Position numbers and translations under genes: made by a program
Virus record (IMG/VR): IMGVR_UViG_3300046559_000446
Span: 1-64,000 of that record
Reading direction: 5' to 3' (one strand)
Source of the DNA: a virus
Length of the DNA: 64,000 nucleotides
Part shown: one piece after another, positions 1 through 64,000 of the stretch
How the letters are laid out: every line of letters starts with the position of its first letter
How positions within the stretch are numbered: position 1 is the stretch's first letter
Notes under the pieces: generated by a model
What the model saw: the letters and a program-made list of their open reading frames with translations, nothing else
What the model was told of the DNA's origin: nothing
Databases searched by the model: none

Positions 1-190
1 AGCGCGAGGCCGAATTGGACTGGCTGGCCGACAGCGCGGTGTTGCGGTTGTTCTGGACGGGATCGGCAACAGCGGCGGAATTGGAGCGCGAGTTGGAGAT
101 GCCGGTGCCGACGCCGATGGCGTTCTGCGCGAAGGCGCTGGTCGAAAGGACGCTCGCCACGACGGCGAGGCTGATAACAAGCTTATTCAT
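1..190 (-). CDS. Secreted Ser/Asn/Ala-rich protein, N-terminal part only (runs off the window start)
   Basis: Not in the ORF track. Reverse strand from ATG 190: MNKLVISLAVVASVLSTSAFAQNAIGVGTGISNSRSNSAAVADPVQNNRNTALSASQSNSASR, a Sec signal peptide with AFA-Q cleavage; AGGAG RBS upstream. Confidence 0.8.
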   Translation of the reverse strand, partial: MNKLVISLAVVASVLSTSAFAQNAIGVGTGISNSRSNSAAVADPVQNNRNTALSASQSNSASR

Positions 191-268
191 GCTGCGTGTT
201 CTCCTGTGGGCGTTTCTGGCATATGTGACCAGATCACGGTTTCGGCGGGTTGTAAAGTAGACTTCAGC

Positions 269-457
269 TTATTTTTGGTCCGGTTTGCTTTTTCCAGTGA
301 AATCGGGCCACTTCCTGAGATCGCGACGTATCCAGCATCGCAAAAAGGCCATGCCTTCGTAGTCGTCTCCAGTTTCCATCACAGCATACTGAATCGCTGC
401 CAACGGATCTGAAAATTTGTCGTCCTGTTCTTTTACGGTGCTTTCCTCATCGCACAA
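269..457 (-). CDS. Hypothetical phage protein (62 aa)
   Basis: Member of the overlapping leftward chain 998>684>457. Confidence 0.55.
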   Translation of the reverse strand: MCDEESTVKEQDDKFSDPLAAIQYAVMETGDDYEGMAFLRCWIRRDLRKWPDFTGKSKPDQK

Positions 458-684
458 TTTGCTTCATCCCTTCTCTTTTTATACGCATCGCGCTTGTCGC
501 GCTGACGCTTCCATGCCGTTTCATCGTTGGCTTTGATGTCCGCCCTGCCGATCACGCCTTTCGGGATTTTCGAATAGGCGAGCATGCGGCAAAATTCGCT
601 GTTCAGTTGGAGGGAGGTCAGTTCGCCCAGGACACCGTTCATGGCGTCGAGCAGGGCTTCGCTCTTATCGGAGCGGGCCTTCAC
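433..684 (-). CDS. Hypothetical phage protein (83 aa)
   Basis: 4-bp start/stop overlap with 681..998; basic helical C-terminus. Confidence 0.6.
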   Translation of the reverse strand: MKARSDKSEALLDAMNGVLGELTSLQLNSEFCRMLAYSKIPKGVIGRADIKANDETAWKRQRDKRDAYKKRRDEANCAMRKAP

Positions 685-998
685 GCAGGTTTCCCCATAA
701 CTTTAGCCACGGCTTCAACCAAGACGTCAGTCAAGGCTTTCTCGTGGTCAGCTATGGTTTCGACGAAGAAAGTGACGTTGGCTTCGACGGCGTCAGCCAT
801 GAGCTTCATTGTCACCGCACGGTTTTCTTCAGGCTGGCGCGCAATAAATTCGGACTGGAGGAAGACCAGCGCATTCAGCACCGTTTGTGTGTCGTTTCCG
901 ACGAGGACTTCCGCTATTTTTGCGGCAAGGCCTGCGGCCTGTTCGGCGTCTTCCCTGGCGACGCACGATTCGAGCTTAAATCTTCCGTTTTGCATCAA
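681..998 (-). CDS. Hypothetical phage protein (105 aa)
   Basis: Protein-like helical composition; lies downstream of the promoter at 1029-1058. Confidence 0.65.
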   Translation of the reverse strand: MMQNGRFKLESCVAREDAEQAAGLAAKIAEVLVGNDTQTVLNALVFLQSEFIARQPEENRAVTMKLMADAVEANVTFFVETIADHEKALTDVLVEAVAKVMGKPA

Positions 999-1028
999 TC
1001 ACCTTGTGCGGTTCGTTTCGACGTTCAA

Positions 1029-1058
1029 AAGCTACGACAAGCGAATACGGCCTGTCAA
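1029..1058 (-). promoter_or_regulatory. Sigma70-type leftward promoter
   Basis: Reverse strand TTGACA-N18-TAGCTT in the intergenic gap. Confidence 0.55.
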
Positions 1059-1061
1059 CCA

Positions 1062-1409
1062 TCAATCGAGCTTAAATTCCGAAATAAACGCTTTCACCTC
1101 GTCAGGGGTGCGGGCAAGCCTGTATATGCCGCCGTTGGCTTCCCAGAAGGTCTGGAAGCCTTTTTGGTTATCGGACTGACGGCCAGTTTTGGGGATTTTC
1201 AATTCGAGGGCGAGCGGCCTGCAGCGCGAAAGCACGATAATGTCGGCCACGCCAGACCGCACACCCATCTGTTTAAGACGGGCGGCGGTGATCTTATCGC
1301 GTTTGCCGCCATTTGGCACATGAAACCAGACCGTGTTGCGGCAGGCTTCGCTGAACAACAGGGCTGCATGCATCTGGAAGGAATCTTCGTCGTAGCCCCT
1401 CAACGTCAA
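1062..1409 (-). CDS. VRR-NUC domain (PD-(D/E)XK) nuclease / resolvase-like
   Basis: HVPNGG.R...LKQMGVRSGVADI...LELK...GRQS.NQ..FQ motif set. Confidence 0.88.
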   Translation of the reverse strand: MTLRGYDEDSFQMHAALLFSEACRNTVWFHVPNGGKRDKITAARLKQMGVRSGVADIIVLSRCRPLALELKIPKTGRQSDNQKGFQTFWEANGGIYRLARTPDEVKAFISEFKLD

Positions 1410-1657
1410 CCTCGTTTCGCAAGAAACTCATCGACCGCCGTCTGGATGACGTGCGACACGCTCTCGAAACCAGGTTCGTTGCGCCAGATTAAGTGTAGCT
1501 TGTCTCTCGCTCGCGGGTCAAGTCGGACCGTGACTACGACTTTCGCCGGCGACTGCGGCGTGAACACGGGGACAGGCTTTTCCTTCTTCAGCTTTTTCGT
1601 CGGCACAAAGCGAGGCATTTTCATGGTTTTCATTTTTGGCTGATCCTTGGCTTGCAT
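1406..1657 (-). CDS. Ribbon-helix-helix DNA-binding protein
   Basis: VVVTVRLD beta-ribbon followed by two helices (RARDKLHLIW; SVSHVIQTAVDEFL). Confidence 0.65.
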   Translation of the reverse strand: MQAKDQPKMKTMKMPRFVPTKKLKKEKPVPVFTPQSPAKVVVTVRLDPRARDKLHLIWRNEPGFESVSHVIQTAVDEFLAKRG

Positions 1658-1712
1658 TTCGCGGATTATGGGGGCAACGTATACGTCCCGTCAAGAGATC
1701 ACGAGGATATCT

Positions 1713-3146
1713 GTGACTGATTCGCTCTCCGAACAAATTTTAACCCCCACCCTTCGCCCACACCAAGTAGAAGCTGTTGATGCTCTCGCCTTCTCTCAGG
1801 AAGTAACAGCATACGCCGAAATGTCGGTCGCCTCTGGAAAATCGCTCGTGATGGCGAAACTGGGCGAGCGAGCGATCGTCAACACCCGCGTCCTGATTAT
1901 CGCACACACGGAAGAACTGGTGCAGCAGGACGCCCATGCTTGCCGGTGGATCGGCCAGGATCCGGCCATCTGCAGCGCCGGCTTGAATGAGACGAGGACC
2001 GATGGCCGCCTCACGGTTGGAACGATCGGCACGATCGCGAATCGGCTCGACTGTTTCAAGAACGTCGGCCTGGTCATCATCGACGAGATCCACCGCGCCC
2101 GTATGACGCCCTATAAGGATGGCACGGTATCGGAATATTTGAAGGTGCAGCAGGCGCTGCCGAAAGCCTGGTTTCGCGGGGTCACCGCCACCGGCTGGCG
2201 CGAGGACGGCACCGGATCGCTCGAAAATACGTTCGGTAAGCGGATTTTCGAATACGGGTTCCTGCAAGCCCTTGAAGACGGTTTCGTCAAAATGCTGCGC
2301 GCGGTCGCCGCCGACGCCCCCGACATCGACACCAAAGGCCTGAAGGTCAATTCCCTGGGCGAGTGGGGCGGGCAGGAACTGACCCATCGCGGCGTGGCGT
2401 TGGCGCCGCTTCACGTTGCGAGCCTGGTCAAGGCCATGCGCGAGGAAGAGCGGACCAGGTGCCTGATCTTTGCTTGCGACATCGAACACGCCAATGTGCT
2501 GGAGCGCGAATACAGAAAGCTGGGCATTGATGCGCGGGCCGTCCACACCGGCGTTGGCGGGCGGGTCGAGAATGTCGAAGCCTTCCGCAGGGGCGATTTC
2601 CCCGTCATGATTTCGGTCGCCATGTTTAACACGGGCTTTGATGTTCCCGACGTGGACATGATGGGCTTTTGCCGCCCGATGAAGTCCAGCCTGCTCTATG
2701 CGCAGTCGCTGGGACGCGGCGCTCGCCTGTCCGAATACGCCGACGATTGCGCCGTAGTTGACTTTGGCGGCAATATCGTTCGGCACGGCGCTCTCGATAT
2801 GATCGAGCCGCCGAAACAGCGGGCGCCGAGCGGCAGCGGCCCCAAAGAGGAAAGGGAGAAATTGCCGGCGATGAAGCGGGCCGTCGGCGGCGACCTGCGC
2901 AACGCTGCAAAAGAAGGTGTGCTGCTCTCAAATCAGGGCAAACCGCAGTGGACGAAACCGAACGGCGTTCCGATTTTCTTGCCGCAGCGCGGTTTCTGGA
3001 TCGTCCCGACCAAACTTGGCAAGGCGCGTTGGTTCTCGCGCAGCTATCCGAACGATGTGGCGCACCTTTATTGTGAATATCGAGGAAAATACGGCTGGAC
3101 GGCGCGCGGCGCCGTCGATATTGTGGGCATCCTTCACAAAGCGTGA
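1713..3146 (+). CDS. Superfamily 2 (DExH, RadD/YejH-like) helicase
   Basis: LRPHQ Q-motif, Walker A VASGKS, IIDEIH, TAT, FNTGFDVPDVD, QSLGRGAR; likely GTG start at 1713 after GAGG. Confidence 0.92.
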   Translation: MTDSLSEQILTPTLRPHQVEAVDALAFSQEVTAYAEMSVASGKSLVMAKLGERAIVNTRVLIIAHTEELVQQDAHACRWIGQDPAICSAGLNETRTDGRLTVGTIGTIANRLDCFKNVGLVIIDEIHRARMTPYKDGTVSEYLKVQQALPKAWFRGVTATGWREDGTGSLENTFGKRIFEYGFLQALEDGFVKMLRAVAADAPDIDTKGLKVNSLGEWGGQELTHRGVALAPLHVASLVKAMREEERTRCLIFACDIEHANVLEREYRKLGIDARAVHTGVGGRVENVEAFRRGDFPVMISVAMFNTGFDVPDVDMMGFCRPMKSSLLYAQSLGRGARLSEYADDCAVVDFGGNIVRHGALDMIEPPKQRAPSGSGPKEEREKLPAMKRAVGGDLRNAAKEGVLLSNQGKPQWTKPNGVPIFLPQRGFWIVPTKLGKARWFSRSYPNDVAHLYCEYRGKYGWTARGAVDIVGILHKA

Positions 3147-3175
3147 AAACAACCGAATACGAAAGAGACAGACAA

Positions 3176-3754
3176 ATGGCTAAATTTACGATTTCTGGCA
3201 TTACGAAGCCGGGCGACAGCTTTCTCTTCGAAAGCGACAATCTCAATGAGGTTCTCGACGCCATCGACACCATGCGCGGTTCTGTGACTGCCAGTGAGCA
3301 TGAACAGTTTGCTGCGGCTGGCGCTTTCGAACAGCCCGCGCAGCAGGGCCAGCAGACCTACCAGGCTTCGACCCAGCAGGCCCAGGCTGCTCCTGCCGAG
3401 CCGCCGAAGCGCACCCGGACCCGCAAGGCCGCCGAAGCCCCGGCGCCGGTGCAGCCGCAAGACGCTCCCCAGACCCAGCAGACGGCCAGCCCGTTCGCGA
3501 ACGCCAATACGCCCTTTGCGCCGGCTGATCACACTTCGAACGGCCAGACCGAGCGGGCTGCGGTCACCAAGCTGAAGACGCATCTGGCTGCGCTCGCCGC
3601 CGCGCATGGCGAGGGCCAGGTCTATTCCTGGGCCATCCAGAACGCCTTCAACCTGCCGGTCGATACGACCAAGGACATCTTCCTCAACGAGAAGATCTAC
3701 GGTTTCTCGGACGATCGGCTTGAGGCGGCGTATCGCATGAGCGGTGGCCAGTAA
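3176..3754 (+). CDS. Hypothetical protein with Gln/Ala/Pro-rich linker
   Basis: ATG 3176 in frame with track ORF 3143; position typical of an accessory gene of the PolA module. Confidence 0.75.
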   Translation: MAKFTISGITKPGDSFLFESDNLNEVLDAIDTMRGSVTASEHEQFAAAGAFEQPAQQGQQTYQASTQQAQAAPAEPPKRTRTRKAAEAPAPVQPQDAPQTQQTASPFANANTPFAPADHTSNGQTERAAVTKLKTHLAALAAAHGEGQVYSWAIQNAFNLPVDTTKDIFLNEKIYGFSDDRLEAAYRMSGGQ

Positions 3755-3770
3755 CCACCGGCGCACGAAT

Positions 3771-3800
3771 AGAGGGGGTCCATTCGTGCGGCCCCCTTTT
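3771..3800 (+). terminator. Putative rho-independent terminator
   Basis: GGGGGTC-N9-GGCCCCC followed by TTTT. Confidence 0.45.
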
Positions 3801-3826
3801 CCATTCCCAAAACAACAGGAAACGTC

Positions 3827-4828
3827 ATGTCAGCCCACGCCAATTTTGCGCCCTCGTCCGCCGCCAGGTGGCTCGAATGTCCCTTCAGCGCCGTGATCGG
3901 CGCCACCCTCCCTAATCCCGACAGTGAAGCCTCCCGTGAGGGCACCCGCGTCCACACCCTGATCGAGAAGGCCATCGCCGGTGAGCCGATCCCTGAAGAC
4001 GAAAACGAAGACGTTGCCTACGGCATCGAAATGGTGCTCGATTTTGTCAATCAACTCGGAGGCCTGAAGTCTGTGCTGGCCGAGCAGAAAGTACACCTGT
4101 CGAAAGACGTATGGGGGACCGTCGACATTCTACAGCCCGATCCTTACGTGACGACGCTGCTCGACTATAAAAACGGCGCAATGGACGTCGCCGCCGATCG
4201 AAACATGCAGTTGATGACTTACGCGGCGGCGACGCTTGAAGAGAAGGGGCCTTCGAAGTTTTACCGTTTGGTTATTGTCCAGCCAAATTCCCGCACCGCC
4301 GGCGATCAGCGCGACGTCAAGCAGAGCCTGGTCCCGCTCGCCCTGGTCGAGGAACATCGTGAAAAGGTGCTGGCGGCGGTCGAGCGCGGCATGCATGGCG
4401 AGGGGCCGAAGCCTGGCCGGCATTGCCGCTATTGCTCGGCCTTTGGCAACTGCGAAGCCACCCAGCAGATGTTGCCCTTCATCATGACGGCGGTCCGGAT
4501 GCTGCCGAGCGAGATCCCCAACGCCACCGCCGTTCGCATGCTGACCGTGCTCCGGGGCCTGGAAGACATGCGCAAGGCCCTAGAGAAGGATGTCGTGACC
4601 CGCTTCGCCGCCGGCCAGCAGGTGCCCGGCGCCGAAATGGGCATGACCTCGACCCATCGCAAATGGGGCGACGATCGCATGGCGGTCGAGAAGCTGATTG
4701 CGCTCTATGGCATGAACGGCGTCGATCCGATCAGCCCGGCCCAGGCCGAGAAGATGGGCAGCGCCGGCGTCGAATTGGCGAAGACGCTGGCCTTCAAGCC
4801 CACGGGAAGCCCGAAGCTGATTTATTGA
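3827..4828 (+). CDS. DUF2800-family Cas4-like PD-(D/E)XK exonuclease
   Basis: HA.FAPSSAARWLECP, GT.VH, GTVD, DYKNG, N.QL..YA, C-terminal HCRYC....C. Confidence 0.88.
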   Translation: MSAHANFAPSSAARWLECPFSAVIGATLPNPDSEASREGTRVHTLIEKAIAGEPIPEDENEDVAYGIEMVLDFVNQLGGLKSVLAEQKVHLSKDVWGTVDILQPDPYVTTLLDYKNGAMDVAADRNMQLMTYAAATLEEKGPSKFYRLVIVQPNSRTAGDQRDVKQSLVPLALVEEHREKVLAAVERGMHGEGPKPGRHCRYCSAFGNCEATQQMLPFIMTAVRMLPSEIPNATAVRMLTVLRGLEDMRKALEKDVVTRFAAGQQVPGAEMGMTSTHRKWGDDRMAVEKLIALYGMNGVDPISPAQAEKMGSAGVELAKTLAFKPTGSPKLIY

Positions 4829-4838
4829 GGCGCCTGAA

Positions 4839-5171
4839 ATGAGCAAACATGAAGCTATGGCGAGGGCGGATCGCGGCGCCGACTTGCATTGGAAAGCCTG
4901 CATGCTGGCAAGTGGCGTGATGGTTGCTCGCTCGCTGCCATACTTCACTACCGACGAAGTCGTCGCCTACTGCAAGGAACATCACCCCAACGCAACGACG
5001 CACGAGTTACGCGCAATAGGGCCGGTCATGCAGCGGCTGGCAGGCGACGGGGCATGCGCCAAGACTGAGCACTATCGAGAATCTTCGCATGAACCGTGTA
5101 ACCAACGGCCCAAGTTGGTATGGCAGAGCCTGATTTACGAAACCCCGCCATGGTGCAAGAAAGCTGATTGA
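4839..5171 (+). CDS. Conserved phage hypothetical protein (possible winged helix)
   Basis: FTTDEV...RAIGPVM...RP..VW.S pattern. Confidence 0.7.
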   Translation: MSKHEAMARADRGADLHWKACMLASGVMVARSLPYFTTDEVVAYCKEHHPNATTHELRAIGPVMQRLAGDGACAKTEHYRESSHEPCNQRPKLVWQSLIYETPPWCKKAD

Positions 5172-5283
5172 CCTGCTTTTTTGCAAGCCTTCTTTGCGAA
5201 CAAACAAATGGCTTATCGTATTCGTTTGTCGCACATTGCCCTGGCGCTCGGCGCACCCATCAAATAGGAAAGAGACATCGACT

Positions 5284-5688
5284 ATGAAAAATCTCGCACA
5301 GTTCGAACTGCCCAAGACGCTTGCGGATCTGGATGCCCGCTGCACCTTGAAAGTGCCGGTGGTGAACCTCAATGATGAGGTCCATGATATCTTTCGCGTG
5401 TTGTGGCACGATGAAAAATTCCGTCTGCTGCTGAACGCCACCACCGACAAGGATTCGATCGAAGGCGCCACCTACGTCGATGACGTGGTCGCTGCGCAGC
5501 AGATCCGCGACTACGCCTTGACTGACGGCAACAACCCTTTCGTCGGCGGCAAGCAGGTTGCGGCGATCGTGCGCTCGCTCAAGGTGGTCATGCGCCGCCA
5601 CGAAATGAGCCGCAAGGACCGCGCCGCGATGCTCGATGGCATGCCGGTTCCCAATGGCGACATCGACAGCGACATCCCCACGGAGTGA
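5284..5688 (+). CDS. Hypothetical protein
   Basis: ATG 5284 after GGAAAGAG; ends before a terminator hairpin. Confidence 0.7.
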   Translation: MKNLAQFELPKTLADLDARCTLKVPVVNLNDEVHDIFRVLWHDEKFRLLLNATTDKDSIEGATYVDDVVAAQQIRDYALTDGNNPFVGGKQVAAIVRSLKVVMRRHEMSRKDRAAMLDGMPVPNGDIDSDIPTE

Positions 5689-5695
5689 TGGAGCG

Positions 5696-5721
5696 GACCC
5701 CGCTCTAGGGCGGGGTCTTTC
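5696..5721 (+). terminator. Rho-independent terminator
   Basis: GACCCCGC-N6-GCGGGGTC followed by TTT. Confidence 0.6.
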
Positions 5722-5741
5722 AGCCTGAAGGAAAGCACCCC

Positions 5742-6347
5742 ATGGAAATCACCAACAAAACGCGCGATGCAGTGCGTGAAAAACTGGAGCGTGGCGAAAA
5801 GATCGATCGTTATGAAATCGCCGCCGACATAGGCGTCAGCCCGCGCAACGTCGACAACGCCATTGCGGTTGAGAAAGCCCGGCGGAAAGGACGAGAGGAG
5901 GTCGAGCAATTGAACGCCAGCATGTTGAGCGCATCGTCGCAAGACAGGCTGGAAATCTTCAAAAAGCAGGAACTGTTCAAACTGCAGCTTTCGTTTGAAG
6001 AGGCCGTCAGTGCTAAAGTCAAGCTTAAGGTTGCGGAAGTGCTGGCGAAGCGCGATGCGGAAACGCTGGAGGCGATCGAGCAAGCAAACCAGGTGATCAG
6101 CCATTCGCAGGGCCGCCTGCGGCCTCCCTTTTCCGCGCCTGAATACATGGTCGTGATGCGGGCGCTTCACCCCGACAGCACGACGCATGAAAACAGGATG
6201 GACGCTTTCAAACTGTGCAACAGCAAAAAGTTTTTGCTGCGTGATGAAGGCAAAATCGCCAAGACAATCAACACCCTGCCCAATACGCTGGAAGAACTGG
6301 ACGCCCGCCGCGCCAGCGCGCAGGAAAAACGTCGCAACAGGCGTTGA
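5742..6347 (+). CDS. Hypothetical protein with N-terminal HTH-like segment and coiled coil
   Basis: RYEIAADIGVSPRNVDNAI resembles a helix-turn-helix; GAAGGAAAG RBS. Confidence 0.7.
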   Translation: MEITNKTRDAVREKLERGEKIDRYEIAADIGVSPRNVDNAIAVEKARRKGREEVEQLNASMLSASSQDRLEIFKKQELFKLQLSFEEAVSAKVKLKVAEVLAKRDAETLEAIEQANQVISHSQGRLRPPFSAPEYMVVMRALHPDSTTHENRMDAFKLCNSKKFLLRDEGKIAKTINTLPNTLEELDARRASAQEKRRNRR

Positions 6348-6424
6348 CGACCAAACACGTCCATGCCAATCTGTCTCTGCAATCGCAAAAGTGTTAAACG
6401 TGCAAACTGTGAAAGGGCGCCGAA

Positions 6425-7171
6425 ATGGCCCGTGAACTGCAAAAAATCATCCTCATGAACGCCCAGCTTGTCTACTGCAACCGCCTCTACGAAGCAGAGA
6501 CGGTCGACATGGCCGGCGCCCCCCTCAAAAAGCCGACCTGGTCAACCAGCATGCGGTATCCCAAGACCACCAAGAACTGGTTCGATGAGCCGGCGCTGGT
6601 GAGCCTCCGCAATGCCTGCGGCGTCATCAAGAGCCGCGAAATGGCTCACGTCGGTTTCGAGCGCATCGAGTTCCCCGTCAAAGACGGCGACCTTCCCAAC
6701 AAGAAGAACAAAATTCCGGATTGGGCGAAGGGTCACTGGATCATCCGCGCCAATACGACCATCAAGCGGCCCCTGGTCGAGCAGCGCATCGATGGCGTCG
6801 TCACCACGCTGGAGGCGATCCAGCTTGGCGGGCAGCGCCTCTGGGGCGATGGCGATTACGCCGGCGTGGTGATGTCCGTCGCCAAGCGCCTGACCGACGA
6901 TGTCGGCATCAAGTGCTATCTGAACAGCGTCTGCTTTATGGCGCACGGCGAGCCGCTCGATGTTTCGGGCCAGCCCACCGACTGGAACGTCGCGGAAGCG
7001 CAGGCGGCGGAACAGGGCATCAAGATCAAGACCGACGCCCCCGGCTTCAACGCAGGTGGGTTCCCGCCGGCCAATGGCGCGGCTGGGGGAGCGGCGCCCT
7101 TCGCTCCGTTCAACCCGTCTGGTCCGTCGCCGTTCAGCGGCGCCGGTCCCAAGGCCGCCGATCCCTTCTAA
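6425..7171 (+). CDS. ssb: Single-stranded DNA-binding protein, DUF2815 / T7 gp2.5-like
   Basis: WSTSMRYPK, PVKDGD, GDYAGVV, GIKCYLNSV.F..HGEPL; flexible tail ending DPF. Confidence 0.85.
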   Translation: MARELQKIILMNAQLVYCNRLYEAETVDMAGAPLKKPTWSTSMRYPKTTKNWFDEPALVSLRNACGVIKSREMAHVGFERIEFPVKDGDLPNKKNKIPDWAKGHWIIRANTTIKRPLVEQRIDGVVTTLEAIQLGGQRLWGDGDYAGVVMSVAKRLTDDVGIKCYLNSVCFMAHGEPLDVSGQPTDWNVAEAQAAEQGIKIKTDAPGFNAGGFPPANGAAGGAAPFAPFNPSGPSPFSGAGPKAADPF

Positions 7172-7195
7172 AATCAAAACCCGATCAAAAAGATG

Positions 7196-7220
7196 CCCCA
7201 GCGTTCGCGCTGGGGTTTCT
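7196..7220 (+). terminator. Rho-independent terminator
   Basis: CCCCAGCG-TTCG-CGCTGGGG-TTTCT. Confidence 0.7.
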
Positions 7221-7243
7221 AACTGCGCCCGGAGCCACCCAAA

Positions 7244-8017
7244 ATGCGCCTTCATCACATCTATGAAATGAACCTTCCGCCTAAAACTATTACGAGCATG
7301 CGTCTTGACGCGCCAAACATCGAACAGTTTGCGTTTGGCAACATTTATGACATCACTACCGACGAATCTTATGTGGAATTGCAGGATTTCTGCTTTGATC
7401 TGATGAAAATTGGCAAGTTCAGGCTTCCCTTCGATGAAGTGGCGTACTGCTTTGAGGCGCCGGAACTTCAGATGTTGCTGCGGGCAACGCAAAACACGCC
7501 AGACATGATCGAATTTAGCTTGTTGATGAAAAACTACAGCGGCTGCGTATCGCTATCTGGTTCGCTCGACACCAAAGTATCCGGCGAGAACAATAAATAC
7601 CGTATTCGCGCCAACCATGTTCACTGCGAGGCGGTCTTAACTCGCGAAGAAAGAGAAGACTTCATCGCTAAATTTGCCCACGGCGCGGTCGCATTCATTT
7701 GTGTTCTCACCGCTATCCTTTCAGTGCGCGGCGCCATGGTCACGATCGAGAAGGCGCCCGAAAAATTGAACATCAAGCGCGCTCGCAAGGGGCGGGCGCT
7801 GATCGACGACGTCCGCCACGTCACCATTGTCGTCGGCGGCGTTCAATATGCCGTCTCTGGCCATCCGAAAGGGACGCATGCGTCGCCCCGTCTGCACTGG
7901 AGACGAGGCCACATTCGGCATTTGGCTTCAGGCGCGGTCGCAATCATTTCTCCCTGCCTCGTCGGGAGCGCGGAGCAAGGCGTCGTCAAGCACGACTACG
8001 CAGTGAGGCATGCGTGA
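7244..8017 (+). CDS. Hypothetical phage protein with C-terminal SPRLHWRRGH motif
   Basis: Long ORF; HASPRLHWRRGHIR motif; visibly AT-richer than its neighbours. Confidence 0.75.
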   Translation: MRLHHIYEMNLPPKTITSMRLDAPNIEQFAFGNIYDITTDESYVELQDFCFDLMKIGKFRLPFDEVAYCFEAPELQMLLRATQNTPDMIEFSLLMKNYSGCVSLSGSLDTKVSGENNKYRIRANHVHCEAVLTREEREDFIAKFAHGAVAFICVLTAILSVRGAMVTIEKAPEKLNIKRARKGRALIDDVRHVTIVVGGVQYAVSGHPKGTHASPRLHWRRGHIRHLASGAVAIISPCLVGSAEQGVVKHDYAVRHA

Positions 8018-8352
8018 TGCCAGACGACATCTGCCAAGGCAAGCACGGGGGCAACGCCGAGAGTGTCGAGGCTTTTGCCACAACGTCCGAAAAGCACCGC
8101 GAAGCTATGCGGCAGCGCATCTACGTTTTTGCGATGTTCCGTTTACGTCGCGGCATCACGCCAGACGAAACAGCCGCCGCTTTTGGCCTCTTTCACAATG
8201 ATGTCGCGCCGCGCTGCAGTGAAATGAAAAGGGATGGCCGGCTGGTCGCAATCAAAGAGAAGCGGCGCACTCGCAGCAACAAATCGGCGCGTGTGCTGGT
8301 CACCGATAAAGTCTACGCCTTCATGCGCATCGTGAAAGATCCTGCCCTATGA
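8017..8352 (+). CDS. Winged-HTH DNA-binding protein (111 aa)
   Basis: TGATG overlap; GITPDETAAAF...VAPRCSEMKRDG...RRTRSNKSARV. Confidence 0.7.
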   Translation: MPDDICQGKHGGNAESVEAFATTSEKHREAMRQRIYVFAMFRLRRGITPDETAAAFGLFHNDVAPRCSEMKRDGRLVAIKEKRRTRSNKSARVLVTDKVYAFMRIVKDPAL

Positions 8353-10304
8353 AGAAACTCTACATCGACGTCGAAACCCGCTCCAGGGTTGAACTGGGCG
8401 ACGCCGGCTCCCGCCGGTACGCTGTCGATCCCTCGACCATGATCACCACGGCGGCGTGGAAGTGGGCGGCGCCGAAAGGCGCTTTCTCGCCAGCCATGAC
8501 CGCCTGCAATGTCCCCAGCCTTGACGGCATGGGGCGGGCCTCGATGGCTGAATTTACCAAGGCCCTGGGCGAGGCCGACACGATCGTCGCCCACCACATC
8601 AATTTTGACGTCAATGTGATCGCGAAGACGATCGGCCCCTGCGGCATGCGACTGGAGCAATTCGACTGCACCATGGCGCGCGCCCAGCGCATGAGCCTCC
8701 CTGGCGGGCTGGAAGAGCTATGCCGCGCGCTCGGCGTCAAGGGCAAGACCATTGGCGGGCGCCGGTTCGTCATGGCGACCTGCAAGCCCAAGCGCGACGG
8801 ATCCTGGAACGAGGATCCGGAGGTTTTCCGCCATCTGATCGACTACAACGCCCAGGACATCCATTGCCTTGAGAGCGTGGACGAGATCCTGCCGCCGCTG
8901 CCGCCAGACGAAATGGCGATCTGGCGGCGGACCTGGTGGAAAAATGCTCGCGGCCTGCCGCTCGATCTGGAGCTATGTCACCGAATCGCGGCCAAGAAAC
9001 AGGAGATCGAGCGCGAGATTGCCGGCGAGCTATTCGAGATCACCGGCGGCGCCGTCACCGCCCTAACCCAGCGCGCGCGGATCCTGACCTGGCTCAAGTC
9101 GCAAGGCGTCGATATCGAGAACACCCAGCGCGCGACGCTCGAAACCTGGCTCGACCTTGAAGAACTGCCATTCAACGCCTGGCGGATCCTGACGTATCTT
9201 TTTGACAGCGGAGGCTCGGCGCCGACGAAGGCCCAGGCCCTGCTCGATCGGCAGGTCAATGGGGTCTTTCAAGACGCCACCCGCTATTTCGGCGCGCGCA
9301 GCGGACGAGGGACGTCCGAGGGCGTCAATATGTTCAATATTGCTCGTCCCAGCGGCAAATATGACACCGAAAAGGTGATCGCGCGGCTGAAGGCCCAGCC
9401 CAACGGCGTCTTCACCAACACCGAACTGAGCGACGTCCTGCGCGGCGCCATTGTGGCGCCAGAGGGCGAGGTGGTGCTCGACGTCGATCTGTCGAACATC
9501 GAGCTACGCCTGTCGCTGTGGTACGCCGGCGATCAGCCCAAACTGGACCTGCTCGCCAAGAATGAAGACCTCTATGCCAAAACCGCCGGCAATTCGATGG
9601 GGGTTCCAGGATTGACTAAATACACCCACCCGAAAGAGCGGCAAGGTTACAAAAAAGTGGTGCTGTCGGGCGGGTATGGGATCGGCATCCATAAGCTCTA
9701 CAACTCGTTCAAAACCGACAAAGATCTGCCCTATGAGTATCGCCGCGATCTGACGCTTGGAACTGTTGCGGCGATCCACCGAGGCTATCGCGACGACAAC
9801 AAGCCGCTGCAAAGGGCGTGGTATGCCTTGGGCGACGCCATGAAGCTGGCCCTGCGCGAAAAGGGCCGGGTGGTCGAAGTCTTCGACGGCAAGATCGGCT
9901 TCCTTTATCGCGGCAGCGAGGACGTCATGGCCATGCGCCTGCCCTCTGGCCGCGTCATCCCGCACTATAAGCCGCACCTCGACGAAGAGGGCCAGCTATG
10001 CTTCTGGCGGGCGAAATATGGGCGCATGATGAAGTGCCGCACCTGGGGTGGCGCGCTGATGGAGATCGCCTGCCAGAGCGCGGCGCGCGACGTCCTGGTG
10101 GCCGTCGAGGCGGCGATCGAGCAGGAGCTTCCCGACGTGCGGCTGATCCTCGATATCTATGACAGCGTGGTCGCCCTGGCGCCCAAGGCGGTCGCCCAGC
10201 AGCGATTGGATCACATCTTAACCATCATGCGGCGGACGCCGGCCTGGGCTGTCGGCCTGCCCTTGAATGCCGAGGGCGTGATCGCGGCGAGGATGCAGAA
10301 ATGA
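8349..10304 (+). CDS. polA: Family A DNA polymerase with 3'-5' exonuclease domain
   Basis: ExoI IDVET, ExoII HHINFD, ExoIII YNAQD; motif A DLSNIELR; motif B RQGYKKVVLSGGYG; motif C variant IYDS. Confidence 0.92.
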   Translation: MKKLYIDVETRSRVELGDAGSRRYAVDPSTMITTAAWKWAAPKGAFSPAMTACNVPSLDGMGRASMAEFTKALGEADTIVAHHINFDVNVIAKTIGPCGMRLEQFDCTMARAQRMSLPGGLEELCRALGVKGKTIGGRRFVMATCKPKRDGSWNEDPEVFRHLIDYNAQDIHCLESVDEILPPLPPDEMAIWRRTWWKNARGLPLDLELCHRIAAKKQEIEREIAGELFEITGGAVTALTQRARILTWLKSQGVDIENTQRATLETWLDLEELPFNAWRILTYLFDSGGSAPTKAQALLDRQVNGVFQDATRYFGARSGRGTSEGVNMFNIARPSGKYDTEKVIARLKAQPNGVFTNTELSDVLRGAIVAPEGEVVLDVDLSNIELRLSLWYAGDQPKLDLLAKNEDLYAKTAGNSMGVPGLTKYTHPKERQGYKKVVLSGGYGIGIHKLYNSFKTDKDLPYEYRRDLTLGTVAAIHRGYRDDNKPLQRAWYALGDAMKLALREKGRVVEVFDGKIGFLYRGSEDVMAMRLPSGRVIPHYKPHLDEEGQLCFWRAKYGRMMKCRTWGGALMEIACQSAARDVLVAVEAAIEQELPDVRLILDIYDSVVALAPKAVAQQRLDHILTIMRRTPAWAVGLPLNAEGVIAARMQK

Positions 10305-10465
10305 TCGACGAAGAGGTGCATTGGTATCGATACGTTCCCTGGGCGCTGGTGGAGGCTTATCAGGCGCTCGGCTGGGTGTTGGAGGGCGACATGGGGCCGG
10401 TCATGCGCGTCTACCGCGCCATCATGCGCTGGGCGGGCCAGGGCGAGCCTGTGGAGCCGAAATGA
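10301..10465 (+). CDS. Small hypothetical protein (54 aa)
   Basis: Not in the track; ATGA overlaps at both ends; MIDEEVHWYRYVPWALVEAYQALGW... Confidence 0.55.
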   Translation: MIDEEVHWYRYVPWALVEAYQALGWVLEGDMGPVMRVYRAIMRWAGQGEPVEPK

Positions 10466-10671
10466 AAAAGCCAAAGCCCATTTGGATGCCGCCGCCTGGC
10501 TACATCCCGCCCAGGCCCTACGCCGGCGTCTGCCCTGGCTGCAAGGTCAACCATGGCGGATCCAAGTTCACTTTCGTGGAAGGGCCGGGCGGGACACAGG
10601 ACGCCCGCCGCTGGGGTTATTGGTGCGCCGAGTGTGAGAAAATACCTTTTTGGGTGAGGCCCGAAAAATAA
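10462..10671 (+). CDS. Small zinc-ribbon protein (69 aa)
   Basis: CPGC...CAEC; ATG 10462 overlaps the previous stop. Confidence 0.6.
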   Translation: MKKPKPIWMPPPGYIPPRPYAGVCPGCKVNHGGSKFTFVEGPGGTQDARRWGYWCAECEKIPFWVRPEK

Positions 10672-10684
10672 TTTCGAAAAAATG

Positions 10685-10733
10685 CAAAAAGGCGCTTTAC
10701 AACCGAATACGCCATGTCCTATAAGAGGTCATC
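10685..10733 (+). promoter_or_regulatory. Early promoter, copy 1
   Basis: A-tract, TTTACA (10696)-N18-TATAAG (10720) with TGTCCTATAA core. Confidence 0.75.
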
Positions 10734-10778
10734 AGCGGACGGGAATTAACCCGCCGCTCTCTCCGGGGACCAAGGATT

Positions 10779-11102
10779 ATGACCATCAACACTCTCGCCG
10801 ACCGCTACGCCGCCGCCAAAGAGCTTCTCAGCGAGCAGGAAGACATCGTTAAGGCCCTCAAGGCCGAAATCGTCGCCTTGGGCGTCGTGCAGGTCGAAGG
10901 CCGCTCCTGCTTCGTCAACGTCTCTCTCGGCTCGCGCAAGACGCTCGACGCCAAGGCGGTCGTTTCCGCTCTCGGCCAGCCGTGGGTCGACGCCCACACC
11001 AAAGAAGGAAAGGAGTACGAAATCCTCAACATCGAGGCCAAGCCTGTCAAGGCGCTGGTCGCTAAGGCGCTCGCTGAACTGGAAGACGCCGCCGGCTTCT
11101 GA
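10779..11102 (+). CDS. Early hypothetical protein (107 aa)
   Basis: AGGA RBS; first gene after promoter copy 1; N-terminal coiled coil. Confidence 0.75.
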   Translation: MTINTLADRYAAAKELLSEQEDIVKALKAEIVALGVVQVEGRSCFVNVSLGSRKTLDAKAVVSALGQPWVDAHTKEGKEYEILNIEAKPVKALVAKALAELEDAAGF

Positions 11103-11171
11103 TTGAAGTTTCAGCGCGGTGGGGGTTTCGACCCCCACATCGCGGACACTTTCGTCCGATCGGAGAACAAC

Positions 11172-11309
11172 ATGAAAAACATCTTCCTCATCGCCCTTGT
11201 CGCTCTTTCCGTTGGCGGCGCTTACGTCAGCTATGCCCATGCCGGAACCTGCACCACGACCTGCAACACCTACGGCAACCAGCGGTACTGCAACACCACC
11301 TGCTACTGA
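11172..11309 (+). CDS. Secreted 4-Cys peptide (45 aa precursor)
   Basis: GGAGAA RBS; MKNIFLIALVALSVGGAYVSYAHA then GTCTTTCNTYGNQRYCNTTCY. Confidence 0.75.
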   Translation: MKNIFLIALVALSVGGAYVSYAHAGTCTTTCNTYGNQRYCNTTCY

Positions 11310-11382
11310 TTTTCTGTCCCTCTGGACCTGCCCCCTTGAGAAAGGGGCAGACCCGGAAGATCCGAAAACAAGGAAGAAAAGC

Positions 11383-11709
11383 ATGCCCAATATCACCGTC
11401 AAAGAGATCAACGCCACCATCCGGCACCTGAAAAATGCCGTCAAAAAGGGCAACCGCGCCCTGTTCGACAGTAACGCCGCCTACCTCAAGAACATGGTTC
11501 ACGCTTTGATCCTTGAGCAGGGGCAGGGCCTTGAGCCGATCGTCCTGCCGCTCTACGCGGTGAAGGTCTACAGCAAGATCACCGAGACGGAAGCGTCCTT
11601 CGACGTGCGCGCCTCCAGCGAAATCAATGCGGTTCGCGCCATCCGCAATGCGGGCCTCAAGGGCGACAAGCACATCATCCGCAGCATCGACCTGGTGAGG
11701 GCGTCGTGA
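11383..11709 (+). CDS. Early hypothetical protein
   Basis: AAGGAAG RBS, ATG 11383, preceded by a hairpin at about 11324-11350. Confidence 0.7.
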   Translation: MPNITVKEINATIRHLKNAVKKGNRALFDSNAAYLKNMVHALILEQGQGLEPIVLPLYAVKVYSKITETEASFDVRASSEINAVRAIRNAGLKGDKHIIRSIDLVRAS

Positions 11710-11909
11710 GCGCGCAGCTTGACATCGAGGTCGAGGACCACGGCTCGCTGTGGCTCTTCCGGCCCCTGACCAAGACGGCGTCGACCTGGATCGACGACAA
11801 CGTCCAGGACGCGGCCCTGTGGTTCGGCGGCGCCCTCGCCGTCGAGGCCCGGTTTGTCCATGAAATGATCGAGGGCATGCTGGCCGACGGCCTGGAGGTG
11901 GGCAGATGA
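11706..11909 (+). CDS. Early hypothetical protein (67 aa)
   Basis: GTGA overlap; translationally coupled chain. Confidence 0.7.
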   Translation: MSAQLDIEVEDHGSLWLFRPLTKTASTWIDDNVQDAALWFGGALAVEARFVHEMIEGMLADGLEVGR

Positions 11910-12091
11910 AGCGCGCCGCATGGGTGAACGGCAAGCGCCGCGTCACTGGCGAGTGGCGATACCACTGGAGCAGCGACACGTTCGTGATCGTGCTCGACGG
12001 GCGCAACCGCCTAACTGGCCGCCCCAATGTCATCTACGCCAAGGGCGAAGAGCCTGAATGGGGCAACTGGAAAAGAGAGGCGGAACGATGA
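11906..12091 (+). CDS. Early hypothetical protein (61 aa)
   Basis: ATGA overlap. Confidence 0.65.
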   Translation: MKRAAWVNGKRRVTGEWRYHWSSDTFVIVLDGRNRLTGRPNVIYAKGEEPEWGNWKREAER

Positions 12092-12285
12092 ACATCGAGC
12101 AACGCAGGATAATCGCCCACATTTCCGACCGCGTGACGGTCGAGGAATGGCCAGAGCAGACTTGCTGGCGGTGGGTGGTCGTCCATCAGTACGCACCCGG
12201 CGCTCGCGAGGTGAAGCCTTACACAACCAAGGGCAGCGCGATGCGCGGCGGCAAACGCATGGCCTGGCACAGGAAAGGGATTTGA
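12088..12285 (+). CDS. Early hypothetical protein
   Basis: ATGA overlap, MNIEQRR start. Confidence 0.65.
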   Translation: MNIEQRRIIAHISDRVTVEEWPEQTCWRWVVVHQYAPGAREVKPYTTKGSAMRGGKRMAWHRKGI

Positions 12286-12287
12286 TC

Positions 12288-12515
12288 ATGACAACGAAGG
12301 AAATGAAGGACATGGGTCTGGTCAGCATCCCGCTCACCGCCGACGAGGTTCGCACTGCCATCCTGGCGCTGCACGAAGCGGAGGAAATCTACCTCCGTCG
12401 CGCTGCGCGCTACAGGGAGGCCGGATTCTCGGCCAACCATGCCGACTGCCTCAAGCGGGCCGGCAAGGCCCAGGCGCTGGCCAACTGGGTCGCCCACCAC
12501 GCCGACGCGGAGTGA
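12288..12515 (+). CDS. Early hypothetical protein
   Basis: AGGAAAGG RBS, MTTKEMK start. Confidence 0.65.
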   Translation: MTTKEMKDMGLVSIPLTADEVRTAILALHEAEEIYLRRAARYREAGFSANHADCLKRAGKAQALANWVAHHADAE

Positions 12516-12739
12516 TGGCCATGAAAAGAAGGATTGTTAAAGACCAGGGCCAGCGGGTCGATGAATTACGCGCCCTGGTGGCTGACTTGAACTATGCGCT
12601 TTATATCTCTCGCTACGCGATCGCCCACCTCGCCATCGAAGACAAGGCGCCCGCCGATCCCACGGGAAAATCGTGGGCCGACTGGCTTGAAGAAATTGGC
12701 ATGCTGCGCGAACGCGCCCGCAAGACGCTGGAGGGCTGA
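12512..12739 (+). CDS. Early hypothetical protein
   Basis: Overlap coupling; helical. Confidence 0.6.
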   Translation: MMAMKRRIVKDQGQRVDELRALVADLNYALYISRYAIAHLAIEDKAPADPTGKSWADWLEEIGMLRERARKTLEG

Positions 12740-12741
12740 CC

Positions 12742-12924
12742 ATGCGCAAATTTGAGGTGACCGTCCTGGTGACCAGGGAGGGGGCCTTGCGGCCCTTCCG
12801 CGTCCATTACCTCACGATGGCCCACACTTTTGAGCAGGCGCGCCAGAAGGTCGCCGCCCAGGCTCTGAAGCATAAAACCCACCAATTCATCCGCGTCGTC
12901 GATGCAAGGAAACCCGAAGCATGA
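12742..12924 (+). CDS. Early hypothetical protein (60 aa)
   Basis: GGAGG RBS. Confidence 0.6.
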   Translation: MRKFEVTVLVTREGALRPFRVHYLTMAHTFEQARQKVAAQALKHKTHQFIRVVDARKPEA

Positions 12925-13259
12925 AGCGTCGATATCTGACGAAGACCCAAAAGGCCGTGCTTAAGAGCATGGCCGACAACGGCGGGCGCGCAGTGATCGC
13001 CACTGGCACCCGGTGGAGCAGCTTCAGCCCCGGCAGGTGCTGCATCTTCGGGCAGGGAATGCACTGCCTGCTTCACAATCGCTGGATCACCAGCCGTGGC
13101 GAAAACCAAATCGGGTTTTACGCTTGGACGACCGAAGGCCGGCTGGCGCATGAGCGCGGCTGGTTCATCCCTCAACTCTATTCCTCGCCCCACTGGGCTG
13201 ATGAAAAACCCCTGCCTGACGAAGGAAACCTGAAGCATGATCCCCACCCGAACCATTGA
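12921..13259 (+). CDS. Early hypothetical protein (possible winged helix)
   Basis: LTKTQKAVLKSMA...WTTEGRLA pattern; ATGA overlap. Confidence 0.6.
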   Translation: MKRRYLTKTQKAVLKSMADNGGRAVIATGTRWSSFSPGRCCIFGQGMHCLLHNRWITSRGENQIGFYAWTTEGRLAHERGWFIPQLYSSPHWADEKPLPDEGNLKHDPHPNH

Positions 13260-13467
13260 AGAAATCGGCGTCATCGCCTGCGGCAAGTCCCTGCGCTTCA
13301 AGGCGCATGACGCCTACGCCGTGCTGGGCGAAGACTTGAACGATCTCTGCGCCCTGGTGGTGCGCCTGGGAACGCAGATGACCGACCAGGCTGAAAATTA
13401 CGTCTGGTCCGATCGGCTGCGTGAGATCCTCGACCAGGCTCTAAAATCTAATTTGTCGGGAGGCTAA
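13237..13467 (+). CDS. Early hypothetical protein (76 aa)
   Basis: GAAGGA RBS; ends at promoter copy 2. Confidence 0.6.
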   Translation: MIPTRTIEEIGVIACGKSLRFKAHDAYAVLGEDLNDLCALVVRLGTQMTDQAENYVWSDRLREILDQALKSNLSGG

Positions 13468-13475
13468 ACTTTTTT

Positions 13476-13541
13476 CAAAAAGGCTGTTGACAGGCGCTCA
13501 CGGTGTGTCCTATAAAGGGTCATCAACAACGGGGCGCACAA
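13476..13541 (+). promoter_or_regulatory. Early promoter, copy 2
   Basis: AAAAAGGCTG-TTGACA (13487)-N18-TATAAA (13511). Confidence 0.8.
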
Positions 13542-13709
13542 ATGATCGCTTATCTCCACAAGGGCCGGAACAACACCTGGGAACTGCGCTTCTGCGCTGA
13601 ACCCTGCAACGGACCGGCCTTTGCCAACGCCGAGATGGTCAACGTCTCTGGCAAGCGCGAGGCCCGCAAGATCTGCAAGGATCGCGGCGCCCAGGCTTGG
13701 AATTTCTGA
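13542..13709 (+). CDS. Early hypothetical protein (55 aa)
   Basis: First ATG after promoter copy 2. Confidence 0.65.
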   Translation: MIAYLHKGRNNTWELRFCAEPCNGPAFANAEMVNVSGKREARKICKDRGAQAWNF

Positions 13710-13768
13710 CCCAACCGGGGAGCCTACGGGCCTCCCGTTTCAACCCCACCCAAACGGGATTTCTCTCC

Positions 13769-14083
13769 ATGTCCAAGATCTACCTCCCCATTTCCAAAGG
13801 CCCCTACCTCAAGAAAGAGGGCAACTGGGTTCGCGAAAACCCGCTCTGCGACCTGACCTTTGACGAATTGCTCAAGGATCTGATCGACGGCCAGTATGGC
13901 GACGAGATCGTCTCGATTATCGAGATCGACCTGGCCGCCGGCACCTCGAAAGAGGCGATCGACGAGTTCGCGGACGCCGTCTATCACAAGGTTGTGGCCG
14001 ATTGGCGCCCCGTCGGCGCGGACCTGGCCGAATGGTTGGCCGATCGCGGTTTCAACGTCTCTCAGAGCGGGGGAGAACGCTGA
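13769..14083 (+). CDS. Early acidic hypothetical protein
   Basis: ATG 13769 after a hairpin at about 13715-13740. Confidence 0.65.
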   Translation: MSKIYLPISKGPYLKKEGNWVRENPLCDLTFDELLKDLIDGQYGDEIVSIIEIDLAAGTSKEAIDEFADAVYHKVVADWRPVGADLAEWLADRGFNVSQSGGER

Positions 14084-14187
14084 TGCGCCCGTTCTGGCAG
14101 CATGCCTTGTTCTTTCTCATTGGCGCGGTCGCCACGCTGGGCCTGATTAACTTCATCGACTGGCTCACCCCTGAAATTCTTCCATAA
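14083..14187 (+). CDS. Membrane micro-protein (34 aa)
   Basis: TGATG overlap, GGAG RBS; MRPFWQHALFFLIGAVATLGLINFIDWLTPEILP. Confidence 0.6.
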   Translation: MRPFWQHALFFLIGAVATLGLINFIDWLTPEILP

Positions 14188-14192
14188 AAAAC

Positions 14193-14259
14193 AAAAAAGG
14201 CTGTTGACAAGCGAACACGGTGTGTCCTATAAGGGGACATCAACCACGGGGACACACCG
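14193..14259 (+). promoter_or_regulatory. Early promoter, copy 3
   Basis: AAAAAGGCTG-TTGACA (14204)-N18-TATAAG (14228); near-duplicate of copy 2. Confidence 0.8.
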
Positions 14260-14691
14260 ATGACCACCACCGCCCGCCTCACAGACATCGCCGCGATCAA
14301 CAAGTTTCTGTTCGCCGGCAACGCCACTTTCACCCTGGTGTCGGCCAAGACCGGCGCTCGCTATACCTTCAAGGCGCGCCATTGCGGCGACGAAGGCAAG
14401 GATCTGTTTTTCGTGTCGGTCCTGACCGGCGCTGACAACGAGGCCTCCTACACCTACCTGGGCCAGTTTGTCGGCATGCGCGGTTTCCAGCATGGCCGCA
14501 AGTCGACGATCGGCGTCGATGCGCCGTCGGCCAAGGCCCTGGCCTGGTTTTCCAAGTTTCTGAACACGCCGGCGCTGCCCGACGTGGTCGAGTTCTGGCA
14601 CGAAGGCAAGTGCTGCCGCTGTGGCCGCAAATTGACCGTGCCCGCCTCCATCGCTTCCGGCATTGGTCCGGAATGCGCGACCAAAATCTGA
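14260..14691 (+). CDS. DUF6011-like zinc-finger protein
   Basis: C-terminal CCRCGRKLTVPASIASGIGPEC. Confidence 0.75.
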   Translation: MTTTARLTDIAAINKFLFAGNATFTLVSAKTGARYTFKARHCGDEGKDLFFVSVLTGADNEASYTYLGQFVGMRGFQHGRKSTIGVDAPSAKALAWFSKFLNTPALPDVVEFWHEGKCCRCGRKLTVPASIASGIGPECATKI

Positions 14692-14701
14692 GGATCTCTC
14701 C

Positions 14702-15613
14702 ATGAAAAAGCTTGCTCTCCTGGCTTCCCTGCTCTGCACCGTCTCGGCCCAGGCCGCCACCTACAAAATTGTGCCGATCAACACCGGCGACGTGATCGCG
14801 ATCGAAGGCGACATCGCTTATGGCGATGAGACGGTTTTCGAGGCCCGCCTGGCCGAGGTGGCCAATGCCGGCCACACCCTCGCGGGGATTGGCTTGAACT
14901 CGCTCGGCGGCAACGTCTACTCCTCCGAGGCCATGGCGATCACCATCGCCAAACAGGGCTATTCGGTGATCGTGGCCGGCGGCGAGTATTGCGCCTCGTC
15001 CTGCGTCCTGCTGTTCGCCGCCGGCAAAGAGAAAATCGCCATGGCTGACGCTCGTATCGGCGTCCATGGCGCATCGATGAACGGCAAGGAAGACGCGACC
15101 GCCGCCAAGGTCACGCTCTTGATGATCGCGGACCTGAAAGAATACGGCGTCCCGCCGGCGATCCTGGGCAAGATGGCGATGACGAGCAACAAAGAGGTGT
15201 CCTGGCTGACGATCGAGGATCTGCGCAGCATGGGCGTCAAGATCCCGCCTGCCGAGGGCAAGATGCCGAGGCCTTCTGCTGCGGCGCCCGCGCCCGTCAG
15301 CAACGAAGTCAACTGGAATGGCGAATGGGTCGATTTTGTCAACATGGCGGCAAATGCGTCGAAAAAGAGCTACGGCAAGGTCAACCTGTCGCGGGTCATG
15401 CATGATGACGGCTCGTATATGTTGAGCCTGTCATATCTGTCCAAGACCGACAAAAGGGTCGAGCTTGTCGAAAACCACACTACGGGCAAAGAAGAGACGT
15501 TCGATGCGTGGACATGCGTCTACTATTCGGAGACGCTCAAGAAGTGCCGTGGTTGGCATGTCGAAAAATGGGACACATATAACAAGATTAGCAACAAGTG
15601 GGTGAAGCAATGA
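14702..15613 (+). CDS. Secreted ClpP/crotonase-fold protein (COG3904-like)
   Basis: Signal peptide MKKLALLASLLCTVSAQA; I.GDIAYGD, LNSLGG.V, CASSCVLLFAAG, IGVH, W.LT..DL. Confidence 0.75.
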   Translation: MKKLALLASLLCTVSAQAATYKIVPINTGDVIAIEGDIAYGDETVFEARLAEVANAGHTLAGIGLNSLGGNVYSSEAMAITIAKQGYSVIVAGGEYCASSCVLLFAAGKEKIAMADARIGVHGASMNGKEDATAAKVTLLMIADLKEYGVPPAILGKMAMTSNKEVSWLTIEDLRSMGVKIPPAEGKMPRPSAAAPAPVSNEVNWNGEWVDFVNMAANASKKSYGKVNLSRVMHDDGSYMLSLSYLSKTDKRVELVENHTTGKEETFDAWTCVYYSETLKKCRGWHVEKWDTYNKISNKWVKQ

Positions 15614-15687
15614 TGGCACACTTTTGGATATTCGTCATTGGCTTCGCCATTGGCTACTTGCTGGTCGAAGGCATCTTCAGGAGGTGA
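15610..15687 (+). CDS. Membrane micro-protein (25 aa)
   Basis: Not in the track; ATGA overlap; MMAHFWIFVIGFAIGYLLVEGIFRR. Confidence 0.5.
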   Translation: MMAHFWIFVIGFAIGYLLVEGIFRR

Positions 15688-15689
15688 TA

Positions 15690-15893
15690 ATGAAAACGCA
15701 TAGCTCAATCACTGAAGACCGCCTGCTGGACGCGGTCGAGCGCCGTGAGACGTGTCTGGATAATCCGGGCTTCTGCATCGCCTGCGGCGCGGAGCAGGAT
15801 GGCTGCGAGCCTGACGCCAGGAAATACGTCTGCGAGGCTTGCGGCAAGCCGGCGGTCTACGGAGCCGAGGAGATCCTGCAATGCATTTCATGA
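15690..15893 (+). CDS. Zinc-ribbon protein (67 aa)
   Basis: GGAGG RBS; GFCIACG...EPDA..YVCEACG...VYGAEE. Confidence 0.75.
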   Translation: MKTHSSITEDRLLDAVERRETCLDNPGFCIACGAEQDGCEPDARKYVCEACGKPAVYGAEEILQCIS

Positions 15894-16006
15894 TCGGCTT
15901 CGGGATTTTCGTGGCGTGTTGGGGCTTGTTCCCGCGCGTCATGGGCTGGATCACCCTGCTGGCCGTTGTCGCCCTCGTCCTGACGATCGGAGGATCACAC
16001 CAATGA
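15890..16006 (+). CDS. Membrane micro-protein (38 aa)
   Basis: Not in the track; ATGA overlaps at both ends; MIGFGIFVACWGLFPRVMGWITLLAVVALVLTIGGSHQ. Confidence 0.55.
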   Translation: MIGFGIFVACWGLFPRVMGWITLLAVVALVLTIGGSHQ

Positions 16007-16209
16007 ACTGGAAACCGGAGGTTAAAATCAGCGGAAACTGGGAGCACAATCGCCTGGTGTTCGCGACCAAGGAAGAGGCCGAAATCAGCGCGCATAGTCT
16101 GTTCATGCGCTGGACGTTGGCCGATGATCACCGGGCCGTCGAGAGCGACGACCCCGTCAACTACGTCATTGTCGACGGCGAAATGTCGCCGGTCAGAGAG
16201 GGGGCTTGA
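16003..16209 (+). CDS. Early hypothetical protein (68 aa)
   Basis: GGAGG RBS; MNWKPEV...FATKEEAE. Confidence 0.7.
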   Translation: MNWKPEVKISGNWEHNRLVFATKEEAEISAHSLFMRWTLADDHRAVESDDPVNYVIVDGEMSPVREGA

Positions 16210-16313
16210 CCCTCGCCTTTATCATCATCCTCCTGGCGGCCAGCGCGCCCAAAACCATGCTGGCCGGCTTAATTGCAACCCTCATTACCCTGAACTGGAC
16301 GAGAACCCAATGA
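16206..16313 (+). CDS. Membrane micro-protein (35 aa)
   Basis: Not in the track; TTGA and ATGA overlaps; MTLAFIIILLAASAPKTMLAGLIATLITLNWTRTQ. Confidence 0.45.
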   Translation: MTLAFIIILLAASAPKTMLAGLIATLITLNWTRTQ

Positions 16314-16591
16314 ACGACACGAGCAAAATGGACGCCGCCAAATACGGGCCGGCTTTTTACGGCAATGTCGGCACGATCGAGAAGCTGACGCTCGGCATGA
16401 TGCTGACGCGGATGCTCAAGGGCGACTTGGCGCTGGCGCCGCCGAATTTCCTGCTGAACCTGGGCATGCTGCTGGTGATGACGGGGCTGCAGCGGATGAA
16501 GACCGACAAGCCCGACCAGGTCATGGCCGACCTCTCGGACTGCGTCATCCGGTCCCTGACCAATATGCAGGCCTGGATGCGCGACCAATGA
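16310..16591 (+). CDS. Early hypothetical protein (93 aa)
   Basis: ATG 16310; helical. Confidence 0.65.
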   Translation: MNDTSKMDAAKYGPAFYGNVGTIEKLTLGMMLTRMLKGDLALAPPNFLLNLGMLLVMTGLQRMKTDKPDQVMADLSDCVIRSLTNMQAWMRDQ

Positions 16592-16788
16592 GGTGCGATC
16601 AGTGCCGGTTTTTCACGGCGCTTCGGGAGCCGTGGAGTTGGCGCGGCTCCTGCAACATCAAGTTGCCGCCTGGCGCCATTACGGACAAGACAGGCGGTTA
16701 TGCGCCCGACACGTTCACGCGCGGCGATTCGGGCTGCGATTTGGGAAAGAAAAGGAAGAAACCGGAGGAAATAGCCGATGAAGCCTGA
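16588..16788 (+). CDS. Cys-containing hypothetical protein (66 aa)
   Basis: MRCDQC.FF...GSC...P...GCD pattern. Confidence 0.65.
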   Translation: MRCDQCRFFTALREPWSWRGSCNIKLPPGAITDKTGGYAPDTFTRGDSGCDLGKKRKKPEEIADEA

Positions 16789-17005
16789 AATGTTGGAAAC
16801 CGTGGGCCAGAACCTGTTCGGCGCTCATTGGATCGGGGAACTGGCGATGCGCCTGGATGTGGCGCCCCGCACGGTGCGGCGCTGGGCCAGGGGCGAGTTC
16901 GCCATGCCGCGCGAGGCTGAAGAGGCTCTGGCGGTGATCGCGCGGGCCAGGGTGCAGGAGGCGGCGCGCGCTTTGGAGGGATTGCTTGCCGCTGGACAGG
17001 ATTGA
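16778..17005 (+). CDS. HTH DNA-binding protein (75 aa)
   Basis: FGAHW..ELAMRLDVAPRTVRRW..GE. Confidence 0.75.
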   Translation: MKPEMLETVGQNLFGAHWIGELAMRLDVAPRTVRRWARGEFAMPREAEEALAVIARARVQEAARALEGLLAAGQD

Positions 17006-17211
17006 AATACGGGCCTAGATTAGGCCCCCCAAACGAGACAAGGCCCGGCCTGTTGGACCGGACCTTGAATTATCACCACCGGGAGAACGGACGGGTCGAC
17101 GGGAGAACGACAGCTAGTCAGTGGCGCTGACTTGACAGCAATCTAGCCTCCCCCGTCATTATTGTCAATGAACGAACCTGCTTTTGCGCGGGCGTGGGAG
17201 AATTTTGTCTG

Positions 17212-17877
17212 ATGGCCGACTACGACGTCGAAAAAATCAAGAAAATCATTCGCATGCTGGAGAGCGAGCACGACGGCGAGGCGGCGGCGGCTGCGCGAAT
17301 GCTGGCGCTGCATGCAAAAAAGCAGGGCCACAACGTCACTGAAATGCTGGGGAGCATTTACGGCGGGGGCGGCGGCGGCATGCTGCAATATAGGCTTGAC
17401 GCCGCCTTGCATATGGTCGAGGTCGCCAAGGAAGCGGTCGCGGTGGCGATGGCCAGGGCTGAAGAAGAGAAGGCCAAGCGCATCGCGCTGGAGCGCCACC
17501 GGGACGCAGGCTTTACGGCGACGTCGGCGCCGCGCCCGCAGCAGGACGATCGAAACGCATTCTGGAACGCAGCAGCCAACGCTCAGGCGCAGCCGCCGCC
17601 ATGGGGGGCTGATCCGTTCAAGCCTGGCTCAGGCGGCTGGAACCCGCCTCCACCGCCCCCGCCTGGGCCGCCTTGGATGGAGATCCTGCGCGAAATGTTC
17701 GATCGGCATGGCGTGTCCATGCTGACGCAGTGGGAGCAAAATTTTGTCGTTGATTTGGTCGATCGCGGCACACGTTACCTAAGCGAAAAGCAGGAAGCGG
17801 TGGTGGTGCGGATCGTGGCGAAGTACCGCCAATGGGAAGACACCGGGAACTGTGGTTTTTACAACGTCGGGCGCTGA
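17212..17877 (+). CDS. Hypothetical protein (DUF2786-like N-terminus, Pro-rich linker)
   Basis: KIKKIIRML.SEHDGEAAAAARML; C-terminal LTQWEQNFV.DL......LSEKQ. Confidence 0.7.
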   Translation: MADYDVEKIKKIIRMLESEHDGEAAAAARMLALHAKKQGHNVTEMLGSIYGGGGGGMLQYRLDAALHMVEVAKEAVAVAMARAEEEKAKRIALERHRDAGFTATSAPRPQQDDRNAFWNAAANAQAQPPPWGADPFKPGSGGWNPPPPPPPGPPWMEILREMFDRHGVSMLTQWEQNFVVDLVDRGTRYLSEKQEAVVVRIVAKYRQWEDTGNCGFYNVGR

Positions 17878-17883
17878 ACGAAA

Positions 17884-17907
17884 AAACGGGGGCTTGCGCC
17901 CCCGTTT
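17884..17907. terminator. Bidirectional terminator hairpin
   Basis: AAACGGGGGC-TTGC-GCCCCCGTTT. Confidence 0.6.
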
Positions 17908-17966
17908 GCAGTTTTTGCCCAAACAACACCCAAAGCAGCCCGAGAGACGAAAAAGGACCGACTTAG

Positions 17967-20864
17967 ATGCCGAATATAGATCAGGGTGCAGGCGGAAGCA
18001 AGGGCGGCGGTGGCGGCGGCTCGCAATATCGCTTTTTTCAGATGATGGCCAATTATGCCGATTTGCTGATCGACGCCGGCTATCCGGTCATCCCGGTCAA
18101 GGGCAAGAAGCCCACGGACGAGGGCTGGCTGGATCGAAAATATAGCAAGGCTGACATGCGCGAGCGCATGCTGGCCGGCGGCAATATCGGCCTGCCTTTG
18201 GGCCGTAAGGTGAGCGACGACACGGCGCTGGTTTCGATCGACGTCGACATCTCGTTTTTAGCTCCTGCCGAGGCGGTGCGCGGCGTCATGCCAGACGGGC
18301 CGACCTGCTATGGCAATCAGCCCAAATTTAAGATGCTGGTCAGGGTGCCGCTGGCCGAGGCTTACTCGCGGGATTATCCCTTTGTGCGCCACAACGGCGC
18401 CGGCGAGGAAAAAATCCAGGTCCAGGTGCTGGGCCAGGGCCGGCAAGCGGTGATTTTTGGCGTTCATCCCGAAACCGGCAAGATGTATTTTTGGGACGCC
18501 GATTCGCAGGGCCGGCGCTTGTTTGAAATGGCGCTGACTGATTGGCCGCTGATCGACAATATTGAGACGCTGATAGGATCGATAGCGAAGGCGCTGGAGC
18601 CGTTCGGCTGGTCCCGGCGGGCGTCTGGCGTCGGCGGGGCCGGGCCTCGCCCACAGGCCTATCCGGAAGGGACGGAGATCCCCGACCGGGTGCTCGATGC
18701 GGTCGAGGCTTACCTAAATCGCGAAATCGCTGCTCTCGCAGCCATGGGCGTCGGGACGGGGCGCGGGACCAAAGCTTTCGAAATTGGCTGCTGGGCCGGC
18801 TTTGCGCTGCGCGATGGCGGCATCGAGCTTGACGATGTGCGGGCCGAGGTGAGCAACGCCCTGGGCGCCGACAATCAGAAAGACTTGCGGCAATTCGACA
18901 ACGGCGTGGCCAAGTCGGACGGGCAGCAATTCGCGGAGCCGGCCATTGACTGGAACGCCGAGGCGGCCAAGGCGGGCCTGGGAGGCGGGCCGCCGGGGCC
19001 TGCGCCAAACGTCACGCCGATCGGCCATGACGGCTACAGGATCGCCCTCGCCACGCTGCACCGGACGATCGAGCGCAGGCATGTGCTGCGCCATGGCACA
19101 GACACGTCATATGCGGCGCTGATCGCGGAGGCGGCGACCCTGTCCTGGCGCGGGTCGCTCTACCGCAACATGGCCGGCGACGTGGTGCGGGTGCTGCCAA
19201 TGGCCGGCGCGCATGGCGTGGCGGCGCCCAAAGGCACGTTGAAGGATCCGACGCCGCCCCAGGTGCGGGTATCGATCCCGACCGACGACGAAGTGCGGGC
19301 AATGATCGGGGACGCGGTCACGACCTGGGAGCGGGTCACAATCCCGGACGAGGGCGGGCCGTCGCATATCGTGCTCAAGCGCGACCCGAACGGCGAGGAC
19401 ATATCGTGGAGCGGCGCCGGCGGGTTAAAGGTCGAGGGCGCAAAGACGGCGGTTTGGGCCAGGCGCGCCGCGCATAATCACGGGCGCGACGCCTGGGTCG
19501 ACGATCGCGACGCCTGGATTAGACAGCCCCTGCCCAAGGGCGCGGTGATTAAGGCGGTGGTGACAAGCTTCCGGGGGTGCGCAGGCACGATCGGGACGCC
19601 CTGGCTCAGGTCTGTGTCTACAGCCCCATCTTTCGGCAGGGACGGGCGCTTGCTGATGGATGACGGGCCGCTGGAGACGGCGGCGGGTGAAATCGTTTTT
19701 ACGGTCCAGGGGGCGATGCGCGGCCATGTCAAGCTGATGCATATTGGCGACGCCAAAAGCATTTTGTTGGACTTCCTGGCCTTGTTTCCGTTTGCTGACG
19801 ACGTGAGCGAGGCGGTGGGCCTGGCGCTGTTTTTCTCGCTAATCGCGCGCGGGGCCTTTGGCGTCGGGCCGGCTTACGTGATCGACGCGCCGGAATATGG
19901 CGCGGGCAAAACTTTCCTGGCCGGCAAGCTGGGGCTGTTCAGCGGCCAGCCGATGAACCTTATCCCGTGCGGCGTCGACAAGGGCGAAGAAGAATTAAGC
20001 AAACGCTTTGAAACGGCGCTGATGACGGAGGCGAGCGGAATGCTTTTGCTCGATGATGTGCCACATGGAAAGATGCCGAACTTTCCGACGATGCGGACCT
20101 ATCTCACGGCGACGACGCCAGAGCTAAAAATCCGGCGGTTCGGCAAAAACGACGATCACAAGACAGTCAGGACAGATGCGACCACGCTTGCGGTCACCGG
20201 CTGCGCGGTCGAAGTGAGCAAGGACATGGTGCGCCGGGTGCTGCGCACGAACCTGGACCCGCGCAAGGCGGCGGACAGGGTGGGCTGGGAGGCGGACCTG
20301 TGCCGGCTGGACCTTGACGCCATGTATGCGGACCCGGCGGCGCACGGGCGCATCCTGGGGGCCGCGCTGACGGTTTTAGACCATAACTGGCGCACCAGGC
20401 CGGCGTCATTGCCGGCGACGCAAAATTATGAGGCATGGTCGCGGGTGGTCAGGGAAGCTTGCAAGGCGGTCACGGGGGAGGATCCCGATGCATCCAGGGC
20501 GGTGCTTGAGGCGATGGACGCCGATCACGAGCAATGGAGCGACACGCTGCTGGCGGTCAGGGCGGCGATGGACGGCGGCGCTGTCGGGTTCACGGTTGCG
20601 GAAATTGTGGAGAAAGTTCAGGCGTCGGGGAGCACGTTCGGGAGCGTGGGCGCGCCTAGCCCGGCTCAGGCGGCGCTCGATCACCTCATAGATGAATTTG
20701 AATTGCGCCGCATTGGGGCGAGCCGGTTTGCGAAACGGCTGGGCCGGTTCCTGCTCAAGCATCGCGATCGGCCAGTGTATGACGCGGGCAAGGAAATTTT
20801 CCTGCGCCAGGCGGCCAAGCGCACAGCATACAAGGGGGAGAAGACAGTCTGGCGGTTCGAATAG
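17967..20864 (+). CDS. Bifunctional Prim-Pol primase fused to a C-terminal P-loop (SF3-like) helicase
   Basis: YPVIPV.GKKP, GNIGLPLG, SIDVD (AEP); later VIDAPEYGAGKT Walker A and LLLDD Walker B. Confidence 0.88.
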   Translation: MPNIDQGAGGSKGGGGGGSQYRFFQMMANYADLLIDAGYPVIPVKGKKPTDEGWLDRKYSKADMRERMLAGGNIGLPLGRKVSDDTALVSIDVDISFLAPAEAVRGVMPDGPTCYGNQPKFKMLVRVPLAEAYSRDYPFVRHNGAGEEKIQVQVLGQGRQAVIFGVHPETGKMYFWDADSQGRRLFEMALTDWPLIDNIETLIGSIAKALEPFGWSRRASGVGGAGPRPQAYPEGTEIPDRVLDAVEAYLNREIAALAAMGVGTGRGTKAFEIGCWAGFALRDGGIELDDVRAEVSNALGADNQKDLRQFDNGVAKSDGQQFAEPAIDWNAEAAKAGLGGGPPGPAPNVTPIGHDGYRIALATLHRTIERRHVLRHGTDTSYAALIAEAATLSWRGSLYRNMAGDVVRVLPMAGAHGVAAPKGTLKDPTPPQVRVSIPTDDEVRAMIGDAVTTWERVTIPDEGGPSHIVLKRDPNGEDISWSGAGGLKVEGAKTAVWARRAAHNHGRDAWVDDRDAWIRQPLPKGAVIKAVVTSFRGCAGTIGTPWLRSVSTAPSFGRDGRLLMDDGPLETAAGEIVFTVQGAMRGHVKLMHIGDAKSILLDFLALFPFADDVSEAVGLALFFSLIARGAFGVGPAYVIDAPEYGAGKTFLAGKLGLFSGQPMNLIPCGVDKGEEELSKRFETALMTEASGMLLLDDVPHGKMPNFPTMRTYLTATTPELKIRRFGKNDDHKTVRTDATTLAVTGCAVEVSKDMVRRVLRTNLDPRKAADRVGWEADLCRLDLDAMYADPAAHGRILGAALTVLDHNWRTRPASLPATQNYEAWSRVVREACKAVTGEDPDASRAVLEAMDADHEQWSDTLLAVRAAMDGGAVGFTVAEIVEKVQASGSTFGSVGAPSPAQAALDHLIDEFELRRIGASRFAKRLGRFLLKHRDRPVYDAGKEIFLRQAAKRTAYKGEKTVWRFE

Positions 20865-20866
20865 GT

Positions 20867-21175
20867 TAGGGGTTTGGGGAAAATTTTGGGGGTTTTATAG
20901 GGGTTTGCGTTCGAGCAAACCCCTAGTCATTTTTCCTGTTAAATCAATGGTTTAGGACGTAATACAGGGGTTTTAGGGGTTTTATTTTATATTTAAGGAA
21001 TAATTTTTATATCTTATGTCTTAATATGAGACATATATAGATGATTTTTCTATATAAAGGTAGCTCGTAAAACCCCTAAAACCCCTAAAATCGAGAAAGG
21101 CCTTTAGAATCATGGTTTTAAGGGCAGGGGTTTGATTTTTCGAAACATCTAAAAGAACCCCTAAGCAAACCCCTA
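20867..21175. repeat. Candidate replication origin: about 11 copies of TAGGGGTTT/AAACCCCTA around an AT-rich core
   Basis: Copies at 20867, 20887, 20898, 20917(rc), 20965, 20974, 21070(rc), 21079(rc), 21125, 21155(rc), 21167(rc); AT-rich 20983-21060. Confidence 0.75.
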
Positions 21176-21225
21176 AACGAAGAAAGACGCCCGGAGGCGT
21201 CAATCTAGTTTACTTTCGTTAAAGG

Positions 21226-21429
21226 TCACGTTTTCGTATACGTTAGGGCTTGTTTTTGTGACATGCCGGTGCGGATCATCAGGCGCAGGAACATCGCGAC
21301 AGGCAAGGGTGGGCCAATTTCGCGCCAGTGCTGATAATGCGTCTGGCGAGAATAGCCGAACAGGGCGGCGCATTGCGGCCCTGTCAATTTCAGATGGCGC
21401 AAGGCCATGCAATATTCGACAGCGTCCAT
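21226..21429 (-). CDS. Small HTH (Cro-like) regulator
   Basis: LRHLKLTGPQCAALFGYSRQT..HW...PLPVAMFLRL. Confidence 0.75.
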   Translation of the reverse strand: MDAVEYCMALRHLKLTGPQCAALFGYSRQTHYQHWREIGPPLPVAMFLRLMIRTGMSQKQALTYTKT

Positions 21430-21644
21430 TATTTGACCCTCGTCTTTTCGATGCGCCAGGTATAGGCGGCGTTTTGGGTGATCGCCAGGCCTTCGTCGCG
21501 CCGATCGTGATTGAAGCGCACGATGCGGAAAGTGTAGCGATAGGCGGCGTCGCCGCGCTTGAAAGCGTCGTCGGCGCAGCCCTGGCGGTGGGCCGCCTGT
21601 TCGGCGGCGCCACGGGCGGTTTTGAAGGTTTGGGCGAGAATCAT
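21429..21644 (-). CDS. Hypothetical protein
   Basis: MILAQTF start after AAAGGAAA; coupled to the HTH gene. Confidence 0.6.
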   Translation of the reverse strand: MILAQTFKTARGAAEQAAHRQGCADDAFKRGDAAYRYTFRIVRFNHDRRDEGLAITQNAAYTWRIEKTRVK

Positions 21645-21661
21645 GGCGGTTTTCCTTTGGT

Positions 21662-22135
21662 TCAGCGATAGGCGCGGGTGGCGTCGGCGTTGCCTTTGAG
21701 GAACGCCAGGGCCTGGCGCTCGTCGTTTTTGGTCATGCAGCCCTGCAGGTTTTCCAGGATCCATTCCAGGCCGGATTCAGTGATCACGAGAGCGTCGCGC
21801 GTGTTTTTGACCAGGATCGGGCCAACGCCGGCGGCGGTGCGACAGTCGCGCTCGGCGTCCCAGCCATAGCGGATGTCGCCGGCGGCGTCGAAAGCCAAGT
21901 CGCCTTTAGCGCCATGGATCAGCACTTGCACGATGCGCGCGTTGCAGGCCGGCGCCAGGCGGGGCTTGTCCGCCGGCGCGTCAAAGCCCTGATAAAACGA
22001 CGAAACGGCGTAATCGTATGTCGACCGCATGCCGAAATGGCATCCGTAATGGCGGTCTTTGCCGAGCTTGCGGGCGAGCTTGCCGGCTTCAAAATACAGG
22101 CCTTCGGCCTTGAGGGTGTCAACGGTTTGGGTCAT
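21662..22135 (-). CDS. Hypothetical protein (157 aa)
   Basis: CAGGAG RBS; leftward operon. Confidence 0.7.
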   Translation of the reverse strand: MTQTVDTLKAEGLYFEAGKLARKLGKDRHYGCHFGMRSTYDYAVSSFYQGFDAPADKPRLAPACNARIVQVLIHGAKGDLAFDAAGDIRYGWDAERDCRTAAGVGPILVKNTRDALVITESGLEWILENLQGCMTKNDERQALAFLKGNADATRAYR

Positions 22136-22164
22136 AACGTGTGCTCCTGTTTGGTGACTTATAT

Positions 22165-22200
22165 GTAAACTGGGTTGACAGGCTTGTCAACCCAGTTGTC
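22165..22200. promoter_or_regulatory. Tandem operators overlapping a leftward promoter
   Basis: GTAAAC-TGG-GTTGAC (22165) and GTCAAC-CCA-GTTGTC (22186); perfect 13-bp inverted repeat 22168-22197; reverse-strand TTGACA at 22185-22190. Confidence 0.75.
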
Positions 22201-22207
22201 GAAAAAA

Positions 22208-22993
22208 TTACGCCTGGGCGCCGACAAAACGCTTTGCGGTTGCGCCGTGGGCGATGATGACCATCGACGCTTTCGCCTTTGCGCTCGTGCCGCCGCAGGC
22301 CTGGCAGGCGTCGCACGACGTCTTCACGCCGGCCTCTTTCGACGCGGGGCAAATCACTTCACCCTTGGCTTTCGCCTCCGACGGGGTGCGGACGCGGAAC
22401 GAGCGCCAGCCGGCGGCGATCGCGTCCGCCAGGTCCGCCGGGCTGTCGCACGACGCCATGCAAATGGTCTTGAGAGCCTGGAAACGAGCGTCGCGCCATT
22501 GGTGCGAATAGCCGTTAGTGAAGGCGGCGCGAAGCGTGGCGGCGCGCCAAACCTGGAAAGGGACCGCAGCCGGGTCGCCATAGGTGCCGAGGCGGAAGCC
22601 CAGGCCGGCGAACAATTCGGGCAGGATGGCGACGTCGTAATCAACGCCCGGCTCGGCGTAGCGATCGCCGCGCACCAGGGTTTCGTAAACGCTACGGACA
22701 GACCGACCGACGTTGACGTAGCAAGCGCCGCCGAGATAGGGGCGCATCAGGCAATCGCCGCACACGCTGCTGTCCAAGCCTTGCTTGAGGGCGACGACCG
22801 GCGACACGTCCGAGCGGATGATGAACGATTGAACCATCGCGCCGGTTTTGGCATTGGTCGACGCTGAGGTGATTTTGTTGGCGATGGCGACGATCGGCGC
22901 GCCATCAATCATCGACGGGCCGCGATAGAGCACGACGCCGCAGAAGCGGTTAGACTTGAGAGCGGCGAGCATGTCGGAGGCTGTGCGGATCAT
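22208..22993 (-). CDS. Cys-rich, non-canonical radical-SAM-like (GP88-related) phage protein
   Basis: NAKTG.MVQ, CGDC-x9-CY, RLGTYGDPAAVP, GYSHQW, GWRSFRV, C-terminal CPAS...CDACQAC. Confidence 0.6.
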   Translation of the reverse strand: MIRTASDMLAALKSNRFCGVVLYRGPSMIDGAPIVAIANKITSASTNAKTGAMVQSFIIRSDVSPVVALKQGLDSSVCGDCLMRPYLGGACYVNVGRSVRSVYETLVRGDRYAEPGVDYDVAILPELFAGLGFRLGTYGDPAAVPFQVWRAATLRAAFTNGYSHQWRDARFQALKTICMASCDSPADLADAIAAGWRSFRVRTPSEAKAKGEVICPASKEAGVKTSCDACQACGGTSAKAKASMVIIAHGATAKRFVGAQA

Positions 22994-23032
22994 TTGGAGA
23001 GGCCTTTTTGTCTGCGGCGTTGAACTGTCCCG

Positions 23033-23127
23033 AATATAGCCAGAGCGTGTTCGGTTGTCAACTAGGTTTACAAATTAAAATAAATTATTTTCGCGCTTGA
23101 CAACTAGGTTGACGCCAGGCATATAAG
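23033..23127. promoter_or_regulatory. Divergent promoters, each overlapped by an operator
   Basis: Left: TTGACA (rc 23056-61)-N17-TATATT; right: TTGACA (23097)...TATAAG (23122); operators GTCAAC-TAG-GTTTAC (23057) and GACAAC-TAG-GTTGAC (23099). Confidence 0.75.
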
Positions 23128-23162
23128 GGCCAGTTAACAACCGCACACGAAAGGCACACGAC

Positions 23163-23468
23163 ATGCTGCAAGTTCAAGGCCTGCCCTTCCACAAGGGATC
23201 CGACGCCTGGCGCGTCATACACGAGGGGCGCATCCTGCCCAAGTATGTGCGCGACGACATCGCCCGCCTGCGTCGCGAGCGGAACGAGTTCCAAGAGGTG
23301 AGGGTGCTGCGCACGGGTGAGCCTGGCTGGATCAGCCGGGCAGAGCAGGCGGCGCGATCGGCGCGCACCTATGCCGAGCATGAGGCGCGCGCCCTGGGGT
23401 GGACCGAGCCAAGCGTCGCCGCCGAGGGCGCCGCCGCTTACGCCGCCGCCCTGGCCGGCGAGGGCTAA
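23163..23468 (+). CDS. Hypothetical protein (101 aa)
   Basis: GAAAGG RBS; first gene after the rightward promoter. Confidence 0.7.
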   Translation: MLQVQGLPFHKGSDAWRVIHEGRILPKYVRDDIARLRRERNEFQEVRVLRTGEPGWISRAEQAARSARTYAEHEARALGWTEPSVAAEGAAAYAAALAGEG

Positions 23469-23728
23469 CGCCCAGGCCCAGGCCTGTCAGGGGGCTGACA
23501 GCCCCCTGACATGGCCGTTCCCGGTCTGTTCTGGCAGGGTGCTGACAGGGGGATCACAGGCCTCGATCGAAAAAATGAGGGGGGTACCCCCGCTAATAGG
23601 CGGCTCAGAGTATACTATAAGCCCCAAAAATTTTTCTATAAAATTTTCCCTGGTTTTCAAACGTATTCGGTTGTTGACCAATAAACGGACATGGGAAACG
23701 AATGCTCTCATTCATTTCCCACGTTTCA

Positions 23729-24109
23729 CTAGGCTTGTTTTGAACTTTTCTCAATCTTCCCCCTAACCTTGATCATGAGGTCATTCAGCCCAGTGACGAG
23801 ATTCTCCAAGGCTTCCAACGTATCGTTCATTTCCCCCGCCGAGTCCCCCTCCCAGGTGTCGATATGCGCCGTAATCGCCTCCAGCAGGTCGATCTTGCTT
23901 TCCTGGACGCCCTCGGCATAGAGGGTGTAGATCTCGAATTGTCTATCCGCGACCCACACGCACATATTTATCCTTGGCAGGATGCGGGTTTCCCACTTCG
24001 ATAGCTTGAAGCCATGGCGGCTGTAGTCGTAAGGCTTGCAGATCTGGGTGAAGGGGTCGTACCCCCCACAGTCGTCCGAAACCATTTCTGGCGCTCTATT
24101 CTTTCCCAT
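23729..24109 (-). CDS. Hypothetical protein (about 126 aa)
   Basis: Strong GGAGGAG RBS before ATG 24109; acidic helical C-terminus. Confidence 0.55.
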   Translation of the reverse strand: MGKNRAPEMVSDDCGGYDPFTQICKPYDYSRHGFKLSKWETRILPRINMCVWVADRQFEIYTLYAEGVQESKIDLLEAITAHIDTWEGDSAGEMNDTLEALENLVTGLNDLMIKVRGKIEKSSKQA

Positions 24110-24224
24110 CTCCACACTCTCCTCCTCCCAATTTCGTACTCGCTTGTCTAACCCGTTTTCGCTCTTGCCGGCAAGCCCATTTCCCTCATATACTCCCCCG
24201 ACCCCTCTCCCGGAGGCCCACGCC

Positions 24225-24788
24225 ATGCCCACCAAGAAGCAAAACCGGCGCATCGCTCGCTACGAGTTAGCGCAGTCCGTTAAGGCGGCGCCGACGCCCC
24301 CGGAGGTCAAGCCGCCGTGGGCCGCTGTCTACACTCCGGAGATAGCCGAGCGGATTTGCGATATGGTCACCGACGGCAAGACCTTGCGCCAGATCGCGCT
24401 GGAGGCGGTCTGGGCGCCCAACGCCCGGATTATGTATTATTGGCTGGAGGAGCACCCGGAGTTCGCGCGGGCCTTCGCGGCGGCGCGAGAGCTATATGCC
24501 GATGACATCGCCCGCGAGATCGTGACCATTGCCGACGAGGCAATCACTGACCTCGATGTCGCCAAGCTGCCCCACCGCATTCACGCCAGGGAGTGGCTGG
24601 CGGTCAAACGCTCTCCTCGCTTCTACGGCGATCGCCGCCAGGTCGAGACGGTTTCCAACGTCAATATCAACACCTTGACCAAGATCGACATTTCCCGCCT
24701 CACCAACGAGGAGCTTCTCCAGGCCGAAAAGGCGCTGCAGAAAGCGATCGGGCATTCCAGCCATAATCCCGAAGACGATGAGGAGTGA
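24225..24788 (+). CDS. terS: Terminase small subunit (Sf6 gp1-like)
   Basis: YTPEIAERIC.....GKTLRQI, YWLEEHPEF, YADDI..IAD, REWLA.KRSPRFYGDR; GGAGG RBS. Confidence 0.88.
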   Translation: MPTKKQNRRIARYELAQSVKAAPTPPEVKPPWAAVYTPEIAERICDMVTDGKTLRQIALEAVWAPNARIMYYWLEEHPEFARAFAAARELYADDIAREIVTIADEAITDLDVAKLPHRIHAREWLAVKRSPRFYGDRRQVETVSNVNINTLTKIDISRLTNEELLQAEKALQKAIGHSSHNPEDDEE

Positions 24789-25006
24789 CCCTGCCCATGC
24801 CCCCCTTCAAGCCCGCTCCCCGCTCCCTGGTGGATATTACCGTCGAAGGCCCGAAACCCTATGAAGGCCGGATCTTCCCGCTCAACGTCCAGTTTATCGA
24901 CGGCGAGTGGAAGATGCAGGTCATTCCCGCCCACCCCTCGACGGAGCCTGCTTTTTGTTTCGCCATCAAGGATCTCAAGACCTGGGCGCCGGCGGGGCAT
25001 TTATGA
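24785..25006 (+). CDS. Hypothetical protein between terS and terL
   Basis: GTGA overlap. Confidence 0.55.
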   Translation: MTLPMPPFKPAPRSLVDITVEGPKPYEGRIFPLNVQFIDGEWKMQVIPAHPSTEPAFCFAIKDLKTWAPAGHL

Positions 25007-25215
25007 AAATCCCCAACCCGATTTCCCTGCTTCAGGACTGGTGGGCGGCGCAACAGCGGGCCATCGACGTTCAATACCTCTGGCCGATCTGCAAGGAACA
25101 GGCCCGCGACTTTGCTGAGGCCCGCTACGTTTTCGCCATTCACGCCATTTGCGATCCCGCCTGGCTGCGGCTCCCGGTCGAAGAAATCAAGCGCCAGATC
25201 GGGGAGTTGCAGTGA
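25003..25215 (+). CDS. Hypothetical protein between terS and terL
   Basis: ATGA overlap. Confidence 0.6.
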   Translation: MKIPNPISLLQDWWAAQQRAIDVQYLWPICKEQARDFAEARYVFAIHAICDPAWLRLPVEEIKRQIGELQ

Positions 25216-25397
25216 AGAACGACCCTGCTCTTAAGCTGGGAATTTCCCTCTCTTCGTCCTGCGACTGGGCGCCGATGTGGTTCGGATCCTACACTGCCTG
25301 CGTCCACGCCTGGCGCTTTATCAATCCCGACTGGGAGAATCATTTGGCCGCCATTTCTTATATGCTGGCGCTTGATAAAGGCATGGTGTTCGGATGA
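25212..25397 (+). CDS. Hypothetical protein between terS and terL
   Basis: GGAG RBS, GTGA overlap. Confidence 0.5.
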   Translation: MKNDPALKLGISLSSSCDWAPMWFGSYTACVHAWRFINPDWENHLAAISYMLALDKGMVFG

Positions 25398-27022
25398 CCG
25401 CGCTCCAGAAGGTCGACCCCCAGGACGTCCTCGATCGCATCGACAAGGAATTTTGCGAGCGGTCCCTGCACGAGTTCGTCAAGCGGGCCTGGAAGGAGGT
25501 CGAGCCGGGCCAGCCGATGATCGACAACTGGCACCTTCCTTATATCTGCGAGCACCTGGAGGCGATCACCGACGGCGCTTCCGTCGATGGCAAGCCCTAC
25601 AACCGTCTCCTTATTAATATCCCTCCAGGAGGGATGAAATCTCTCCTCCTCAACGTCTTTTGGCCAGCCTGGGAGTGGGGGCCGGCGGCGCTGCCCCATA
25701 TGCGCTATCTCTGCGCGTCCCATAACATCGAATTGGTCGAGCGCGACAGCATTCGCATGCGCCGCCTGGTCACCACCCAATGGTACCAGAAGCACTGGGG
25801 CAGTCTGGTGCAACTGACTGGCGACCAGAACTCCAAGACGGTGTTCGAAAACACCCGCTCCGGATGGCGCAGGGCGGTCGCGGCGGGCGCTGACACCGGC
25901 CACCGCGCCGACCGCGTCCTGATCGACGACGCTCTCAGCGTCAAGAACGCCAACTCCGACAGCACCCGCGAGAGCGTCAACCTGTGGTTCAGGGAGTCTG
26001 TCCCGACCCGCCTCAATTCGCCGCGCAAGTCCGCGATCGTCGTCATCATGCAGCGGCTGCACGAGGCCGATCTGTCCGGGATGATCCTCGACAAGAAGCT
26101 CGGCTACGATCACATCATGATCCCGATGCGCTACGATCCGGATCGCGCCCATCCCACCATGCTCGGCTTCACCGACCCCCGCACCATCCCCGGCCAGCTT
26201 TATTTTCCCGCCCGCTTTCCCCTCGACGTGGTCGAACGCGAAGAGCGGATCATGGGGCCGTTCGCCACCGCCGGCCAGATGCAGCAGGCCCCGGTCCCGC
26301 GAGGAGGCGGCGTCATCAAGGACGCCGACTGGATCTTGTGGGACAAGCCGGAATTTCCCGCGCTCGACTTTATCGTCGCCTCGATCGACACCGCCTACGG
26401 CCTGAAGCAGGAGAACGACCCCAGCGCCATGACGGTGTGGGGGGTGTTTTCAGGCGACACCCGCAACGCCGCCACCCGCCTGGTGGATCGCTACGGCCAT
26501 CCCAAGGAAATGCCGGAAGGAGCGCCCAACTCCAGCCTCAACGCCGCCCCGCGCGTCATTTTGATGTACGCCTGGACCGAGCGCCTGTCCCTTTCCGATC
26601 TGGTGGCTAAAGTCGCCCTCCATTGCAAGAAGCTGAAGGTCGACCGGCTGCTGGTCGAGGCCAAGGCCAGCGGCATCAGCGTCGCTCAGGAAATGCGCCG
26701 GCTCTATGGCCACGAGCCTTGGGCGGTTCATTTGATCAACCCTGGCAACCAGGACAAGCTGGCGCGTCTTTACAGCGTCCAGCCGCTGTTCGCGGAGGGC
26801 ATGATTTACGCGCCAGACAAGGAATGGGCGGAAATGGTGATCAGGCAAGTGGCTTCCTTCCCCAAGGCGCTGCATGACGACCTCACCGACACCACATCCC
26901 AGGCCATCCGGCACCTCCGCGACTGCGGCCTCCTCGTCAGATCCGACGAAAGGCTGGCGGAAATGAACGAAGAGGTGGAATATGGTCGTAATCGGCCCCT
27001 TGAACCGCTCTACCCTGGTTAA
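25394..27022 (+). CDS. terL: Terminase large subunit
   Basis: RLLINIPPGGMKS Walker A, VLIDD Walker B, IMQRLHE.DL coupling motif, nuclease SIDTA...HDDLTD. Confidence 0.93.
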   Translation: MTALQKVDPQDVLDRIDKEFCERSLHEFVKRAWKEVEPGQPMIDNWHLPYICEHLEAITDGASVDGKPYNRLLINIPPGGMKSLLLNVFWPAWEWGPAALPHMRYLCASHNIELVERDSIRMRRLVTTQWYQKHWGSLVQLTGDQNSKTVFENTRSGWRRAVAAGADTGHRADRVLIDDALSVKNANSDSTRESVNLWFRESVPTRLNSPRKSAIVVIMQRLHEADLSGMILDKKLGYDHIMIPMRYDPDRAHPTMLGFTDPRTIPGQLYFPARFPLDVVEREERIMGPFATAGQMQQAPVPRGGGVIKDADWILWDKPEFPALDFIVASIDTAYGLKQENDPSAMTVWGVFSGDTRNAATRLVDRYGHPKEMPEGAPNSSLNAAPRVILMYAWTERLSLSDLVAKVALHCKKLKVDRLLVEAKASGISVAQEMRRLYGHEPWAVHLINPGNQDKLARLYSVQPLFAEGMIYAPDKEWAEMVIRQVASFPKALHDDLTDTTSQAIRHLRDCGLLVRSDERLAEMNEEVEYGRNRPLEPLYPG

Positions 27023-27038
27023 CTATGGAGGAAAAGTC

Positions 27039-27194
27039 ATGTTTTTCCGCAATAACCCCACGTCCGTGACGGAGAAGGCTCCAAAAACAGCCGAAAAACC
27101 CGAAAAAGAGGCTGAAAAGCCCGAAAAACGTCGTGAAACCGTCCACGAAGTCGAAAAACACCCCCACCGCGACATGCATGAGAGCAAAAAATGA
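27039..27194 (+). CDS. Small Lys/Glu-rich protein (51 aa)
   Basis: GGAGG RBS; EKPEK repeats. Confidence 0.5.
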   Translation: MFFRNNPTSVTEKAPKTAEKPEKEAEKPEKRRETVHEVEKHPHRDMHESKK

Positions 27195-27898
27195 CCAACG
27201 GACACATCAAACCGTCAATTCAGGCTGCTTTGGACGAGGCCCACCCCACCGGGCCGGTCCATCACCGCCCCAGCATCGCCGGATCGCATAGAAAGCCCGG
27301 CGACGACAACCTTTTCGACCCTCAAGACCCCGAAATGCAGGGCATTCCGCTGGCCGGCGACTTTGGACACCCCCTCCAGACGCCTGAGCAGCGCCGAAAT
27401 ATGGAGGCGCTGCTGGACGACAACCCCACCGGCCCGCGTGATAACGAAGTCATAAAGGCGGCGAAAGACGCCATGATCTACGGGACAGGCTTCGTTCAGA
27501 TGCAAGGCGAGGACCGCATGCCCGGCGGCGACAAGCCAACGGAAATGGAATTGCTGCGTCGGCCTCCAGTCACCAGCGACCTCAAGCAATTCGAAAATTC
27601 CTACGGCACGGATTTTGGCACGGCCATCCTGCAAATGCGGGCCGGCTGCAAAGTCCAGCGCGAAGGATGGAACGGCAAGGATATGTGGATCGCTCTGTCG
27701 GGCGTGGAAGGCCCGCGCGAAGTCTACAGCGAAAAGCTGTGGTCAAAGCCGGCCCGCGATTACGCTCGCGCGCAGCCCGGCGGGACGGTCAAGGTGCTGC
27801 CTTGCTTCATCATGAAGACGGCGACCGGCGAAATCCTGATGGGCTGGCTGGCGAGCCAATCCGACATGCTGGCCCAGGATTGGAGGGTCGTGCCGTGA
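27191..27898 (+). CDS. DUF2829 (Tad2-like) domain protein with a long N-terminal extension
   Basis: C-terminal DFGTAILQMRAGCKVQREGWNGKDMWI...PCFIMKT.......GWLASQSDMLAQDW. Confidence 0.85.
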   Translation: MTNGHIKPSIQAALDEAHPTGPVHHRPSIAGSHRKPGDDNLFDPQDPEMQGIPLAGDFGHPLQTPEQRRNMEALLDDNPTGPRDNEVIKAAKDAMIYGTGFVQMQGEDRMPGGDKPTEMELLRRPPVTSDLKQFENSYGTDFGTAILQMRAGCKVQREGWNGKDMWIALSGVEGPREVYSEKLWSKPARDYARAQPGGTVKVLPCFIMKTATGEILMGWLASQSDMLAQDWRVVP

Positions 27899-28020
27899 CA
27901 CATTTGCGATTGGTTCGGCAACCATCCTACAAGGATGACAGCAAGAAAGAATTGAAGCGCAAGATCAGGATACTGAAGGCGGCGGCGAAGGTGCTGAAGA
28001 AGGAATTGAAGTCGCGATGA
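27895..28020 (+). CDS. Small basic protein (41 aa)
   Basis: GTGA overlap; Lys-rich helix. Confidence 0.5.
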   Translation: MTHLRLVRQPSYKDDSKKELKRKIRILKAAAKVLKKELKSR

Positions 28021-28208
28021 CCCCGTTCAAGCCCGAACCCATCAAAACGACCAAGCTATGGACCGGCGTCTGCCGCGACGGCCCGTGGAAAGGCCTGCCA
28101 TTGACGGCGGGGTCGCGTTTCGTCTGCGCCCCCGACGGCAATGAATACTGCAACGACGGCGTCGGCCACTGGAATTGGGTCGAACTGCACCACGAGGGCA
28201 AGAAATGA
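28017..28208 (+). CDS. Small hypothetical protein (63 aa)
   Basis: G.CRDGP motif; ATGA overlap. Confidence 0.6.
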   Translation: MTPFKPEPIKTTKLWTGVCRDGPWKGLPLTAGSRFVCAPDGNEYCNDGVGHWNWVELHHEGKK

Positions 28209-28483
28209 CCGACATTCCCGATAAAGTCGCCCCCATCACCGGCATGCCGATCACGATGGCGCAGACGTGCTGGTGCCCGTTCGTCAACGTCTCTCCCATA
28301 GCCGGCGCTGATCACATGACGACCAGTCGCGGCGTCAGGCTGCGCTACGGCGACACCGACGCCCAGATCACCCAGGCTTTCAATTGCATCACCACGCGCT
28401 GCATGTCGTGGATTGCCGACAGCGCCGCCCCCACTACCCACGGCACATGCCGATTGATCACCGGAGCAGGACTAAAAGCATGA
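28205..28483 (+). CDS. Cys-containing hypothetical protein (92 aa)
   Basis: WCPF...CITTRCMSW...GTC pattern. Confidence 0.65.
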   Translation: MTDIPDKVAPITGMPITMAQTCWCPFVNVSPIAGADHMTTSRGVRLRYGDTDAQITQAFNCITTRCMSWIADSAAPTTHGTCRLITGAGLKA

Positions 28484-28962
28484 GCGAAGTTTTGAACGGA
28501 ATTTGCAGAGGCGGTCCGCTGAACGACCGGGGCCTGACCCACGACAGGCCTTTCAAGGTTTTGGTGGCCTCGAATAACGATGGCCAGGCCGGCGCCTATC
28601 ACTATGCCGGCAACAACGCCTGGCTTTGGCAGGCCGAAGGAGAAGAAGACCCAATGAGCAGAGCAGCCGAAGAGCAAATTGACATGCAAATCCGTGAAAA
28701 CGGCAAGGTTGCGCCCCGGATTACGCCGGAAATCATCGACCAGCGCATCCGCCAGGTGAAATACTACAATTTTCCCGACACCACCGTCATGATCTGCGCC
28801 ATCGAACTGATGAACGGATATCATGTCGTTGGCGAATCAGCCTGCGCCTCTCCAACCAATTACGACGCCGCCATTGGCCGGCGCATCGCTTATGATGACG
28901 CCCGCCGCAAGATTTGGTCATTGGAGGGCTACGTCCTCCGCAACGTGCTGAAGGGGCTATGA
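28480..28962 (+). CDS. Phage Gp49/Sf6 gp66-family protein; possible second in-frame start at 28654
   Basis: APRITPEII...TVMICAIELMNGYHVVGESACASPTNYDAAIGRRIAYDDARRKIWSLEGY. Confidence 0.85.
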   Translation: MSEVLNGICRGGPLNDRGLTHDRPFKVLVASNNDGQAGAYHYAGNNAWLWQAEGEEDPMSRAAEEQIDMQIRENGKVAPRITPEIIDQRIRQVKYYNFPDTTVMICAIELMNGYHVVGESACASPTNYDAAIGRRIAYDDARRKIWSLEGYVLRNVLKGL

Positions 28963-29102
28963 CTGCGCTCGATATCGCCATTTCGGTCTTCATCCTGCTG
29001 CTCGTCGCCCGCCTCTCCTACAACAAGGGGCGGCGCGACGAGCGCGCCGCTCGACACGGGGATTACGAAGATGAGCTTCATGATGAAATGCACAGTCGAT
29101 AA
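28959..29102 (+). CDS. Small membrane protein (47 aa)
   Basis: N-terminal TM helix IAISVFILLLVA; ATGA overlap. Confidence 0.55.
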   Translation: MTALDIAISVFILLLVARLSYNKGRRDERAARHGDYEDELHDEMHSR

Positions 29103-29286
29103 TCATCTGATGCCCGGCGGGCGACCGTCTCACCTGTTCGACGTCCATGTCGAGGGCGGCGAACCGCTGGTCAAGGCTGAATACACCATCATTGCCGACG
29201 ACGAGGATGAAGCGGCTCGCGAGGGACTAAAGCGGTTCCAGAAGGCCTATGATCTGACGCCGCTGCCATACATTGGCGATATTTGA
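29071..29286 (+). CDS. Hypothetical protein (start uncertain)
   Basis: I.ADDEDEAAREGL..F pattern. Confidence 0.6.
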   Translation: MSFMMKCTVDNHLMPGGRPSHLFDVHVEGGEPLVKAEYTIIADDEDEAAREGLKRFQKAYDLTPLPYIGDI

Positions 29287-29330
29287 AATAGGCGTTATAG
29301 TCCCTTCTGCTTTTCCAGAGAGGACGCGCC

Positions 29331-31865
29331 ATGCCTTTGGTGCCGGGCTTGCCCCTGAACATCCGCCAGACCAACGGCGGCGCGCCGCCGGCTATCTCGC
29401 CGGGCCTTTCCATCAAGCATGATGTGCATAATCCGCCCGGCGTTCCCGAAATGGACGACGCCGGCGCCGTCATCAAGATCGAGCATCCCGACGGCAGCGT
29501 CACTGTCTCCCTCGATGGCCGGTCGCTGGTCGACAAACCGGAACAAAACGTCGGCTGGTTCGCCAATTTGGCCGAGAAGATCAAGGAAGACGATCTCAGC
29601 GCGATCGCTGACGACCTGCTGCGCGGCATTGATGAGGATCTGTCGAGCCGCAACGACTGGATCGAGGAGCGCGCCCAGGGCATCAAGCTGCTGGGCTTCA
29701 AGATCGAAATTCCCAATCTTCAAAGCGCCGCCGATGGCGCTCCGGTCGACGGCATGTCAAAAGTGCGGCATCCGCTGCTGCAGGAGGCCGTGCTCCGCTT
29801 CCAGGCCAACGCCCGCTCCGAAATGCTGCCGACCGACGGGCCGATCAAGATCCGCGACGACGGCAGCAACTCCAACCTTCCTCGTGACGCACTGGCGACC
29901 GCCCTTGAAAAAGACCTCAATCACTACCTCACAGTCACCGCGACCGAATACTATCCCGACACCGACAAGATGTTCCTGCTGCTCGGATTTGGCGGGACAG
30001 CCTTCAAAAAGGTCTACAATTGTCCCTTACGGAACCGACCGGTCAGCGAATCCGTCGATGCTAATGACCTCATCGTCAACGACGCTGCGACTGATCTTGC
30101 GAACGCCAAGCGTGTTACCCATCGTTCCATGATGCGGCCTTCGACGGTCAAGCGCATGCAGATTATTGGCGCTTACCGCGACGTCGATCTCGACACGCCC
30201 AAGCCGCAGAGCCTCGACGCGGCCCAGGAAGCAGCCAAAAACCAGCAAGGGATCCAGGCCACCACCACGAGGCCCGACGACCGTGACCGCGAGATCTACG
30301 AGTGCTATTGCGAACTCGACCTCAAAGGCTATGAGCACAAATACAAGGGCAAGATCACCGGCCTCGAAATCCCCTACCGGGTCACCATCGATCTCTCCAG
30401 CCGCAAAATCCTTTCAATCGTCCGCAACTACGATGAAGACACGAAGGAGCTTCCTGAAGCTCGCGAAACCTTCGTCAAATATATTTTCGTGCCAGGATTG
30501 GGATTCTACGACATTGGCCTGCTCCATATATTGGGGAACACTACCAACGCTGTTACTGCTGCTTGGCGTGAGCTTCTGGATGCTGGAATGTTTAATAACT
30601 TTCCCGGCTTTCTCATGGCTGACACGGGCGCGCGTCAGAACACCAACATCTTCCGCGTCCCGCCGGGCGGCGGCGTTCTCGTCAAGACGGGCGGTCTTCC
30701 CATCAGTCAGGCGATTATGCCGCTTCCTTACCAGCCGCCGTCTCAAGCTTTGATGGCGCTGGTGCAAGACATGGCGCAGACCGGCCAGCGCAGCGGCGGC
30801 ACCGCCGAACTGCCCACCGGCGAAGGCAAGGCTGACATTCCCGTCGGCACCATCCTGGCGATGATCGAGCAGGCCCAGAAGGTGCTCAACAACGTCCACA
30901 AGCGCATGCACTCGGCTCAGTCGCAAGAATTTCGCCTGCTGATACGCTGCTTCAAGGAAAACCCCAAGGCGTTCTGGCAGCGCAACAAGAAGCCGTCCGC
31001 GCCATGGGACGAGCAGAATTTCCGCGCCGCGCTCGATCTGGCCGATCTGACCCCGCAGGCCGATCCGAACACCGCCAGCCATGGCCAGCGCGTGATGAAG
31101 ATCATGGCGCTCAAGCAGTTGCAGCAGCAGAACCCCACCATGTACGACCCGATCGCGATCGACACGGCGGCGCTGCAGGCGCTGGGCTGGAACAATCCGC
31201 AGCAATTCATGGCGCCGCCGGCGGCCCAGGCTGCGCCTCCTCCGCAAATCGTCCAGCAGCAGGCCGAGACGGCGGCCAAGACCCTCACCGCGCAGGCGGC
31301 GATGGTCACCGCCCAGGCGAAAGCCAAGGAATCTGGCGCGCGCGCCATGAACCTGATGGCGGAAGCCCAGACCATGGGCATGGACGAAACCGGCCAGGTC
31401 CAGCAGGATACGCCGGTCGATCAGCACCGCGCCGAATCGGAGCGCATCAAGGCCAACGCGCATGCGCAGCAGGCCGACACCCACCAGTCCGTCATGGGGG
31501 CCAAGGCCCAGGCTGACCTGCTGAACGCCCAGACCCGCCAGCAGGAAGTTCAGTTGAAACTGGGCGAAATGTCGATGAAGGACGCCCACCACGACGACGA
31601 GCAGCGCCTCAAGACGAGGGCGGAAACGATCGACATGGCCAAGCAGGTCATGGACAGCCACGCCGAGAACGCGCGCACCCAGGAGGAAATGCACCACGAT
31701 CACGCCCTGATGGGCCGCGAGCAGGCGCATGAGCACGAGATTGTCGAAAAGACCCACGCGCACGAGAAGGAACTGGAGGGCGTGAAGAAGACGGCGGCGA
31801 TCGCGGTCGCCAAGGCCAAACCCCGTCCGAAGCCAGCCGCCAAGCCGAAGGGTAAGAGCAAATGA
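29331..31865 (+). CDS. Portal protein (P22-like, long C-terminal coiled-coil barrel)
   Basis: 844 aa after terL; HPLLQEAVLRFQA, GTAFKKVY, RVTH, FVKY.F.PG.GFY..G, LLDAG, KRMH. Confidence 0.85.
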   Translation: MPLVPGLPLNIRQTNGGAPPAISPGLSIKHDVHNPPGVPEMDDAGAVIKIEHPDGSVTVSLDGRSLVDKPEQNVGWFANLAEKIKEDDLSAIADDLLRGIDEDLSSRNDWIEERAQGIKLLGFKIEIPNLQSAADGAPVDGMSKVRHPLLQEAVLRFQANARSEMLPTDGPIKIRDDGSNSNLPRDALATALEKDLNHYLTVTATEYYPDTDKMFLLLGFGGTAFKKVYNCPLRNRPVSESVDANDLIVNDAATDLANAKRVTHRSMMRPSTVKRMQIIGAYRDVDLDTPKPQSLDAAQEAAKNQQGIQATTTRPDDRDREIYECYCELDLKGYEHKYKGKITGLEIPYRVTIDLSSRKILSIVRNYDEDTKELPEARETFVKYIFVPGLGFYDIGLLHILGNTTNAVTAAWRELLDAGMFNNFPGFLMADTGARQNTNIFRVPPGGGVLVKTGGLPISQAIMPLPYQPPSQALMALVQDMAQTGQRSGGTAELPTGEGKADIPVGTILAMIEQAQKVLNNVHKRMHSAQSQEFRLLIRCFKENPKAFWQRNKKPSAPWDEQNFRAALDLADLTPQADPNTASHGQRVMKIMALKQLQQQNPTMYDPIAIDTAALQALGWNNPQQFMAPPAAQAAPPPQIVQQQAETAAKTLTAQAAMVTAQAKAKESGARAMNLMAEAQTMGMDETGQVQQDTPVDQHRAESERIKANAHAQQADTHQSVMGAKAQADLLNAQTRQQEVQLKLGEMSMKDAHHDDEQRLKTRAETIDMAKQVMDSHAENARTQEEMHHDHALMGREQAHEHEIVEKTHAHEKELEGVKKTAAIAVAKAKPRPKPAAKPKGKSK

Positions 31866-33496
31866 ACAAGCCCATCCGCGCTGCGCTCCTGACGGCCAAG
31901 GCTCTTTATGACAAGCTGCCTCATGTCGTCGGCGGCGGCGCGCCGATGGCCAAAGGCGGCGTCGTCAAGGACATTCCCCAGATCATCATGCCTGGCGATC
32001 ACCCGGCCCGCATCGACACCCGGCTGGCGACGGGCGCCAAGCCGCTCGATCTGGGGCCAGGGCCGCGCACCGTCAACATGGCGGCGCTGCGCGCGACGCC
32101 GGCGCTGTTCGACAAGAACGTCGACATCCTGCGGCATTATCCGAATGTTTCGAAAGACGCGAGCAAGCTGTCGAACCAGGATCTGTCCGAGCATTTCATC
32201 AAGCACGTCAAGGACAACCTGCTGTGGCTACACGACCAGGTGCCCGACGAAACTCGCCAGCGATCCAAGCTGTGGTACGACGGCGCCAACAAGCTGGCCA
32301 AGGAGTGGGCCAAGAAATACGGCGTTTCGGAGGCGTCAGCCGCCGGCGCGCTGGCCGCGCTGTCGCCGCAGAAAGACTGGTTTCAGAACGTGTCGCTGGC
32401 CGAGCGCGTGTTGCATGCGATGAAGGGGCGCGGCAATAACGCCTACCACGGCGAAACCTTCTCGCCTGAGATGGAGGGCACTTATCGCGGCCTGGACAAG
32501 CTGGCCACCGAGAAGAACGAGCCAATCTTCCAGGCGATTAGAGGCAAGTCGCTGGGCGAAATTGATCAAATGGGTCACATCCCTCGCGACGAGCGCGCGG
32601 TCATGAAGGCGCTGTGGATCCGGATGCACGATCAGACCCATGGCGATCCCGGCTACAAGATCGCCACGCCTGAAGGCCACTTTGGCGAAATCGCCCGCAA
32701 CGCCGACGGCTCGCCATCGCGGGCGGGCTGGGGTTCGCTGGGCGAGATCGGCAAGGCGGTGCAGGCGATCGAGAGCAACGGCGAGCCGACCTTCATGAAC
32801 CGTCTGATGGGCGAGCGCCACAAGGTCCGCAATTTCTACAACAATATTCTCGACCCCAACTCGCAGCATGGCGACGTCACCATCGACACCCATGCGGTCG
32901 CCGCCGGCCTACTGCGCGCGCTGTCGGGCAATTCGCTTGAGGTGGCGCACAATTTCAGCAACTACGCCGGCAAGGGCGTTCCGGGCGCTGGCGGCTCCAA
33001 CGCCACCGGCGTGAACGGAACCTATCCGCTCTATGCCGACGCCTATCGCCAAGCCGCCAAAGAGCGCGGTATACTGCCTCGCGAAATGCAATCGATTACG
33101 TGGGAGGCGATCAGGGGATTGTTTCCCGACACCTTCAAAACTGATAAAAACAACGCCCATATCGACAGCATCTGGAACGACTACAAGCACGGAAGAAAAG
33201 GAATCGACGATGTCCGCAAAGAAATCCACGACTTCGCAGGGGGGATCCGGCCACCGGAGTGGCACGACACCTCTGGAGCGCCTGATGCACCGGTTCGGGG
33301 TGCCAGTGGACCGGGACTCGTACCTGGCCCTGGATCACGCGGGCCAGCCCCCCAAGGAATTATCGGCGGAACAGGAAATGGACCTCCCGGAGCACTTGCG
33401 CCGCAAGCACCCCGGCAGTCGGGGCTGATCTTGCCGCCCGGATACGCCTGTGGCGGCGCAGTCGCCAAAGCATTGGCCGCGACACGGTCGAATTAA
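31862..33496 (+). CDS. DUF7178-type protein with HhH-GPD/DNA-glycosylase-like motifs
   Basis: WYDGA...AAGALAALSPQKDW..N, HKVRNFYNNI, VTIDTHA, YA.AY..AA...G..PREMQSITW. Confidence 0.65.
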   Translation: MNKPIRAALLTAKALYDKLPHVVGGGAPMAKGGVVKDIPQIIMPGDHPARIDTRLATGAKPLDLGPGPRTVNMAALRATPALFDKNVDILRHYPNVSKDASKLSNQDLSEHFIKHVKDNLLWLHDQVPDETRQRSKLWYDGANKLAKEWAKKYGVSEASAAGALAALSPQKDWFQNVSLAERVLHAMKGRGNNAYHGETFSPEMEGTYRGLDKLATEKNEPIFQAIRGKSLGEIDQMGHIPRDERAVMKALWIRMHDQTHGDPGYKIATPEGHFGEIARNADGSPSRAGWGSLGEIGKAVQAIESNGEPTFMNRLMGERHKVRNFYNNILDPNSQHGDVTIDTHAVAAGLLRALSGNSLEVAHNFSNYAGKGVPGAGGSNATGVNGTYPLYADAYRQAAKERGILPREMQSITWEAIRGLFPDTFKTDKNNAHIDSIWNDYKHGRKGIDDVRKEIHDFAGGIRPPEWHDTSGAPDAPVRGASGPGLVPGPGSRGPAPQGIIGGTGNGPPGALAPQAPRQSGLILPPGYACGGAVAKALAATRSN

Positions 33497-33522
33497 CCTG
33501 ATACGGTGATTTAGCTTGAAGG

Positions 33523-33786
33523 ATGACGCCGATGTGTTTCTCGCTCGCCTGGCTTGAGAACTTGCTCATTTGGGTCGTCATCGTCGGCGCTCTCATCGCC
33601 ATCCTCCAACTTTTCGTGCCTTGGGTGCTGGCTCAAGTCGGGGATTTGGGCGGCGCTGTCGGCGTCGTCCTGCAGATCGTCAAGATCATTGTCTGGGCGG
33701 TGATCGTCATCTTTGTCATCTATGTGGTCTTCGACCTCATCAGTTGCCTGCTGTCGTCAGGCTCGCTGAAGTTGCCCAAGCCATAA
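33523..33786 (+). CDS. Two-TM membrane protein (holin-like or envelope protein)
   Basis: Two long hydrophobic helices. Confidence 0.7.
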   Translation: MTPMCFSLAWLENLLIWVVIVGALIAILQLFVPWVLAQVGDLGGAVGVVLQIVKIIVWAVIVIFVIYVVFDLISCLLSSGSLKLPKP

Positions 33787-33830
33787 CCCCACGGCTCCGG
33801 TAAGCCGCAATCCGAGAAGGGAAAACCCTG

Positions 33831-35111
33831 ATGTCTGAGGACAGCAAAAAGTTTCGCGCCGCGATGCGCGCCAAGGCCGAGCGTTTGGGGACGGCCTCGT
33901 CCGCAGGCAAGGTCGACTGTTCAAGTTTTGGCGACGTCGAGCAGGATCCGATTCACGCCGATAAGGCTCAAGGCCCGCGCCCGCTATCGAGGCGAGCCTT
34001 CAAAAGCGGCGGCGCCGTCCTCGGCGCTGCGGGCTTCAAGCACGGCGGGCGCGCCGCGCGCAAAAGCGGCGGCATGGCCCAGGCTTTCGGCAACGCCATC
34101 TTCAACAGCAGCATCAAGACAGCCGACAACGATCGCGAAGGTCACGTCGAGCGCAAGGGCGGCATGAAGAGCGGCGGCAGGAGCGGCAAGTTTGGCGGCG
34201 GCGGCGCTGGGCCGATCGGCGGCCAGACTGCAATCACCAATCTGGCGGCGCAGGATGCGCAGAAGCCGATGGCGGCTGCGGCCCAGCAAGCTGGCGTTGG
34301 CGCGGACGGTCCCGTCAAAGCCACCGCCGGCGGCAGCGGCCATATGTTTGGCATGGCGAAGGGCGGTCACCCGCACAAGGCCGAAGACGAGAAGTGCGCC
34401 AAGAAGCTGGTCGCGCATCACAAGGCTGACGGCGGCCCGCTTCCGTCACCTGCCGACGCCGGTCCGCCTCCCGGCCCGCCCGAAGCGACGCCCGCCGGCG
34501 CAGAGCAAGGCCCCGACATCAAGGAGGCGTTGCTTGAGGCTCTGATGCACGAGCACAAAAAGTCGAAGAAGCACAAGAAGGGTCCGCCGATGCCGCCTCC
34601 GGATGACGAGGAAGCGGAAGCGGCCCCGCCTCCCGACGATCAAGCCGGCCCGCCTCCGGGCCTTGGCGCCAAGCGCGGCGGCAAGGCGCGCAAGGATGGC
34701 GGCGGCGTCTACGACCCCAACGTCAAGCTCGGTCCGCGCGATGGCTACGCCAGCGGCGGCAAGACCAAGGGCAAGACCAACATCAATATTATCATTGGCC
34801 AACCTGGTGGCGCCTCTCCTCCCGATGCCGGCGGCGGACCTCCTCCCCCGCTGGCAGGGCCGCCGCCGGGGCCGGGGGCGGTTCCTGTGCCGCCTCCCGC
34901 GCCCCCGCCTGGCTTGCCTCCGGGCGGCGCGATGGGCGGACCGCCTCCGGGCGCGCCGCCGCCAATGCCGATGCCGCCTCCGGGCGGGCCGATGGGCCGC
35001 AAGCACGGCGGTCGAGCGTATCCGATTGAGCATGCTTCTGGCGGCGGCAAGGGCCGTCTGGAGAAAATCAAGGCATATGGGCTGGTTCCGCCCAAGGGGA
35101 GGATGGGGTGA
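33831..35111 (+). CDS. Gly/Pro-rich, probably disordered virion-associated protein
   Basis: About 10 copies of an x-[KAS]-x-GG motif and poly-Pro tracts; GAAGGG RBS. Confidence 0.75.
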   Translation: MSEDSKKFRAAMRAKAERLGTASSAGKVDCSSFGDVEQDPIHADKAQGPRPLSRRAFKSGGAVLGAAGFKHGGRAARKSGGMAQAFGNAIFNSSIKTADNDREGHVERKGGMKSGGRSGKFGGGGAGPIGGQTAITNLAAQDAQKPMAAAAQQAGVGADGPVKATAGGSGHMFGMAKGGHPHKAEDEKCAKKLVAHHKADGGPLPSPADAGPPPGPPEATPAGAEQGPDIKEALLEALMHEHKKSKKHKKGPPMPPPDDEEAEAAPPPDDQAGPPPGLGAKRGGKARKDGGGVYDPNVKLGPRDGYASGGKTKGKTNINIIIGQPGGASPPDAGGGPPPPLAGPPPGPGAVPVPPPAPPPGLPPGGAMGGPPPGAPPPMPMPPPGGPMGRKHGGRAYPIEHASGGGKGRLEKIKAYGLVPPKGRMG

Positions 35112-35377
35112 ACATCGAAAAAACTGTAATCGACCATGCGCTTGTCATCGCTTTGGGGCTTCTGCTCCTGCTCTTCGCTTTTGCAGGCTTTATCATTTCC
35201 GCCCGCGCTCAGTCCATCGAAATTGGGCCGGGGGGCTTCTCGATTGGCCAGCAGCGTCACGGGCGCGGGCATGGCGAGGTGTGCGCGGAGTTGCGCCGCG
35301 CATGCATGTACAAGGAAGAGCGCGGTGAGGAAGGCATGGGAAACTGCCGTCGCTACCGCGAATCATGCCAATATTGA
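35108..35377 (+). CDS. Secreted/membrane-anchored 4-Cys protein
   Basis: Hydrophobic N-terminus ending ARA-Q; CAELRRAC..KEE.GE.G.GNCRRYRE.C. Confidence 0.7.
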   Translation: MNIEKTVIDHALVIALGLLLLLFAFAGFIISARAQSIEIGPGGFSIGQQRHGRGHGEVCAELRRACMYKEERGEEGMGNCRRYRESCQY

Positions 35378-35393
35378 ACAGGAGTGAAATCAG

Positions 35394-36122
35394 ATGGTCT
35401 TGCGTCATGTTGTAATTCGCGGAGTGGCCGATATCGGTGACGTGGTTCACCCCGCTGATCCCGGTTTTGGGCGTCCTGGCGGCGGCTGGAGTCCCGTTGA
35501 CCCCGGCTATGATCGCCCCAGCGGCGGCCATCCTGATCAAGGCCTCCCCGGCTACGGCCACCCCGATCAAGATCTGCCTGGCAGGCGCCCGCGTCCCGAC
35601 CAGGGTTTGCCTGGATACGGGCACCCGGATCAGGGCCTTCCCGGCTACGGGCATCCTGATCAAGGTCTTCCTGGCTATGGTCATCCGGATCAAGGACTAC
35701 CTGGTTATGGCCACCCCGATCAGGGTCTGCCTGGCTTGCCGGTTTATCCCAGTCAGGGACCGATTCTTCCAGCCGCTCCCGGCCATCCGATCCCCGTGCC
35801 GCGTGTGCCGGTGGTGCAGGTCATCCCGCTGCCCGAAGGCGCGGTGCTTCCGACTGAGCCTCCGCATCGCCCTGGCAGGATCGCCATCGTGGTCGAGGGC
35901 GAAACCAAGGCTGTCGGCTGGCTGCAGGGTTCGGATGACCTTCCGGTCGCCGCGCCCAAGGGCGAAGCGCCTGTCCCCGGCGGTCACTGGGTGGCGGTCG
36001 AAGTCAATCCGCAGGCAAGGCCCAAGAAATGCAGCGACGGCAGCGATGGCGTCGGCAAGACTGGCTTTGCCTGGGTGTTCGAAGTGAAGCCCGACTTTGG
36101 CACGGAGCCGACGTCGGTCTGA
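35394..36122 (+). CDS. Protein with GYGHPDQGLP decapeptide repeats
   Basis: About 7 copies; in-frame 30-bp tandem repeats. Confidence 0.75.
   Translation: MVLRHVVIRGVADIGDVVHPADPGFGRPGGGWSPVDPGYDRPSGGHPDQGLPGYGHPDQDLPGRRPRPDQGLPGYGHPDQGLPGYGHPDQGLPGYGHPDQGLPGYGHPDQGLPGLPVYPSQGPILPAAPGHPIPVPRVPVVQVIPLPEGAVLPTEPPHRPGRIAIVVEGETKAVGWLQGSDDLPVAAPKGEAPVPGGHWVAVEVNPQARPKKCSDGSDGVGKTGFAWVFEVKPDFGTEPTSV
35528..35735 (+). repeat. 30-bp coding tandem repeat
   Basis: GG(C/T)TA(C/T)GG.CA(C/T)CC.GATCA(A/G)GG.CT.CC. units. Confidence 0.8.
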
Positions 36123-36129
36123 AAACACA

Positions 36130-36166
36130 GAGGGCCGCTTCCAGTACATCCGTGGAAGCGGCCCTC
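36130..36166. terminator. Perfect 14-bp intergenic hairpin
   Basis: GAGGGCCGCTTCCA-N9-TGGAAGCGGCCCTC; no U-tract. Confidence 0.5.
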
Positions 36167-36227
36167 ATACCCTCGGTCGACACCTTGAGCTTGTCTTACA
36201 TCAGAAACAAATCAGGTTCAAGCCCCA

Positions 36228-36440
36228 ATGCAGACTTTTAAGAGCGTTTTTGCCGAAGAACTAAAGAAGCTCCTGCGCGAGCAGATCGAATCCGCCAAGA
36301 ACGACCTCGCATACGGCGCCAGCATCACGACTTTCGAAGCCTATCGCGAGGCCGTCGGCGTCATACGCGGCCTTAGCGCCGCCATCGATACCGTCGATGA
36401 CGCCGAGCAGAAGGCCAACGATCGCGAGCGCGGCCTCTAA
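36228..36440 (+). CDS. Conserved head-module hypothetical protein (70 aa)
   Basis: L..G.....E.YRE.VG.IRGL pattern. Confidence 0.7.
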   Translation: MQTFKSVFAEELKKLLREQIESAKNDLAYGASITTFEAYREAVGVIRGLSAAIDTVDDAEQKANDRERGL

Positions 36441-36497
36441 ATTCTGTTGTCAGCACACTGACAGTGTGCGAGTAATTGTGCGTCACAGGAGACGCGC

Positions 36498-36884
36498 ATG
36501 GCCTTTGCTTCGATGTTGCACGAGGAAGATCCGGTCCAGAAGGTGCTGAAGGAGCTTGGCGACCTGTCAGGGGTCGAAATTTTCCACAATCAATTGCTCG
36601 CTGCGGTCTACATCAGGCCCGATAAAACCAAGAGCGGCCTGTTCCTGGCCCAGCAGACCCTCAACGAGGATCGTTTTCAGTCCAAATTGGGCCTTGTCGT
36701 CAAGAAAGGCCCGCAGGCCTTCATCAGCGGCGGCGAATGGCAGTTCCCTGACATCGAACTGCATGACTGGATCCTGTTTCGCCCCTCGGACGGCTGGAAC
36801 ATCACCGTCAATGGCGTCCTGTGCCGCATCCTGACCGACACGGCCATCAAGGGGCGCATTGCGACGCCCGATCTCATCTGGTGA
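36498..36884 (+). CDS. groES: GroES-like co-chaperonin
   Basis: Mobile loop KTKSGLFLA, GLVVKKGP.AF, ..GD/HDWILF, CRILTD..I.G. Confidence 0.8.
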   Translation: MAFASMLHEEDPVQKVLKELGDLSGVEIFHNQLLAAVYIRPDKTKSGLFLAQQTLNEDRFQSKLGLVVKKGPQAFISGGEWQFPDIELHDWILFRPSDGWNITVNGVLCRILTDTAIKGRIATPDLIW

Positions 36885-36889
36885 GCGAC

Positions 36890-37747
36890 ATGGCGAAAGA
36901 TCCGAATAGTATCCCGGCCTTCGACCCGAACACCGACTGGGAGCACGGCGGCAAGGAAGAGCGCGATCCACTGGTCGAACTGCGGGCGCAACTCGATCGC
37001 GAGCGCGCCGCGCGCATCCAGGCTGAAAATCGGGCCAACGAATACGCGACCACCGCGCACGGCGCTCAGGTTGAAGTGGCCGACAACGAGCTTAAACTGG
37101 TGGTCAGCGCGATCGAGCGGGTCAAGGAGCACACCAACGCCCTGAAAGCCGCTTACGCCGAGTCGTTACGCAACCAGGATTACGACAACGCAGCCGAATT
37201 TCAGGTTCAGCTTGCCGACAATGCAGCGGCGCTGCGGCAGCTTGAAAACGGCAAGGCGTCAATGGAGGCGCAGCCCAAGCCTGTGGCGCCGCAGCCGATC
37301 AAGATGAGCATCGATCCCGTCGAGGAACTGGCGAGCCAACTGACGGCGAAGTCCGCCGCCTGGGTCCGCGCCCATCCCGAATGCGCCCGCGATCCGAAGC
37401 TTTACGCCAAAATGGTCGCGGCCCACAATATTACGGTTTCGCGCGACATCGATCCCGACACGGACGACTATTTCCGCTCAGTGGAGGCGCTCGTTTACGA
37501 CAGGCCCGCAGATCGCGAACGCGATCTCGACACTGGCGCTGATGATCCGCAGGCCGCGTCCGCCAAGGCTGCGCCGCAGCGTGAATCGGCCCCGCCGGCG
37601 GCTGCGCCTGTCAGTCGCGGATCGAGTGGCAGGAGCGCCACGCTGACGCCGCTTGAGCGCGAATACGCCGAGATTTCAGGCATGTCCGAGCAGGACTACG
37701 CCAAGGCGCGTGACGACATTCGCAAGAACCAGGGCCGCCTGCATTAA
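36890..37747 (+). CDS. Capsid scaffolding protein (probable)
   Basis: Coiled coil, AAPVS, LTPLEREYA..SGMS...YAK; located upstream of the capsid genes. Confidence 0.7.
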   Translation: MAKDPNSIPAFDPNTDWEHGGKEERDPLVELRAQLDRERAARIQAENRANEYATTAHGAQVEVADNELKLVVSAIERVKEHTNALKAAYAESLRNQDYDNAAEFQVQLADNAAALRQLENGKASMEAQPKPVAPQPIKMSIDPVEELASQLTAKSAAWVRAHPECARDPKLYAKMVAAHNITVSRDIDPDTDDYFRSVEALVYDRPADRERDLDTGADDPQAASAKAAPQRESAPPAAAPVSRGSSGRSATLTPLEREYAEISGMSEQDYAKARDDIRKNQGRLH

Positions 37748-37757
37748 GGAAACACCA

Positions 37758-38336
37758 ATGGTCAACCGTCCGCCTCCGCAGCGTTTCACCAGCCCCAGTC
37801 GCGAAGAGCCGGCTATCCAGCCGCCTTCTTTTATCGAGCGTCCGCCGCTTCGCCAGCCCGTCGAAACCTCGATGGACCGCGCCGCCCGGCGCACCCTCGA
37901 ATTGCGCGGCCACTTCACTAACGGCGTTCTCGACGAAGGCGCCGATGAATTTTACATCAACCCTGCGATCATTCCTGAAGGGTGGTCATACGAGTGGAAG
38001 CTGTATTCGGTCCTCGGTGAAGAGCAGGGGTCGTACCAGGTCACCCTGGCCCGCACGGGCTGGGAGCCGGTGCCGTCCGATCGGCACCCTGAGTTGATGC
38101 CTCGCAACACCAAGGAAAAGACCGTGATGCGGCGCGGCATGCAGCTTATGGAGCGCCCGCTCGAAATTACGCTGGAGGCCAAGCAGCTTGAGCGCGACAA
38201 GGCCCGCCGTCAGGTTCGCATCAAGGAAGAGCAGCTTACTGCGGCGCCTCCGGGCCAGTTTGGGCGCGACAACAAGGGTGAACCCTTGACCCGCCTTGGC
38301 AAGTCTTACGAGGCTATGCCGGTGCCGAATAGCTGA
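37758..38336 (+). CDS. Conserved head-module hypothetical protein
   Basis: IPEGWSYEW, GWEPV...HPEL, GMQLMERP; AAGGAA RBS. Confidence 0.75.
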   Translation: MVNRPPPQRFTSPSREEPAIQPPSFIERPPLRQPVETSMDRAARRTLELRGHFTNGVLDEGADEFYINPAIIPEGWSYEWKLYSVLGEEQGSYQVTLARTGWEPVPSDRHPELMPRNTKEKTVMRRGMQLMERPLEITLEAKQLERDKARRQVRIKEEQLTAAPPGQFGRDNKGEPLTRLGKSYEAMPVPNS

Positions 38337-38342
38337 CGACGC

Positions 38343-38372
38343 TTGACGACGTCGTATTTTTGGATGTACAAA
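38343..38372 (+). promoter_or_regulatory. Putative promoter of the capsid operon
   Basis: TTGACG-N18-TACAAA. Confidence 0.45.
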
Positions 38373-38475
38373 ACGAGTACCCGCTTCTCCCCGCTGTGAG
38401 AAGCTGTATTTTTCGGACCTCCCCTAGCCCCCGGTGTGGCATAGCAGGTCTTCCTTGAAAGAGGAGGGTTTTGCC

Positions 38476-39075
38476 GTGGCCAACACCAATGCTCCCTTTG
38501 GCTTCCGTCAGGTTCAGGGCTTGGGCAGCGCCCCGACCTACGAACAGGTCGAAGTTGTCGTCCAGTACAATGCCGGCGCCATTTACTTTGGCGACCCCGT
38601 GGCGGCTCTTGCCGACGGCACTGTCGCCGCTGCGCCGACCACCGCCGGTACGCCCCCGCCGCCCATCGCCGGCATTTTCCAGGGCTGCAAGTATCTTTCC
38701 GTTTCGCAGAAGCGCACCGTCTGGTCAAACTACTGGCCCGGTAGCGATGTTGCGTCGGGCAACCTGGTGACCGCGTACATCATCAACGATCCGCATGCCA
38801 AGTTCATTGCGCAGACGGATGGCACGGGCGCTGCCCTCACGGACGTGAATGCAACCGTCGGCTTCAATATCGGCGCTGGCAATCCGGCCAACGGCATGTC
38901 TGGCGCGTACCTCATTCCGGCCACCGCGCCAAGCATTGTTGGCAACCCGTTCACCGTCTTTGGCATCGTCCAGGCTCCCCCCGGCTCCGCTGGCACTCTC
39001 GCCAACGGTCAGCCTTACGACTGGGCCATCGTCGGTTTCAACAACGTCCAGACCAAGATCGTCACCGGCATCTGA
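38476..39075 (+). CDS. Capsid-associated (decoration/minor capsid) protein
   Basis: GAGGAGG RBS, GTG start; MANTNAPFGFR...I.FGDPV...GIFQGC.Y. Confidence 0.75.
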   Translation: MANTNAPFGFRQVQGLGSAPTYEQVEVVVQYNAGAIYFGDPVAALADGTVAAAPTTAGTPPPPIAGIFQGCKYLSVSQKRTVWSNYWPGSDVASGNLVTAYIINDPHAKFIAQTDGTGAALTDVNATVGFNIGAGNPANGMSGAYLIPATAPSIVGNPFTVFGIVQAPPGSAGTLANGQPYDWAIVGFNNVQTKIVTGI

Positions 39076-39104
39076 TCCGGCCATAGCAACAGGAGTAGAC
39101 CGTC

Positions 39105-40019
39105 ATGGCCGTCAATCTTAGCGCCATCAAAGACCTCCTTCTCCCCGGTTTGCGCGGGATCGAGGGCAAGTACGAGATGATTCCGTCTCAGTACGACAAG
39201 ATCTTTACGAAGCACAATTCAAAGATGGCGTTGGAGCGCACGGCTGAAATGCGCTACCTGGGCCTCGCCGCCCTGAAGACTGAAGGCGGCCAGACTCAGT
39301 TCGACAACGGCGCCGGCGAACGCTACGTGTACAATCAGGAACACGTCGAGATCGGCCTCGGCTACGCGATGACCCGCAAGGCCATCGACGACAACCTCTA
39401 TAAGACCCAGTTCCATCCGTCGAACCTCGGCCTGATCGAATCTTTCCAGCAGACCAAGGAAATCTACGGCGCCAATGTGCTGAACACGGCGCAGACCTAT
39501 CTGTCGACGATCGGCGGCGACGGCAAGGCGCTCTGTGCGGTCGATCATCCGATCGACGCCGGCCTCGTTGGCAATACGCCGGCGGTGCAAGTTGATCTGG
39601 GCGAATCGACCTTGCTCAACAGCATGATCGGCGTCCGGACTAATTTCAAAGACCAGGCCGGCTTGAAGGTTTTCGCCCGCGCGCGGAAGTTGATCATCCC
39701 GCCGCAACTGGAACCGGTAGCAATTCGTCTTCTCAAGACAGAATTGCGCCCAGGCACGGCAGATAATGATGTCAATGCAATCCTCTCGGCAAGTGGAGGC
39801 TTGACCGAAAACTTCATGGTCAATGACTTCTTGACCTCGCCCTTCGCCTGGTTCCTTCTGACAAATATCGATGGTCTTTCCTTCATGGAAAGAATAAAGT
39901 TCGAAACCGACATGCAAGTCGATTTCGTGACCGATAATCTATTGGTCAAAGGTTACGAGAGGTATTCGTTCGGTTACTACAACTGGCGAGCCGTCTACGG
40001 CAACTTCCCGACCTCGTAA
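39105..40019 (+). CDS. Major capsid protein (HK97 fold, Mu gpT-like)
   Basis: 304 aa; LLPGL, GYA.TRKAIDDNLY, GGDGKALCA.DHP, KLIIPPQL, ERYSFGYYNWRAVYG. Confidence 0.88.
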   Translation: MAVNLSAIKDLLLPGLRGIEGKYEMIPSQYDKIFTKHNSKMALERTAEMRYLGLAALKTEGGQTQFDNGAGERYVYNQEHVEIGLGYAMTRKAIDDNLYKTQFHPSNLGLIESFQQTKEIYGANVLNTAQTYLSTIGGDGKALCAVDHPIDAGLVGNTPAVQVDLGESTLLNSMIGVRTNFKDQAGLKVFARARKLIIPPQLEPVAIRLLKTELRPGTADNDVNAILSASGGLTENFMVNDFLTSPFAWFLLTNIDGLSFMERIKFETDMQVDFVTDNLLVKGYERYSFGYYNWRAVYGNFPTS

Positions 40020-40043
40020 TACTGGCTCAGAAGGAGAAAGCAC

Positions 40044-40493
40044 ATGGGTGCGACACACTTCACGGGGCCGGTTATTGTAGGCGACCCTGCTGCGGGGACT
40101 CAAGGCGAGATCGAGTGCTATCAGGACATCATCATCCTGAACCCCGGTCCCGGTAACCAAGACTACGCGCTCAACATCCCGCCTGGCTCGGTGATCATGG
40201 GCTTCGAAGTCGCCACATTCACGGCATGGAACTCGGCTACCTCCGCGTCCATGACGATTGGCAATGTGGTTGGCGGCGCGCAATATGTCGGCGCCACCGA
40301 TCTGAAGGCGGCGGCGCCCTTCCCCGCCATGACGCAGACGGCGGCGAACATCGCTGCCCAGCGCGGCTATACGGCGGCGGGCGCGGCTGCGCCGGTCACT
40401 GGGCCGATCAACATTCGTGTTGCCTCGGTTGGCGCGGGCATTATCGGCTCCGCGCTGGTGTCGGTTCATTATGTCCAGGTGGCGACACCTTGA
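40044..40493 (+). CDS. Structural protein (head decoration-like)
   Basis: MGATHFTGPV start; IPPGS.I..F beta-rich. Confidence 0.7.
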   Translation: MGATHFTGPVIVGDPAAGTQGEIECYQDIIILNPGPGNQDYALNIPPGSVIMGFEVATFTAWNSATSASMTIGNVVGGAQYVGATDLKAAAPFPAMTQTAANIAAQRGYTAAGAAAPVTGPINIRVASVGAGIIGSALVSVHYVQVATP

Positions 40494-40505
40494 TCGGAGG
40501 CTTCA

Positions 40506-40751
40506 ATGGCAAAAGCTGGCAAGAACCCCGCTTTCGATAGCGGCAACAAGGATGTCAAGGAAGAGGCCGAAGAGAAGGGCGGCGGCAAGCAGACCAAAAA
40601 GCGCGTAGGCGGGCCGGTTGGCGCGTCTGCTCATTCGCATGGCGGTCGAGCGGCTCGCAAGAGCGGCGGCTCCTGCGAAAACCATCTGTTCTCGTCAGCC
40701 AATGCGGGTTCGCCCGCGCCTGGCCGGAAGATGATGTCGAAGAAGGTCTGA
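40506..40751 (+). CDS. Small basic protein with GG motifs
   Basis: KRVGGPV, RKSGGS. Confidence 0.65.
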   Translation: MAKAGKNPAFDSGNKDVKEEAEEKGGGKQTKKRVGGPVGASAHSHGGRAARKSGGSCENHLFSSANAGSPAPGRKMMSKKV

Positions 40752-40755
40752 CGCC

Positions 40756-41427
40756 ATGCGGCCAATTGTCGTCACTGCTGCGCCGCTTGCTGCGCTCGTT
40801 ACGAACGGCATCTGCCTGTCGCAGACGCCGACGGCTGGTCCGCTGGCCCTGAATGGATCGCTGGTCGTCAATGGCGTTGTTGTTCTCGATCAGGCGCGCC
40901 AGATCGCCTTTGCCTCCACGGGCAACAATTCGAACACCACCTTCACGATCACCGGCACCGACGCCTTTGGCGCGACCCAAAGCGAAAGCCTTGTCGGCGG
41001 CAATATCGCCACGATCGTCACCACCAAAAACTACAAGACCGTGACTTCGATCACCAGTTCGGCAGCGAGCGTGGCGGGCTTGACCGTCGGCACCAACTCC
41101 AGCCCGGCGGTCACCTCGTCGCAATGGGTGCGCTTCGACGATTCCGGCAACCCCGGCGTTTCGATCCAGATCAGTTCGGCTGGAGCATCGAACATCACGG
41201 TCCAGCAAACCCTGGATGATCCCAACAGCCCGACCAATCCGGTTCTGCCGGCCAACGTAATTTGGGCGCCGCATCCCGACGCCACGCTGGTCGCTGCCGC
41301 TATGATCAATGGCGCGGTGCTGCAGGGCAATTACGCTTACAAGCCGGTCTTCGCGCGCGTCCTGCTCAACAGCGGCGTCGGAACGGCGACGGCCACCTTC
41401 ATCCAGTCGGGCGGGGCCGATTACTGA
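40756..41427 (+). CDS. Structural protein (beta-rich)
   Basis: Thr/Ser-rich; FTITGTD..G...SE.L.G. Confidence 0.7.
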   Translation: MRPIVVTAAPLAALVTNGICLSQTPTAGPLALNGSLVVNGVVVLDQARQIAFASTGNNSNTTFTITGTDAFGATQSESLVGGNIATIVTTKNYKTVTSITSSAASVAGLTVGTNSSPAVTSSQWVRFDDSGNPGVSIQISSAGASNITVQQTLDDPNSPTNPVLPANVIWAPHPDATLVAAAMINGAVLQGNYAYKPVFARVLLNSGVGTATATFIQSGGADY

Positions 41428-41813
41428 TGCCTCCCCCCGGCCTATCAAATGGCCACAACAAGCTGGCCTCGCATCCCGGCCTCACTGGCACTACGGGCCT
41501 CGGAGCGAGTGGCGGGTTCTCAGGGTTGATGGCGCCTCTCCTCCTCGATGAAACTCTGACCGTCGAACTTCCAGTCTTCACCAACCAGAAGATCGGCCAG
41601 GCGCGGAACTGGGGCGATGCCGCCGACAAGTTTGACATTGTTTCGATCGTGCCGCCCGTCGCTGGCGAATATTTCAGCATTAATAAAGCGGGCGAGCTTC
41701 ACGTTACGCGCCTCGGCGTTTTGCACATCCGCAGGCGCGAGTATCTCTTGACGGTCGAAGCTGATAATGTCGTCGGGTCAGGGCGCGCAGTCATCACGAT
41801 CAAAGTGGTGTAG
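41427..41813 (+). CDS. Small structural protein with cadherin/Ig-like C-terminus
   Basis: TGATG overlap; YFSIN..GEL.V...Y.LTVEADN..G.G...ITIKVV. Confidence 0.6.
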   Translation: MPPPGLSNGHNKLASHPGLTGTTGLGASGGFSGLMAPLLLDETLTVELPVFTNQKIGQARNWGDAADKFDIVSIVPPVAGEYFSINKAGELHVTRLGVLHIRRREYLLTVEADNVVGSGRAVITIKVV

Positions 41814-41836
41814 CTGCCCCATCGTAGGGGGTTCGC

Positions 41837-42520
41837 ATGACTTACGGCGACAAATATAGCTTTGCTTTGGGCCTTAGCGACGTCACCCTCTATGCGTTTG
41901 GTTTGTGCGGCATCAGGCGCACCGCAGTCCTCCAGGAACACATGGCCGACGCCTACATCGCGGCCAATCTTCTTCTGGCCGACTGGTCGACCAAGGGCGT
42001 CAATCTCTGGCAGGTTTCCCAGATCTCGATCATCTTGAGCAAGGGCGCCGGGGTCTATGACGTTCCGCTTGAAGCGATCGTCATGCTCGACACCTTCGTG
42101 ACGGTCGACGGCAGGGACCGCATCATGCTGCCGATCAGCCGCACCGAATATGCGAGCTACCCCAACAAGGACCAGCCTGGCGTCCCGACCACCTTCTGGA
42201 TGGATCGCCAGCTTCCAGGACGCGGCAGTCTCAGCATCTGGCCAGTGCCGGATCGCGACGGCTACACCCTGACCTATCACTATCTGACGCAGGCGCTGAA
42301 CTCAGAATTTCTCAACGACCAGCAGCCGCCGGTCCCGCCAGAATGGCTCTACGCCTTCGCCACCGGCCTGGCCGAGAAGCTGGCGATGTCATGGGCGCCA
42401 GAGCGCCTGGCCTTCCTTTCGCCCATTGCCGAAAAGGCCTATGATACCGCCTCGCGCAGCGGCGTGGAGACGGCGACCCAGTACATCAGCCCGCAGATCG
42501 GCGGTTACTTCAGGAATTGA
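41837..42520 (+). CDS. Head-tail adaptor protein
   Basis: ANLLLADWSTKGVNLW, ISRTEYA.YPNK...G.PT.FW, IWPVPD, EWLYAF..GLA. Confidence 0.75.
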   Translation: MTYGDKYSFALGLSDVTLYAFGLCGIRRTAVLQEHMADAYIAANLLLADWSTKGVNLWQVSQISIILSKGAGVYDVPLEAIVMLDTFVTVDGRDRIMLPISRTEYASYPNKDQPGVPTTFWMDRQLPGRGSLSIWPVPDRDGYTLTYHYLTQALNSEFLNDQQPPVPPEWLYAFATGLAEKLAMSWAPERLAFLSPIAEKAYDTASRSGVETATQYISPQIGGYFRN

Positions 42521-42530
42521 GGAGTGAGCC

Positions 42531-43097
42531 GTGGGCTACGCATCGAAGCTCGGCAGAGCGAGGATTAACTCCCGCAATCCGCAGGCGGCGGCGGTGTGCG
42601 ATCGATGCGGCTTCGTCTTCAATCATGTCGATCTTCAGTGGCAGTTTGACTATGCCGGCGCTTCGATGATCAACAAGCGCATCCTCATTTGCAACAGTTG
42701 CCTCGATACGCCACAGCAGCAGCTTCGCGCGATCGTCCTCCCTGCCGATCCGATGCCGATCATTAATCCGCGTCCGCAGGAATATCACGTAGCAGAGGCG
42801 AATGTGCGCGTGACGACCAATCGCTACGTGCCAGACGGCAAGACCGGCATCCCGGTTCCGGATCTCAATCCGCCGCCCACGGCGGACGGTCAGCCCACCC
42901 AGCCGGCGGGGACGACGCGCATCACGCAGGTTGAAGACACTCGCGTCACGCAGCAGACCGGCGTACCGGCGGGAAGCCGCAATCAGCAAGCGGGCTATGA
43001 TCCGAATGCTCCTGGCGCTGACAAGCCGGGCCTGCCTTATGACAATGATCCGCCGCCACCGCCGATGCATGTTCCAGACACGGGGCCGCTCAAATAA
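42531..43097 (+). CDS. Conserved virion-module protein with CxxC motifs
   Basis: A.AVCDRCGF, ILICNSCLD.PQ.QL, DP.PI.NPRP. Confidence 0.7.
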   Translation: MGYASKLGRARINSRNPQAAAVCDRCGFVFNHVDLQWQFDYAGASMINKRILICNSCLDTPQQQLRAIVLPADPMPIINPRPQEYHVAEANVRVTTNRYVPDGKTGIPVPDLNPPPTADGQPTQPAGTTRITQVEDTRVTQQTGVPAGSRNQQAGYDPNAPGADKPGLPYDNDPPPPPMHVPDTGPLK

Positions 43098-45346
43098 TGG
43101 CAAACGTCCAGATCACGGGACTTCCCGCCACCCTCGCGCTTTCCGGCAATGAGACGGTGGAGATTGTGCAGGGCGGCGTCTCGATGAGCGCCACCACCAA
43201 GCAGATGGCTGCGCTGGCCGTTCCAGGTCCGATAGGGCCGACGGGGCTGAAGGGCGACAAAGGCGACAAGGGCGACACGGGCAACACCGGCCCGCAAGGC
43301 AATCAAGGCATCCAGGGCGTACCTGGCGCCGCTGGCAACGCCGGCGGCACGGACGGCCAGATCCAGTACAACAATGCCGGCCAGTTCAACGGCATGGTGG
43401 TCAGCGGCGACGGCTCATTGACCCGCGCCAGCCTCGGCGCTTTCACGCTGACCATCACCAAAACCAACAATGTGCCGTTCGGCCCCTATGCTACGGCGAC
43501 GTCGCTTCCCCTGTTCACCAGCAGCGCCGCTGGCGCGGTCCCCGCGTCTGGCGGCGGCGCGACCAAGTTCTTGTGCGCGAACGCCACCTGGGTCGTGCCC
43601 GTGCCGGGCGCCGCCGGATCGAACGGCGACATCCAGATTAACAACGGCGGGGCGCTGGGCGCTGTGACGCCGAATGGCGCCGGCGCTCCGCTCGGCACCA
43701 CGGGCGCAGTCAACGCCGTCTTCACGGGGGCGATCACTATTTCGGGCCTGCCCAGCGCAGGATCGGCGCTATTCCTCAACAAAGCCCAGGGCAATGGCAA
43801 CAGCATAGTCGGCCAGGTGGCGGGAAGCTATCGCTGGCTCGCCCTTCTTGGCGATTCCGCAACCGAAACTGGCGGCGGCGCGGGGTCTAACTTTAGCCTG
43901 AACACCTACGGTGACGGTGGCGCTTACATTGGAACGCCGTTCGCGGTCAATCGCGTGTCTGGCTACGTGACGATCAATGGCAATGGCGCGGCTAGTCCTG
44001 GTGTGCCAACCGGGGCGTTTGGTCACGCTTCGCTCAACATCAACAAAAATGGATCCGGCAAAGTCGCCAACATTATCGGCTTGAACAATGGTTCGCCGCG
44101 CTGGGAGATTGACCTTGGCAGCACTGGGACAGAAAATGGCAGCAACGCCGGCTCTGATTTTTATGTGCATAGATTTAACGATGCTGGCGCCTATTTGGAC
44201 TCCCCGTTCTCCATTAACCGCGCCAGTGGCGCTGTCACCTATTCGCAGCCAGTCAACTCGCCACTTGGGTTTACCGTTGGCTTAGGCACGGCGGTTCATG
44301 GTGATTCGATAGAAGTCGGCAGGCCAGGGCAAAACGCGGGGGCTTACCTCGACTTCCACTCCAGCGTGAACAACAACGATTACGACGCCCGCATCATCGC
44401 CACCGGAGGCGCGGCGGCGGTGGGCGGCGCTACGTTGGCGGTGGTCGCCGCAGCGTTTAACGTCTCTGGCAATGGATATTTTGGCGGTATTCTGAGCAGC
44501 GGCCCGATGTATATGAATGGCGCAGCTTTTAACTGGTACACGGGCGTTCAAGCAAATTATTTCTCTTTGTCTGATAGCGCAGGCAACGGCGGGCAGTATC
44601 GCGATATTAATTTCAGGGGTGTGGATAGCGCCAATACTGTTGCCGTAAACATGAACGCATTCAATGTGTATGCCAATTCAGCTAATTTCTCCAACACCAT
44701 TACTGCTGGCGGCACCATATCCGGCGGAAACCTCACGACGCCCAACACGGTGCAGGGAGGCTATGTGACCTCGACCGGAACCGTGAACGGGCTGACCGTT
44801 CAGGGAACCTACCTGTATTCGTCTGGAAATGTGGCAGGCGCTGGCACTATTGACGGCGCTCAAGGCACTGTTGGTCGACAGGGAGCAGGCGGCGCCGCTG
44901 GGCAAGCCATCTGCCTTTTCTGGGATGGCGCTCACTTGGCTAATTATGTCGGCGGGACGTTCGTCGGCTACACCCAGTATATTTCCGACTATCGCTTCAA
45001 GCGGAACGTCGCGCCGTTGCTATCGGTGTGGGATCGCGTCAAGGCGCTGAACCCGGTCAAATACAACCTCAAGGACTTTTCGCCGGAAGGCTTCAAAAGC
45101 ACATTGGAGGGCGATGACGGTCCATTAGTCGTCGGTGACACGAAAGAGCGTTGGGGTTTCCTCGCGCACGAGCTTCAAGCGGTGCTGATCGAAGACGCGG
45201 CGAGCGGCCTCAAGGATATCCCTAACCACATTCAGACGCCCAACCCGTGGACAGTGATTGCGGCGTTGACCAAGACGTTGCAAGAAGCTATGGCGCGCAT
45301 CGAGGAGCAGGACGCTCGCATCAGGATCCTGGAGGCCAGGGCATGA
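43097..45346 (+). CDS. Tail fibre/spike 1 with collagen segment and C-terminal S74 intramolecular chaperone
   Basis: GXY run, two ~65-aa NK..RW..LG..GS.F...D.P repeats, ISDYRFKRNV...GFLAHELQ. Confidence 0.88.
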   Translation: MANVQITGLPATLALSGNETVEIVQGGVSMSATTKQMAALAVPGPIGPTGLKGDKGDKGDTGNTGPQGNQGIQGVPGAAGNAGGTDGQIQYNNAGQFNGMVVSGDGSLTRASLGAFTLTITKTNNVPFGPYATATSLPLFTSSAAGAVPASGGGATKFLCANATWVVPVPGAAGSNGDIQINNGGALGAVTPNGAGAPLGTTGAVNAVFTGAITISGLPSAGSALFLNKAQGNGNSIVGQVAGSYRWLALLGDSATETGGGAGSNFSLNTYGDGGAYIGTPFAVNRVSGYVTINGNGAASPGVPTGAFGHASLNINKNGSGKVANIIGLNNGSPRWEIDLGSTGTENGSNAGSDFYVHRFNDAGAYLDSPFSINRASGAVTYSQPVNSPLGFTVGLGTAVHGDSIEVGRPGQNAGAYLDFHSSVNNNDYDARIIATGGAAAVGGATLAVVAAAFNVSGNGYFGGILSSGPMYMNGAAFNWYTGVQANYFSLSDSAGNGGQYRDINFRGVDSANTVAVNMNAFNVYANSANFSNTITAGGTISGGNLTTPNTVQGGYVTSTGTVNGLTVQGTYLYSSGNVAGAGTIDGAQGTVGRQGAGGAAGQAICLFWDGAHLANYVGGTFVGYTQYISDYRFKRNVAPLLSVWDRVKALNPVKYNLKDFSPEGFKSTLEGDDGPLVVGDTKERWGFLAHELQAVLIEDAASGLKDIPNHIQTPNPWTVIAALTKTLQEAMARIEEQDARIRILEARA

Positions 45347-46050
45347 GCGCCGCAGACATTCTCAACCTTCCCGTCGCCATTGGTCTTTCGGGCGAGGAGT
45401 ACATCGAGGTCGTCCAGGGCGGAACGCTCCATCGCGCCACGGTCAAGCATTTCAGCAAGCGGCTGCTGGAAGGATCGATTCCCAATGGCGTCCTCGCGCT
45501 GGATGGCCGCGAGGGGCCGCCGGGAGGCGCGGGTCCGCCTGGCCCGCCAGGGCCTGATGGTCCGCCTGGCCCGCCGGGGCCACGGGGAGGGCAGGGTGAG
45601 CCTGGTCCGTTCGGGCCGACCTTCACGCCGGCGTCTGGCGCGGTCATCCGCTCGTGGTCCGTCTATGACAGCAACCAGCATGTGATCAAAGAACGCTACA
45701 TGCTGGGCGGTGATTTTCAGAAGAAGAATTTCTACCCGCAACTGATGCTCGCGCCCGCCGTGTCGGCGCTCGGCAATCGGCTGCGGCTGCGGGCCAAGAT
45801 CTGGTGCGTGGGCACGGACAGCGATTGCGCGATCAATGGCGGCATGTTTCTGAACGGCGAGAAGGCGGTGAGCGTCGCGCATGCTCTTGCCGACGCGCCG
45901 CTGCTGTTCGACTGTGAGATCACTCCGACCGTTCTGACGGCGCAGATGTTCTCCTTTTGTGTTGGCGCGGCTCTTGCCAACGCTGATTGCATCATCAACA
46001 TGCCTCGGCTGGTTCAGAGTTGCCTCGTCATCGAGGAGATCCAAGCGTGA
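45343..46050 (+). CDS. Short collagen-like fibre protein
   Basis: Same N-terminal anchor as fibres 1 and 3; about 12 GXY triplets. Confidence 0.75.
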   Translation: MSAADILNLPVAIGLSGEEYIEVVQGGTLHRATVKHFSKRLLEGSIPNGVLALDGREGPPGGAGPPGPPGPDGPPGPPGPRGGQGEPGPFGPTFTPASGAVIRSWSVYDSNQHVIKERYMLGGDFQKKNFYPQLMLAPAVSALGNRLRLRAKIWCVGTDSDCAINGGMFLNGEKAVSVAHALADAPLLFDCEITPTVLTAQMFSFCVGAALANADCIINMPRLVQSCLVIEEIQA

Positions 46051-49000
46051 GTAATGTCCAGATCCCGAACTTGCCTGCCGCCGGCGCTTTGATTGGCACG
46101 GAGCAAATGGAGCTTGTGCAGGCCGGCGTCTCGGTGCGCGCCACGGTGTCGCAGCTTATTGAAGACGCTCACGTTCCGTTGCCAGCTACCAACCTGCCGC
46201 TGATGAACGGCGGCGCGTCGGTGGGCGCCGAGCAGACCTACTCGCGCGGTGATCACATCCATCCGACCGACACCACGCGCTATGCCGTATCGAATCCGGC
46301 GGGTTACCAGACGGCGGCGCAAGTCACGGCTGCGCTGGGGCCTTACGCTCTGATTGACAGCCAGGCGTTTACTGGAACGCCTTCGATGCCGACTGGCGCT
46401 ACGGGCGTTACGCAGACGGCGGCTGATAGCTCGACCAAACTGGCGACCACGGCTTTCGTCAAGGCCCAGGGCTACGCGCCGACGGCGTCCCTGGGAACGA
46501 TGTCCACTCAGAACGCCAACGCGGTGGCGATCACCGGCGGCGCTATCAATGGGACGACCGTCGGAGCCACCACGCCCAGCACCGGCGCATTCACCAATCT
46601 GTCGGCGTCAGGTACGGTTTCCGGCGCCGGCTTTACTGCGTTGCTGGCTCCTTATGCGACGACGGCGTCCCTGGGGACGATGTCCACCCAGAACGCCAAT
46701 GCAGTGGCGATCACCGGCGGCGCAATCAACAGCACGACCGTCGGCGCGACCACGGCGAGCACGGGCGCTTTCACCACACTGAGCGCCTCTGGCGTGGTGT
46801 CGGGTGCTGGATTCACCACGCTGCTGAACCCCTATGCTTTGGTCAATTCACAGGTGTTTACTGGAACGCCGTCGCTGCCGACCGGCACGATTGGCGTGAC
46901 GCAGGCGGCGCTCAATAATTCGACCAAACTCGCCACCACGGCTTATGTCGATGGCGCGATCACGGTGTTGGGCCTCGGCACGATGGCCGCGCAGAACGCC
47001 AACGCGGTCGCGATCACGGGCGGCGCCATCAACAACACGGCGATTGGCGCGACGACGCGCAGCAGCGGCGCTTTCACCACGCTGGCGGCCAATGGCGCGG
47101 CGACCTTCACATCCTCGCTGACGGCTTCGCCGGCCAGCGCCAATGTCGTTCTTTCGCCAACCGGCACTGGCACGGTTACGATCAATCCGGCCACGCTCGG
47201 CCACGTCGACAATACGGCGATCGGCGCGACGACGGCGAGCACCGGCGCGTTCACCACGCTGGTCGCGACGTCGATCAACAGCACTCCCATTGGCGCGACG
47301 ACACCCAGCACCGGCGCTTTCACCACTTTGAGCGCCACCGGCACGGCGACCTTCACAGGCGCGCTGACGGCATCGCCTGCGAACTTGTCGGTCACGTTCT
47401 CGCCCACCGGCACTGGCACGGTCACCATCAATCCGGCGACGCTTGGCACGATCAACAATATGACGATCGGCGCCACCACGGCGGCGGCTGGCACTTTCAC
47501 CAATCTGACCGCGACCGGTACGGTGGGCGGCGCTGGTTTCACCACGCTGTTGACGCCTTACGCGCTGGTCAATTCGCAAGTCTTCACCGGGACGCCGTCG
47601 CTGCCGACCGGCACCATTGGCGTGACGCAGGCAGCGGCCACCAATAACACGACGCTGGCCACCACGGCCTATGTGAAGTCGCAGAACTATCTGACCGCCA
47701 ACCAGAGCATTGCGCTTACCGGCGACGTCACGGGTTCTGGGACCACATCGATCGCCTCGACGGTCGTCCAGCTTCAGGGCCGTCCGCTGTCGGCTTCTCT
47801 GCCCGCCAGCGGCAATCTGATGGGCTGGAACGGCACGACATGGGGGCCGGTTGCGGCTGGCGCGGCTGCGGCTGGCGGCACCGCCAATCAGATCCAGTAT
47901 AACAACGGCGGCGTCCTCGGCGGCCTCCCCACCACCGGCACTTTTGCTAGCAGCAATGTGGTGATGAGCATCGCGCCGACGCTCACCAATTCGCTCAATA
48001 TCACGGGCGCGGCGTCGAACGATTCCACGCTCGTGATGAACAAGTCGGCGTCCTTGCAGCAATGCCGGATTAATGCGCAGATGGGCGGCGTCTCTCGCTG
48101 GCAGATGATGCTTGGCGATACGACGGCGGAAGGCGGCAGCAACGCCGGTTCCGATTTTACCCTGTCCCGCTTTACCGATGCAGGCGGCGCGCTCGACAGC
48201 CCGCTCAAAATCATTCGCTCGACCGGCGTTGCGACTTTCACGCAGGCGTTGTTTTCAGCCAACCACACAATCACAGGCGCAGCGGGCAACAACGCCGCTG
48301 TGATCGTAAACAAGGCTGCGGCTGGGTTTTACAGCGGCATCGACGGACAGACTGCTGGGTCAAGGCGCTGGCTGATGATGCTCGGCAACGCCACGGCGGA
48401 AGGCGGTAGCAACGCCGGTTCAGATTTTATGATCAACCGGTATACTGATGCGGCTGGTTTTATTGACACGCCTTTGACGATCACGCGCTCAAGCGGCGAC
48501 GCCACATTTTCTGCTGGTCTTTACGTTCTCAATTCAGCAGTCACCGCCAAACAGATTGTGATCAATGGCGCGGCGCTCGGCAGCGTCGCGGGCAACATTC
48601 AAACTGTTTTTGGGGCAGGATCGACCACCACCAATGGAGAGCAACTGCGCATTGAGGTACAGCGCAAGTCGGCAGGCTCCGACTGGACGACTGCCGCTTG
48701 GCAGACTTATCGCATCGTCGATGGCTCTAAGATGGGTTACGTCGAATATGGCAGTCAGTCTGTCAAGCCGATAGCTTTCGGCACCGGCACAACCGAGCTT
48801 GCGTCGATCAGCAACACGGGCGTTTTCACAGCCGCGTCAACGCTTGTAGGCACAGGCGCTGTGTTAAATGCTCCAGCCGCCACCGATTCCGTGCTGTGGC
48901 TAAACAAACCGGCGTCTGGTCGAGCCAGCGCAGTTTATGGGCAGATGGCTGCAAGCAATCGCTGGGCGATGTCGCTTGGCGACACGGCGACTGAAAGCGG

Positions 49001-50339
49001 CAGCAATGTCGGGTGCAACTATGTGTTGTCCACCTTCACTGACGCTGGAGCTTTTTTAGGCAATCCGCTCACCGTCTTTCGTGCCAGCGGCTATATGTAT
49101 TTTAACGGCAACGGCGCGACGGCCATCCCGCAAAGCTATGAGACTGCGCCTTACGGCCACATGGCGCTGCGGATGAACAAGTCTGGGTCCACCAAGACGA
49201 ATGTCATATCCGGCCACCTTAATGGCGTAGTTCGATGGACCTTTGAGCTTGGTAATACGACTGCTGAAACCGGCACCGGAAATACGGGGTCTGATTTTTC
49301 GATTGGCCGCTACAGCGATGCTGGCGTTGGCCTTGACGCTCCTCTATCTATTGCTCGTTCAACCGGCTTTGCCACTTTCACAAAAACCTTAACCGTACAA
49401 AGTTTCGACAACTTAGGTCAGATTCGTCTCGTTGGTGGAAATTACGGCGCTGGCATACGCAATGATGGCGCAAGCTGTTACCTCTTGCAGACTGCGGTGA
49501 GCGATCAGTATGGGGCATTCAACAGCGCGCGTCCGTTTTCTTGGAACTTGTCCAACGGCACTGTGCAGATCGACGGCGGCGCTGCTGGAACTACATTTGG
49601 CGGCCCCATAACTACAACAGGTCAAATATTCACTAGCGGCGGCATAATAGGCGCCGGTATTTACGCTTCTGGCGGTCAGATGACCGTACAATCTAGCGGC
49701 GCGCCCGGCTTCATCAACCAGTGCGACAGTTCGGGCAACGGTGGGCAGTTCAGAAATTTAACGATACGCGGGCTTGATTCCGCCTATTCGGCACAAGTCA
49801 ATCTGAGCGCGATCACTGCTGCTTCTGCTCTTTTTACGTGCAACGGGGTAATAGACGCCATAAATGGTTTTCGGTGCCGCCTTGGCGCTCCTGGTGGCGC
49901 GCTGGGATCGAACGTGTTCAGCTATTATTGGAACACCGACAACCATCTCTACGGCTCCGTGGACTCCACCAATCTGGGCTGGATCGCGTGGTCTTCCGAT
50001 TATCGCATCAAGCGGGACATTGCGCCGCTGCCGTCGATGTGGGAACAAGTCAAGGCGCTGAAGCCAATCAGTTATTTTCATAAGGATTGGACGCCTGAAT
50101 GGGCGGCGTCGAAAGAAAACGGCGATGCGCCCGATCCACTGTTCAGGGACGACGGCGTAGAGAACTGGGGCTTCGTCGCGCACGAGCTTCAAGAGACGCT
50201 AATCCAGAGCGCGGCGACCGGCGTCAAAGATGAAGCCGGTCTGGTGCAGGCGCCCAACCCGTGGACGGTGATCGCAACGCTGACCAAGGCGCTGCAAGAG
50301 GCAATGGCGCGCATCGAGGCGCTGGAGGCAAGAGCATGA
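46047..50339 (+). CDS. Long tail fibre with shaft repeats and C-terminal S74 chaperone
   Basis: GTG start after GAGGAG; FTGTP...TQ...TKLATTA and TQNANAVAITGG repeats; four 65-aa modules; SSDYRIKRDI. Confidence 0.9.
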   Translation: MSNVQIPNLPAAGALIGTEQMELVQAGVSVRATVSQLIEDAHVPLPATNLPLMNGGASVGAEQTYSRGDHIHPTDTTRYAVSNPAGYQTAAQVTAALGPYALIDSQAFTGTPSMPTGATGVTQTAADSSTKLATTAFVKAQGYAPTASLGTMSTQNANAVAITGGAINGTTVGATTPSTGAFTNLSASGTVSGAGFTALLAPYATTASLGTMSTQNANAVAITGGAINSTTVGATTASTGAFTTLSASGVVSGAGFTTLLNPYALVNSQVFTGTPSLPTGTIGVTQAALNNSTKLATTAYVDGAITVLGLGTMAAQNANAVAITGGAINNTAIGATTRSSGAFTTLAANGAATFTSSLTASPASANVVLSPTGTGTVTINPATLGHVDNTAIGATTASTGAFTTLVATSINSTPIGATTPSTGAFTTLSATGTATFTGALTASPANLSVTFSPTGTGTVTINPATLGTINNMTIGATTAAAGTFTNLTATGTVGGAGFTTLLTPYALVNSQVFTGTPSLPTGTIGVTQAAATNNTTLATTAYVKSQNYLTANQSIALTGDVTGSGTTSIASTVVQLQGRPLSASLPASGNLMGWNGTTWGPVAAGAAAAGGTANQIQYNNGGVLGGLPTTGTFASSNVVMSIAPTLTNSLNITGAASNDSTLVMNKSASLQQCRINAQMGGVSRWQMMLGDTTAEGGSNAGSDFTLSRFTDAGGALDSPLKIIRSTGVATFTQALFSANHTITGAAGNNAAVIVNKAAAGFYSGIDGQTAGSRRWLMMLGNATAEGGSNAGSDFMINRYTDAAGFIDTPLTITRSSGDATFSAGLYVLNSAVTAKQIVINGAALGSVAGNIQTVFGAGSTTTNGEQLRIEVQRKSAGSDWTTAAWQTYRIVDGSKMGYVEYGSQSVKPIAFGTGTTELASISNTGVFTAASTLVGTGAVLNAPAATDSVLWLNKPASGRASAVYGQMAASNRWAMSLGDTATESGSNVGCNYVLSTFTDAGAFLGNPLTVFRASGYMYFNGNGATAIPQSYETAPYGHMALRMNKSGSTKTNVISGHLNGVVRWTFELGNTTAETGTGNTGSDFSIGRYSDAGVGLDAPLSIARSTGFATFTKTLTVQSFDNLGQIRLVGGNYGAGIRNDGASCYLLQTAVSDQYGAFNSARPFSWNLSNGTVQIDGGAAGTTFGGPITTTGQIFTSGGIIGAGIYASGGQMTVQSSGAPGFINQCDSSGNGGQFRNLTIRGLDSAYSAQVNLSAITAASALFTCNGVIDAINGFRCRLGAPGGALGSNVFSYYWNTDNHLYGSVDSTNLGWIAWSSDYRIKRDIAPLPSMWEQVKALKPISYFHKDWTPEWAASKENGDAPDPLFRDDGVENWGFVAHELQETLIQSAATGVKDEAGLVQAPNPWTVIATLTKALQEAMARIEALEARA

Positions 50340-50941
50340 CAATTGACAGAGAGTTTTTCTTCAACACCGTCCGCGACGAACTGTTCAGCGGCGGGATGGC
50401 GCAATCCCAGGTGGACGGCATGAACAATCTGCTCAACATTTGGGAGGCCGACTATGCCGCCGCCAATCCGCGCGACGGCAAGATGTGGCTGTCCTACGGG
50501 CTGGCGACCGTTTACCACGAGAGCGCGCAGACCATGCAGCCGATCGAGGAGTACGGCAAGGGCGAGGGCCACAGCTATGCCGACCCGGATGGTCCCTATG
50601 GCGAGTCTTATTACGGGCGCGGCCACGTTCAGTTGACGTGGTTCGAAAACTACGAGAAGGGCGAAAAGGTCTTCAAGGAAAAGTTCGATCGCAATGTCCC
50701 GATGGTCAAATATCCGCATCGCATGCTGGAGGAGGAAACCTCGGCGGTGATCCTGTTCGAAGGCATGATTGATGGCTGGTTCACCGGCGTCGGCCTGCCC
50801 GACTTCTTCAGCGCCGAAGAGGGCGAGGAAGATCCCTACAACGCCCGCAAGATCATCAACGGCCTCGACAAAGCTTCGACCATCGAGGGCTATTATTGGC
50901 AGTTCAAAGGCGCAATTCGAGATGCGGAAAGCAGTGTTTAA
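50336..50941 (+). CDS. Endolysin, GH19-like
   Basis: LATVYHES..TMQPIEEYGKG, YYGRGHVQLTW..NY, GWFTG, ARKIING.D.A. Confidence 0.85.
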   Translation: MTIDREFFFNTVRDELFSGGMAQSQVDGMNNLLNIWEADYAAANPRDGKMWLSYGLATVYHESAQTMQPIEEYGKGEGHSYADPDGPYGESYYGRGHVQLTWFENYEKGEKVFKEKFDRNVPMVKYPHRMLEEETSAVILFEGMIDGWFTGVGLPDFFSAEEGEEDPYNARKIINGLDKASTIEGYYWQFKGAIRDAESSV

Positions 50942-51146
50942 TGGATCGGTCATCGTCGCCGTCCTGACTGCCGCAGCCAACGGCTCCATCGAGTGGCCGG
51001 GGGTTCTCGTCACGCCTGAACATATCGTGCAGATCCAGAAGGTGCTGTTCGCCGCCTTGAGCGTCTGGGCGGTTGCATTGCCTTTTATCTTGAAGGCGAG
51101 CAATGCTATTGATGATGCTGCCGCTCGAAAGGAGCCGCCGCTATGA
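50922..51146 (+). CDS. Putative holin
   Basis: Two hydrophobic segments; overlaps the endolysin end. Confidence 0.55.
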   Translation: MRKAVFNGSVIVAVLTAAANGSIEWPGVLVTPEHIVQIQKVLFAALSVWAVALPFILKASNAIDDAAARKEPPL

Positions 51147-51928
51147 CGACAACCAATCCGCTCACCTATAGCGGCTACATCAGGTCCATCGCAGCCCTGG
51201 CCGTCATCCCAACAGAGATCGATGCTGCTTCAGGGCAGTACAAGTTTAGCGAACCGAACCTCGCGATCGTGACCCCGCAGATGTTGAGCTACGCGGAGTT
51301 GCGCATCCAGCGCGACCTCGACCTGGTGGCGGGCCAGACGCAATTGACCTACACCTTGACCAGCGGGGCCTCGCTGATGGTCGTCCCCAACGAAGACATG
51401 ATCATCGTGCAGGACATATCTTTGAAAGGCGTCGACAGCAAGAAAACGACCGTTCTTACGCCGACCACGAGAGAGTTTCTCATGCTCGTGTACCCCGACG
51501 CCACGGTAACAGGCGTCCCGAAATACTTCGCTCCCTATGTTGGAAATGTCGCGCCCGATTCAGCTTTGGCTGTCACCTACCGGATCGGCCCTGCGGCGGA
51601 CCAAGGCTATGAGGCCACAGTCCTTGGCTCGGCCAGGATGCAGTCGCTGGCGCAGTTCGCCGCATCCGCGCCGAACGCCAATAATGTGACCTATGTTTCG
51701 ACCTACCATCCCGATCTTTTGCTGATGGCGAGCATGGTCTTTCTCAGCGCGTATCAGCGCAATTTCAGTTCTTCTGGCTCCGATCCGCAGATGCCGATTA
51801 ATTACGAAACGCAGTACCAGACGCTGCTCAAGAGTTCGATGATGGAGGAGCTACGCAAACGGTTCCGCATGGTGCCTGGGGCGGCGGAAGCGGCGGCCCC
51901 GCCGGCGCCGCCGCCTGGGGGAGGCTGA
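51143..51928 (+). CDS. Tail tubular/adaptor protein
   Basis: YAELRIQRDLD, G.PKYFA, IGP.ADQ.Y, YHPDLLL.AS. Confidence 0.75.
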   Translation: MTTTNPLTYSGYIRSIAALAVIPTEIDAASGQYKFSEPNLAIVTPQMLSYAELRIQRDLDLVAGQTQLTYTLTSGASLMVVPNEDMIIVQDISLKGVDSKKTTVLTPTTREFLMLVYPDATVTGVPKYFAPYVGNVAPDSALAVTYRIGPAADQGYEATVLGSARMQSLAQFAASAPNANNVTYVSTYHPDLLLMASMVFLSAYQRNFSSSGSDPQMPINYETQYQTLLKSSMMEELRKRFRMVPGAAEAAAPPAPPPGGG

Positions 51929-51931
51929 TCC

Positions 51932-54103
51932 ATGCCGCATGCAACTCTCAAGATCGAACCCGGCGTCAACACTAACGAGACGCCTGTTCTCAACATGGCG
52001 GGCATCGCGGCCTGCAATTTGATCCGTTTCAAGTATGACCCGCACAATATGGGCTTGGTCGAGAAACTGGGCGGCTGGTCGAAATTTTACAGCGGCGCTT
52101 TCTCAAATGTCGTCCGCCACATCTATGCATGGCAGGAAATTGATAGCGACAAGTTTGCAGTCGTCGGGATGGAGGGCCTCGGTGGCGTCACGCTGCTGCC
52201 CGCCATTCCCAAGCTAGATCCTGTTACGGGCGCCAACACGGGTTTTTACGTAGCCGACGTCAACAACGTAAAAGACCTGACGCCTGTTTTCAGGCACTCG
52301 AATTTGACGCCGCAGTTTCACACGACCATCAATTCTCCGCTGGTGGACATCAACGACACAACTCTCGTCGGCATCCACACCACTGATTCGGTCTACATCG
52401 CGACCCACATCGCTGTCGGCGGCATTGTCTTGTTCGGTCAGTACGCCATCCAGAAAACGCTGTCCTTCACTGAGTTTCTGATCCAGTCCTCTACGCTCCT
52501 CGGCCTGCCCAATCCTGCGCTATCAACGGCGACCACGACGTCAGGCGCGCCAGGGTTGCCGATCTTCACTCCGATCGTGAGCAGCTACGAGGTGACGGTC
52601 ACTCTGCCCAACCACGGCTATCAGGTTGGCGACGTGTTTCCCCTTCTTGTGCCAGTGACACTGGCCAGCACCGTCCTCCAAATTGGCGAGCACGAGGTTC
52701 GCGCTGTCGCTGACGCCAACAATTTCACCATCCTCGCGGATGATGTGTCTAGCTCCGCAACGCCAGTAACGCTGAACGGCGGCAACGTGCGCCTGATCTA
52801 CAACATTGGCGGCGTTCCCGCCAAGATCGTCAGCGGCTATGGCGCCGGCGGCTACGGCGAAGGCGGTTACGGCACTGGCGGCACGACTGTGGTTCCGACG
52901 GGCGACGTCGTCAACGCTACCGACTGGGCCTTCGACAATTGGGGCAGCGTCCTGCTCGCCAGCCCTGAAAATCAGGTGGTCAATAATATTCCCACGTCGG
53001 GGATCTACCAGTGGACGCCTGACGTAGGCACGTCGGTTCTCGCGTTGATTGCGCAGGCGCCGCCCTGCAATGACGGCTTTTTCGTCGGCATGCCGCAGCG
53101 CCAGATCATCGCGTGGGGGTCGAGCTTCAGCGGCATTCCAGATCCGCTGCTGATCCGCTGGTGCGACGTCAACGACTACACGGCTTGGGCGGCGACGATC
53201 ACCAACCAGGCCGGCTCTTACCGCCTGCCGAAAGGCTCCAAGATCGTGGCCGGCATCCAGGGGCCGCAGCAGGGCATCATCTTCACCGACCTGGCCGTCT
53301 GGGCCATGCAGTATGTCGGCCAGCCTTACATCTATTCGTTTAACGAAATTGGCAACGGTTGCGGTCTGATCGGGCAGAAAGCGGCGACGTCGCTCAACGG
53401 CACGATTTACTGGATGAGCCAGCGCCAGTTCTTCCAGCTTTCGGGCGGCGGCGTCGCGCCGATCCCCTGCCCCGTTTGGGACGTCGTCTTTCAAAATATC
53501 GATCGGCGCTATTATGACAAGATCCGCGTCGCGCCCAACTCGATGTTCAACGAGATCGCCTGGTATTATACGTCCAACAGTTCACCAGACGGCGAGAACG
53601 ACGCCTATATCAAGTTCAACTACCTGTTGAACACCTGGGACTATGGCTTGATGGCGCGCTCGGCCTGGATCAACCAGAGCGTCGTCGGGCCGCCGCTCGC
53701 TGCGGGCCGCAGTGTTTTCGACGGCAAGATCCGCCTGTACCAGCATGACATCGCCCTCGACGCCGATGGCCAGCCGATGGATTCGTGGTTCTCTACGGGC
53801 TATTTCTCCATGTCGGACGGAGACAGCAAAGTCTTTGTCGATGAAATATGGCCTGATTTTAAGTGGGGGCCTTACAACAATCCGAACCAGAACGCCGGCG
53901 TCAAACTGACCTTCACGGCCAAGGATTTTCCAAGCCAGCAGCCGCAGATGTCCAATGCGTTTACGTTCAAGGTTGATTCGACCTACGTCACGCCGCGCCT
54001 GCGCGGACGCTTGATGCAGGTCACGATAGGAAGCAATGACGTTGGATCGTTCTGGCGCGTGGGCGGCATGCGCTATCGGCTGGCCCCAGACGGGAAATAC
54101 TGA
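51932..54103 (+). CDS. Tail stabilisation/nozzle protein (P22 gp10-like)
   Basis: PGVN..ET, IRF, EK.GGW, W.FDNWG, DPLLIRWCD, GNGCGLIG, WYY, RLRGR, WR.G. Confidence 0.8.
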   Translation: MPHATLKIEPGVNTNETPVLNMAGIAACNLIRFKYDPHNMGLVEKLGGWSKFYSGAFSNVVRHIYAWQEIDSDKFAVVGMEGLGGVTLLPAIPKLDPVTGANTGFYVADVNNVKDLTPVFRHSNLTPQFHTTINSPLVDINDTTLVGIHTTDSVYIATHIAVGGIVLFGQYAIQKTLSFTEFLIQSSTLLGLPNPALSTATTTSGAPGLPIFTPIVSSYEVTVTLPNHGYQVGDVFPLLVPVTLASTVLQIGEHEVRAVADANNFTILADDVSSSATPVTLNGGNVRLIYNIGGVPAKIVSGYGAGGYGEGGYGTGGTTVVPTGDVVNATDWAFDNWGSVLLASPENQVVNNIPTSGIYQWTPDVGTSVLALIAQAPPCNDGFFVGMPQRQIIAWGSSFSGIPDPLLIRWCDVNDYTAWAATITNQAGSYRLPKGSKIVAGIQGPQQGIIFTDLAVWAMQYVGQPYIYSFNEIGNGCGLIGQKAATSLNGTIYWMSQRQFFQLSGGGVAPIPCPVWDVVFQNIDRRYYDKIRVAPNSMFNEIAWYYTSNSSPDGENDAYIKFNYLLNTWDYGLMARSAWINQSVVGPPLAAGRSVFDGKIRLYQHDIALDADGQPMDSWFSTGYFSMSDGDSKVFVDEIWPDFKWGPYNNPNQNAGVKLTFTAKDFPSQQPQMSNAFTFKVDSTYVTPRLRGRLMQVTIGSNDVGSFWRVGGMRYRLAPDGKY

Positions 54104-54105
54104 CG

Positions 54106-54516
54106 ATGACGGCTTCGCTCACAGACATCCTTTCCGCCGCCAAAAACATCGCCCAGGCGATCAATGACGCGGCGCGCGCTTATGTCGGCGTCCAGGGGTC
54201 GCAAATACAAGTGGCGATGGGCGCCAATTCGCAAGTTACGGTTGGGCCGGGGCGCATGGCCATGCTCAGTGTGATCACTGCTGGTAGCACCGTCGGAACT
54301 ATTCACGATTCCGCCACCATCACCAACGCTGCTCTCGCCAATCAGATTGCCGGCATTCCGATGACAGTCGGCATTTCTTTTGTCAATTTGCCGTTCAACA
54401 ACGGCCTCGCCATCAAGCCAGGCACGGGCCAGGTGGTGGCGGTCAGCTATTCGACAGGCGCCGCCGCCGGGGATCAGACCGTTTCCTCTGAAGGCAGACG
54501 GGCGAAAGGACGCTGA
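54106..54516 (+). CDS. Virion-module hypothetical protein
   Basis: ASLTDIL.A.KNI; follows the stabilisation protein. Confidence 0.7.
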   Translation: MTASLTDILSAAKNIAQAINDAARAYVGVQGSQIQVAMGANSQVTVGPGRMAMLSVITAGSTVGTIHDSATITNAALANQIAGIPMTVGISFVNLPFNNGLAIKPGTGQVVAVSYSTGAAAGDQTVSSEGRRAKGR

Positions 54517-54517
54517 C

Positions 54518-55210
54518 ATGCCACTGATCAAATCAGGGTCTAAGGAGGCCGTCAGCCAGAACATCAAAACGGAGATGGGCGCCGGCAAGCCGCAGAAGCA
54601 GGCGATTGCTATCGCCCTCGATGTCGCGCGGCGCGCGCGAGCGGAGGGCGGCGGCATGCCGACGCTCTCAAAACTAGGTTCGCCGCCTGATGTTCCAGAG
54701 ACGGTTCACGCGCATCTGTCGGCCAAGGTCCACACCGGTCCGATCCACAGCGCGGTCGCAGGCCGCACCGACCACCTGCCCGTTCACGTTCCGAGCGGCA
54801 GCTATGTCATCCCTGCCGACATCGTGTCGGGCATGGGCGAAGGAAACACCAATGCCGGATTTAAGGTCATTAAACGAACTTTCGCGGGGCTTCCATATGG
54901 CCCCAAGTCCGACCAGCCCTATGGACATAAGGGAGGCCCTTATGGAAGCGGATCGGCTCCGTATAACCAGGCAGGCGGCCCGTATGGCGAACCGCTTGTT
55001 GGCGACAGACATGCGCGCGGTGGCAAAACTGGATCCGATGTGAAGGTCGTCGTGGCGGGCGGCGAGTACACCTTGACGCCTGAAGAGGTGATGGCGGCGG
55101 GCGATGGCGATATCGATCGCGGCCACCGCGTCCTCGATGATTTCGTCAAACAGATGCGCGGCCACATCGTCAAGACGATGTCGAAGCTGCCTGGACCGAA
55201 GCGAGACTAG
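54518..55210 (+). CDS. Internal virion protein with MPLxK and GRTD/GEY motifs
   Basis: MPLIKSGSKEAVSQNI..EM..GKPQKQAIAIAL; GRTDHLP..VPSGSYVIPADIVS; GGEY.LTPEEV. Confidence 0.7.
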   Translation: MPLIKSGSKEAVSQNIKTEMGAGKPQKQAIAIALDVARRARAEGGGMPTLSKLGSPPDVPETVHAHLSAKVHTGPIHSAVAGRTDHLPVHVPSGSYVIPADIVSGMGEGNTNAGFKVIKRTFAGLPYGPKSDQPYGHKGGPYGSGSAPYNQAGGPYGEPLVGDRHARGGKTGSDVKVVVAGGEYTLTPEEVMAAGDGDIDRGHRVLDDFVKQMRGHIVKTMSKLPGPKRD

Positions 55211-55214
55211 GCAA

Positions 55215-55718
55215 ATGAGCGAGATACAAGTGAGATACGGCGTTCCAGCCGACGTGCATAATTTCATGGACCTGACGGCCATGTGCGCGGAAGAGAACGG
55301 CCTGCTCGCGGTGAGCAGGAGGAAAGTGCTGGAGGAGGTATGGGCCAGCCTGAACTGGGACCACGGCGTGATCGGCGTGGTCGAGGGCGACAGCGGCATC
55401 CTGGAGGCCGGCATCCTGCTCCGCGTGGACACGACGCCCTACAGCGTCGAGGAAGTCCTGTGCGAGCGCGCGATCTACGTGCGGCCAGAATTTCGTAAAG
55501 TGCAGCGCAGCCTCTATCAGGGCGGACGCGCCAGCTACCTATGCGAGTTCGCCAAGAACGCCGCCATGCGCCTCGAATTACCCCTTCTAATCAGTATTTT
55601 GTCAACGCACCGCGCTGCTGGTAAGGTGAGACTTTACGAGCGGCATTTCGGAACGCCGGCGGGCGCCTATTGGCTTTGGAACGCGAAGACGGGCCATAAG
55701 CAAGAAGCTGCGGAGTAG
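55215..55718 (+). CDS. GNAT-fold virion-module protein
   Basis: VR.G.PAD, IGVVE, LCE..IYVRPEFRK, K.RLYER. Confidence 0.7.
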   Translation: MSEIQVRYGVPADVHNFMDLTAMCAEENGLLAVSRRKVLEEVWASLNWDHGVIGVVEGDSGILEAGILLRVDTTPYSVEEVLCERAIYVRPEFRKVQRSLYQGGRASYLCEFAKNAAMRLELPLLISILSTHRAAGKVRLYERHFGTPAGAYWLWNAKTGHKQEAAE

Positions 55719-55723
55719 ACGTC

Positions 55724-58700
55724 ATGGGCGGCAAGACACAGCAGGCTTCCTCTCAGGTCACGATACCTCCGGAAGTTTTGGCGCGCTACAACGCGGTCAA
55801 TGCGCAGGCGCAGCAGACTGCCGCCACGCCCTTCCAGCAATATTCGAGCGACCCGAACGCCTTCGTGGCGCCGCTGACGGCTGCGCAAAACATGGGCCTC
55901 CAGCAGACTGCGAACTACGCCAACGCCGCCCAGCCGGGCATCAATAGCGCGATGGACATGACGCAAGGAGCGATGGGATCGGCCAATCCGTGGGAACTGA
56001 CTGGCGACAAAATCCAGCAATACATGAACCCCTACACCCAGAACGTCACTGGCCAGATGACAAATCTGATGAACCAGCAGTTCGGGGCGCAGCAGTCGGG
56101 CCAGACTGGCAATGCGATCAAGAGCGGCGCTTTTGGCGGCGATCGCGCTGGCGTTGCGGCGGCGAATCTTTCCGGGCAGCAATCGCTGGCTTATGGCAAC
56201 GCTATGGCGCCGGTGCTCCAGCAGGGCTACAACACGGCGCTCCAGACCGCCACCGGCCAGCAGGCGATCGATCTGCAGGCCCAGCAGGCCAACCTGGCGC
56301 GGCAAATGCAGGGCGCAAACCAGTACGGCCAGTTGGCCGGCATGGGTCAGCAATATGGCCTCGCCGGCGCGCAGGCTTTGATGGGCGCGGGCCAGGTCCA
56401 GCAGCAGACCCAGCAGGCCGGTCAAACGGCGCTCTACAACCAATTCCAGCAGCAGCAATCCTATCCGTTCCAGGTTGGACAGTATCTCGCCAATATCGCG
56501 GAAGGCACCGGTTCGCTGTCGGGCCAGACGTCGAACACCACGCAGCAAGCGCCGTTCTTCTCCGATCGCAAATTGAAGGAAAACATCAAGCGAATTGGCA
56601 CCGCCAAGAACGGCCTGCCGATCCACAGCTTCAATTACAAGGACGATCCCGAAAAGCTGTCTCGCCTCGGCTTCATGGCTGACGAGGTCGAGAAGAAGCA
56701 TCCGGAGGCGGTGGGCCTCGCCGGCGGCTACAAGACCGTCGACCACGAGCAGGCGATGAAGAGCGCCGGCGGCAGCGTCACTGACTTCGACCAGGGACGA
56801 GCCTACGATCGCGGCGGATACGACCTCGGCGGCGCTCCCAGCACCTATGATCCATCCTGGCAGTCTGTCACCCAGCGGCACATGGCGGGGCTGCAGGGCC
56901 AGCCGCAGCAGGGCAGCAGCCTGTACGGCGGCAAGCGGCGCCACGTTCCGGAAGGATCGGGGGGTCGCTACAGCCTGCCGAATGCGCCGACCATGCCGGG
57001 GGCAAGGCCGTCAGGCTTGAGCCAGGCTGTTGGAACAGCGCAGGCGACTGTGGGCCTCGGCCAGTCGCTTGGTGACGCCTATGACAAATACACCGGCAAG
57101 GACAAGACTGCCGCGCCCGCCGCGCCCGCCGCGCCTGCCGCGCCTGTAGTGGCGGCGAAAGCGCCCGGTACGCCTGGCACACCCGATCAGCCCGACATCA
57201 TGAATTTGAGCCGTGGCGGTCTGGCTGGAGGCGGCGAGCCGCCCATGCCGGCTATCGCCGCCGCCTCGATGGCTGGAAGGCCGGCGGAAGGCGTACCCGA
57301 CGTCACCAAAACAACGACTGCTTATGACGAGGGCCTCGCGAAAGCGCAGGATGCGCAAGTTCGCGCAAATGCGCTTCAAGACGCGGATCGCGCGCAGGCG
57401 TCAGCGGCTGGCATGTCGTTCAGGCCTGATTGGGATAACCCGATGCTGGCGCAGAGCGATCTGGCCCGCTCGATGGGCGTGTACAAGACGCTGAACGGCT
57501 ACAATGATCCGACGCATGGCGGATCCTACCTTGGTTTCGATCGCGGCGGCTACGCGACAGACGGCGGCGTGAACAGCAGCGCGGATGTGCTCAAGACCCC
57601 CGATCCGAACGCCACGCAAGACACGACCCAGATGAATATTCCGGACAAGGAGTCGCATTTCAAATTGCCCGACCCGCCCAAGCCGCCAGGCGGCGCTGGA
57701 AAGAGCGGAGCGGGCCAGGCTTTGGGTGCCGCCAAGTCGCTTATGGGCCTCGCTTCGCTCATTCCCGGCGTCGGCGCTGTCACCGGCCCGCTCGGCGCCG
57801 TAATGGGCGCAGGCGAGGCGCTGGCCGGCGCTGCCGGCGGCATGATGGTTGCGGGCGGTCGCCGCCGCAGGGGCAAGCGCAAGGGCCTGTCTGTCGGCGG
57901 TCAGGGCGAAGGCGTCGATTTCATGAGCAAGACGCGGCAGGTTGATCCTGAAATAGCGGACATTGCGGACTCGTGGAGCAGCCCTCATGACGATACTGGC
58001 AATCAGGGCGCTGGCTCCGATAACATGAGCGAATATGAGCAGGGGCGTAGGTCTGAGCATCAGGGTTCCGTCAATAACGAAACGGCGCCGCTGACCACGA
58101 GCGCGAACACTGGTCTTGCTGGTCAGGGCGTGGATTACATGAGCCAAGAGCGGCAGGGGCGCGAGCCGGAACTCAGAAGCTCCGTCCACCCTGCCATGTC
58201 GGCGTCGAATGCAACGCCTGAAGAACAAAATGCGTATCTTATGCAGCATGTCCCGCGTGAGCGTTTGCATGAAGTGATGACGCCTGCTGCCTTGGCAAAA
58301 GCGTATCCGCCCACGGAAGCGCCCGCGCGCGGAGAGCTATCTCCGACATGGAAACCCGCCGATGTGGTGATCCCCACTCCTGGCGGCGGCGAATCTCCGC
58401 TGGCAACCGATCTGGGCGGCACGTCGCGCCCGCTTCAGCATGGGGCCGAGCCGATTGCTGACGTCGATGCCGGCGGCGCTCCTACGGTGGGCCTCGCCGC
58501 TGGCGAGCGCGGATCTGGTTTTGCCGAGAAGCCTAACCTTGGAAGCGCGGAATTTCCCACTGCGGCGTTTCCCAACGCCACCGCAACGCCTGAAGAAGCC
58601 GCCGCTGCGCTCAGAGAAGCCACCTCGCCTGAAGGACGGGCGCACACGCAAGCAGTGCTGGCGAAGAGGGTTGCCGATCTTCAGGCGACCAGGGAAGCGC

Positions 58701-60556
58701 GCGAAAACGAAGAATACGGAAATAAGTCGCTGCTGCGGAAGGTGGGCGAAGCTACTGGCATGATAGCGCCCACCCGTGGCCTGGTGCCTGACGCGGAAAA
58801 GGAGGCGGCTGCTCATCTCAACGCCCCCGTCTCTCCTCTGGACAATGATCCGGAGACGCGCGTTGCCGGCCCGAACACCACGATCATTCCGTCGAACACC
58901 AACGATAAGGTCGCTGCACCCGCGCCTGGCTTGGGGGCTGCTGAAACTCCTACTGCAGTTAAGACTGCCACTGAGGCTCCCGACTCCTTTACGCCAAAAG
59001 TCACTCCAGGCGTCGGCGCTGGCGCCTTCCCGATGACGGTCAGCCCGACCGGCGTCACTGCCCCTGCTGCCGCCGCGCCCGCTCGCGAACCGGATTTGCA
59101 ATACCTGGCGGAACACAAGCAGTTCCCGCTGTCGCCAGCGCCGATCGGCGGCGATGTTCGCGCTCCCGCTGCGGCCCCCGCCCCCGCTCCCGCAAGGGTT
59201 GCGCCTCGTGGCGGCGTTGCGCCGACTGCTCCTGCTGGCGGGGCGGCCAGAGCGCCGACGCCTCCGAACGACGCCAACGGCAATCCCATCGAACAGTTCT
59301 TTGGCGGCATCGCTCGCGGCGTGGACGGCGCGCTCCACAATGTTGCCGATTTCTTCACGGGCGGCGCCCGCAATGTCGGCAACACCATCAACAGCGCGGG
59401 CCAGGTGGTCAACAGGGCGGGCCAGGCTATCGGCCAGACCGTCAACAGCGCGGGCCAGGCTATCGGCAATGAAGTCCACGGGCGCTTCAACGAATTGATG
59501 AATGGCTCGCCAAAGATGATGTCGCCTGGCGGTAATTTTCACGCCCAAGGCGTCGATCCGCGCCTGGTCAGCAACCTCACGGAAGCCACAAGGGGTCTGC
59601 CGCAAGGCTGGCATGCGCAGTTCGAATCGGGTTTCCGCCAAGGCGATAAGCGCCAGCATGGCAGGGGCAACGCGGTTGATGTCGCGCTCTATAATGAGAA
59701 GGGCGAGAGGCTCGCCAACTATCAAGACCCGACCACCTTCCGCGCCTATGAGAAATTTGCGCAAGATTTCAGGGCGGCGCAGCAGCACAACAACCCCGAA
59801 CTGAACAGCGCCACGCGCTGGGGCGGTTATTTCAGCGGCAAGACGGAAGCGCAAGGTGGGCCATATGGCGCGGTCGATCTGATGCACTTCGACCTCGGCG
59901 GGCGGCAGGGCCTCGGCATGCTCGGCGGCTCCTGGGAAGGCGGCATGACGGCGAAACAGCATGCGCTGTTCCCCGGCGCTACGTCTGTCGGCATGGGCCA
60001 GCGCCCGCCTGAAGGCTATTCGACGGCAGTGTCCACTGACAGCACTGGCGCCAGAACCGATGCGACAGGGCGCGTTTCGCCAGGCTATAGCAATGGCGTT
60101 CAGGGCATCCTCTCGCAGGAGGAAGCTTTTCGTGGGCAGGCGTATTTTGACAAGAACGCCAGCGGCAGCGGGGGCCACTGGGCTGTCGGCTACGGCTCCC
60201 ATAAGATGCGAGATCCGAACACTGGCGAAATGCGCGAAGTTCGGCAGGGCGACACCATCACGCCACAGGGCGCCCAGCAGGATATGACGCATCGCATGCA
60301 AAACGAGTACCTTCCGGCGGCGGTGAGAAAAGCCGGCGGGGTGGATGTCTGGCGCGCCCTGCCGCGCAATGTCCGCGACGGCCTCGGCTCGACCATCTGG
60401 AACTATGGCCACCTGCCCGATCCGGTCGCCGCTGCTATCAGACACGGCGGTGGCCCCAACGAGATTGCAAATGCAGTTGCGGGACTTGGCGGCAAGACGC
60501 CAGCGGCTCGCGCTCGCCGCGCTCGTGAAGCCGCGCATATTCGTGGTGGAGGTTGA
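55724..60556 (+). CDS. Large DNA-ejection protein: Gln-rich N-terminus, internal S74 domain, C-terminal M15 peptidase and GH24 lysozyme
   Basis: YMNPY..NV, GAFGGDR; FSDRKLKENI..GFMADEVE; SGFR..QH..G.AVD..D.MHFD; EEAF..AYFD..W.VGYG..WNYG..RR..EA. Confidence 0.85.
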   Translation: MGGKTQQASSQVTIPPEVLARYNAVNAQAQQTAATPFQQYSSDPNAFVAPLTAAQNMGLQQTANYANAAQPGINSAMDMTQGAMGSANPWELTGDKIQQYMNPYTQNVTGQMTNLMNQQFGAQQSGQTGNAIKSGAFGGDRAGVAAANLSGQQSLAYGNAMAPVLQQGYNTALQTATGQQAIDLQAQQANLARQMQGANQYGQLAGMGQQYGLAGAQALMGAGQVQQQTQQAGQTALYNQFQQQQSYPFQVGQYLANIAEGTGSLSGQTSNTTQQAPFFSDRKLKENIKRIGTAKNGLPIHSFNYKDDPEKLSRLGFMADEVEKKHPEAVGLAGGYKTVDHEQAMKSAGGSVTDFDQGRAYDRGGYDLGGAPSTYDPSWQSVTQRHMAGLQGQPQQGSSLYGGKRRHVPEGSGGRYSLPNAPTMPGARPSGLSQAVGTAQATVGLGQSLGDAYDKYTGKDKTAAPAAPAAPAAPVVAAKAPGTPGTPDQPDIMNLSRGGLAGGGEPPMPAIAAASMAGRPAEGVPDVTKTTTAYDEGLAKAQDAQVRANALQDADRAQASAAGMSFRPDWDNPMLAQSDLARSMGVYKTLNGYNDPTHGGSYLGFDRGGYATDGGVNSSADVLKTPDPNATQDTTQMNIPDKESHFKLPDPPKPPGGAGKSGAGQALGAAKSLMGLASLIPGVGAVTGPLGAVMGAGEALAGAAGGMMVAGGRRRRGKRKGLSVGGQGEGVDFMSKTRQVDPEIADIADSWSSPHDDTGNQGAGSDNMSEYEQGRRSEHQGSVNNETAPLTTSANTGLAGQGVDYMSQERQGREPELRSSVHPAMSASNATPEEQNAYLMQHVPRERLHEVMTPAALAKAYPPTEAPARGELSPTWKPADVVIPTPGGGESPLATDLGGTSRPLQHGAEPIADVDAGGAPTVGLAAGERGSGFAEKPNLGSAEFPTAAFPNATATPEEAAAALREATSPEGRAHTQAVLAKRVADLQATREARENEEYGNKSLLRKVGEATGMIAPTRGLVPDAEKEAAAHLNAPVSPLDNDPETRVAGPNTTIIPSNTNDKVAAPAPGLGAAETPTAVKTATEAPDSFTPKVTPGVGAGAFPMTVSPTGVTAPAAAAPAREPDLQYLAEHKQFPLSPAPIGGDVRAPAAAPAPAPARVAPRGGVAPTAPAGGAARAPTPPNDANGNPIEQFFGGIARGVDGALHNVADFFTGGARNVGNTINSAGQVVNRAGQAIGQTVNSAGQAIGNEVHGRFNELMNGSPKMMSPGGNFHAQGVDPRLVSNLTEATRGLPQGWHAQFESGFRQGDKRQHGRGNAVDVALYNEKGERLANYQDPTTFRAYEKFAQDFRAAQQHNNPELNSATRWGGYFSGKTEAQGGPYGAVDLMHFDLGGRQGLGMLGGSWEGGMTAKQHALFPGATSVGMGQRPPEGYSTAVSTDSTGARTDATGRVSPGYSNGVQGILSQEEAFRGQAYFDKNASGSGGHWAVGYGSHKMRDPNTGEMREVRQGDTITPQGAQQDMTHRMQNEYLPAAVRKAGGVDVWRALPRNVRDGLGSTIWNYGHLPDPVAAAIRHGGGPNEIANAVAGLGGKTPAARARRAREAAHIRGGG

Positions 60557-60558
60557 CA

Positions 60559-62160
60559 ATGGCTGACCCAGCATCTGACGACATCATGATGCCCACCGAC
60601 ACCGCGCCTGTGGCTGGAGCGCCAGGTAAGGTTGACGCGGATCCCGTGGTCGCCAAAGCCTTGCCTGTGGCCAGGGATGCGACGCCGCCCCTGCTCGCGC
60701 GCAAGCCCGCTGCAGAAGATCCATCAGACAAAAAAGGCGGCGACTGGTTCGGGCAGAACCGAAGCTGGCTAATCCCGCTGTTGAGCGGTGTCGGCGGCAT
60801 GGCGTCTTCAAACAGCCCATACCTCGGCACCGCTCTATTGCAGGGCCTCGGACAGGGCGCGCAGGCTTACGCCGGCGAGCAGAGAAGCGAAGCTGAACTG
60901 GCGGGCAAGCAGTCTGAGACGCGGCGCAATGACATTGGCGCAACGACAGAGGCCGCCGCTCTCAAGGAACGCGGCATCTACACGAAGGACGGCCTCCGGA
61001 TGGTCAATCCAGTGGATGGCCCTCCGATGACGTTTGCTGCGTGGCTTCAACTGGAGAAGCAGGGCCGCGCGCCGAAACTTATTGGCGAAGACGAGGTGCG
61101 TGGTTCGGCTGAGTATTCGGGTCACACGAACCAGCCCGTAACCATGACGGGCGGCACAAGCGGTCCTGCCGGCGGTCCAGGCGCAACAGGGACGGCCCCA
61201 GTGGCGGGCGCAGGCGCAACAGACGCGGCCCCGGTAGCGGGCGCAGGCGCAACAGACGCGGCCCCGGTAGCGGGTGGCGCTCCTGCAGGCCATTCTCATT
61301 TCATGCCCGAAGCCAAGCCGCTTCCTCCAAAGACTGATGTGGAGGCATCAACGGGCGTTGGCGGCGCGGGCGAGTCGATCATGAATGAAGCGCATGATCG
61401 CTACTTTATAAATCAAAACGCCTATGCTGCAGCCCAGAAAATATCGGCTCCGCTAGAAGCCAAGATTGCGGGCGATGCGGAAGACGCCAGGTCGCAGCGC
61501 CCTGCCATGAACACTCTGGCCGACAAGCTTCTTCAGATACCCAAAGACAGCCTTTTGAAAGCCGACACTCTAGCTCCGCTCACGCATAACATTGGCAACT
61601 ATTGGAATGCGGCGCTGGGCCGCGCTGCGGCGATGTTCCCTGACAAAAAAGAGGAAATAGCCAAGTTAATGCTAAACGAAGGGGATCTTGAGAAAGGCGT
61701 GGCCGCTGACAAATACACGGCGGCGATGCAATTCATGATGGCTGGTGGCGCGGGGCAGAAGGCTCTCGGCGCCCTTGGGGAAGCTTCAAGAGCCATTCCA
61801 GGCAAGCACATGACCAAAGAGGCTGCGATTTCGGTTTTTCAGGGACTTTATAAAGACCAGCAGCGAGCGATCGATCGCGATGCCTATCTCAACGATTGGA
61901 AGATCAAGGCGAACTCAGGCGACAAGCAAGGAGTGGGGCTTTACGCCGCGCAAGACGCCATGCGCGCTTTTGAGAAGGAGCATGGCGATCGCTACGGGCG
62001 CGAGGGCAATTTGTTTGAAGACATCATGAAGATCCAGCATGACAAGACCCATCGTCACCTCTTCTCCGACATCCAGAGCGGTGCAATTTCACCGGATGAC
62101 ATAGAGAAACGGAAGGAGTGGAGGCATATGTCCCGCTGGTTCAGAAATTATGGAGGGTGA
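60559..62160 (+). CDS. DNA-ejection/internal virion protein
   Basis: GMASSNSPYLG.ALLQGLG.G..AY pattern; follows the ejection protein; ATG 60559. Confidence 0.75.
   Translation: MADPASDDIMMPTDTAPVAGAPGKVDADPVVAKALPVARDATPPLLARKPAAEDPSDKKGGDWFGQNRSWLIPLLSGVGGMASSNSPYLGTALLQGLGQGAQAYAGEQRSEAELAGKQSETRRNDIGATTEAAALKERGIYTKDGLRMVNPVDGPPMTFAAWLQLEKQGRAPKLIGEDEVRGSAEYSGHTNQPVTMTGGTSGPAGGPGATGTAPVAGAGATDAAPVAGAGATDAAPVAGGAPAGHSHFMPEAKPLPPKTDVEASTGVGGAGESIMNEAHDRYFINQNAYAAAQKISAPLEAKIAGDAEDARSQRPAMNTLADKLLQIPKDSLLKADTLAPLTHNIGNYWNAALGRAAAMFPDKKEEIAKLMLNEGDLEKGVAADKYTAAMQFMMAGGAGQKALGALGEASRAIPGKHMTKEAAISVFQGLYKDQQRAIDRDAYLNDWKIKANSGDKQGVGLYAAQDAMRAFEKEHGDRYGREGNLFEDIMKIQHDKTHRHLFSDIQSGAISPDDIEKRKEWRHMSRWFRNYGG
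61180..61278 (+). repeat. 33-bp coding tandem repeat x3 (GATDAAPVAGA)
   Basis: GGCGCAACAG..CG.GCCCC.GT.GCGGG.G.. units. Confidence 0.8.
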
Positions 62161-62163
62161 GCC

Positions 62164-64000
62164 GTGGGTGACATTGGCGAATACAACACATCGAGTGACG
62201 CCAAGGCTCCTACTGCGGCTGCGCCCATTGAAGCTGGAGCTTCCGACGCTGCATCGAGGCCTGACGCACACCCGATCCACGAATACAATACACCAAGCGA
62301 TGCCGCCTCTACGGAGGCAAAGGTTGAGACGCCGAAGCCGCCGCCTGATTACGCCAATATGTCCGGTTGGGATGTCGCTAAAGGCACTGCCAAAGCTTTT
62401 ATTCCGTCAGCAGCCGCGAAAGTGGGCGACGTAGTTTCAGGCTTGGGCAGCGCGGCCAAGCATGTCTATGACACGCATGAGCTTCCCGGCAAAGATCTGG
62501 TTCAAGGCGCCGATGCGTGGGTCAACAGGAAGCTTTCGGACTATGCTCCCGAAACCATGAAGGTGGTCAACAAGGCGATAGGCTACACGCCGCCTTCGGA
62601 CGCGGAGTACGAGGCGAAGGTGAAGCCGGCGACCGAAGCTGCTTCCGCTGCTTACCACAGCACCGTGGACCCCTTCACATCGTGGCCTAAGTTCGCTGAG
62701 AAGATGACCACAGACCCTGTAGATCCGCTGCTCAACGTCGCCAGCGTGGCGATGCCGGCTCTGCGCGTGGCCAGAACCGGAGCCGAATTGACTGGCTTGG
62801 CTTCCAAGGCTGGCAAGGCGGCTGACCTCACTAAGGTGACGACCCCCGGCGAGCTAGGCCAGGCTGTCCACGGCGCTGCGTCTGAGGCGCTCGCCGCGAA
62901 AGATCTCGCTTATAAGAAAGCTTTCAGCCACACCGCTACGTTTGACCCCGCTGCGGTTCAACCCATCATGAGCGAAGTGCAGGCCAATCTCGCCAACACG
63001 CCAAACTTCCCAGGCTTGAACCGTCTTGACAAGCACCCGCACCTCGCGGACGCCAAGGTGGCGTATGACCATTTGGAGAACAGCCTCAAAACCATAGACC
63101 CGAATGATTTCACCATGCCGAACATGGAGAACATCAGGCGCGACCTCCAGCAGAAGGCGATGGAGACAGAAAGCGGCCCCGCTCGCTACATGATCGGCCA
63201 GATGATCGACGGAATCGACACTGGCATCAGCAAGGTGGCCGTGAAGCCGGGAATGTACGGCGGCGACGGCGCTGCGGTGGCGAGCGACATGGCCAAAGCT
63301 CGCAAGTTGAACGTCGACTGGATCAAGCAATTCGGCAGTGAGGCGCCATCGAGCTTCAAGCCCACGATGAACACGCTCCCGAAAGACCTGGCGACGGCTG
63401 ACGACAACCACTTCCACGCCGTCGGCACGGGCCTCGGCAATGCGCTGATGAATGAGGGCAAGGGCGGCGTTCTCTACAGCCATCTCAAGCAGTTTGTGCC
63501 GAAGGAAACACTCGACAATTACCTGCGCCAGCCGATGCTGGCGGGCGATTCGGCAACCGTGATGAAGCGTCTAAACGCGCCCGTCGCGCAGGATGTCTTT
63601 GGCTCCGATCTGGACAAGGTCAAGAGACTAGCCGCCTCACAGGACACCAAGACGCTCATGGGCAAGGCGGCCCCGGTCGCTAAGTGGGGGTTGGAGGCAG
63701 CGGCGCCTTTCGTTGGCCACGCGCTGCTTCCGGGTGGCGGCGGCGCCTTGGCTGGGGCAGCAGTGAGTGGTATTGGGGAGCTTGCGAGCAGGAAGTTTTT
63801 CCCGCACGGCGTCGGCAACAGGGCGCCGCTTTTTGAGCGTTATGCAGGCAAGCCGGCGCCTGCGGCGGCCCTGCCAGATAAAGGATTGCGCGCCGCGCTC
63901 CCGCTGGTGAGGCCAAGTAGCTACACGCAATTCCTTAAGCCTTCAACCTACAAGGGCGGGAGGCTTCCTGCAGCAGCCATCGCCGGCCATCGCCCGCCTG
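62164..64000 (+). CDS. Large internal virion/ejection protein, partial (open to the window end)
   Basis: Not in the track; GTG 62164 after GGAGGG; MGDIGEYNTSSDAK...MTTDPVDPLLNVASV...; no stop seen in this frame to 64000. Confidence 0.75.
   Translation, partial: MGDIGEYNTSSDAKAPTAAAPIEAGASDAASRPDAHPIHEYNTPSDAASTEAKVETPKPPPDYANMSGWDVAKGTAKAFIPSAAAKVGDVVSGLGSAAKHVYDTHELPGKDLVQGADAWVNRKLSDYAPETMKVVNKAIGYTPPSDAEYEAKVKPATEAASAAYHSTVDPFTSWPKFAEKMTTDPVDPLLNVASVAMPALRVARTGAELTGLASKAGKAADLTKVTTPGELGQAVHGAASEALAAKDLAYKKAFSHTATFDPAAVQPIMSEVQANLANTPNFPGLNRLDKHPHLADAKVAYDHLENSLKTIDPNDFTMPNMENIRRDLQQKAMETESGPARYMIGQMIDGIDTGISKVAVKPGMYGGDGAAVASDMAKARKLNVDWIKQFGSEAPSSFKPTMNTLPKDLATADDNHFHAVGTGLGNALMNEGKGGVLYSHLKQFVPKETLDNYLRQPMLAGDSATVMKRLNAPVAQDVFGSDLDKVKRLAASQDTKTLMGKAAPVAKWGLEAAAPFVGHALLPGGGGALAGAAVSGIGELASRKFFPHGVGNRAPLFERYAGKPAPAAALPDKGLRAALPLVRPSSYTQFLKPSTYKGGRLPAAAIAGHRPP

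Follow-up and report, generated by a model that had tools for sequence, protein, structure and literature searches.

Tad2 sponges are an established route by which phages silence Thoeris, CBASS and Pycsar signalling. The founding Thoeris anti-defence 2 sponge, SPO1 Tad2 (Gp34.65; PDB 8SME/8SMF/8SMG), is a stand-alone protein of ~90 aa with a short insertion. In a 64,000-nucleotide stretch of viral DNA (positions 1 to 64,000 of IMG/VR record IMGVR_UViG_3300046559_000446; hereafter the window), a Tad2-like domain stands at the C-terminal end of a 235-aa product, behind ~125-140 aa of other sequence that we refer to as the arm. The question raised by this locus is whether the product is a true Tad2 protein, and what the arm contributes to it. 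The features of the locus are:

27039-27194, + strand: small Lys/Glu-rich ORF of 51 aa, directly upstream of the Tad2 gene, with an ATGA junction to it
27191-27898, + strand: whole Tad2-family gene (arm plus Tad2-like domain), 235 aa, ATG start, from the ORF list
27191-27358, + strand: core of the arm, aa 1-56 (IKPSIQAALDEAHPTGP ... DPxDPxxQGxPLAG), its conserved part, aligned in every extension-bearing relative
27359-27565, + strand: variable middle of the arm, aa 57-125, with a second NPTGP, helices, DAMxYGxGF and GEDRMPGG, from AlphaFold2 (AF2) and the alignments of relatives
27518-27520, + strand: weak candidate internal start, an in-frame ATG at aa 110 with GAGGA 4 nt before it, possibly giving a short Tad2-only isoform
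27566-27610, + strand: linker, aa 126-140, homologous by pairwise alignment to the leader of the stand-alone Tad2 gene (gene B) of a sibling genome
27611-27895, + strand: Tad2-like (PF11195/DUF2829) domain, aa 141-235, with motifs WNG (160-162) and GWLASQSD (218-225), from Pfam, phmmer against the PDB, AF2 and Foldseek
27698-27799, + strand: long insertion between beta2 and beta5, aa 170-203, from the PDB alignment; the second-pocket region in HgmTad2 and SptTad2
28480-28962, + strand: PF13876 (Acb4-type) gene, the second sponge of the island (PF13876 E 3.8e-25)

A Tad2-family domain behind a coding arm

The initial annotation had recognised a DUF2829 signature in the C-terminal ~95 aa, and the profile search bore this out. 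In Pfam, PF11195 ('Tad2-like', formerly DUF2829) matched aa 141-234 with 73.7 bits (E 1.7e-20) against a gathering score of 25 bits, spanning positions 2-73 of the 73 in the profile, and PHROGs 872 and 1048 matched the domain part at E 1e-23 to 1e-24. When the PDB was searched with phmmer, the domain matched SptTad2 (8WJD, 6.7e-13), HgmTad2/AcrIIA7 (8KBI, 4.8e-11), pdAcrIIA7 (9KZR, 7e-10), ModTad2 (9EIB and 8V3E, 8e-9) and SPO1 Tad2 (8SME, 5e-7); the solved Tad2 family supplied the only significant sequence matches, and every alignment began at query aa 139-141. The AF2 model (59 homologues) reached a pLDDT of 90-98 over aa 141-235, and the top 24 Foldseek matches in the PDB (E <= 0.001, probability 1.00) were all Tad2/AcrIIA7 chains, with TM scores of 0.67-0.89 normalised to those target chains. 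Because the PF11195 match, the confinement of PDB sequence and fold matches to Tad2 and a pLDDT above 90 point the same way, the window protein is, as judged from its domain sequence and modelled fold, a true member of the Tad2 family. The AF2 tool predicts monomers, and the homotetramer discussed below is taken over from the solved Tad2 proteins.

Compared with the characterised proteins, the window protein combines a familiar domain with an unfamiliar size and setting. SPO1 Tad2 has the same family assignment and fold (E 5e-7; TM 0.74-0.79, target-normalised), and its ligand pocket lies at the tetramer interface, which is presumed to hold for the window protein as well; it is, however, ~90 aa long and stands alone, whereas the window protein has 235 aa and is encoded in a terminase-portal operon. 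HgmTad2 (metagenomic AcrIIA7; 8KBI-8KBM) and SptTad2 (8WJD) share the Pfam domain, the fold and the WNG and GWLASQ(S/T)D motifs, with ~32-35% identity to the window domain in the Foldseek alignment. The beta2-beta5 insertion measures 34 aa in the window protein versus 41 aa in HgmTad2, and HgmTad2 and SptTad2 both lack the 125-140 extra N-terminal residues. The closest relatives of the window domain (55-70% identity) are mostly of a ~170-aa two-module type, and the full-length homologues P0002-P0007 have 45-52% identity across 83-100% of the query.

The arm is genuine coding sequence, since its GC content by codon position (0.66/0.43/0.74) follows the pattern of the TerL and portal genes and its core has the dN/dS values given below. 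The ATG of the Tad2 gene overlaps the stop of the small ORF at 27039-27194, so that the two are translationally coupled (ATGA). Both ends of this small ORF are kept in the second copy of the locus (in the sibling genome) and in the related sequence L002, and the gene order TerL - small ORF - Tad2 is also found in L002 and in the contig L003.

Ligand pockets of the domain

The gcADPR-pocket residues of HgmTad2 and the corresponding mutant data were taken from a published study (10.1101/2023.11.15.567273). In the PDB alignment, W21/N22/G23 of HgmTad2 correspond to W160/N161/G162 of the window protein, M76 to M208, W87/L88 to W219/L220, and S90/T92/D93 to S222/S224/D225, the change of T92 to S being conservative. 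The residues validated by mutation are W21/N22 and S90/T92/D93, and all of these positions appear in the alignment as identical or conservatively replaced. Of the two classes of signal that the initial annotation had associated with the family, gcADPR and cyclic dinucleotides, this check of pocket residues therefore speaks for the former. Two secondary gcADPR contacts are changed (A78 to T210, T82 to E214). The GWLASQ(S/T)D motif is common to the window protein, HgmTad2 and SptTad2 and is missing from ModTad2, a His-ADPR binder that does not block type I Thoeris.

The cyclic dinucleotides fared less well. In HgmTad2 and SptTad2, the insertion defined in 10.1101/2023.11.15.567273 forms a cyclic-dinucleotide pocket. 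It is strongly conserved in the subfamily of the window protein, with S170, W184, S185, A192, G198 and V202-C205 invariant or near-invariant. The HgmTad2 residues for cyclic-di-GMP (cGG), R31, S47, F70 and N85, correspond to S170, S185, V202 and M217, the serine alone being kept. Because three of the four validated cGG residues are replaced, binding of cyclic dinucleotides in the manner of HgmTad2 appears unlikely. A different second ligand is possible, given the length and high conservation of the insertion in the subfamily, and would have a parallel in MoTad2 and cUMP. Tad2 homologues variously bind 3'cADPR, His-ADPR, N7-cADPR, cyclic dinucleotides and cUMP/cCMP (10.1101/2025.08.24.671296), and with signals so varied the exact ligand is not readable from sequence.

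Composition, distribution and analogues of the arm

The N-terminal part had initially been described as acidic and proline-rich, and its composition agrees: the first 135 aa contain 22 D+E, 14 K+R, 16 P and 13 G, with a pI of 5.1. No Pfam family matched aa 1-135 even at E <= 10. The pLDDT of the arm in the AF2 model was 40-72, with helices at aa 10-17, 65-76 and 85-97 only; the ESM Atlas model had a mean pLDDT of 0.63 over the whole protein, and the arm is predicted to be mostly disordered. Beyond the core, it is built of short modules (NPTGPRD, DAMxYGxGF, SGNEGVxVTN and GEDRMPGG) that are present, absent or duplicated between relatives as a mosaic. The variable middle (aa 57-125) is common to P0002 and an ORF of L007 (3965-4729) and had no nucleotide match in the sibling genome.

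The core of the arm is under purifying selection. Over aa 6-56, dN/dS ranged from 0.23 to 0.50 in comparisons with two relatives, at 0.28 for the sibling genome and 0.50 for L002; the Tad2 domain gave 0.20 against gene B of the second copy and 0.79 against L002, while TerL gave 0.08 and the portal 0.11. The value of 0.5 against one relative and the frequent loss and duplication of modules indicate that much of the arm is weakly constrained.

We then asked where the arm occurs. A phmmer search with aa 1-135 against 1.84 billion representative proteins returned four real matches (P0004, P0002, P0005 and P0122), all of them DUF2829 proteins of 182-274 aa with the arm N-terminal to the domain each time; a match to P0123, a eukaryotic BED-finger protein, was spurious. 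A word-based search agreed with phmmer and added P0003 and P0121, and a scan of IMG/VR added L007. The arm-bearing set comprises nine sequences from several samples, namely the window protein, gene A of the second copy (P0121), P0122, P0002-P0005, P0007 and L007a, and in all nine (the window and eight relatives) the arm is attached to a DUF2829 domain. It was not found alone or on any other domain by phmmer among the 1.84 billion representatives, none of the annotated phage records covers it, and a BLASTP search of aa 1-140 against all six-frame ORFs of the genome gave no paralogue below E 0.3. These phmmer, word-based and IMG/VR results indicate that the arm is limited to a tiny clade and is always tethered to DUF2829, where it occurs on two domain types, a long one (window, P0002-7) and a short, divergent one (P0121, P0122). 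Being both under selection and invariably tethered, the arm probably matters. The initial annotation had proposed an extra function or a localisation signal for it; neither followed from these analyses.

An extension of this kind had been said to be missing from the small characterised Tad2 proteins. This was true of SPO1 Tad2, HgmTad2, SptTad2 and ModTad2, in which the arm has no counterpart (alignments start at aa 139-141), but it needs qualifying for the family at large. N-terminally extended Tad2 proteins are common, not exceptional, since in PHROG profiles 872, 1048 and 30130 the domain forms the C-terminal part of a longer protein and most of 283 homologues (129-412 aa) are N-terminally extended; one such head, that of pdAcrIIA7, has been solved. 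Two-module Tad2 proteins (N4 gp49 type, with a ~75-aa N-domain), Acb4-Tad2 and Sequestin-Tad2 all place another module in front of a C-terminal DUF2829 domain, as does the window protein.

Several identities for the arm were examined and rejected. The ~75-aa sponge-associated N-domain is carried by at least 62 of 123 fetched proteins, and hhalign gave a probability of 0.2% between the 62-sequence alignment of this domain and the 9-sequence alignment of the arm. Acb4 was likewise rejected, as was Sequestin, since PF21825 matched nowhere in the record at E <= 10. Mimicry of the portal N-terminus was dismissed at a BLASTP E of 0.31 and an hhalign probability of 0.1%; in ESM features, aa 1-135 were closest to portal N-terminal fragments, at a score (0.84) below the level of evidence. 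A resemblance of DPxDPxxQG(I/L)PLAG in the arm to the GYGHPDQGLP repeats of ORF 35394-36122 had an E of 1.4 uncorrected and gave no match after composition correction. The pattern KP(x)I(Q/R)AAL is common to the arm and the post-portal protein, its four six-frame matches forming two homologous pairs; as a short tag, noticed only post hoc and located internally in the sibling genome, it was given no weight.

Among solved DUF2829 proteins, pdAcrIIA7 (PDB 9KZR; PMC13133391) alone has an N-terminal addition; it is a tetramer with a 48-residue N-terminal head of two long helices abutting the core. This head is flexible, and the tetramer forms without it; it blocks access to the core groove and RNA binding (PMC13133391). 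It may serve as the best working analogy for the arm. The comparison is an analogy only, because the arm, mostly disordered and three times as long as the head, has no sequence in common with it. Homology of the two was rejected: phmmer aligns the window protein with 9KZR from query aa 139 (chain residue 48) onwards and leaves aa 1-138 unaligned.

The terminase-portal island and the role of the arm

The Tad2 gene lies in a continuous + strand block of TerS, TerL (25394-27022), the small ORF, Tad2 and ORFs of 41, 63 and 93 aa, which continues with the PF13876 gene (28480-28962), small ORFs and an SU10-type portal (29331-31865). A crude consensus scan of the + strand from 24194 to 29273 detected neither a sigma-70-like promoter nor a terminator, and the Tad2 gene is apparently co-transcribed with the terminase and portal genes. 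For a counter-defence gene that acts early, such a place in a late operon is unusual. The terminase-portal slot is variable, since MW202675, the closest annotated phage as judged by its portal (67%), carries different cargo there. The corresponding slot of L007 encodes an arm-Tad2, another DUF2829 protein whose arm consists of PDQGLP repeats, and a protein whose last part is an Acb2/Tad1 hairpin domain; the PDQGLP arm matches the structural-module repeat protein of the window (35394-36122) at E 5e-9. In three related phages, every sponge-type gene of the island carries an N-terminal non-sponge module. PF13876 is the Acb4 sponge family, whose fusions with Tad2 are frequent and functional (10.1101/2025.07.12.664507), and three homologues (P0039, P0097 and P0118) fuse PF11195 and PF13876.

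The record that contains the window is 138,254 bp long and consists of two ~69 kb units, ~85% identical and head to tail, with a 99-bp terminal repeat at their junction. The second unit, our sibling genome, is 99.94% identical over the 9.5 kb compared to an independent 30,381-bp JGI contig (L003), which, if colinear, would end at the unit junction. Here the same slot is occupied by two coupled genes, A (195 aa) and B (112 aa). Gene A encodes the arm and a short divergent DUF2829 domain with WSG and WTISQAD instead of WNG and WLASQSD, and gene B a stand-alone long Tad2 that is 90% identical to the window domain. Nucleotide homology between the window and the second unit ends at 27357 and restarts at 27596; in the pairwise protein alignment, homology to the gene B leader starts at window aa 126 and extends through aa 140, and in P0003 this leader (VVENDR) is likewise retained in frame. 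When a maximum-likelihood tree was built for the domain, the window and gene B paired with 100/100 support amid arm-fused forms, and the arm-bearing forms fell outside a 43-sequence clade of other fetched homologues (mostly ~170 aa; split support 99/96). Because the window and gene B nest among arm-fused forms in this unrooted and short tree, the fused state is probably ancestral in this group and the split state derived.

Only this particular arm and its fused/split polymorphism are new here; one more Tad2 member is routine. Fused and split states in ~85%-identical sibling phages amount to a natural experiment on N-terminal additions and sponge tetramers, offering full-length, arm-less and split forms. 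The pdAcrIIA7 head and the many two-module sponges with unexplained front halves pose the same question. If the arm targets or regulates the sponge, it would be an extra layer of control in counter-defence; if it is inert, the protein is simply another Tad2.

Taken together, we consider it probable that the protein is a Tad2 tetramer sequestering a gcADPR-type Thoeris signal, with the arm as a flexible appendage that depends on being tethered to the tetramer. The analyses establish the identity and fold of the domain, its conserved pocket, the coding status of the arm with its selection estimate, the narrow distribution of the arm and the fused/split polymorphism; the tetramer, the ligand and any role of the arm are parts of this explanation that we infer. 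The C-terminal 95-residue DUF2829 domain would most likely form a homotetramer, as in the solved Tad2 proteins, and would sequester a TIR-made ADP-ribose-derived signal (gcADPR/3'cADPR type) in pockets between protomers, whereby Thoeris-type host immunity would be blunted. The arm, clade-specific and predicted to be largely disordered apart from three short helices and proline-rich short motifs, may act on or through the tetramer, either by modulating access to its surface, as the pdAcrIIA7 head does, or by tethering it to a partner. It is neither a second known sponge nor a folded known domain, and it would not be an independent activity. The Tad2 gene forms one unit of a small sponge island set between the large terminase and the portal.

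A more ambitious proposal is that the arm represents a new functional sponge appendage, a disordered module of short motifs that is moved between DUF2829 domains and either delivers or anchors the sponge (e.g. into the virion, for co-injection) or adds a second, protein-directed anti-defence activity. We regard this as unlikely. If it were true, the terminase-portal island would mark a general 'tagged sponge' strategy.

The arm might also have an anti-defence activity of its own, as a new sponge or a protein inhibitor, so that one protein would block two immune pathways, in the manner of Acb4-Tad2 and Sequestin-Tad2 fusions. Guilt by fusion has a precedent, as the fusion partners of PF11195/PF13876 led to the Sequestin family (10.1101/2025.07.12.664507), and purifying selection on the arm, together with its combination with two types of DUF2829 domain, would fit such a role. 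Sequestin, however, is mostly stand-alone (10.1101/2025.07.12.664507), unlike the arm, which never occurred alone or on another domain among the 1.84 billion representatives. In addition, no confident fold was predicted for the arm (pLDDT 40-72), whereas known sponges are compact oligomerising folds; neither PF21825 nor any other Pfam family matched it at E 10; and the set of short modules in it varies among close relatives by gain, loss and duplication. A separate second activity is therefore distinctly improbable.

The position of the gene bears on another alternative, in which the arm would serve as a targeting signal, directing the sponge into the capsid or to a virion or host structure and so having it delivered or in position ahead of immune signalling. 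Such a role would account for the presence of sponge genes, each with an N-terminal add-on, in a late terminase-portal operon: neither a promoter nor a terminator of its own was detected for the Tad2 gene, which is located between TerL and portal, the add-ons recur on every island sponge-type gene in three related phages, and one of them, the PDQGLP arm of the second L007 DUF2829 protein, matches the structural-module repeat protein (35394-36122) at E 5e-9. The arm of the window protein itself, by contrast, had no significant similarity to other proteins of the genome, to the PDQGLP repeats (after correction) or to the portal N-terminus, its closeness to portal N-terminal fragments in ESM features (0.84) falls below the level of evidence, and KP(x)I(Q/R)AAL is short, post hoc and not N-terminal in the sibling genome. 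Late expression would be explained otherwise if late proteins trigger the signalling, and in the sibling genome the arm-less gene B works from the same slot. We accordingly give targeting little credence.

It is highly doubtful that the arm is a tolerated leftover of rearrangement and that a short Tad2 translated from the internal start at aa 110 is what functions. The sibling genome does encode the same domain as a separate 112-aa protein, and the nucleotide context of the internal start (GAGGA-N4-ATG, 27518) is identical in L007a; the same bases encode the conserved GEDRMPGG, so their conservation needs no explanation by a ribosome-binding site. Neither L002 nor gene A of the sibling genome has this context, and the arm core is under purifying selection and kept in nine sequences from several samples.

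Very improbable, finally, is an AcrIIA7-type RNA binder (an anti-CRISPR that would sequester tracrRNA) with the arm as its auto-inhibitory head: pdAcrIIA7 (9KZR) matches the domain at E 7e-10 and its own N-terminal head blocks RNA binding (PMC13133391), but the arm is not homologous to that head, another laboratory did not reproduce anti-Cas9 activity for HgmTad2 (10.1101/2023.11.15.567273), and type II-A CRISPR has no known link to the host of this phage. The proposed tracrRNA-binding residues K58, K66, K71, K93 and R101 of pdAcrIIA7 correspond to R150, E158, K163, W184 and a gap in the window protein; because these positions are mostly changed, no AcrIIA7-like RNA groove is conserved, and positive charge is kept at two of the five (R150 and K163).

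A record made of two joined genomes

The 138,254-bp record to which the window belongs (G000 C1) is listed as a virus record with direct terminal repeats and consists of two ~69-kb genomes, head to tail and roughly 85% identical to each other. The two units are joined by a 99-bp repeat, with positions 1-99 equal to 138156-138254 and the junction near 69299. Over the 9.5 kb fetched, the second unit matched an independent 30,381-bp JGI contig at 99.94%, and the end of this contig would fall at the unit junction if the two are colinear. The record is probably a mis-join of two sibling phages occurring together.

The Tad2 slot and its small neighbors

In the sibling genome, represented by the second unit, the Tad2 slot comprises two genes; in the window, small ORFs flank the Tad2 gene on both sides.

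G000 C1 96189-96776 (outside the window): gene A, arm plus a short divergent DUF2829 domain (WSG, WTISQAD)
G000 C1 96773-97111 (outside the window): gene B, stand-alone long Tad2
Window 27039-27194, + strand: small Lys/Glu-rich ORF between TerL and Tad2
Window 27895-28020, + strand: 41-aa Lys-rich ORF, GTG start overlapping the Tad2 stop (GTGA)

Gene B, coupled to gene A by an ATGA overlap, shares 90% identity with the Tad2 domain of the window protein. The ligands of the short divergent type (gene A) and the long type (gene B) may differ. The sibling genome is without the 118-bp segment containing the 41-aa ORF, and gene B abuts the 63-aa gene there. In the window, the 3′ end of the 41-aa ORF, whose product is probably helical, overlaps the next gene as ATGA. 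Among three relatives, the Lys/Glu-rich ORF keeps its ends (MFFRNNPTSVTEKA... and ...HPHRDMHESKK) and varies in the middle; the relative phage L007 has no counterpart.

The fetched homologue P0001, from a 1,024-bp contig, is near-identical to the Tad2 protein (97%) except for the loss of five residues (LWSKP) within the conserved insertion. This removes W184/S185, which are invariant in other sequences; the deletion is either natural or an artefact of assembly.

Further proteins and similar segments

Three further proteins, two in the window and one in L007, were recorded.

Window 33831-35111, + strand: 426-aa Gly/Pro/Ala-rich low-complexity protein, downstream of the portal-proximal genes
Window 35394-36122, + strand: 242-aa ORF of the structural module, with GYGHPDQGLP in about seven tandem copies and then a beta-rich C-terminal portion
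L007 6100-6663: 187-aa protein of the terminase-portal island, C-terminal Acb2/Tad1 hairpin domain

PF24729 (Acb2/Tad1 hairpin) matched the end of the L007 protein (E 7.6e-14), where the domain is preceded by Cys/Gly-rich segments. By eye only, these segments look like the 63-aa ORF of the window (28017-28208).

The 242-aa ORF had neither a Pfam nor a PHROG match. Its repeat recurs in L007 as the N-terminal arm of that phage's second DUF2829 protein, 5223-5954 (BLASTP with composition correction, E 5e-9).

At the N-terminus of the Tad2 arm, KPSIQAAL (27209-27232) resembles KPIRAAL at the N-terminus of the post-portal DUF7178-type protein (31868-31888). The pattern I[QRH][AS]AL had only four six-frame matches in 138 kb, which form two homologous pairs. 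Since this likeness was found post hoc and the motif sits internally in the sibling genome, it may be due to chance.

The 426-aa protein matched no family; judging by where its gene lies, it may be an internal or ejection-type protein.

Follow-up and report, generated by a model that had tools for sequence, protein, structure and literature searches.

The terminase-to-portal region

The window, meaning the whole stretch of 64,000 nucleotides of viral DNA that was analysed, contains at 28480..28962 on the + strand a gene for a 160-aa protein (P0001) in which an N-terminal mini-domain is fused to an Acb4 domain. The reading frame, which runs from an ATG at 28480 to a TGA at 28960-28962, has full-length homologues that are 61-94% identical in translation. 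The gene belongs to a small island within the structural region of the genome. The left border is formed by the large terminase gene (25394..27022, +), assigned by phrog_38 (E 5.7e-77) and by tblastn to annotated terminases, with an Sf6-type small terminase directly upstream. The right border is formed by the gene for an SU10-type portal (29331..31865, +; PF23899 SU10_portal, E 1e-19). The portal stop is overlapped by a 544-aa gene (31862-33496) of the DUF7178 family (PF23802, E 2.8e-29); in the related contig L022, too, a member of this family comes after the portal.

The island consists, in order, of a Tad2-like gene, a 41-aa ORF, a free-standing copy of the mini-domain, a Cys-rich gene, the fusion, a 47-aa membrane-type ORF and a 71-aa ORF, all on the + strand. 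The Tad2-like protein (P0002, 27191..27898) has 235 aa and carries its Tad2 domain in residues 141-234 (PF11195, E 1.7e-20, 73.7 bits against a cut-off of 25). Among solved Tad2 proteins it matches SptTad2 (8WJD, E 6.7e-13) and SPO1 Tad2 (8SME, E 5e-7), with 9EIB also in that range. Its gene ends 582 bp before 28480, in line with the first-pass annotation, which had placed a sponge 600 bp or less from a Tad2-like gene and had envisaged two sponge families side by side between terL and portal; both family assignments are now confirmed.

The 41-aa ORF (27895..28020), basic and probably helical as read from its sequence, starts with a GTG that overlaps the Tad2 stop and has a homologue in the related contigs L002 and L004. 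It is followed by the free-standing mini-domain (P0003, 63 aa, 28017..28208) and by a Cys-rich protein of 92 aa (P0004, 28205..28483) with the pattern WCPF...NCI.TRCMSW...HGTC, for which no Pfam or PHROG family was found. The Cys-rich gene is a variable member of the island, present in L002, L004, L008, L021 and L022 and absent from L001. Downstream of the fusion, the 47-aa protein (28959..29102), whose start codon overlaps the stop of the fusion gene, has a single hydrophobic helix and is conserved in L001, L002 and the second genome copy of the assembly (copy B, described below). The last member is a small acidic protein of 71 aa (29071..29286) with the motif YTIIADDEDEAAREG and no family in Pfam or PHROG. 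In contrast to the rest of the island it is constant: a protein of 62-94 aa with this motif stands directly before the portal in every examined relative that reaches the portal, including L019, L020 and L022.

Four-base overlaps of start and stop codons recur across 27191-29102, as GTGA at 27895 and as ATGA at 28017, 28205, 28480 and 28959, and join the small genes into a translationally coupled series. The start ATG of P0001 shares such an ATGA with the stop of the upstream gene, and its own stop overlaps the next ATG. A simple scan of the island found no promoter-like or terminator-like site inside it on the + strand, the nearest + strand candidates lying at 24165 and 29273, which argues that the island is probably transcribed together with terL and the portal gene.

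The window represents positions 1-64000 of a 138,254-bp contig in which two related 69-kb phage genomes, of about 85% nucleotide identity, lie head to tail. An identical 99 nt occurs at the contig start, at the junction (69299-69397) and at the contig end; the two-genome contig is most likely an assembly path at k=99 through two strain variants and not a real dimer. Copy B contains, in this order, TerL, an ORF of 67 aa, a tandem pair of Tad2-like genes, a free mini-domain, a fusion (P0016), a 47-aa ORF, a 94-aa ORF homologous to the window's 71-aa protein, and the portal; the 41-aa ORF and the Cys-rich gene are absent. The copy B fusion (L018 4297-4755) carries PF13876 and is 67% identical to P0001, and its Acb4 domain misses ten residues of the first helix (IDMQIRENGK). 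A frameshifted Tad2 gene in copy B was considered and ruled out, the two tandem genes (L018 3190-4112; 195 and 112 aa) being intact. The N-terminal part of the window's P0002 is 35% identical to the first of these and its Tad2 domain 73% identical to the second, as if P0002 were a deletion product joining two Tad2 paralogues.

Relatives in IMG/VR, which include 67-kb contigs, extend this picture of variation. They have one or two Tad2 genes and a fusion with one or two mini-domains, and some lack the free mini-domain or the Cys-rich gene. As the content changes among close relatives within a structural block that is otherwise collinear, we regard the region as an accessory island.

The Acb4 domain and its predicted ligand pocket

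Residues 59-160 of P0001 (28654..28962, +) constitute the Acb4 domain, which was recognized by Pfam, by a profile match to PDB entry 9E4W, by modelling and by structural matches. The first-pass annotation had read a Phage_gp49_66 signature at 28480-28962, and Pfam hmmscan confirms it: PF13876 matches residues 81-155 at E 2.4e-25 (89.3 bits, cut-off 27) and spans positions 1-80 of the 82 in the profile. In PHROG, residues 59-156 correspond to phrog_322 (E 1.4e-37). The annotation had also placed Acb4 in this family, and Chang et al. (bioRxiv 10.1101/2024.12.30.630793; later Mol Cell 2025) indeed define PF13876 as the Acb4 family.

In that work, gp1.3 of phage SPO1 was identified as Acb4, a tetrameric 3'3'-cGAMP sponge (PDB 9E4W) assigned to PF13876. 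Binding of 3'3'-cGAMP was found for SPO1 Acb4 and for 8 of 8 further homologues, hence for all nine members of the family that were tested. Homologues from phages of Gram-negative hosts bound 3'3'-cAA too, 3'3'-cGG was bound by none, and AlphaFold3 models of eight homologues were tetramers (bioRxiv 10.1101/2024.12.30.630793).

The relation of P0001 to the solved structure is remote in sequence. A single-sequence search of PDB sequences reached 9E4W at E 2 only; a profile built from 36 relatives found 9e4w_A at E 9.3e-6, as its sole significant match. In the AlphaFold2 model of P0001, the Acb4 part has a mean pLDDT of 79-92 for each 10-residue block from residue 61 on. Its elements are helices at residues 61-73 and 83-89, strands at 90-97, 103-110 and 115-121, and a helix at 130-159, and the fold of the Acb4 protomer, with N-terminal helices, three antiparallel strands and long C-terminal helices, is present in the model.

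When the model of residues 59-156 was compared with known structures by Foldseek, ranks 1-10 were all occupied by chains of 9E4W, with a probability of 1.00, a target-normalised TM of 0.67-0.74 and, for the best chains, an rmsd of 1.5-1.7 Å over 68-71 columns. VIA-align likewise placed 9e4w_N at rank 1, with Z 10.3 and an rmsd of 2.5 Å over 77 residues. Structural alignment to Acb4 had been named beforehand as the point on which the assignment could fail; because 9E4W ranks top in both searches, a lack of likeness to Acb4 can no longer be urged against it. After 9E4W, VIA listed dsRBD, RNase III/Dicer and ribosome-hibernation folds at Z 6-8, and the same neighbours (dsRBD and hibernation folds) are given for Acb4 itself by Chang et al. 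(bioRxiv 10.1101/2024.12.30.630793). By sequence and by fold, P0001 is a true member of the Acb4 sponge family.

Ligand contacts of SPO1 Acb4 were transferred to P0001 through the profile alignment. The chain numbering of the HMMER alignment is one off from that of Chang et al., an offset that is consistent across all listed residues, and the contacts K81 and L89 lie beyond the aligned stretch. Kept or conservatively replaced are F48 (Y114 in P0001), F62 (Y128), I66 (I132), V56 (C122) and the backbone contact N63 (D129). Altered are the guanine-reading residues K36 and E49, which become T102 and H115, and the backbone contacts Y57 and T70, which become A123 and I136. Judged by this alignment, the putative pocket keeps the stacking and hydrophobic frame and not the guanine-reading pair. 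As K36, E49 and two backbone contacts are replaced, the specificity of P0001 may differ from that of SPO1 Acb4; the changes would suit a base preference that has loosened or moved, of the kind published for the Gram-negative homologues, and sequence alone cannot give the ligand.

These considerations lead to the first of three alternatives, in which P0001, an Acb4-fold sponge, no longer prefers cGAMP and has turned to another immune signal, for example cUA, c-di-AMP only, a cyclic trinucleotide or an ADPR-derived Thoeris signal. If so, 'anti-cGAMP' would be the wrong label for it. The replaced guanine contacts and the published broadening of Gram-negative-phage homologues to 3'3'-cAA (bioRxiv 10.1101/2024.12.30.630793) are what such a shift would look like, and homologues of Tad1, Tad2 and Acb2 have reportedly moved to Pycsar or Thoeris signals (review PMC13728456). 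All eight diverse homologues tested nevertheless still bind 3'3'-cGAMP, and the motif GES.C.SP.N[FY]D..IG of P0001, which marks the main proteobacterial branch of Acb4, is common to hundreds of family members; 'GESACASP' occurs 361 times in the published Table S3. The clade of P0001 itself does not appear among the 1,331 Acb4 sequences of the published list, in which 'IELMNGY' and 'NGYHV' gave 0 matches. We consider a full change of specificity unlikely, and the Acb4-type reading of this domain is retained below.

The mini-domain and the exchange of its partners

The heading of the first-pass annotation was silent on residues 1-58 of P0001 (28480..28653, +) as a separate domain. Alignment with the free ORF and with homologues defines them by the pattern G-x-C-x-x-G-P...Y...W-x-W, with G, C, G, P, A, Y, W and W invariant in 12 copies from six loci. 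The free ORF at 28017-28208, delineated by alignments A3 and A4 and by an AlphaFold model (mean pLDDT 82.5, five short strands), is paralogous to residues 1-58. A profile made from free-standing proteins only, with all fused copies excluded, finds residues 3-56 of P0001 at E 1e-9.

The fusion is retained in at least 12 protein clusters, at 61-94% identity, and three of these have a tandem pair of mini-domains. Ka/Ks is 0.11-0.54 for codons 1-58 versus 0.10-0.25 for the Acb4 part, and both domains are thus under purifying selection (Ka/Ks <0.55). Given these values, the coupled start at 28480 and the retention of the fusion, codons 1-58 are taken to be translated. The internal ATG at 28654 as the sole start, which would leave the 58 codons untranslated, was ruled out by the ATGA coupling, the purifying selection and the conservation of the fusion.

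Searches of known families and structures returned little for this domain. Residues 1-58 have no match in Pfam, PHROG or PDB sequences, the mini-domain profile found nothing among PDB sequences, and among PHROGs the family as a whole is represented by phrog_12090 only, for 2 of 43 members. With the model as query, Foldseek gave no PDB match at E 0.001 or better and VIA a best Z of 2.1 against 48,161 chains; by PDB sequence, Foldseek and VIA searches together, no structure solved up to April 2026 matches. BFVD contained weak matches only (E 0.03 or worse), to uncharacterised small proteins from Mycobacterium, Microbacterium, Arthrobacter and Ralstonia phages, and the ESM Atlas contained no usable match. 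No match to P0003 or P0053 was found by tblastn in GenBank phages, and hardly anything was gained from a word-indexed search for homologues of similar or greater length. Out of 1.84 billion representative proteins, a profile search recovered 55 at E 0.001 or better, most of which are free proteins of 50-78 aa. Prediction of a two-copy complex (P0003 residues 11-63 with alignment A4) scored 0.02 against a mark of 0.42, a result obtained without controls and uninformative either way about oligomerisation. The N-terminal domain of P0001 is acidic (pI 4.7), in a family whose pI ranges from 4.5 to 9.7 and whose net charge is widely variable.

The junction between the two domains carries what may be a trace of their history. 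The Acb4 part opens with the in-frame ATG at 28654, and GAAGGAG stands upstream of it at 28636-28642. Each of the 6 distinct homologous junctions has ATG or GTG as the opening codon of the Acb4 part, with GAAGGAG or GAAGGAAGAG-type purine runs about 8-14 nt before it. It is as if the start site of a formerly independent acb4 gene had been kept at the junction, a site that could yield a free Acb4 of 102 aa besides the 160-aa fusion. In the comparison of the window with L001 (983-1465), Ks is 0.14 in the mini-domain and 0.61 in the Acb4 part, a difference that suggests a recombination break at the junction.

The fusion partners of the mini-domain, counted as PF13876, PF24729 and PF11195, are exchanged among related phages. 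Two mini-domain copies in P0041, and one in P0048, precede an Acb2/Tad1 hairpin domain (PF24729; E 3.9e-14 and 6.9e-14, respectively). In P0065, the mini-domain stands ahead of a Tad2-like domain (PF11195, E 9.3e-13), and in P0043 ahead of a C terminus without an assigned family. Contigs bearing the Acb2-like and Tad2-like fusions have the same genome plan as the window, from terS and terL to the SU10 portal; in L022, for example, the order is Sf6-type TerS, TerL (542 aa), Tad2-like gene, Cys-rich gene, free mini-domain, fusion, 65-aa ORF and SU10 portal. In one slot of one phage lineage, therefore, the mini-domain is followed by an Acb4, an Acb2-like or a Tad2-like domain. Because the terL-portal slot fuses the same mini-domain to these other sponges, the mini-domain is itself a candidate anti-defence module.

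Nine loci were located with the narrower alignment A5. In a second lineage, defined by a TerL of the phrog_2 type, the stretch between terL and the probable portal gene likewise contains a free mini-domain gene, and an Acb2-like gene is found two genes away from it in 2 of 4 loci. Members of this lineage (L025 2373-6915, L027, L029 and L031) encode TerL proteins with 591-598 aa and probable portals with 572-589 aa. Between the two there is a conserved Zn-ribbon-like protein of about 136-157 aa (MPIVRTY.C.DC.H), the free mini-domain and, in some, the Acb2-like gene. At five of the nine loci, those from other phage lineages (L029, L030, L031, L036 and L037), local profiles of Acb4, Tad2 and Acb2 detected no sponge gene within 4 kb, which is weak evidence of absence because those profiles are narrow. 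Within the two lineages the association of mini-domain and sponge is strong, and it takes the form either of one polypeptide or of neighbouring genes.

Proposed role and relation to known sponges

We propose, with a probability of about 0.8, that P0001 is a two-domain counter-defence protein in which an Acb4-type anti-CBASS cyclic-dinucleotide sponge, encoded near an anti-Thoeris-type Tad2, carries an extra domain. By homology, residues 59-160 would assemble into a tetramer with pockets between the subunits, and sequestration of CBASS cyclic dinucleotides in these pockets would keep the CBASS effector from being switched on. 3'3'-cGAMP would be a likely ligand, joined perhaps by 3'3'-c-di-AMP given a probably Gram-negative host. 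The mini-domain, travelling as it does with sponge domains, would most likely supply a second counter-defence activity or aid the sponge. Two further observations count against this reading. The gene lies in a late-looking structural operon and would presumably be expressed late, while SPO1 Acb4 is active early, and the acidity of the N-terminal domain (pI 4.7) is unlike typical nucleotide pockets.

A more far-reaching interpretation of the mini-domain is that it is an autonomous and previously undescribed counter-defence module, either a new sponge or an inhibitor of a sensor or effector, which is combined with Acb4, Acb2-like or Tad2-like domains to widen the range of defences blocked. The start codon kept at the junction, with its Shine-Dalgarno-like stretch, may then allow one gene to yield both the fusion and a free Acb4. 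The mini-domain is short, mostly phage-encoded and fused to known sponges, traits that Tal et al. (bioRxiv 10.1101/2025.07.12.664507) ascribe to sponges, along with a homo-oligomeric state and a positively charged pocket where subunits meet. We put this forward tentatively, as a serious possibility that falls short of being the expected outcome.

The position of the gene could also be taken to mean that P0001 is a virion or assembly accessory, acting in packaging or packed into the capsid, with the mini-domain as its targeting or assembly part. It does lie inside the terS-terL-portal block, with no promoter-like or terminator-like site on the + strand within the island, and the free mini-domain of the second lineage, with its phrog_2 TerL, is likewise found between terL and portal. 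This argument from location loses force because the gene content of the island varies among close relatives, unlike that of core morphogenesis genes, and because the domains swapped in at the C terminus belong to three established sponge families. In isolated phages, moreover, Acb4 homologues occur at many genome positions, as far as positions alone were compared. A structural role consequently appears quite improbable. Least probable of all, and by our estimate hardly credible, is a dsRBD-like binder of RNA or ribosomes acting on host translation: its appeal lies in the dsRBD, RNase III/Dicer and hibernation-factor neighbours that Acb4 itself also has, but Z falls from 10.3 to 6-8 after Acb4, the sequence belongs to PF13876 and not to dsRBD families, and every tested PF13876 member binds cyclic dinucleotides.

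A counter-defence protein built on an Acb4-type sponge thus remains the preferred reading, and SPO1 Acb4 (gp1.3, 9E4W) its closest characterized counterpart. The two share their Pfam family and a fold of helix, three-stranded sheet and long C-terminal helix, the aromatic and hydrophobic residues that contact the ligand in SPO1 Acb4 are kept or conservatively replaced in the alignment, and both are small proteins encoded amid small accessory genes. They are only about 16-19% identical, however, and K36 and E49 are replaced in P0001. SPO1 Acb4 lacks the 58-residue N-terminal domain and is encoded in an early host-takeover region, in contrast to the terL-portal block of the window, and its host is Bacillus, whereas that of the phage studied here is probably an alphaproteobacterium. 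Closer in sequence are the stand-alone Acb4 proteins of proteobacterial phages (for example Rhizobium phage RHph_N65, Ralstonia YO phages and Vibrio phage PVA1), with 47-53% identity to residues 59-160 and the common motif GES.C.SP.NFD..IG...A..KIW.LEGY. These proteins have about 100 aa and no N-terminal domain, and of 589 GenBank phage records that match P0001, not one reaches 80% coverage of the query. The hairpin sponges of the Acb2/Tad1 type (PF24729; 8H2J, 9PTQ), also anti-CBASS, occupy the same slot behind the same mini-domain in the related phages L020-L024. Their fold is unrelated to that of Acb4, their assembly is hexameric, and none is encoded in this window.

Because pairings and fusions of these sponges have been published, a plain Acb4 beside Tad2 adds to a known type of arrangement. 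The assignment contributes one more member of the Acb4 family, from an uncultured and probably alphaproteobacterial phage group, and another phage that pairs anti-Thoeris and anti-CBASS sponges. Finding new sponges through their fusion partners is likewise an established approach, and it led to Sequestin (bioRxiv 10.1101/2025.07.12.664507). What is new is the mini-domain, which is fused to three unrelated sponge families at one slot and stands free beside Acb2-like genes elsewhere. It is absent from the families listed by Tal et al. and in the review PMC13728456, namely Tad1, Tad2, Acb2, Acb4, Sequestin, Lockin and TadIV-1. The fusion survey of Tal et al. was restricted to Pfam families and could not have seen it, as the mini-domain has no Pfam entry. 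As a short and easily cloned protein, it is a convenient candidate to try against panels of signalling defence systems.

The nearest published parallels are the Acb4-Tad2 fusion of Pasteurella phage Pm86 and the Sequestin (PF21825)-Acb4 fusion of Pseudomonas phage YH6 (Tal et al., bioRxiv 10.1101/2025.07.12.664507). As in P0001, Acb4 is joined there to a second small module in one polypeptide, Tad2 and Acb4 functions come together in one phage, and a partner domain recurs with several sponge families. The partner in P0001 is neither Tad2, which in this window is a separate gene, unlike in Pm86, nor the helical PF21825, but an all-beta domain. With this domain held constant ahead of Acb4, Acb2-like or Tad2-like partners, the locus amounts to a natural exchange of sponge cassettes.

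Follow-up and report, generated by a model that had tools for sequence, protein, structure and literature searches.

Organization of the locus

The window, i.e. the whole stretch of 64,000 nucleotides of viral DNA analysed, harbours TerL (25394–27022) and, in the same genome, the portal gene followed by an ORF assigned to DUF7178:

29331..31865, + strand: portal gene, 844 aa, SU10-type (PF23899 SU10_portal, E 1e-19; phrog_1216)
31862..33496, + strand: DUF7178 ORF, 544 aa, with N-terminal linker, core of predicted glycosylase fold, overprinted tail and C-terminal motif
33523..33786, + strand: small ORF directly 3' of the DUF7178 ORF, 87 aa, very hydrophobic according to its translation

As originally noted, the ORF overlaps the stop of the portal gene, its ATG sharing nucleotides with the portal TGA (aaATGAac, read directly from the sequence). 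Location together with portal and terminase packaging genes is a property of polyvalent proteins. The portal gene was likewise found immediately 5' of the DUF7178 gene in six out of ten distant loci sampled. The 87-aa hydrophobic protein yielded no match in Pfam or PHROG, and an 84-aa ORF occupies the equivalent position in three related loci (L003–L005). MuF (PF04233) was detected neither in the genome at E-values up to 0.1 nor in the DUF7178 protein. Among ten early genes, none for DNA modification (e.g. 7-deazaguanine genes) was detected.

Affiliation and distribution of DUF7178

The translated ORF matches PF23802 above the gathering threshold (102.8 bits versus a cut-off of 27; E 2.8e-29) and also belongs to phrog_3842; PF23802 is present in all homologues listed. 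Clustering at 50 % identity divides the family into more than 3,000 clusters; the contigs concerned have been assigned to numerous bacterial phyla and to one uncultured archaeon, and conservation is unusually high (45–60 % identity across thousands of clusters). Carriers include the cultured Roseobacter phage CRP-738 (gp40) and a prophage of Jannaschia seohaensis DSM 25227. Since DUF7178 is a widespread Pfam family and belongs to the standard modules of polyvalent proteins in phages, the portal-adjacent arrangement is common rather than unique, and DUF7178 ranks among the commonest unexplained modules adjoining phage portals. Searches of the ESM Atlas retrieved DUF7178 clusters only, and those of BFVD uncharacterised phage proteins only. 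Apparently shorter homologues were rejected as minimal domains, as the search had returned fragments. No mention of DUF7178 was found in the literature, nor virion proteomics covering any DUF7178 protein.

Predicted fold of the DUF7178 core

The original prediction of a protein related to HhH-GPD glycosylases was followed up by structure modelling and by profile searches. The following regions were delineated:

31997..33265, + strand: conserved DUF7178 core, residues 46–468, of which residues ~105–468 form the two-lobed HhH-GPD-like fold of the model
32453..32761, + strand: inserted helical sub-domain, residues ~198–300, lying within the glycosylase fold

The AF2 model (mean pLDDT 81; core >90) displays the two-lobed, all-helical architecture with a central helix-hairpin-helix that is characteristic of HhH-GPD proteins, and all of its 20 best matches among 48,161 PDB representatives are HhH-GPD enzymes. 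The fold predicted for the ORF is thus HhH-GPD-like, as had been proposed; Foldseek matches against the PDB were weak (E-values of 0.25 or worse). Qng1 is among the closest structural neighbours, its lead over Ogg2 and AGOG of less than one Z unit representing a tie. The inserted sub-domain is weakly similar to DNA-binding integrase domains. With a median pI of 7.2, the DUF7178 domain is close to neutrality. The segment PREMQSITW, highlighted earlier as a C-terminal helix with a supposed resemblance to Ogg-type enzymes, indeed resides in a helix of the model (residues 406–420) and is nearly invariant.

At the sequence level, PF00730 had no match in the whole genome (14 out of 14 control genomes matched), and Pfam searches at E-values up to 1 listed DUF7178 only and no HhH-GPD family. 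Phmmer and family-profile searches of PDB sequences returned nothing significant, the profile matching no PDB chain, and hhalign comparison with an Nth/MutY alignment was not significant, whether the insert was kept or removed (P 0.04–0.13). On the basis of the model, the DUF7178 core of ~420 residues is predicted to belong, despite very strong divergence, to the HhH-GPD superfamily (EndoIII/Ogg/AGOG/Qng1), whose enzymes cleave N-glycosidic bonds, and to carry an extra inserted helical sub-domain.

A catalytic-type Lys/Asp dyad

The core contains the following element, delineated by DSSP analysis of the model, conservation and hhalign:

32786..32896, + strand: HhH-like element with catalytic-type dyad

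According to DSSP, a helix (309–315) is followed by the turn M-G317-E-R, a second helix (320–330) opening with H-K321, the loop DPNSQHGDVTI, and D342-T-H-A opening a further helix (343–350). K321 (codon 32822–32824) and D342 (codon 32885–32887) are the very pair, 21 residues apart, in which an echo of endonuclease III had originally been seen. Such a spacing means nothing on its own. At the motif level, however, the likeness holds: the window ORF reads G317-E-R-H-K321-VRNFYNNIL...VTI-D342-T-H, with a G-to-K spacing of 4 and a K-to-D spacing of 21, and bona fide Nth proteins from five bacterial genomes read GVGRKTANVV...(I/V)AVDTH, with spacings of 4 and 18, respectively. K321 is the Lys opening the second HhH helix, its equivalence to the Nth Lys following from motif register and hhalign, which places the dyad residues onto GVGRK...VDTH of Nth/MutY at P 0.04–0.13 only. 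D342 precedes its helix directly behind a Gly/Pro-containing loop, as does the Asp of HhH-GPD enzymes. The hairpin itself reads L-M-G317-E-R; the first Gly of the canonical h-x-G-h-G is invariant and the second is replaced.

Conservation of the pair, without which the proposal would have lost its footing, was confirmed. Both K321 and D342 are invariant in 50 homologues, and G317, K321, D342, T343 and H344 are invariant in this set or at least 97 % conserved among 118 sequences of <60 % pairwise identity. The study describing Qng1 reports that, when Qng1/QNG1 and representative HhH DNA glycosylases were aligned by structure, the corresponding Lys and Asp were the only two invariant residues (PMC9881137). 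The combination of this conservation with the HhH-GPD-like predicted fold raises the likeness to EndoIII above chance. A fortuitous fold match, with DUF7178 being an unrelated all-helical domain and its K...DTH motif a coincidence, is regarded as very unlikely.

The proximity of Qng1 bears on the nature of the substrate. Qng1 (DUF2419; PDB 7u07, 7uk3) is a queuosine-5'-monophosphate glycosylase of eukaryotic and bacterial salvage that cleaves the free nucleotide and not DNA (PMC9881137). By analogy, DUF7178 may be an N-glycosidase of free nucleotides or their derivatives, delivered against a host metabolite or an immune signalling nucleotide. This reading is judged distinctly unlikely, because the structural lead of Qng1 over Ogg2 and AGOG amounts to a tie, the DTH motif and the K-to-D spacing are nearer to Nth (21 residues, compared with 18 for Nth and 32 for Qng1), and the inserted sub-domain resembles, albeit weakly, domains that bind DNA.

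A nested gene in the +1 frame

The 3' part of the DUF7178 ORF contains a second coding sequence:

33210..33428, + strand: nested gene of 72 codons (MSAKK...LERLMHRFGVPVDRDSYLALDHAGQPPKELSAEQEMDLPEHLRRK...), +1 frame, overlapping the stretch that encodes the final helix and the tail of the DUF7178 protein

The nested gene possesses its own ATG and ribosome-binding site, and is homologous to a separately called gene of a related locus (L008:7259–7504). An HMM of its core matched 87 loci, in all of them in the +1 frame and 7–10 nt past the end of the domain. Substitutions in the nested frame are distributed over codon positions 1, 2 and 3 as 198, 99 and 590, indicating purifying selection, and amino-acid identity reaches 0.735 in the nested frame, compared with 0.455 for the frame of DUF7178 and 0.479 for the remaining one. 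The 72-codon gene is thus under purifying selection and conserved across the 87 related loci. Its product is modelled with helices at residues 21–29, 35–42 and 53–58 (block pLDDT 81–89). A role as DNA mimic is unsupported by charge (median net charge of the core –2; whole protein of the window +2).

The strict +1 register, with frame 0 observed in none of the 87 loci, would also be compatible with programmed +1 ribosomal frameshifting joining the peptide to the domain, which would yield a longer enzyme instead of a separate protein. Several observations render this highly improbable: an in-frame ATG is located 30–75 nt upstream in 66 of 70 loci, 62 of these with an SD-like site; stops occur just upstream in the +1 frame in several loci; and no slippery site, hungry codon or stop codon is evident at 33240–33300. 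Moreover, gene callers in public data annotate exactly such small proteins if the two ORFs overlap only briefly, and miss those fully inside the larger ORF. Rather, the nested protein would be made from its own start codon and would most likely bind the enzyme as a stoichiometric partner. It may act as an inhibitor by which phage DNA is spared, as a chaperone, or as an adaptor for loading. As a probable regulator or adaptor, it offers a second handle on the enzyme.

Terminal segments and A-x-GG motifs

The core is flanked by segments modelled with low confidence and by a short C-terminal helix:

31862..31996, + strand: N-terminal 45 residues, with a helix at 3–18 (IRAALLTAKALYDKL) followed by a low-confidence linker containing MAKGG (31946–31960); pLDDT 32–54
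33266..33442, + strand: Gly/Pro-rich tail, residues 469–527, most of which the nested gene overprints; pLDDT 25–46
33443..33493, + strand: C-terminal motif YACGGAVAKALAATRSN, helix 534–542, 3' of the stop of the nested gene

In the DUF7178 frame, the tail evolves like a non-coding frame (120 nt tested), and in many relatives a stop follows right behind the domain (21 of 62 tails are at most 5 aa long). The N-terminal peptide corresponds to the inter-domain linker behind an ART-like module in the sibling genome copy P0381, which combines this N-terminal module (27.7 bits, below the cut-off of 31.2) with DUF7178.

The x-A-x-GG motifs noted originally as tags of internal virion proteins are present near both ends (MAKGG, residues 29–33; YACGG, residues 528–532). 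As a generic tag the motif has to be rejected, since A.GG is not enriched as written (35 observed versus 29 ± 5 in shuffles of the proteins of this phage). Likewise, counts of [MFYHWL]A.GG in giant DUF7178 proteins show no enrichment (23 versus 22.8). What stands is a narrower motif flanking the module in close relatives. [YM]A[SKC]GG occurs 6 times in this phage versus 0.17 expected, the pattern having been chosen after the data were seen, and in 17 of 26 distinct homologue sequences an A.GG precedes the start of the domain by no more than 35 aa. A.GG.[IV][DA][KR]AL..T recurs at the ends of relatives' tails (11 loci in one survey); in L008 this C-terminal motif instead ends the small protein.

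Proposed function and delivery

The preferred reading, assigned a probability of about 0.58, is that of a head-delivered enzyme with glycosylase fold, acting likely on DNA and accompanied by a nested partner. The helix-hairpin-helix element would bind the nucleic-acid backbone, with a flipped-out nucleotide sitting between the two lobes. D342, opening the helix after the DPNSQHGDVTI loop, would promote cleavage of the base-sugar bond, while K321, opening the second HhH helix, may orient the sugar or form a Schiff base nicking the strand, as in EndoIII and OGG1. DNA would be the most likely substrate. The DUF7178 gene would be translated together with the portal gene; its position, this coupling and the recurrence of the same module in the polyvalent effector strings of relatives suggest that the protein probably enters the procapsid and is delivered along with the DNA.

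A different role is conceivable from the same genomic context, namely that of a non-catalytic head protein, functionally analogous to MuF/SPP1 gp7, in which a glycosylase-derived fold merely holds DNA or the portal. Within the capsid, the protein would then serve as an anchor for variable effector modules and for the end of the genome, with Lys and Asp being structural or DNA-contacting. DUF7178 remains constant while the attached domains vary, as a carrier or structural module would be expected to; the gene directly follows the portal gene in most sampled loci of a family whose identity of 45–60 % across thousands of clusters would suit an essential virion part, and the phage has no MuF gene. 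The Lys/Asp dyad, however, marks catalysis in the HhH-GPD superfamily. Binding alone needs no exact dyad, yet conservation is at least 97 % for both residues, as it is for T343 and H344. The tightly coupled small partner gene fits controlled activity better than a scaffold. The non-catalytic role is therefore considered unlikely.

The enzymatic reading may be extended to a two-part, head-delivered weapon, consisting of an HhH-GPD glycosylase/lyase that is active, enters the host by injection together with the genome and acts on host DNA or defence-altered bases, and of a small protein silencing the enzyme until ejection or loading it into the capsid. To our knowledge, no HhH-GPD enzyme has been described as having a protein partner or inhibitor. 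This extension is put forward tentatively and is itself rather doubtful; if true, thousands of uncultured phages would carry an injected effector of a new class. More generally, the predicted fold link to base-excision enzymes with Lys and Asp intact provides a testable enzyme hypothesis (K321, D342). If active and packaged, the protein would allow phages to deliver a DNA (or nucleotide) glycosylase at entry, with bearing on virion-DNA repair, host-DNA attack or counter-defence.

Comparison with known systems

DUF7178 shares with Nth, OGG1, Ogg2 and AGOG the predicted two-lobed helical fold, the small members being almost fully superposable. With these enzymes, it also has in common the Lys opening the second HhH helix, the Asp opening the next helix after a loop, and the Nth-type I/V-D-T-H. 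In contrast to Nth, OGG1, Ogg2 and AGOG, the protein of the window carries an inserted sub-domain of ~100 residues and a conserved N-terminal extension of 60 residues, its hairpin reads G-E-R instead of G-h-G, no Fe-S cluster motif was seen, there is no significant sequence similarity, and the gene belongs to a phage head-gene cluster rather than being a cellular repair gene. From Qng1 it differs by the K-to-D spacing (21 versus 32), the lack of a sequence match and the viral context.

For polyvalent proteins, packaging and injection have been predicted (Iyer, Burroughs, Anand, de Souza, Aravind 2017, PMC5512222), and a different member, gp47 of phi24B, was detected in virions by proteomics (bioRxiv 10.64898/2026.04.10.717836); a glycosylase domain is mentioned nowhere in PMC5512222 (0 occurrences). 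As in polyvalent proteins, the gene is located beside portal and terminase genes, and DUF7178 occurs in proteins of 2,000–3,800 aa together with ART-PolyVal, InPase, LPD22 and ParB_N; unlike them, the copy of the window has one recognisable module, whereas polyvalent proteins unite at least two disparate domains. Effector carriers of the MuF/SPP1 gp7 type likewise directly follow the portal gene and combine a constant module with variable fused effector domains; DUF7178, in contrast, does not match the MuF profile and is predicted to adopt a different fold with an enzyme-type dyad. Finally, while the proteins and functions are unrelated and the nested gene here follows an enzyme-like domain, of which its product presumably is a partner (inhibitor, chaperone or adaptor), the arrangement resembles Rz/Rz1 in that a small +1-frame gene with its own start site resides inside a larger one and is conserved in many phages.

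Genomic context and family of the DUF7178 gene

The gene of interest lies directly 3' of the portal gene, whose TGA overlaps its ATG (aaATGAac, read from the sequence), as originally predicted. The following features define its surroundings:

25394–27022, large terminase, 5' of the portal gene
directly upstream of the DUF7178 ORF, SU10-type portal protein of 844 aa (PF23899, E 1e-19; phrog_1216)
31862–33496, + strand, DUF7178 ORF, 544 residues (from ORF list and translation)
39105–40019, candidate major head protein (weak match, phrog_371, E 4.8e-11)

With terminase and portal upstream and the candidate major head protein at 39105–40019, the DUF7178 ORF is located in the head-gene block. Further genes of this region (all + strand) include one between terminase and portal (27191–27898) for a 235-aa protein with an N-terminal extension of ~140 aa and a Tad2-like (Thoeris anti-defence 2) C-terminal domain (PF11195, E 1.7e-20), and a GroES/Cpn10-like gene within the head-gene block (36498–36884; PF00166 E 5.5e-4, just below cut-off; phrog_3188 E 7e-7). 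Adjoining the DUF7178 gene on its 3' side, 33523–33786 encodes an extremely hydrophobic 87-aa protein for which no family match was found and which has an 84-aa ORF at the equivalent position in the closest relatives.

The 544-residue protein scores 102.8 bits against Pfam DUF7178 (cut-off 27 bits) with a further match to phrog_3842, whose function is unknown. Exhaustive HMMER scoring retrieved 3,135 representative clusters at E ≤ 0.001 (1,587 of them below 1e-30). The conserved unit (query residues 46–468) occurs alone, at the C-terminus of 700–900-aa proteins or within proteins of 2,000–3,800 aa, and shares polypeptides with ART-PolyVal, InPase, LPD22 and ParB_N, which are hallmark modules of polyvalent proteins (Iyer et al. 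2017, PMC5512222). Among cultured or named carriers, Roseobacter phage CRP-738 encodes gp40 two genes 3' of its portal; a recognised portal was the ORF immediately 5' in 6 of 10 distant viral loci sampled (five SU10-type, one P22-type). Contigs of related loci were assigned to Planctomycetota, Bacteriovoracaceae, Rhodobacteraceae (Jannaschia), Flavobacteriales, Verrucomicrobiota, Saccharibacteria and an uncultured archaeon.

The complete record (G000; 138,254 nt), whose positions 1–64000 form the window, is catalogued as 100 % complete with direct terminal repeats; an exact terminal repeat of 50–1000 nt was not found in it. It consists of two related, collinear phage genomes of ~69 kb each, arranged head to tail with segments of 70–94 % nucleotide identity, and is probably a two-strain chimeric assembly or mixed concatemer. 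The sibling DUF7178 gene of the second half (100654–102870 of G000; L130:4655–6871) encodes 738 aa; the same linker peptide connects its DUF7178 part to an ART-PolyVal-like module at the N-terminus, which falls short of the 31.2-bit cut-off at 27.7 bits.

Predicted fold and conserved residues

AlphaFold2 modelling from 50 homologues gave a mean pLDDT of 81, with residues 45–468 mostly above 90 and residues 12–34 and 470–536 below 50. The HhH-GPD fold proposed in the original prediction was not recovered significantly by Foldseek against the PDB, its most probable rows being AGOG and Qng1. It did emerge from a Foldseek-independent structure search of 48,161 PDB representatives, where all first 20 rows were HhH-GPD enzymes, among them AGOG (7.6), EndoIII-3 (6.6), MagIII (6.5), E. 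coli EndoIII (5.8; 181/211 residues), OGG1, Mag1, ROS1, AfAlkA, MutY, NTHL1 and MIG. Re-examination of Foldseek's best 951 chains yielded 8.7 for Qng1 and 8.2 for AGOG, unrelated chains scoring at most 3.0; that the fold match arose by chance is regarded as quite improbable.

In the model, a helix-hairpin-helix is predicted from helix 309–315, the turn M-G317-E-R and helix 320–330, followed by the loop DPNSQHGDVTI and by D342, which opens helix 343–350. The Lys/Asp pair originally proposed for 32822–32887 coincides exactly with K321 (32822–32824) and D342 (32885–32887). Both residues, together with G317, T343 and H344, are invariant among the 50 homologues and, in a set of 118 sequences sharing < 60 % pairwise identity, conserved to at least 97 %. 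Compared with the motif GVGRKTANVV...AVDTH of Nth genes from five bacterial genomes also carrying DUF7178 loci, the first Gly precedes Lys by the same 4 residues, whereas the Lys-to-Asp spacing is 21 rather than 18. According to the Qng1 structure paper (PMC9881137), which aligned Qng1/QNG1 by structure with representative HhH DNA glycosylases, this Asp and this Lys were the sole invariant residues; the reading of the DUF7178 protein as a Qng1-like nucleotide glycosidase is considered unlikely. Profile-profile alignment of DUF7178 with Nth/MutY was not significant (P 0.04–0.13), K321 and D342 falling on the catalytic columns whether the insert was kept or removed, and a PF00730 scan of the phage genome gave no match. 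The link to HhH-GPD is therefore one of fold and motif, not of sequence family.

A nested gene in the +1 frame

A second gene overlaps the end of the DUF7178 ORF:

33210–33428, + strand, small gene in the +1 frame, 72 residues, ending LERLMHRFGVPVDRDSYLALDHAGQPPKELSAEQEMDLPEHLRRKHPGSRG

Its product has a clear homologue of 82 aa, which a related locus (L008) encodes as a gene of its own. An HMM of its 45-residue core (consensus LLELMKRFGLPLTRENYLDLAYLGKPPEELSAEEEADLPEQLRRK) matched 87 loci, each in the +1 frame relative to the DUF7178 domain and beginning 7–10 nt past the domain end, with no matches in the other two frames; the core is absent from 15 more distant DUF7178 loci. Over 120 aligned nt, substitutions at small-gene codon positions 1/2/3 numbered 198/99/590, and amino-acid identity was 0.735 in the small-gene frame, compared with 0.455 for the DUF7178 frame and 0.479 for the remaining one, indicating that the small gene is under selection. 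Residues about 470–510 of the large ORF, its Gly/Pro-rich 'tail', evolve like non-coding sequence. An ATG is situated 30–75 nt 5' of the core in 66 of 70 distinct loci, 62 of which have a Shine-Dalgarno-like site (often AAGGAG or GAGGAGG). Public gene calls include the small proteins as 'hypothetical protein' where the large ORF stops right past the domain; the fully nested copy of the window was not found in public records. Fusion of the nested peptide to the domain by frameshifting appears very improbable: 381 family proteins contained no natural in-frame fusion and no frameshift signal was evident, so the small protein is viewed as a separate, translationally linked putative partner.

A-x-G-G motifs at module boundaries

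The proposed x-A-x-GG tag does not hold as first written, since A.GG shows no enrichment in this phage (35 observed vs 29 expected). The narrower [YM]A[SKC]GG, a pattern picked after viewing the data, was counted six times across four proteins of the structural region vs 0.17 expected. Among close relatives, 17 of 26 distinct sequences have A.GG no more than 35 residues upstream of where the domain begins. The tails of close relatives end in A.GG.[IV][DA][KR]AL..T; at L008 it is the small protein, not the enzyme, that ends in this motif, which would make sense if the two travel together. The N-terminal peptide of the window (…ALLTAK.LYDKL…GGGAPMAKGG) corresponds to the internal linker after the 195-residue ART-like module of the sibling copy, and the two genes differ by an indel of this module immediately after codon 2. 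From the motif positions in relatives, the swap at L008 and the sibling linker, the peptides are read as motifs that mark module boundaries or termini in this clade, perhaps as sites of processing or signals for loading. They are no general feature of giant DUF7178 proteins; in one 2,334-aa representative (P0132), FAKGG (residue 674) and MAEGG (846) flank InPase (691–826), a hint that some polyvalent proteins have A-x-G-G at the borders of their modules.

Similar peptides were observed in two other products. The Gly/Pro-rich 426-aa protein of 33831–35111 (+ strand; GMAKGG, GYASGG, HASGGG; no Pfam or PHROG match) has the short motif in common with the DUF7178 protein and is possibly scaffold-like or an internal protein of the head. 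The 710-aa protein of 62164–64000 (ORF to 64296 in G000) carries RYASGGAVKG ~50 residues from its C-terminus, closely resembling YACGGAVAK at the end of the DUF7178 ORF.

Functional interpretation

The favoured reading (probability about 0.58) is that of a divergent N-glycosylase of HhH-GPD type, perhaps with lyase activity as well, coupled to the portal and probably packaged and delivered. The enzyme would be made together with the portal, enter the virion and be delivered in the manner of other polyvalent-protein modules, and be paired with the small protein as partner. Packaging is suggested by gene position, translational coupling, the fusions and the presence of phi24B gp47, a polyvalent protein, in virions. 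A non-catalytic, MuF-like carrier, in favour of which speaks the absence of a MuF gene from the phage, is a lesser though real possibility. No DNA-modification genes were found among ten early genes.

The literature searched contained no mention of DUF7178 and nothing relevant on HhH-GPD combined with phage and virion, and the polyvalent-protein paper (PMC5512222) does not list a glycosylase domain. Relative to known systems, the N-glycosylase reading describes a family that is new, HhH-GPD-like and very divergent, within the known setting of polyvalent proteins and head cargo, accompanied by an undescribed, overprinted putative partner gene.
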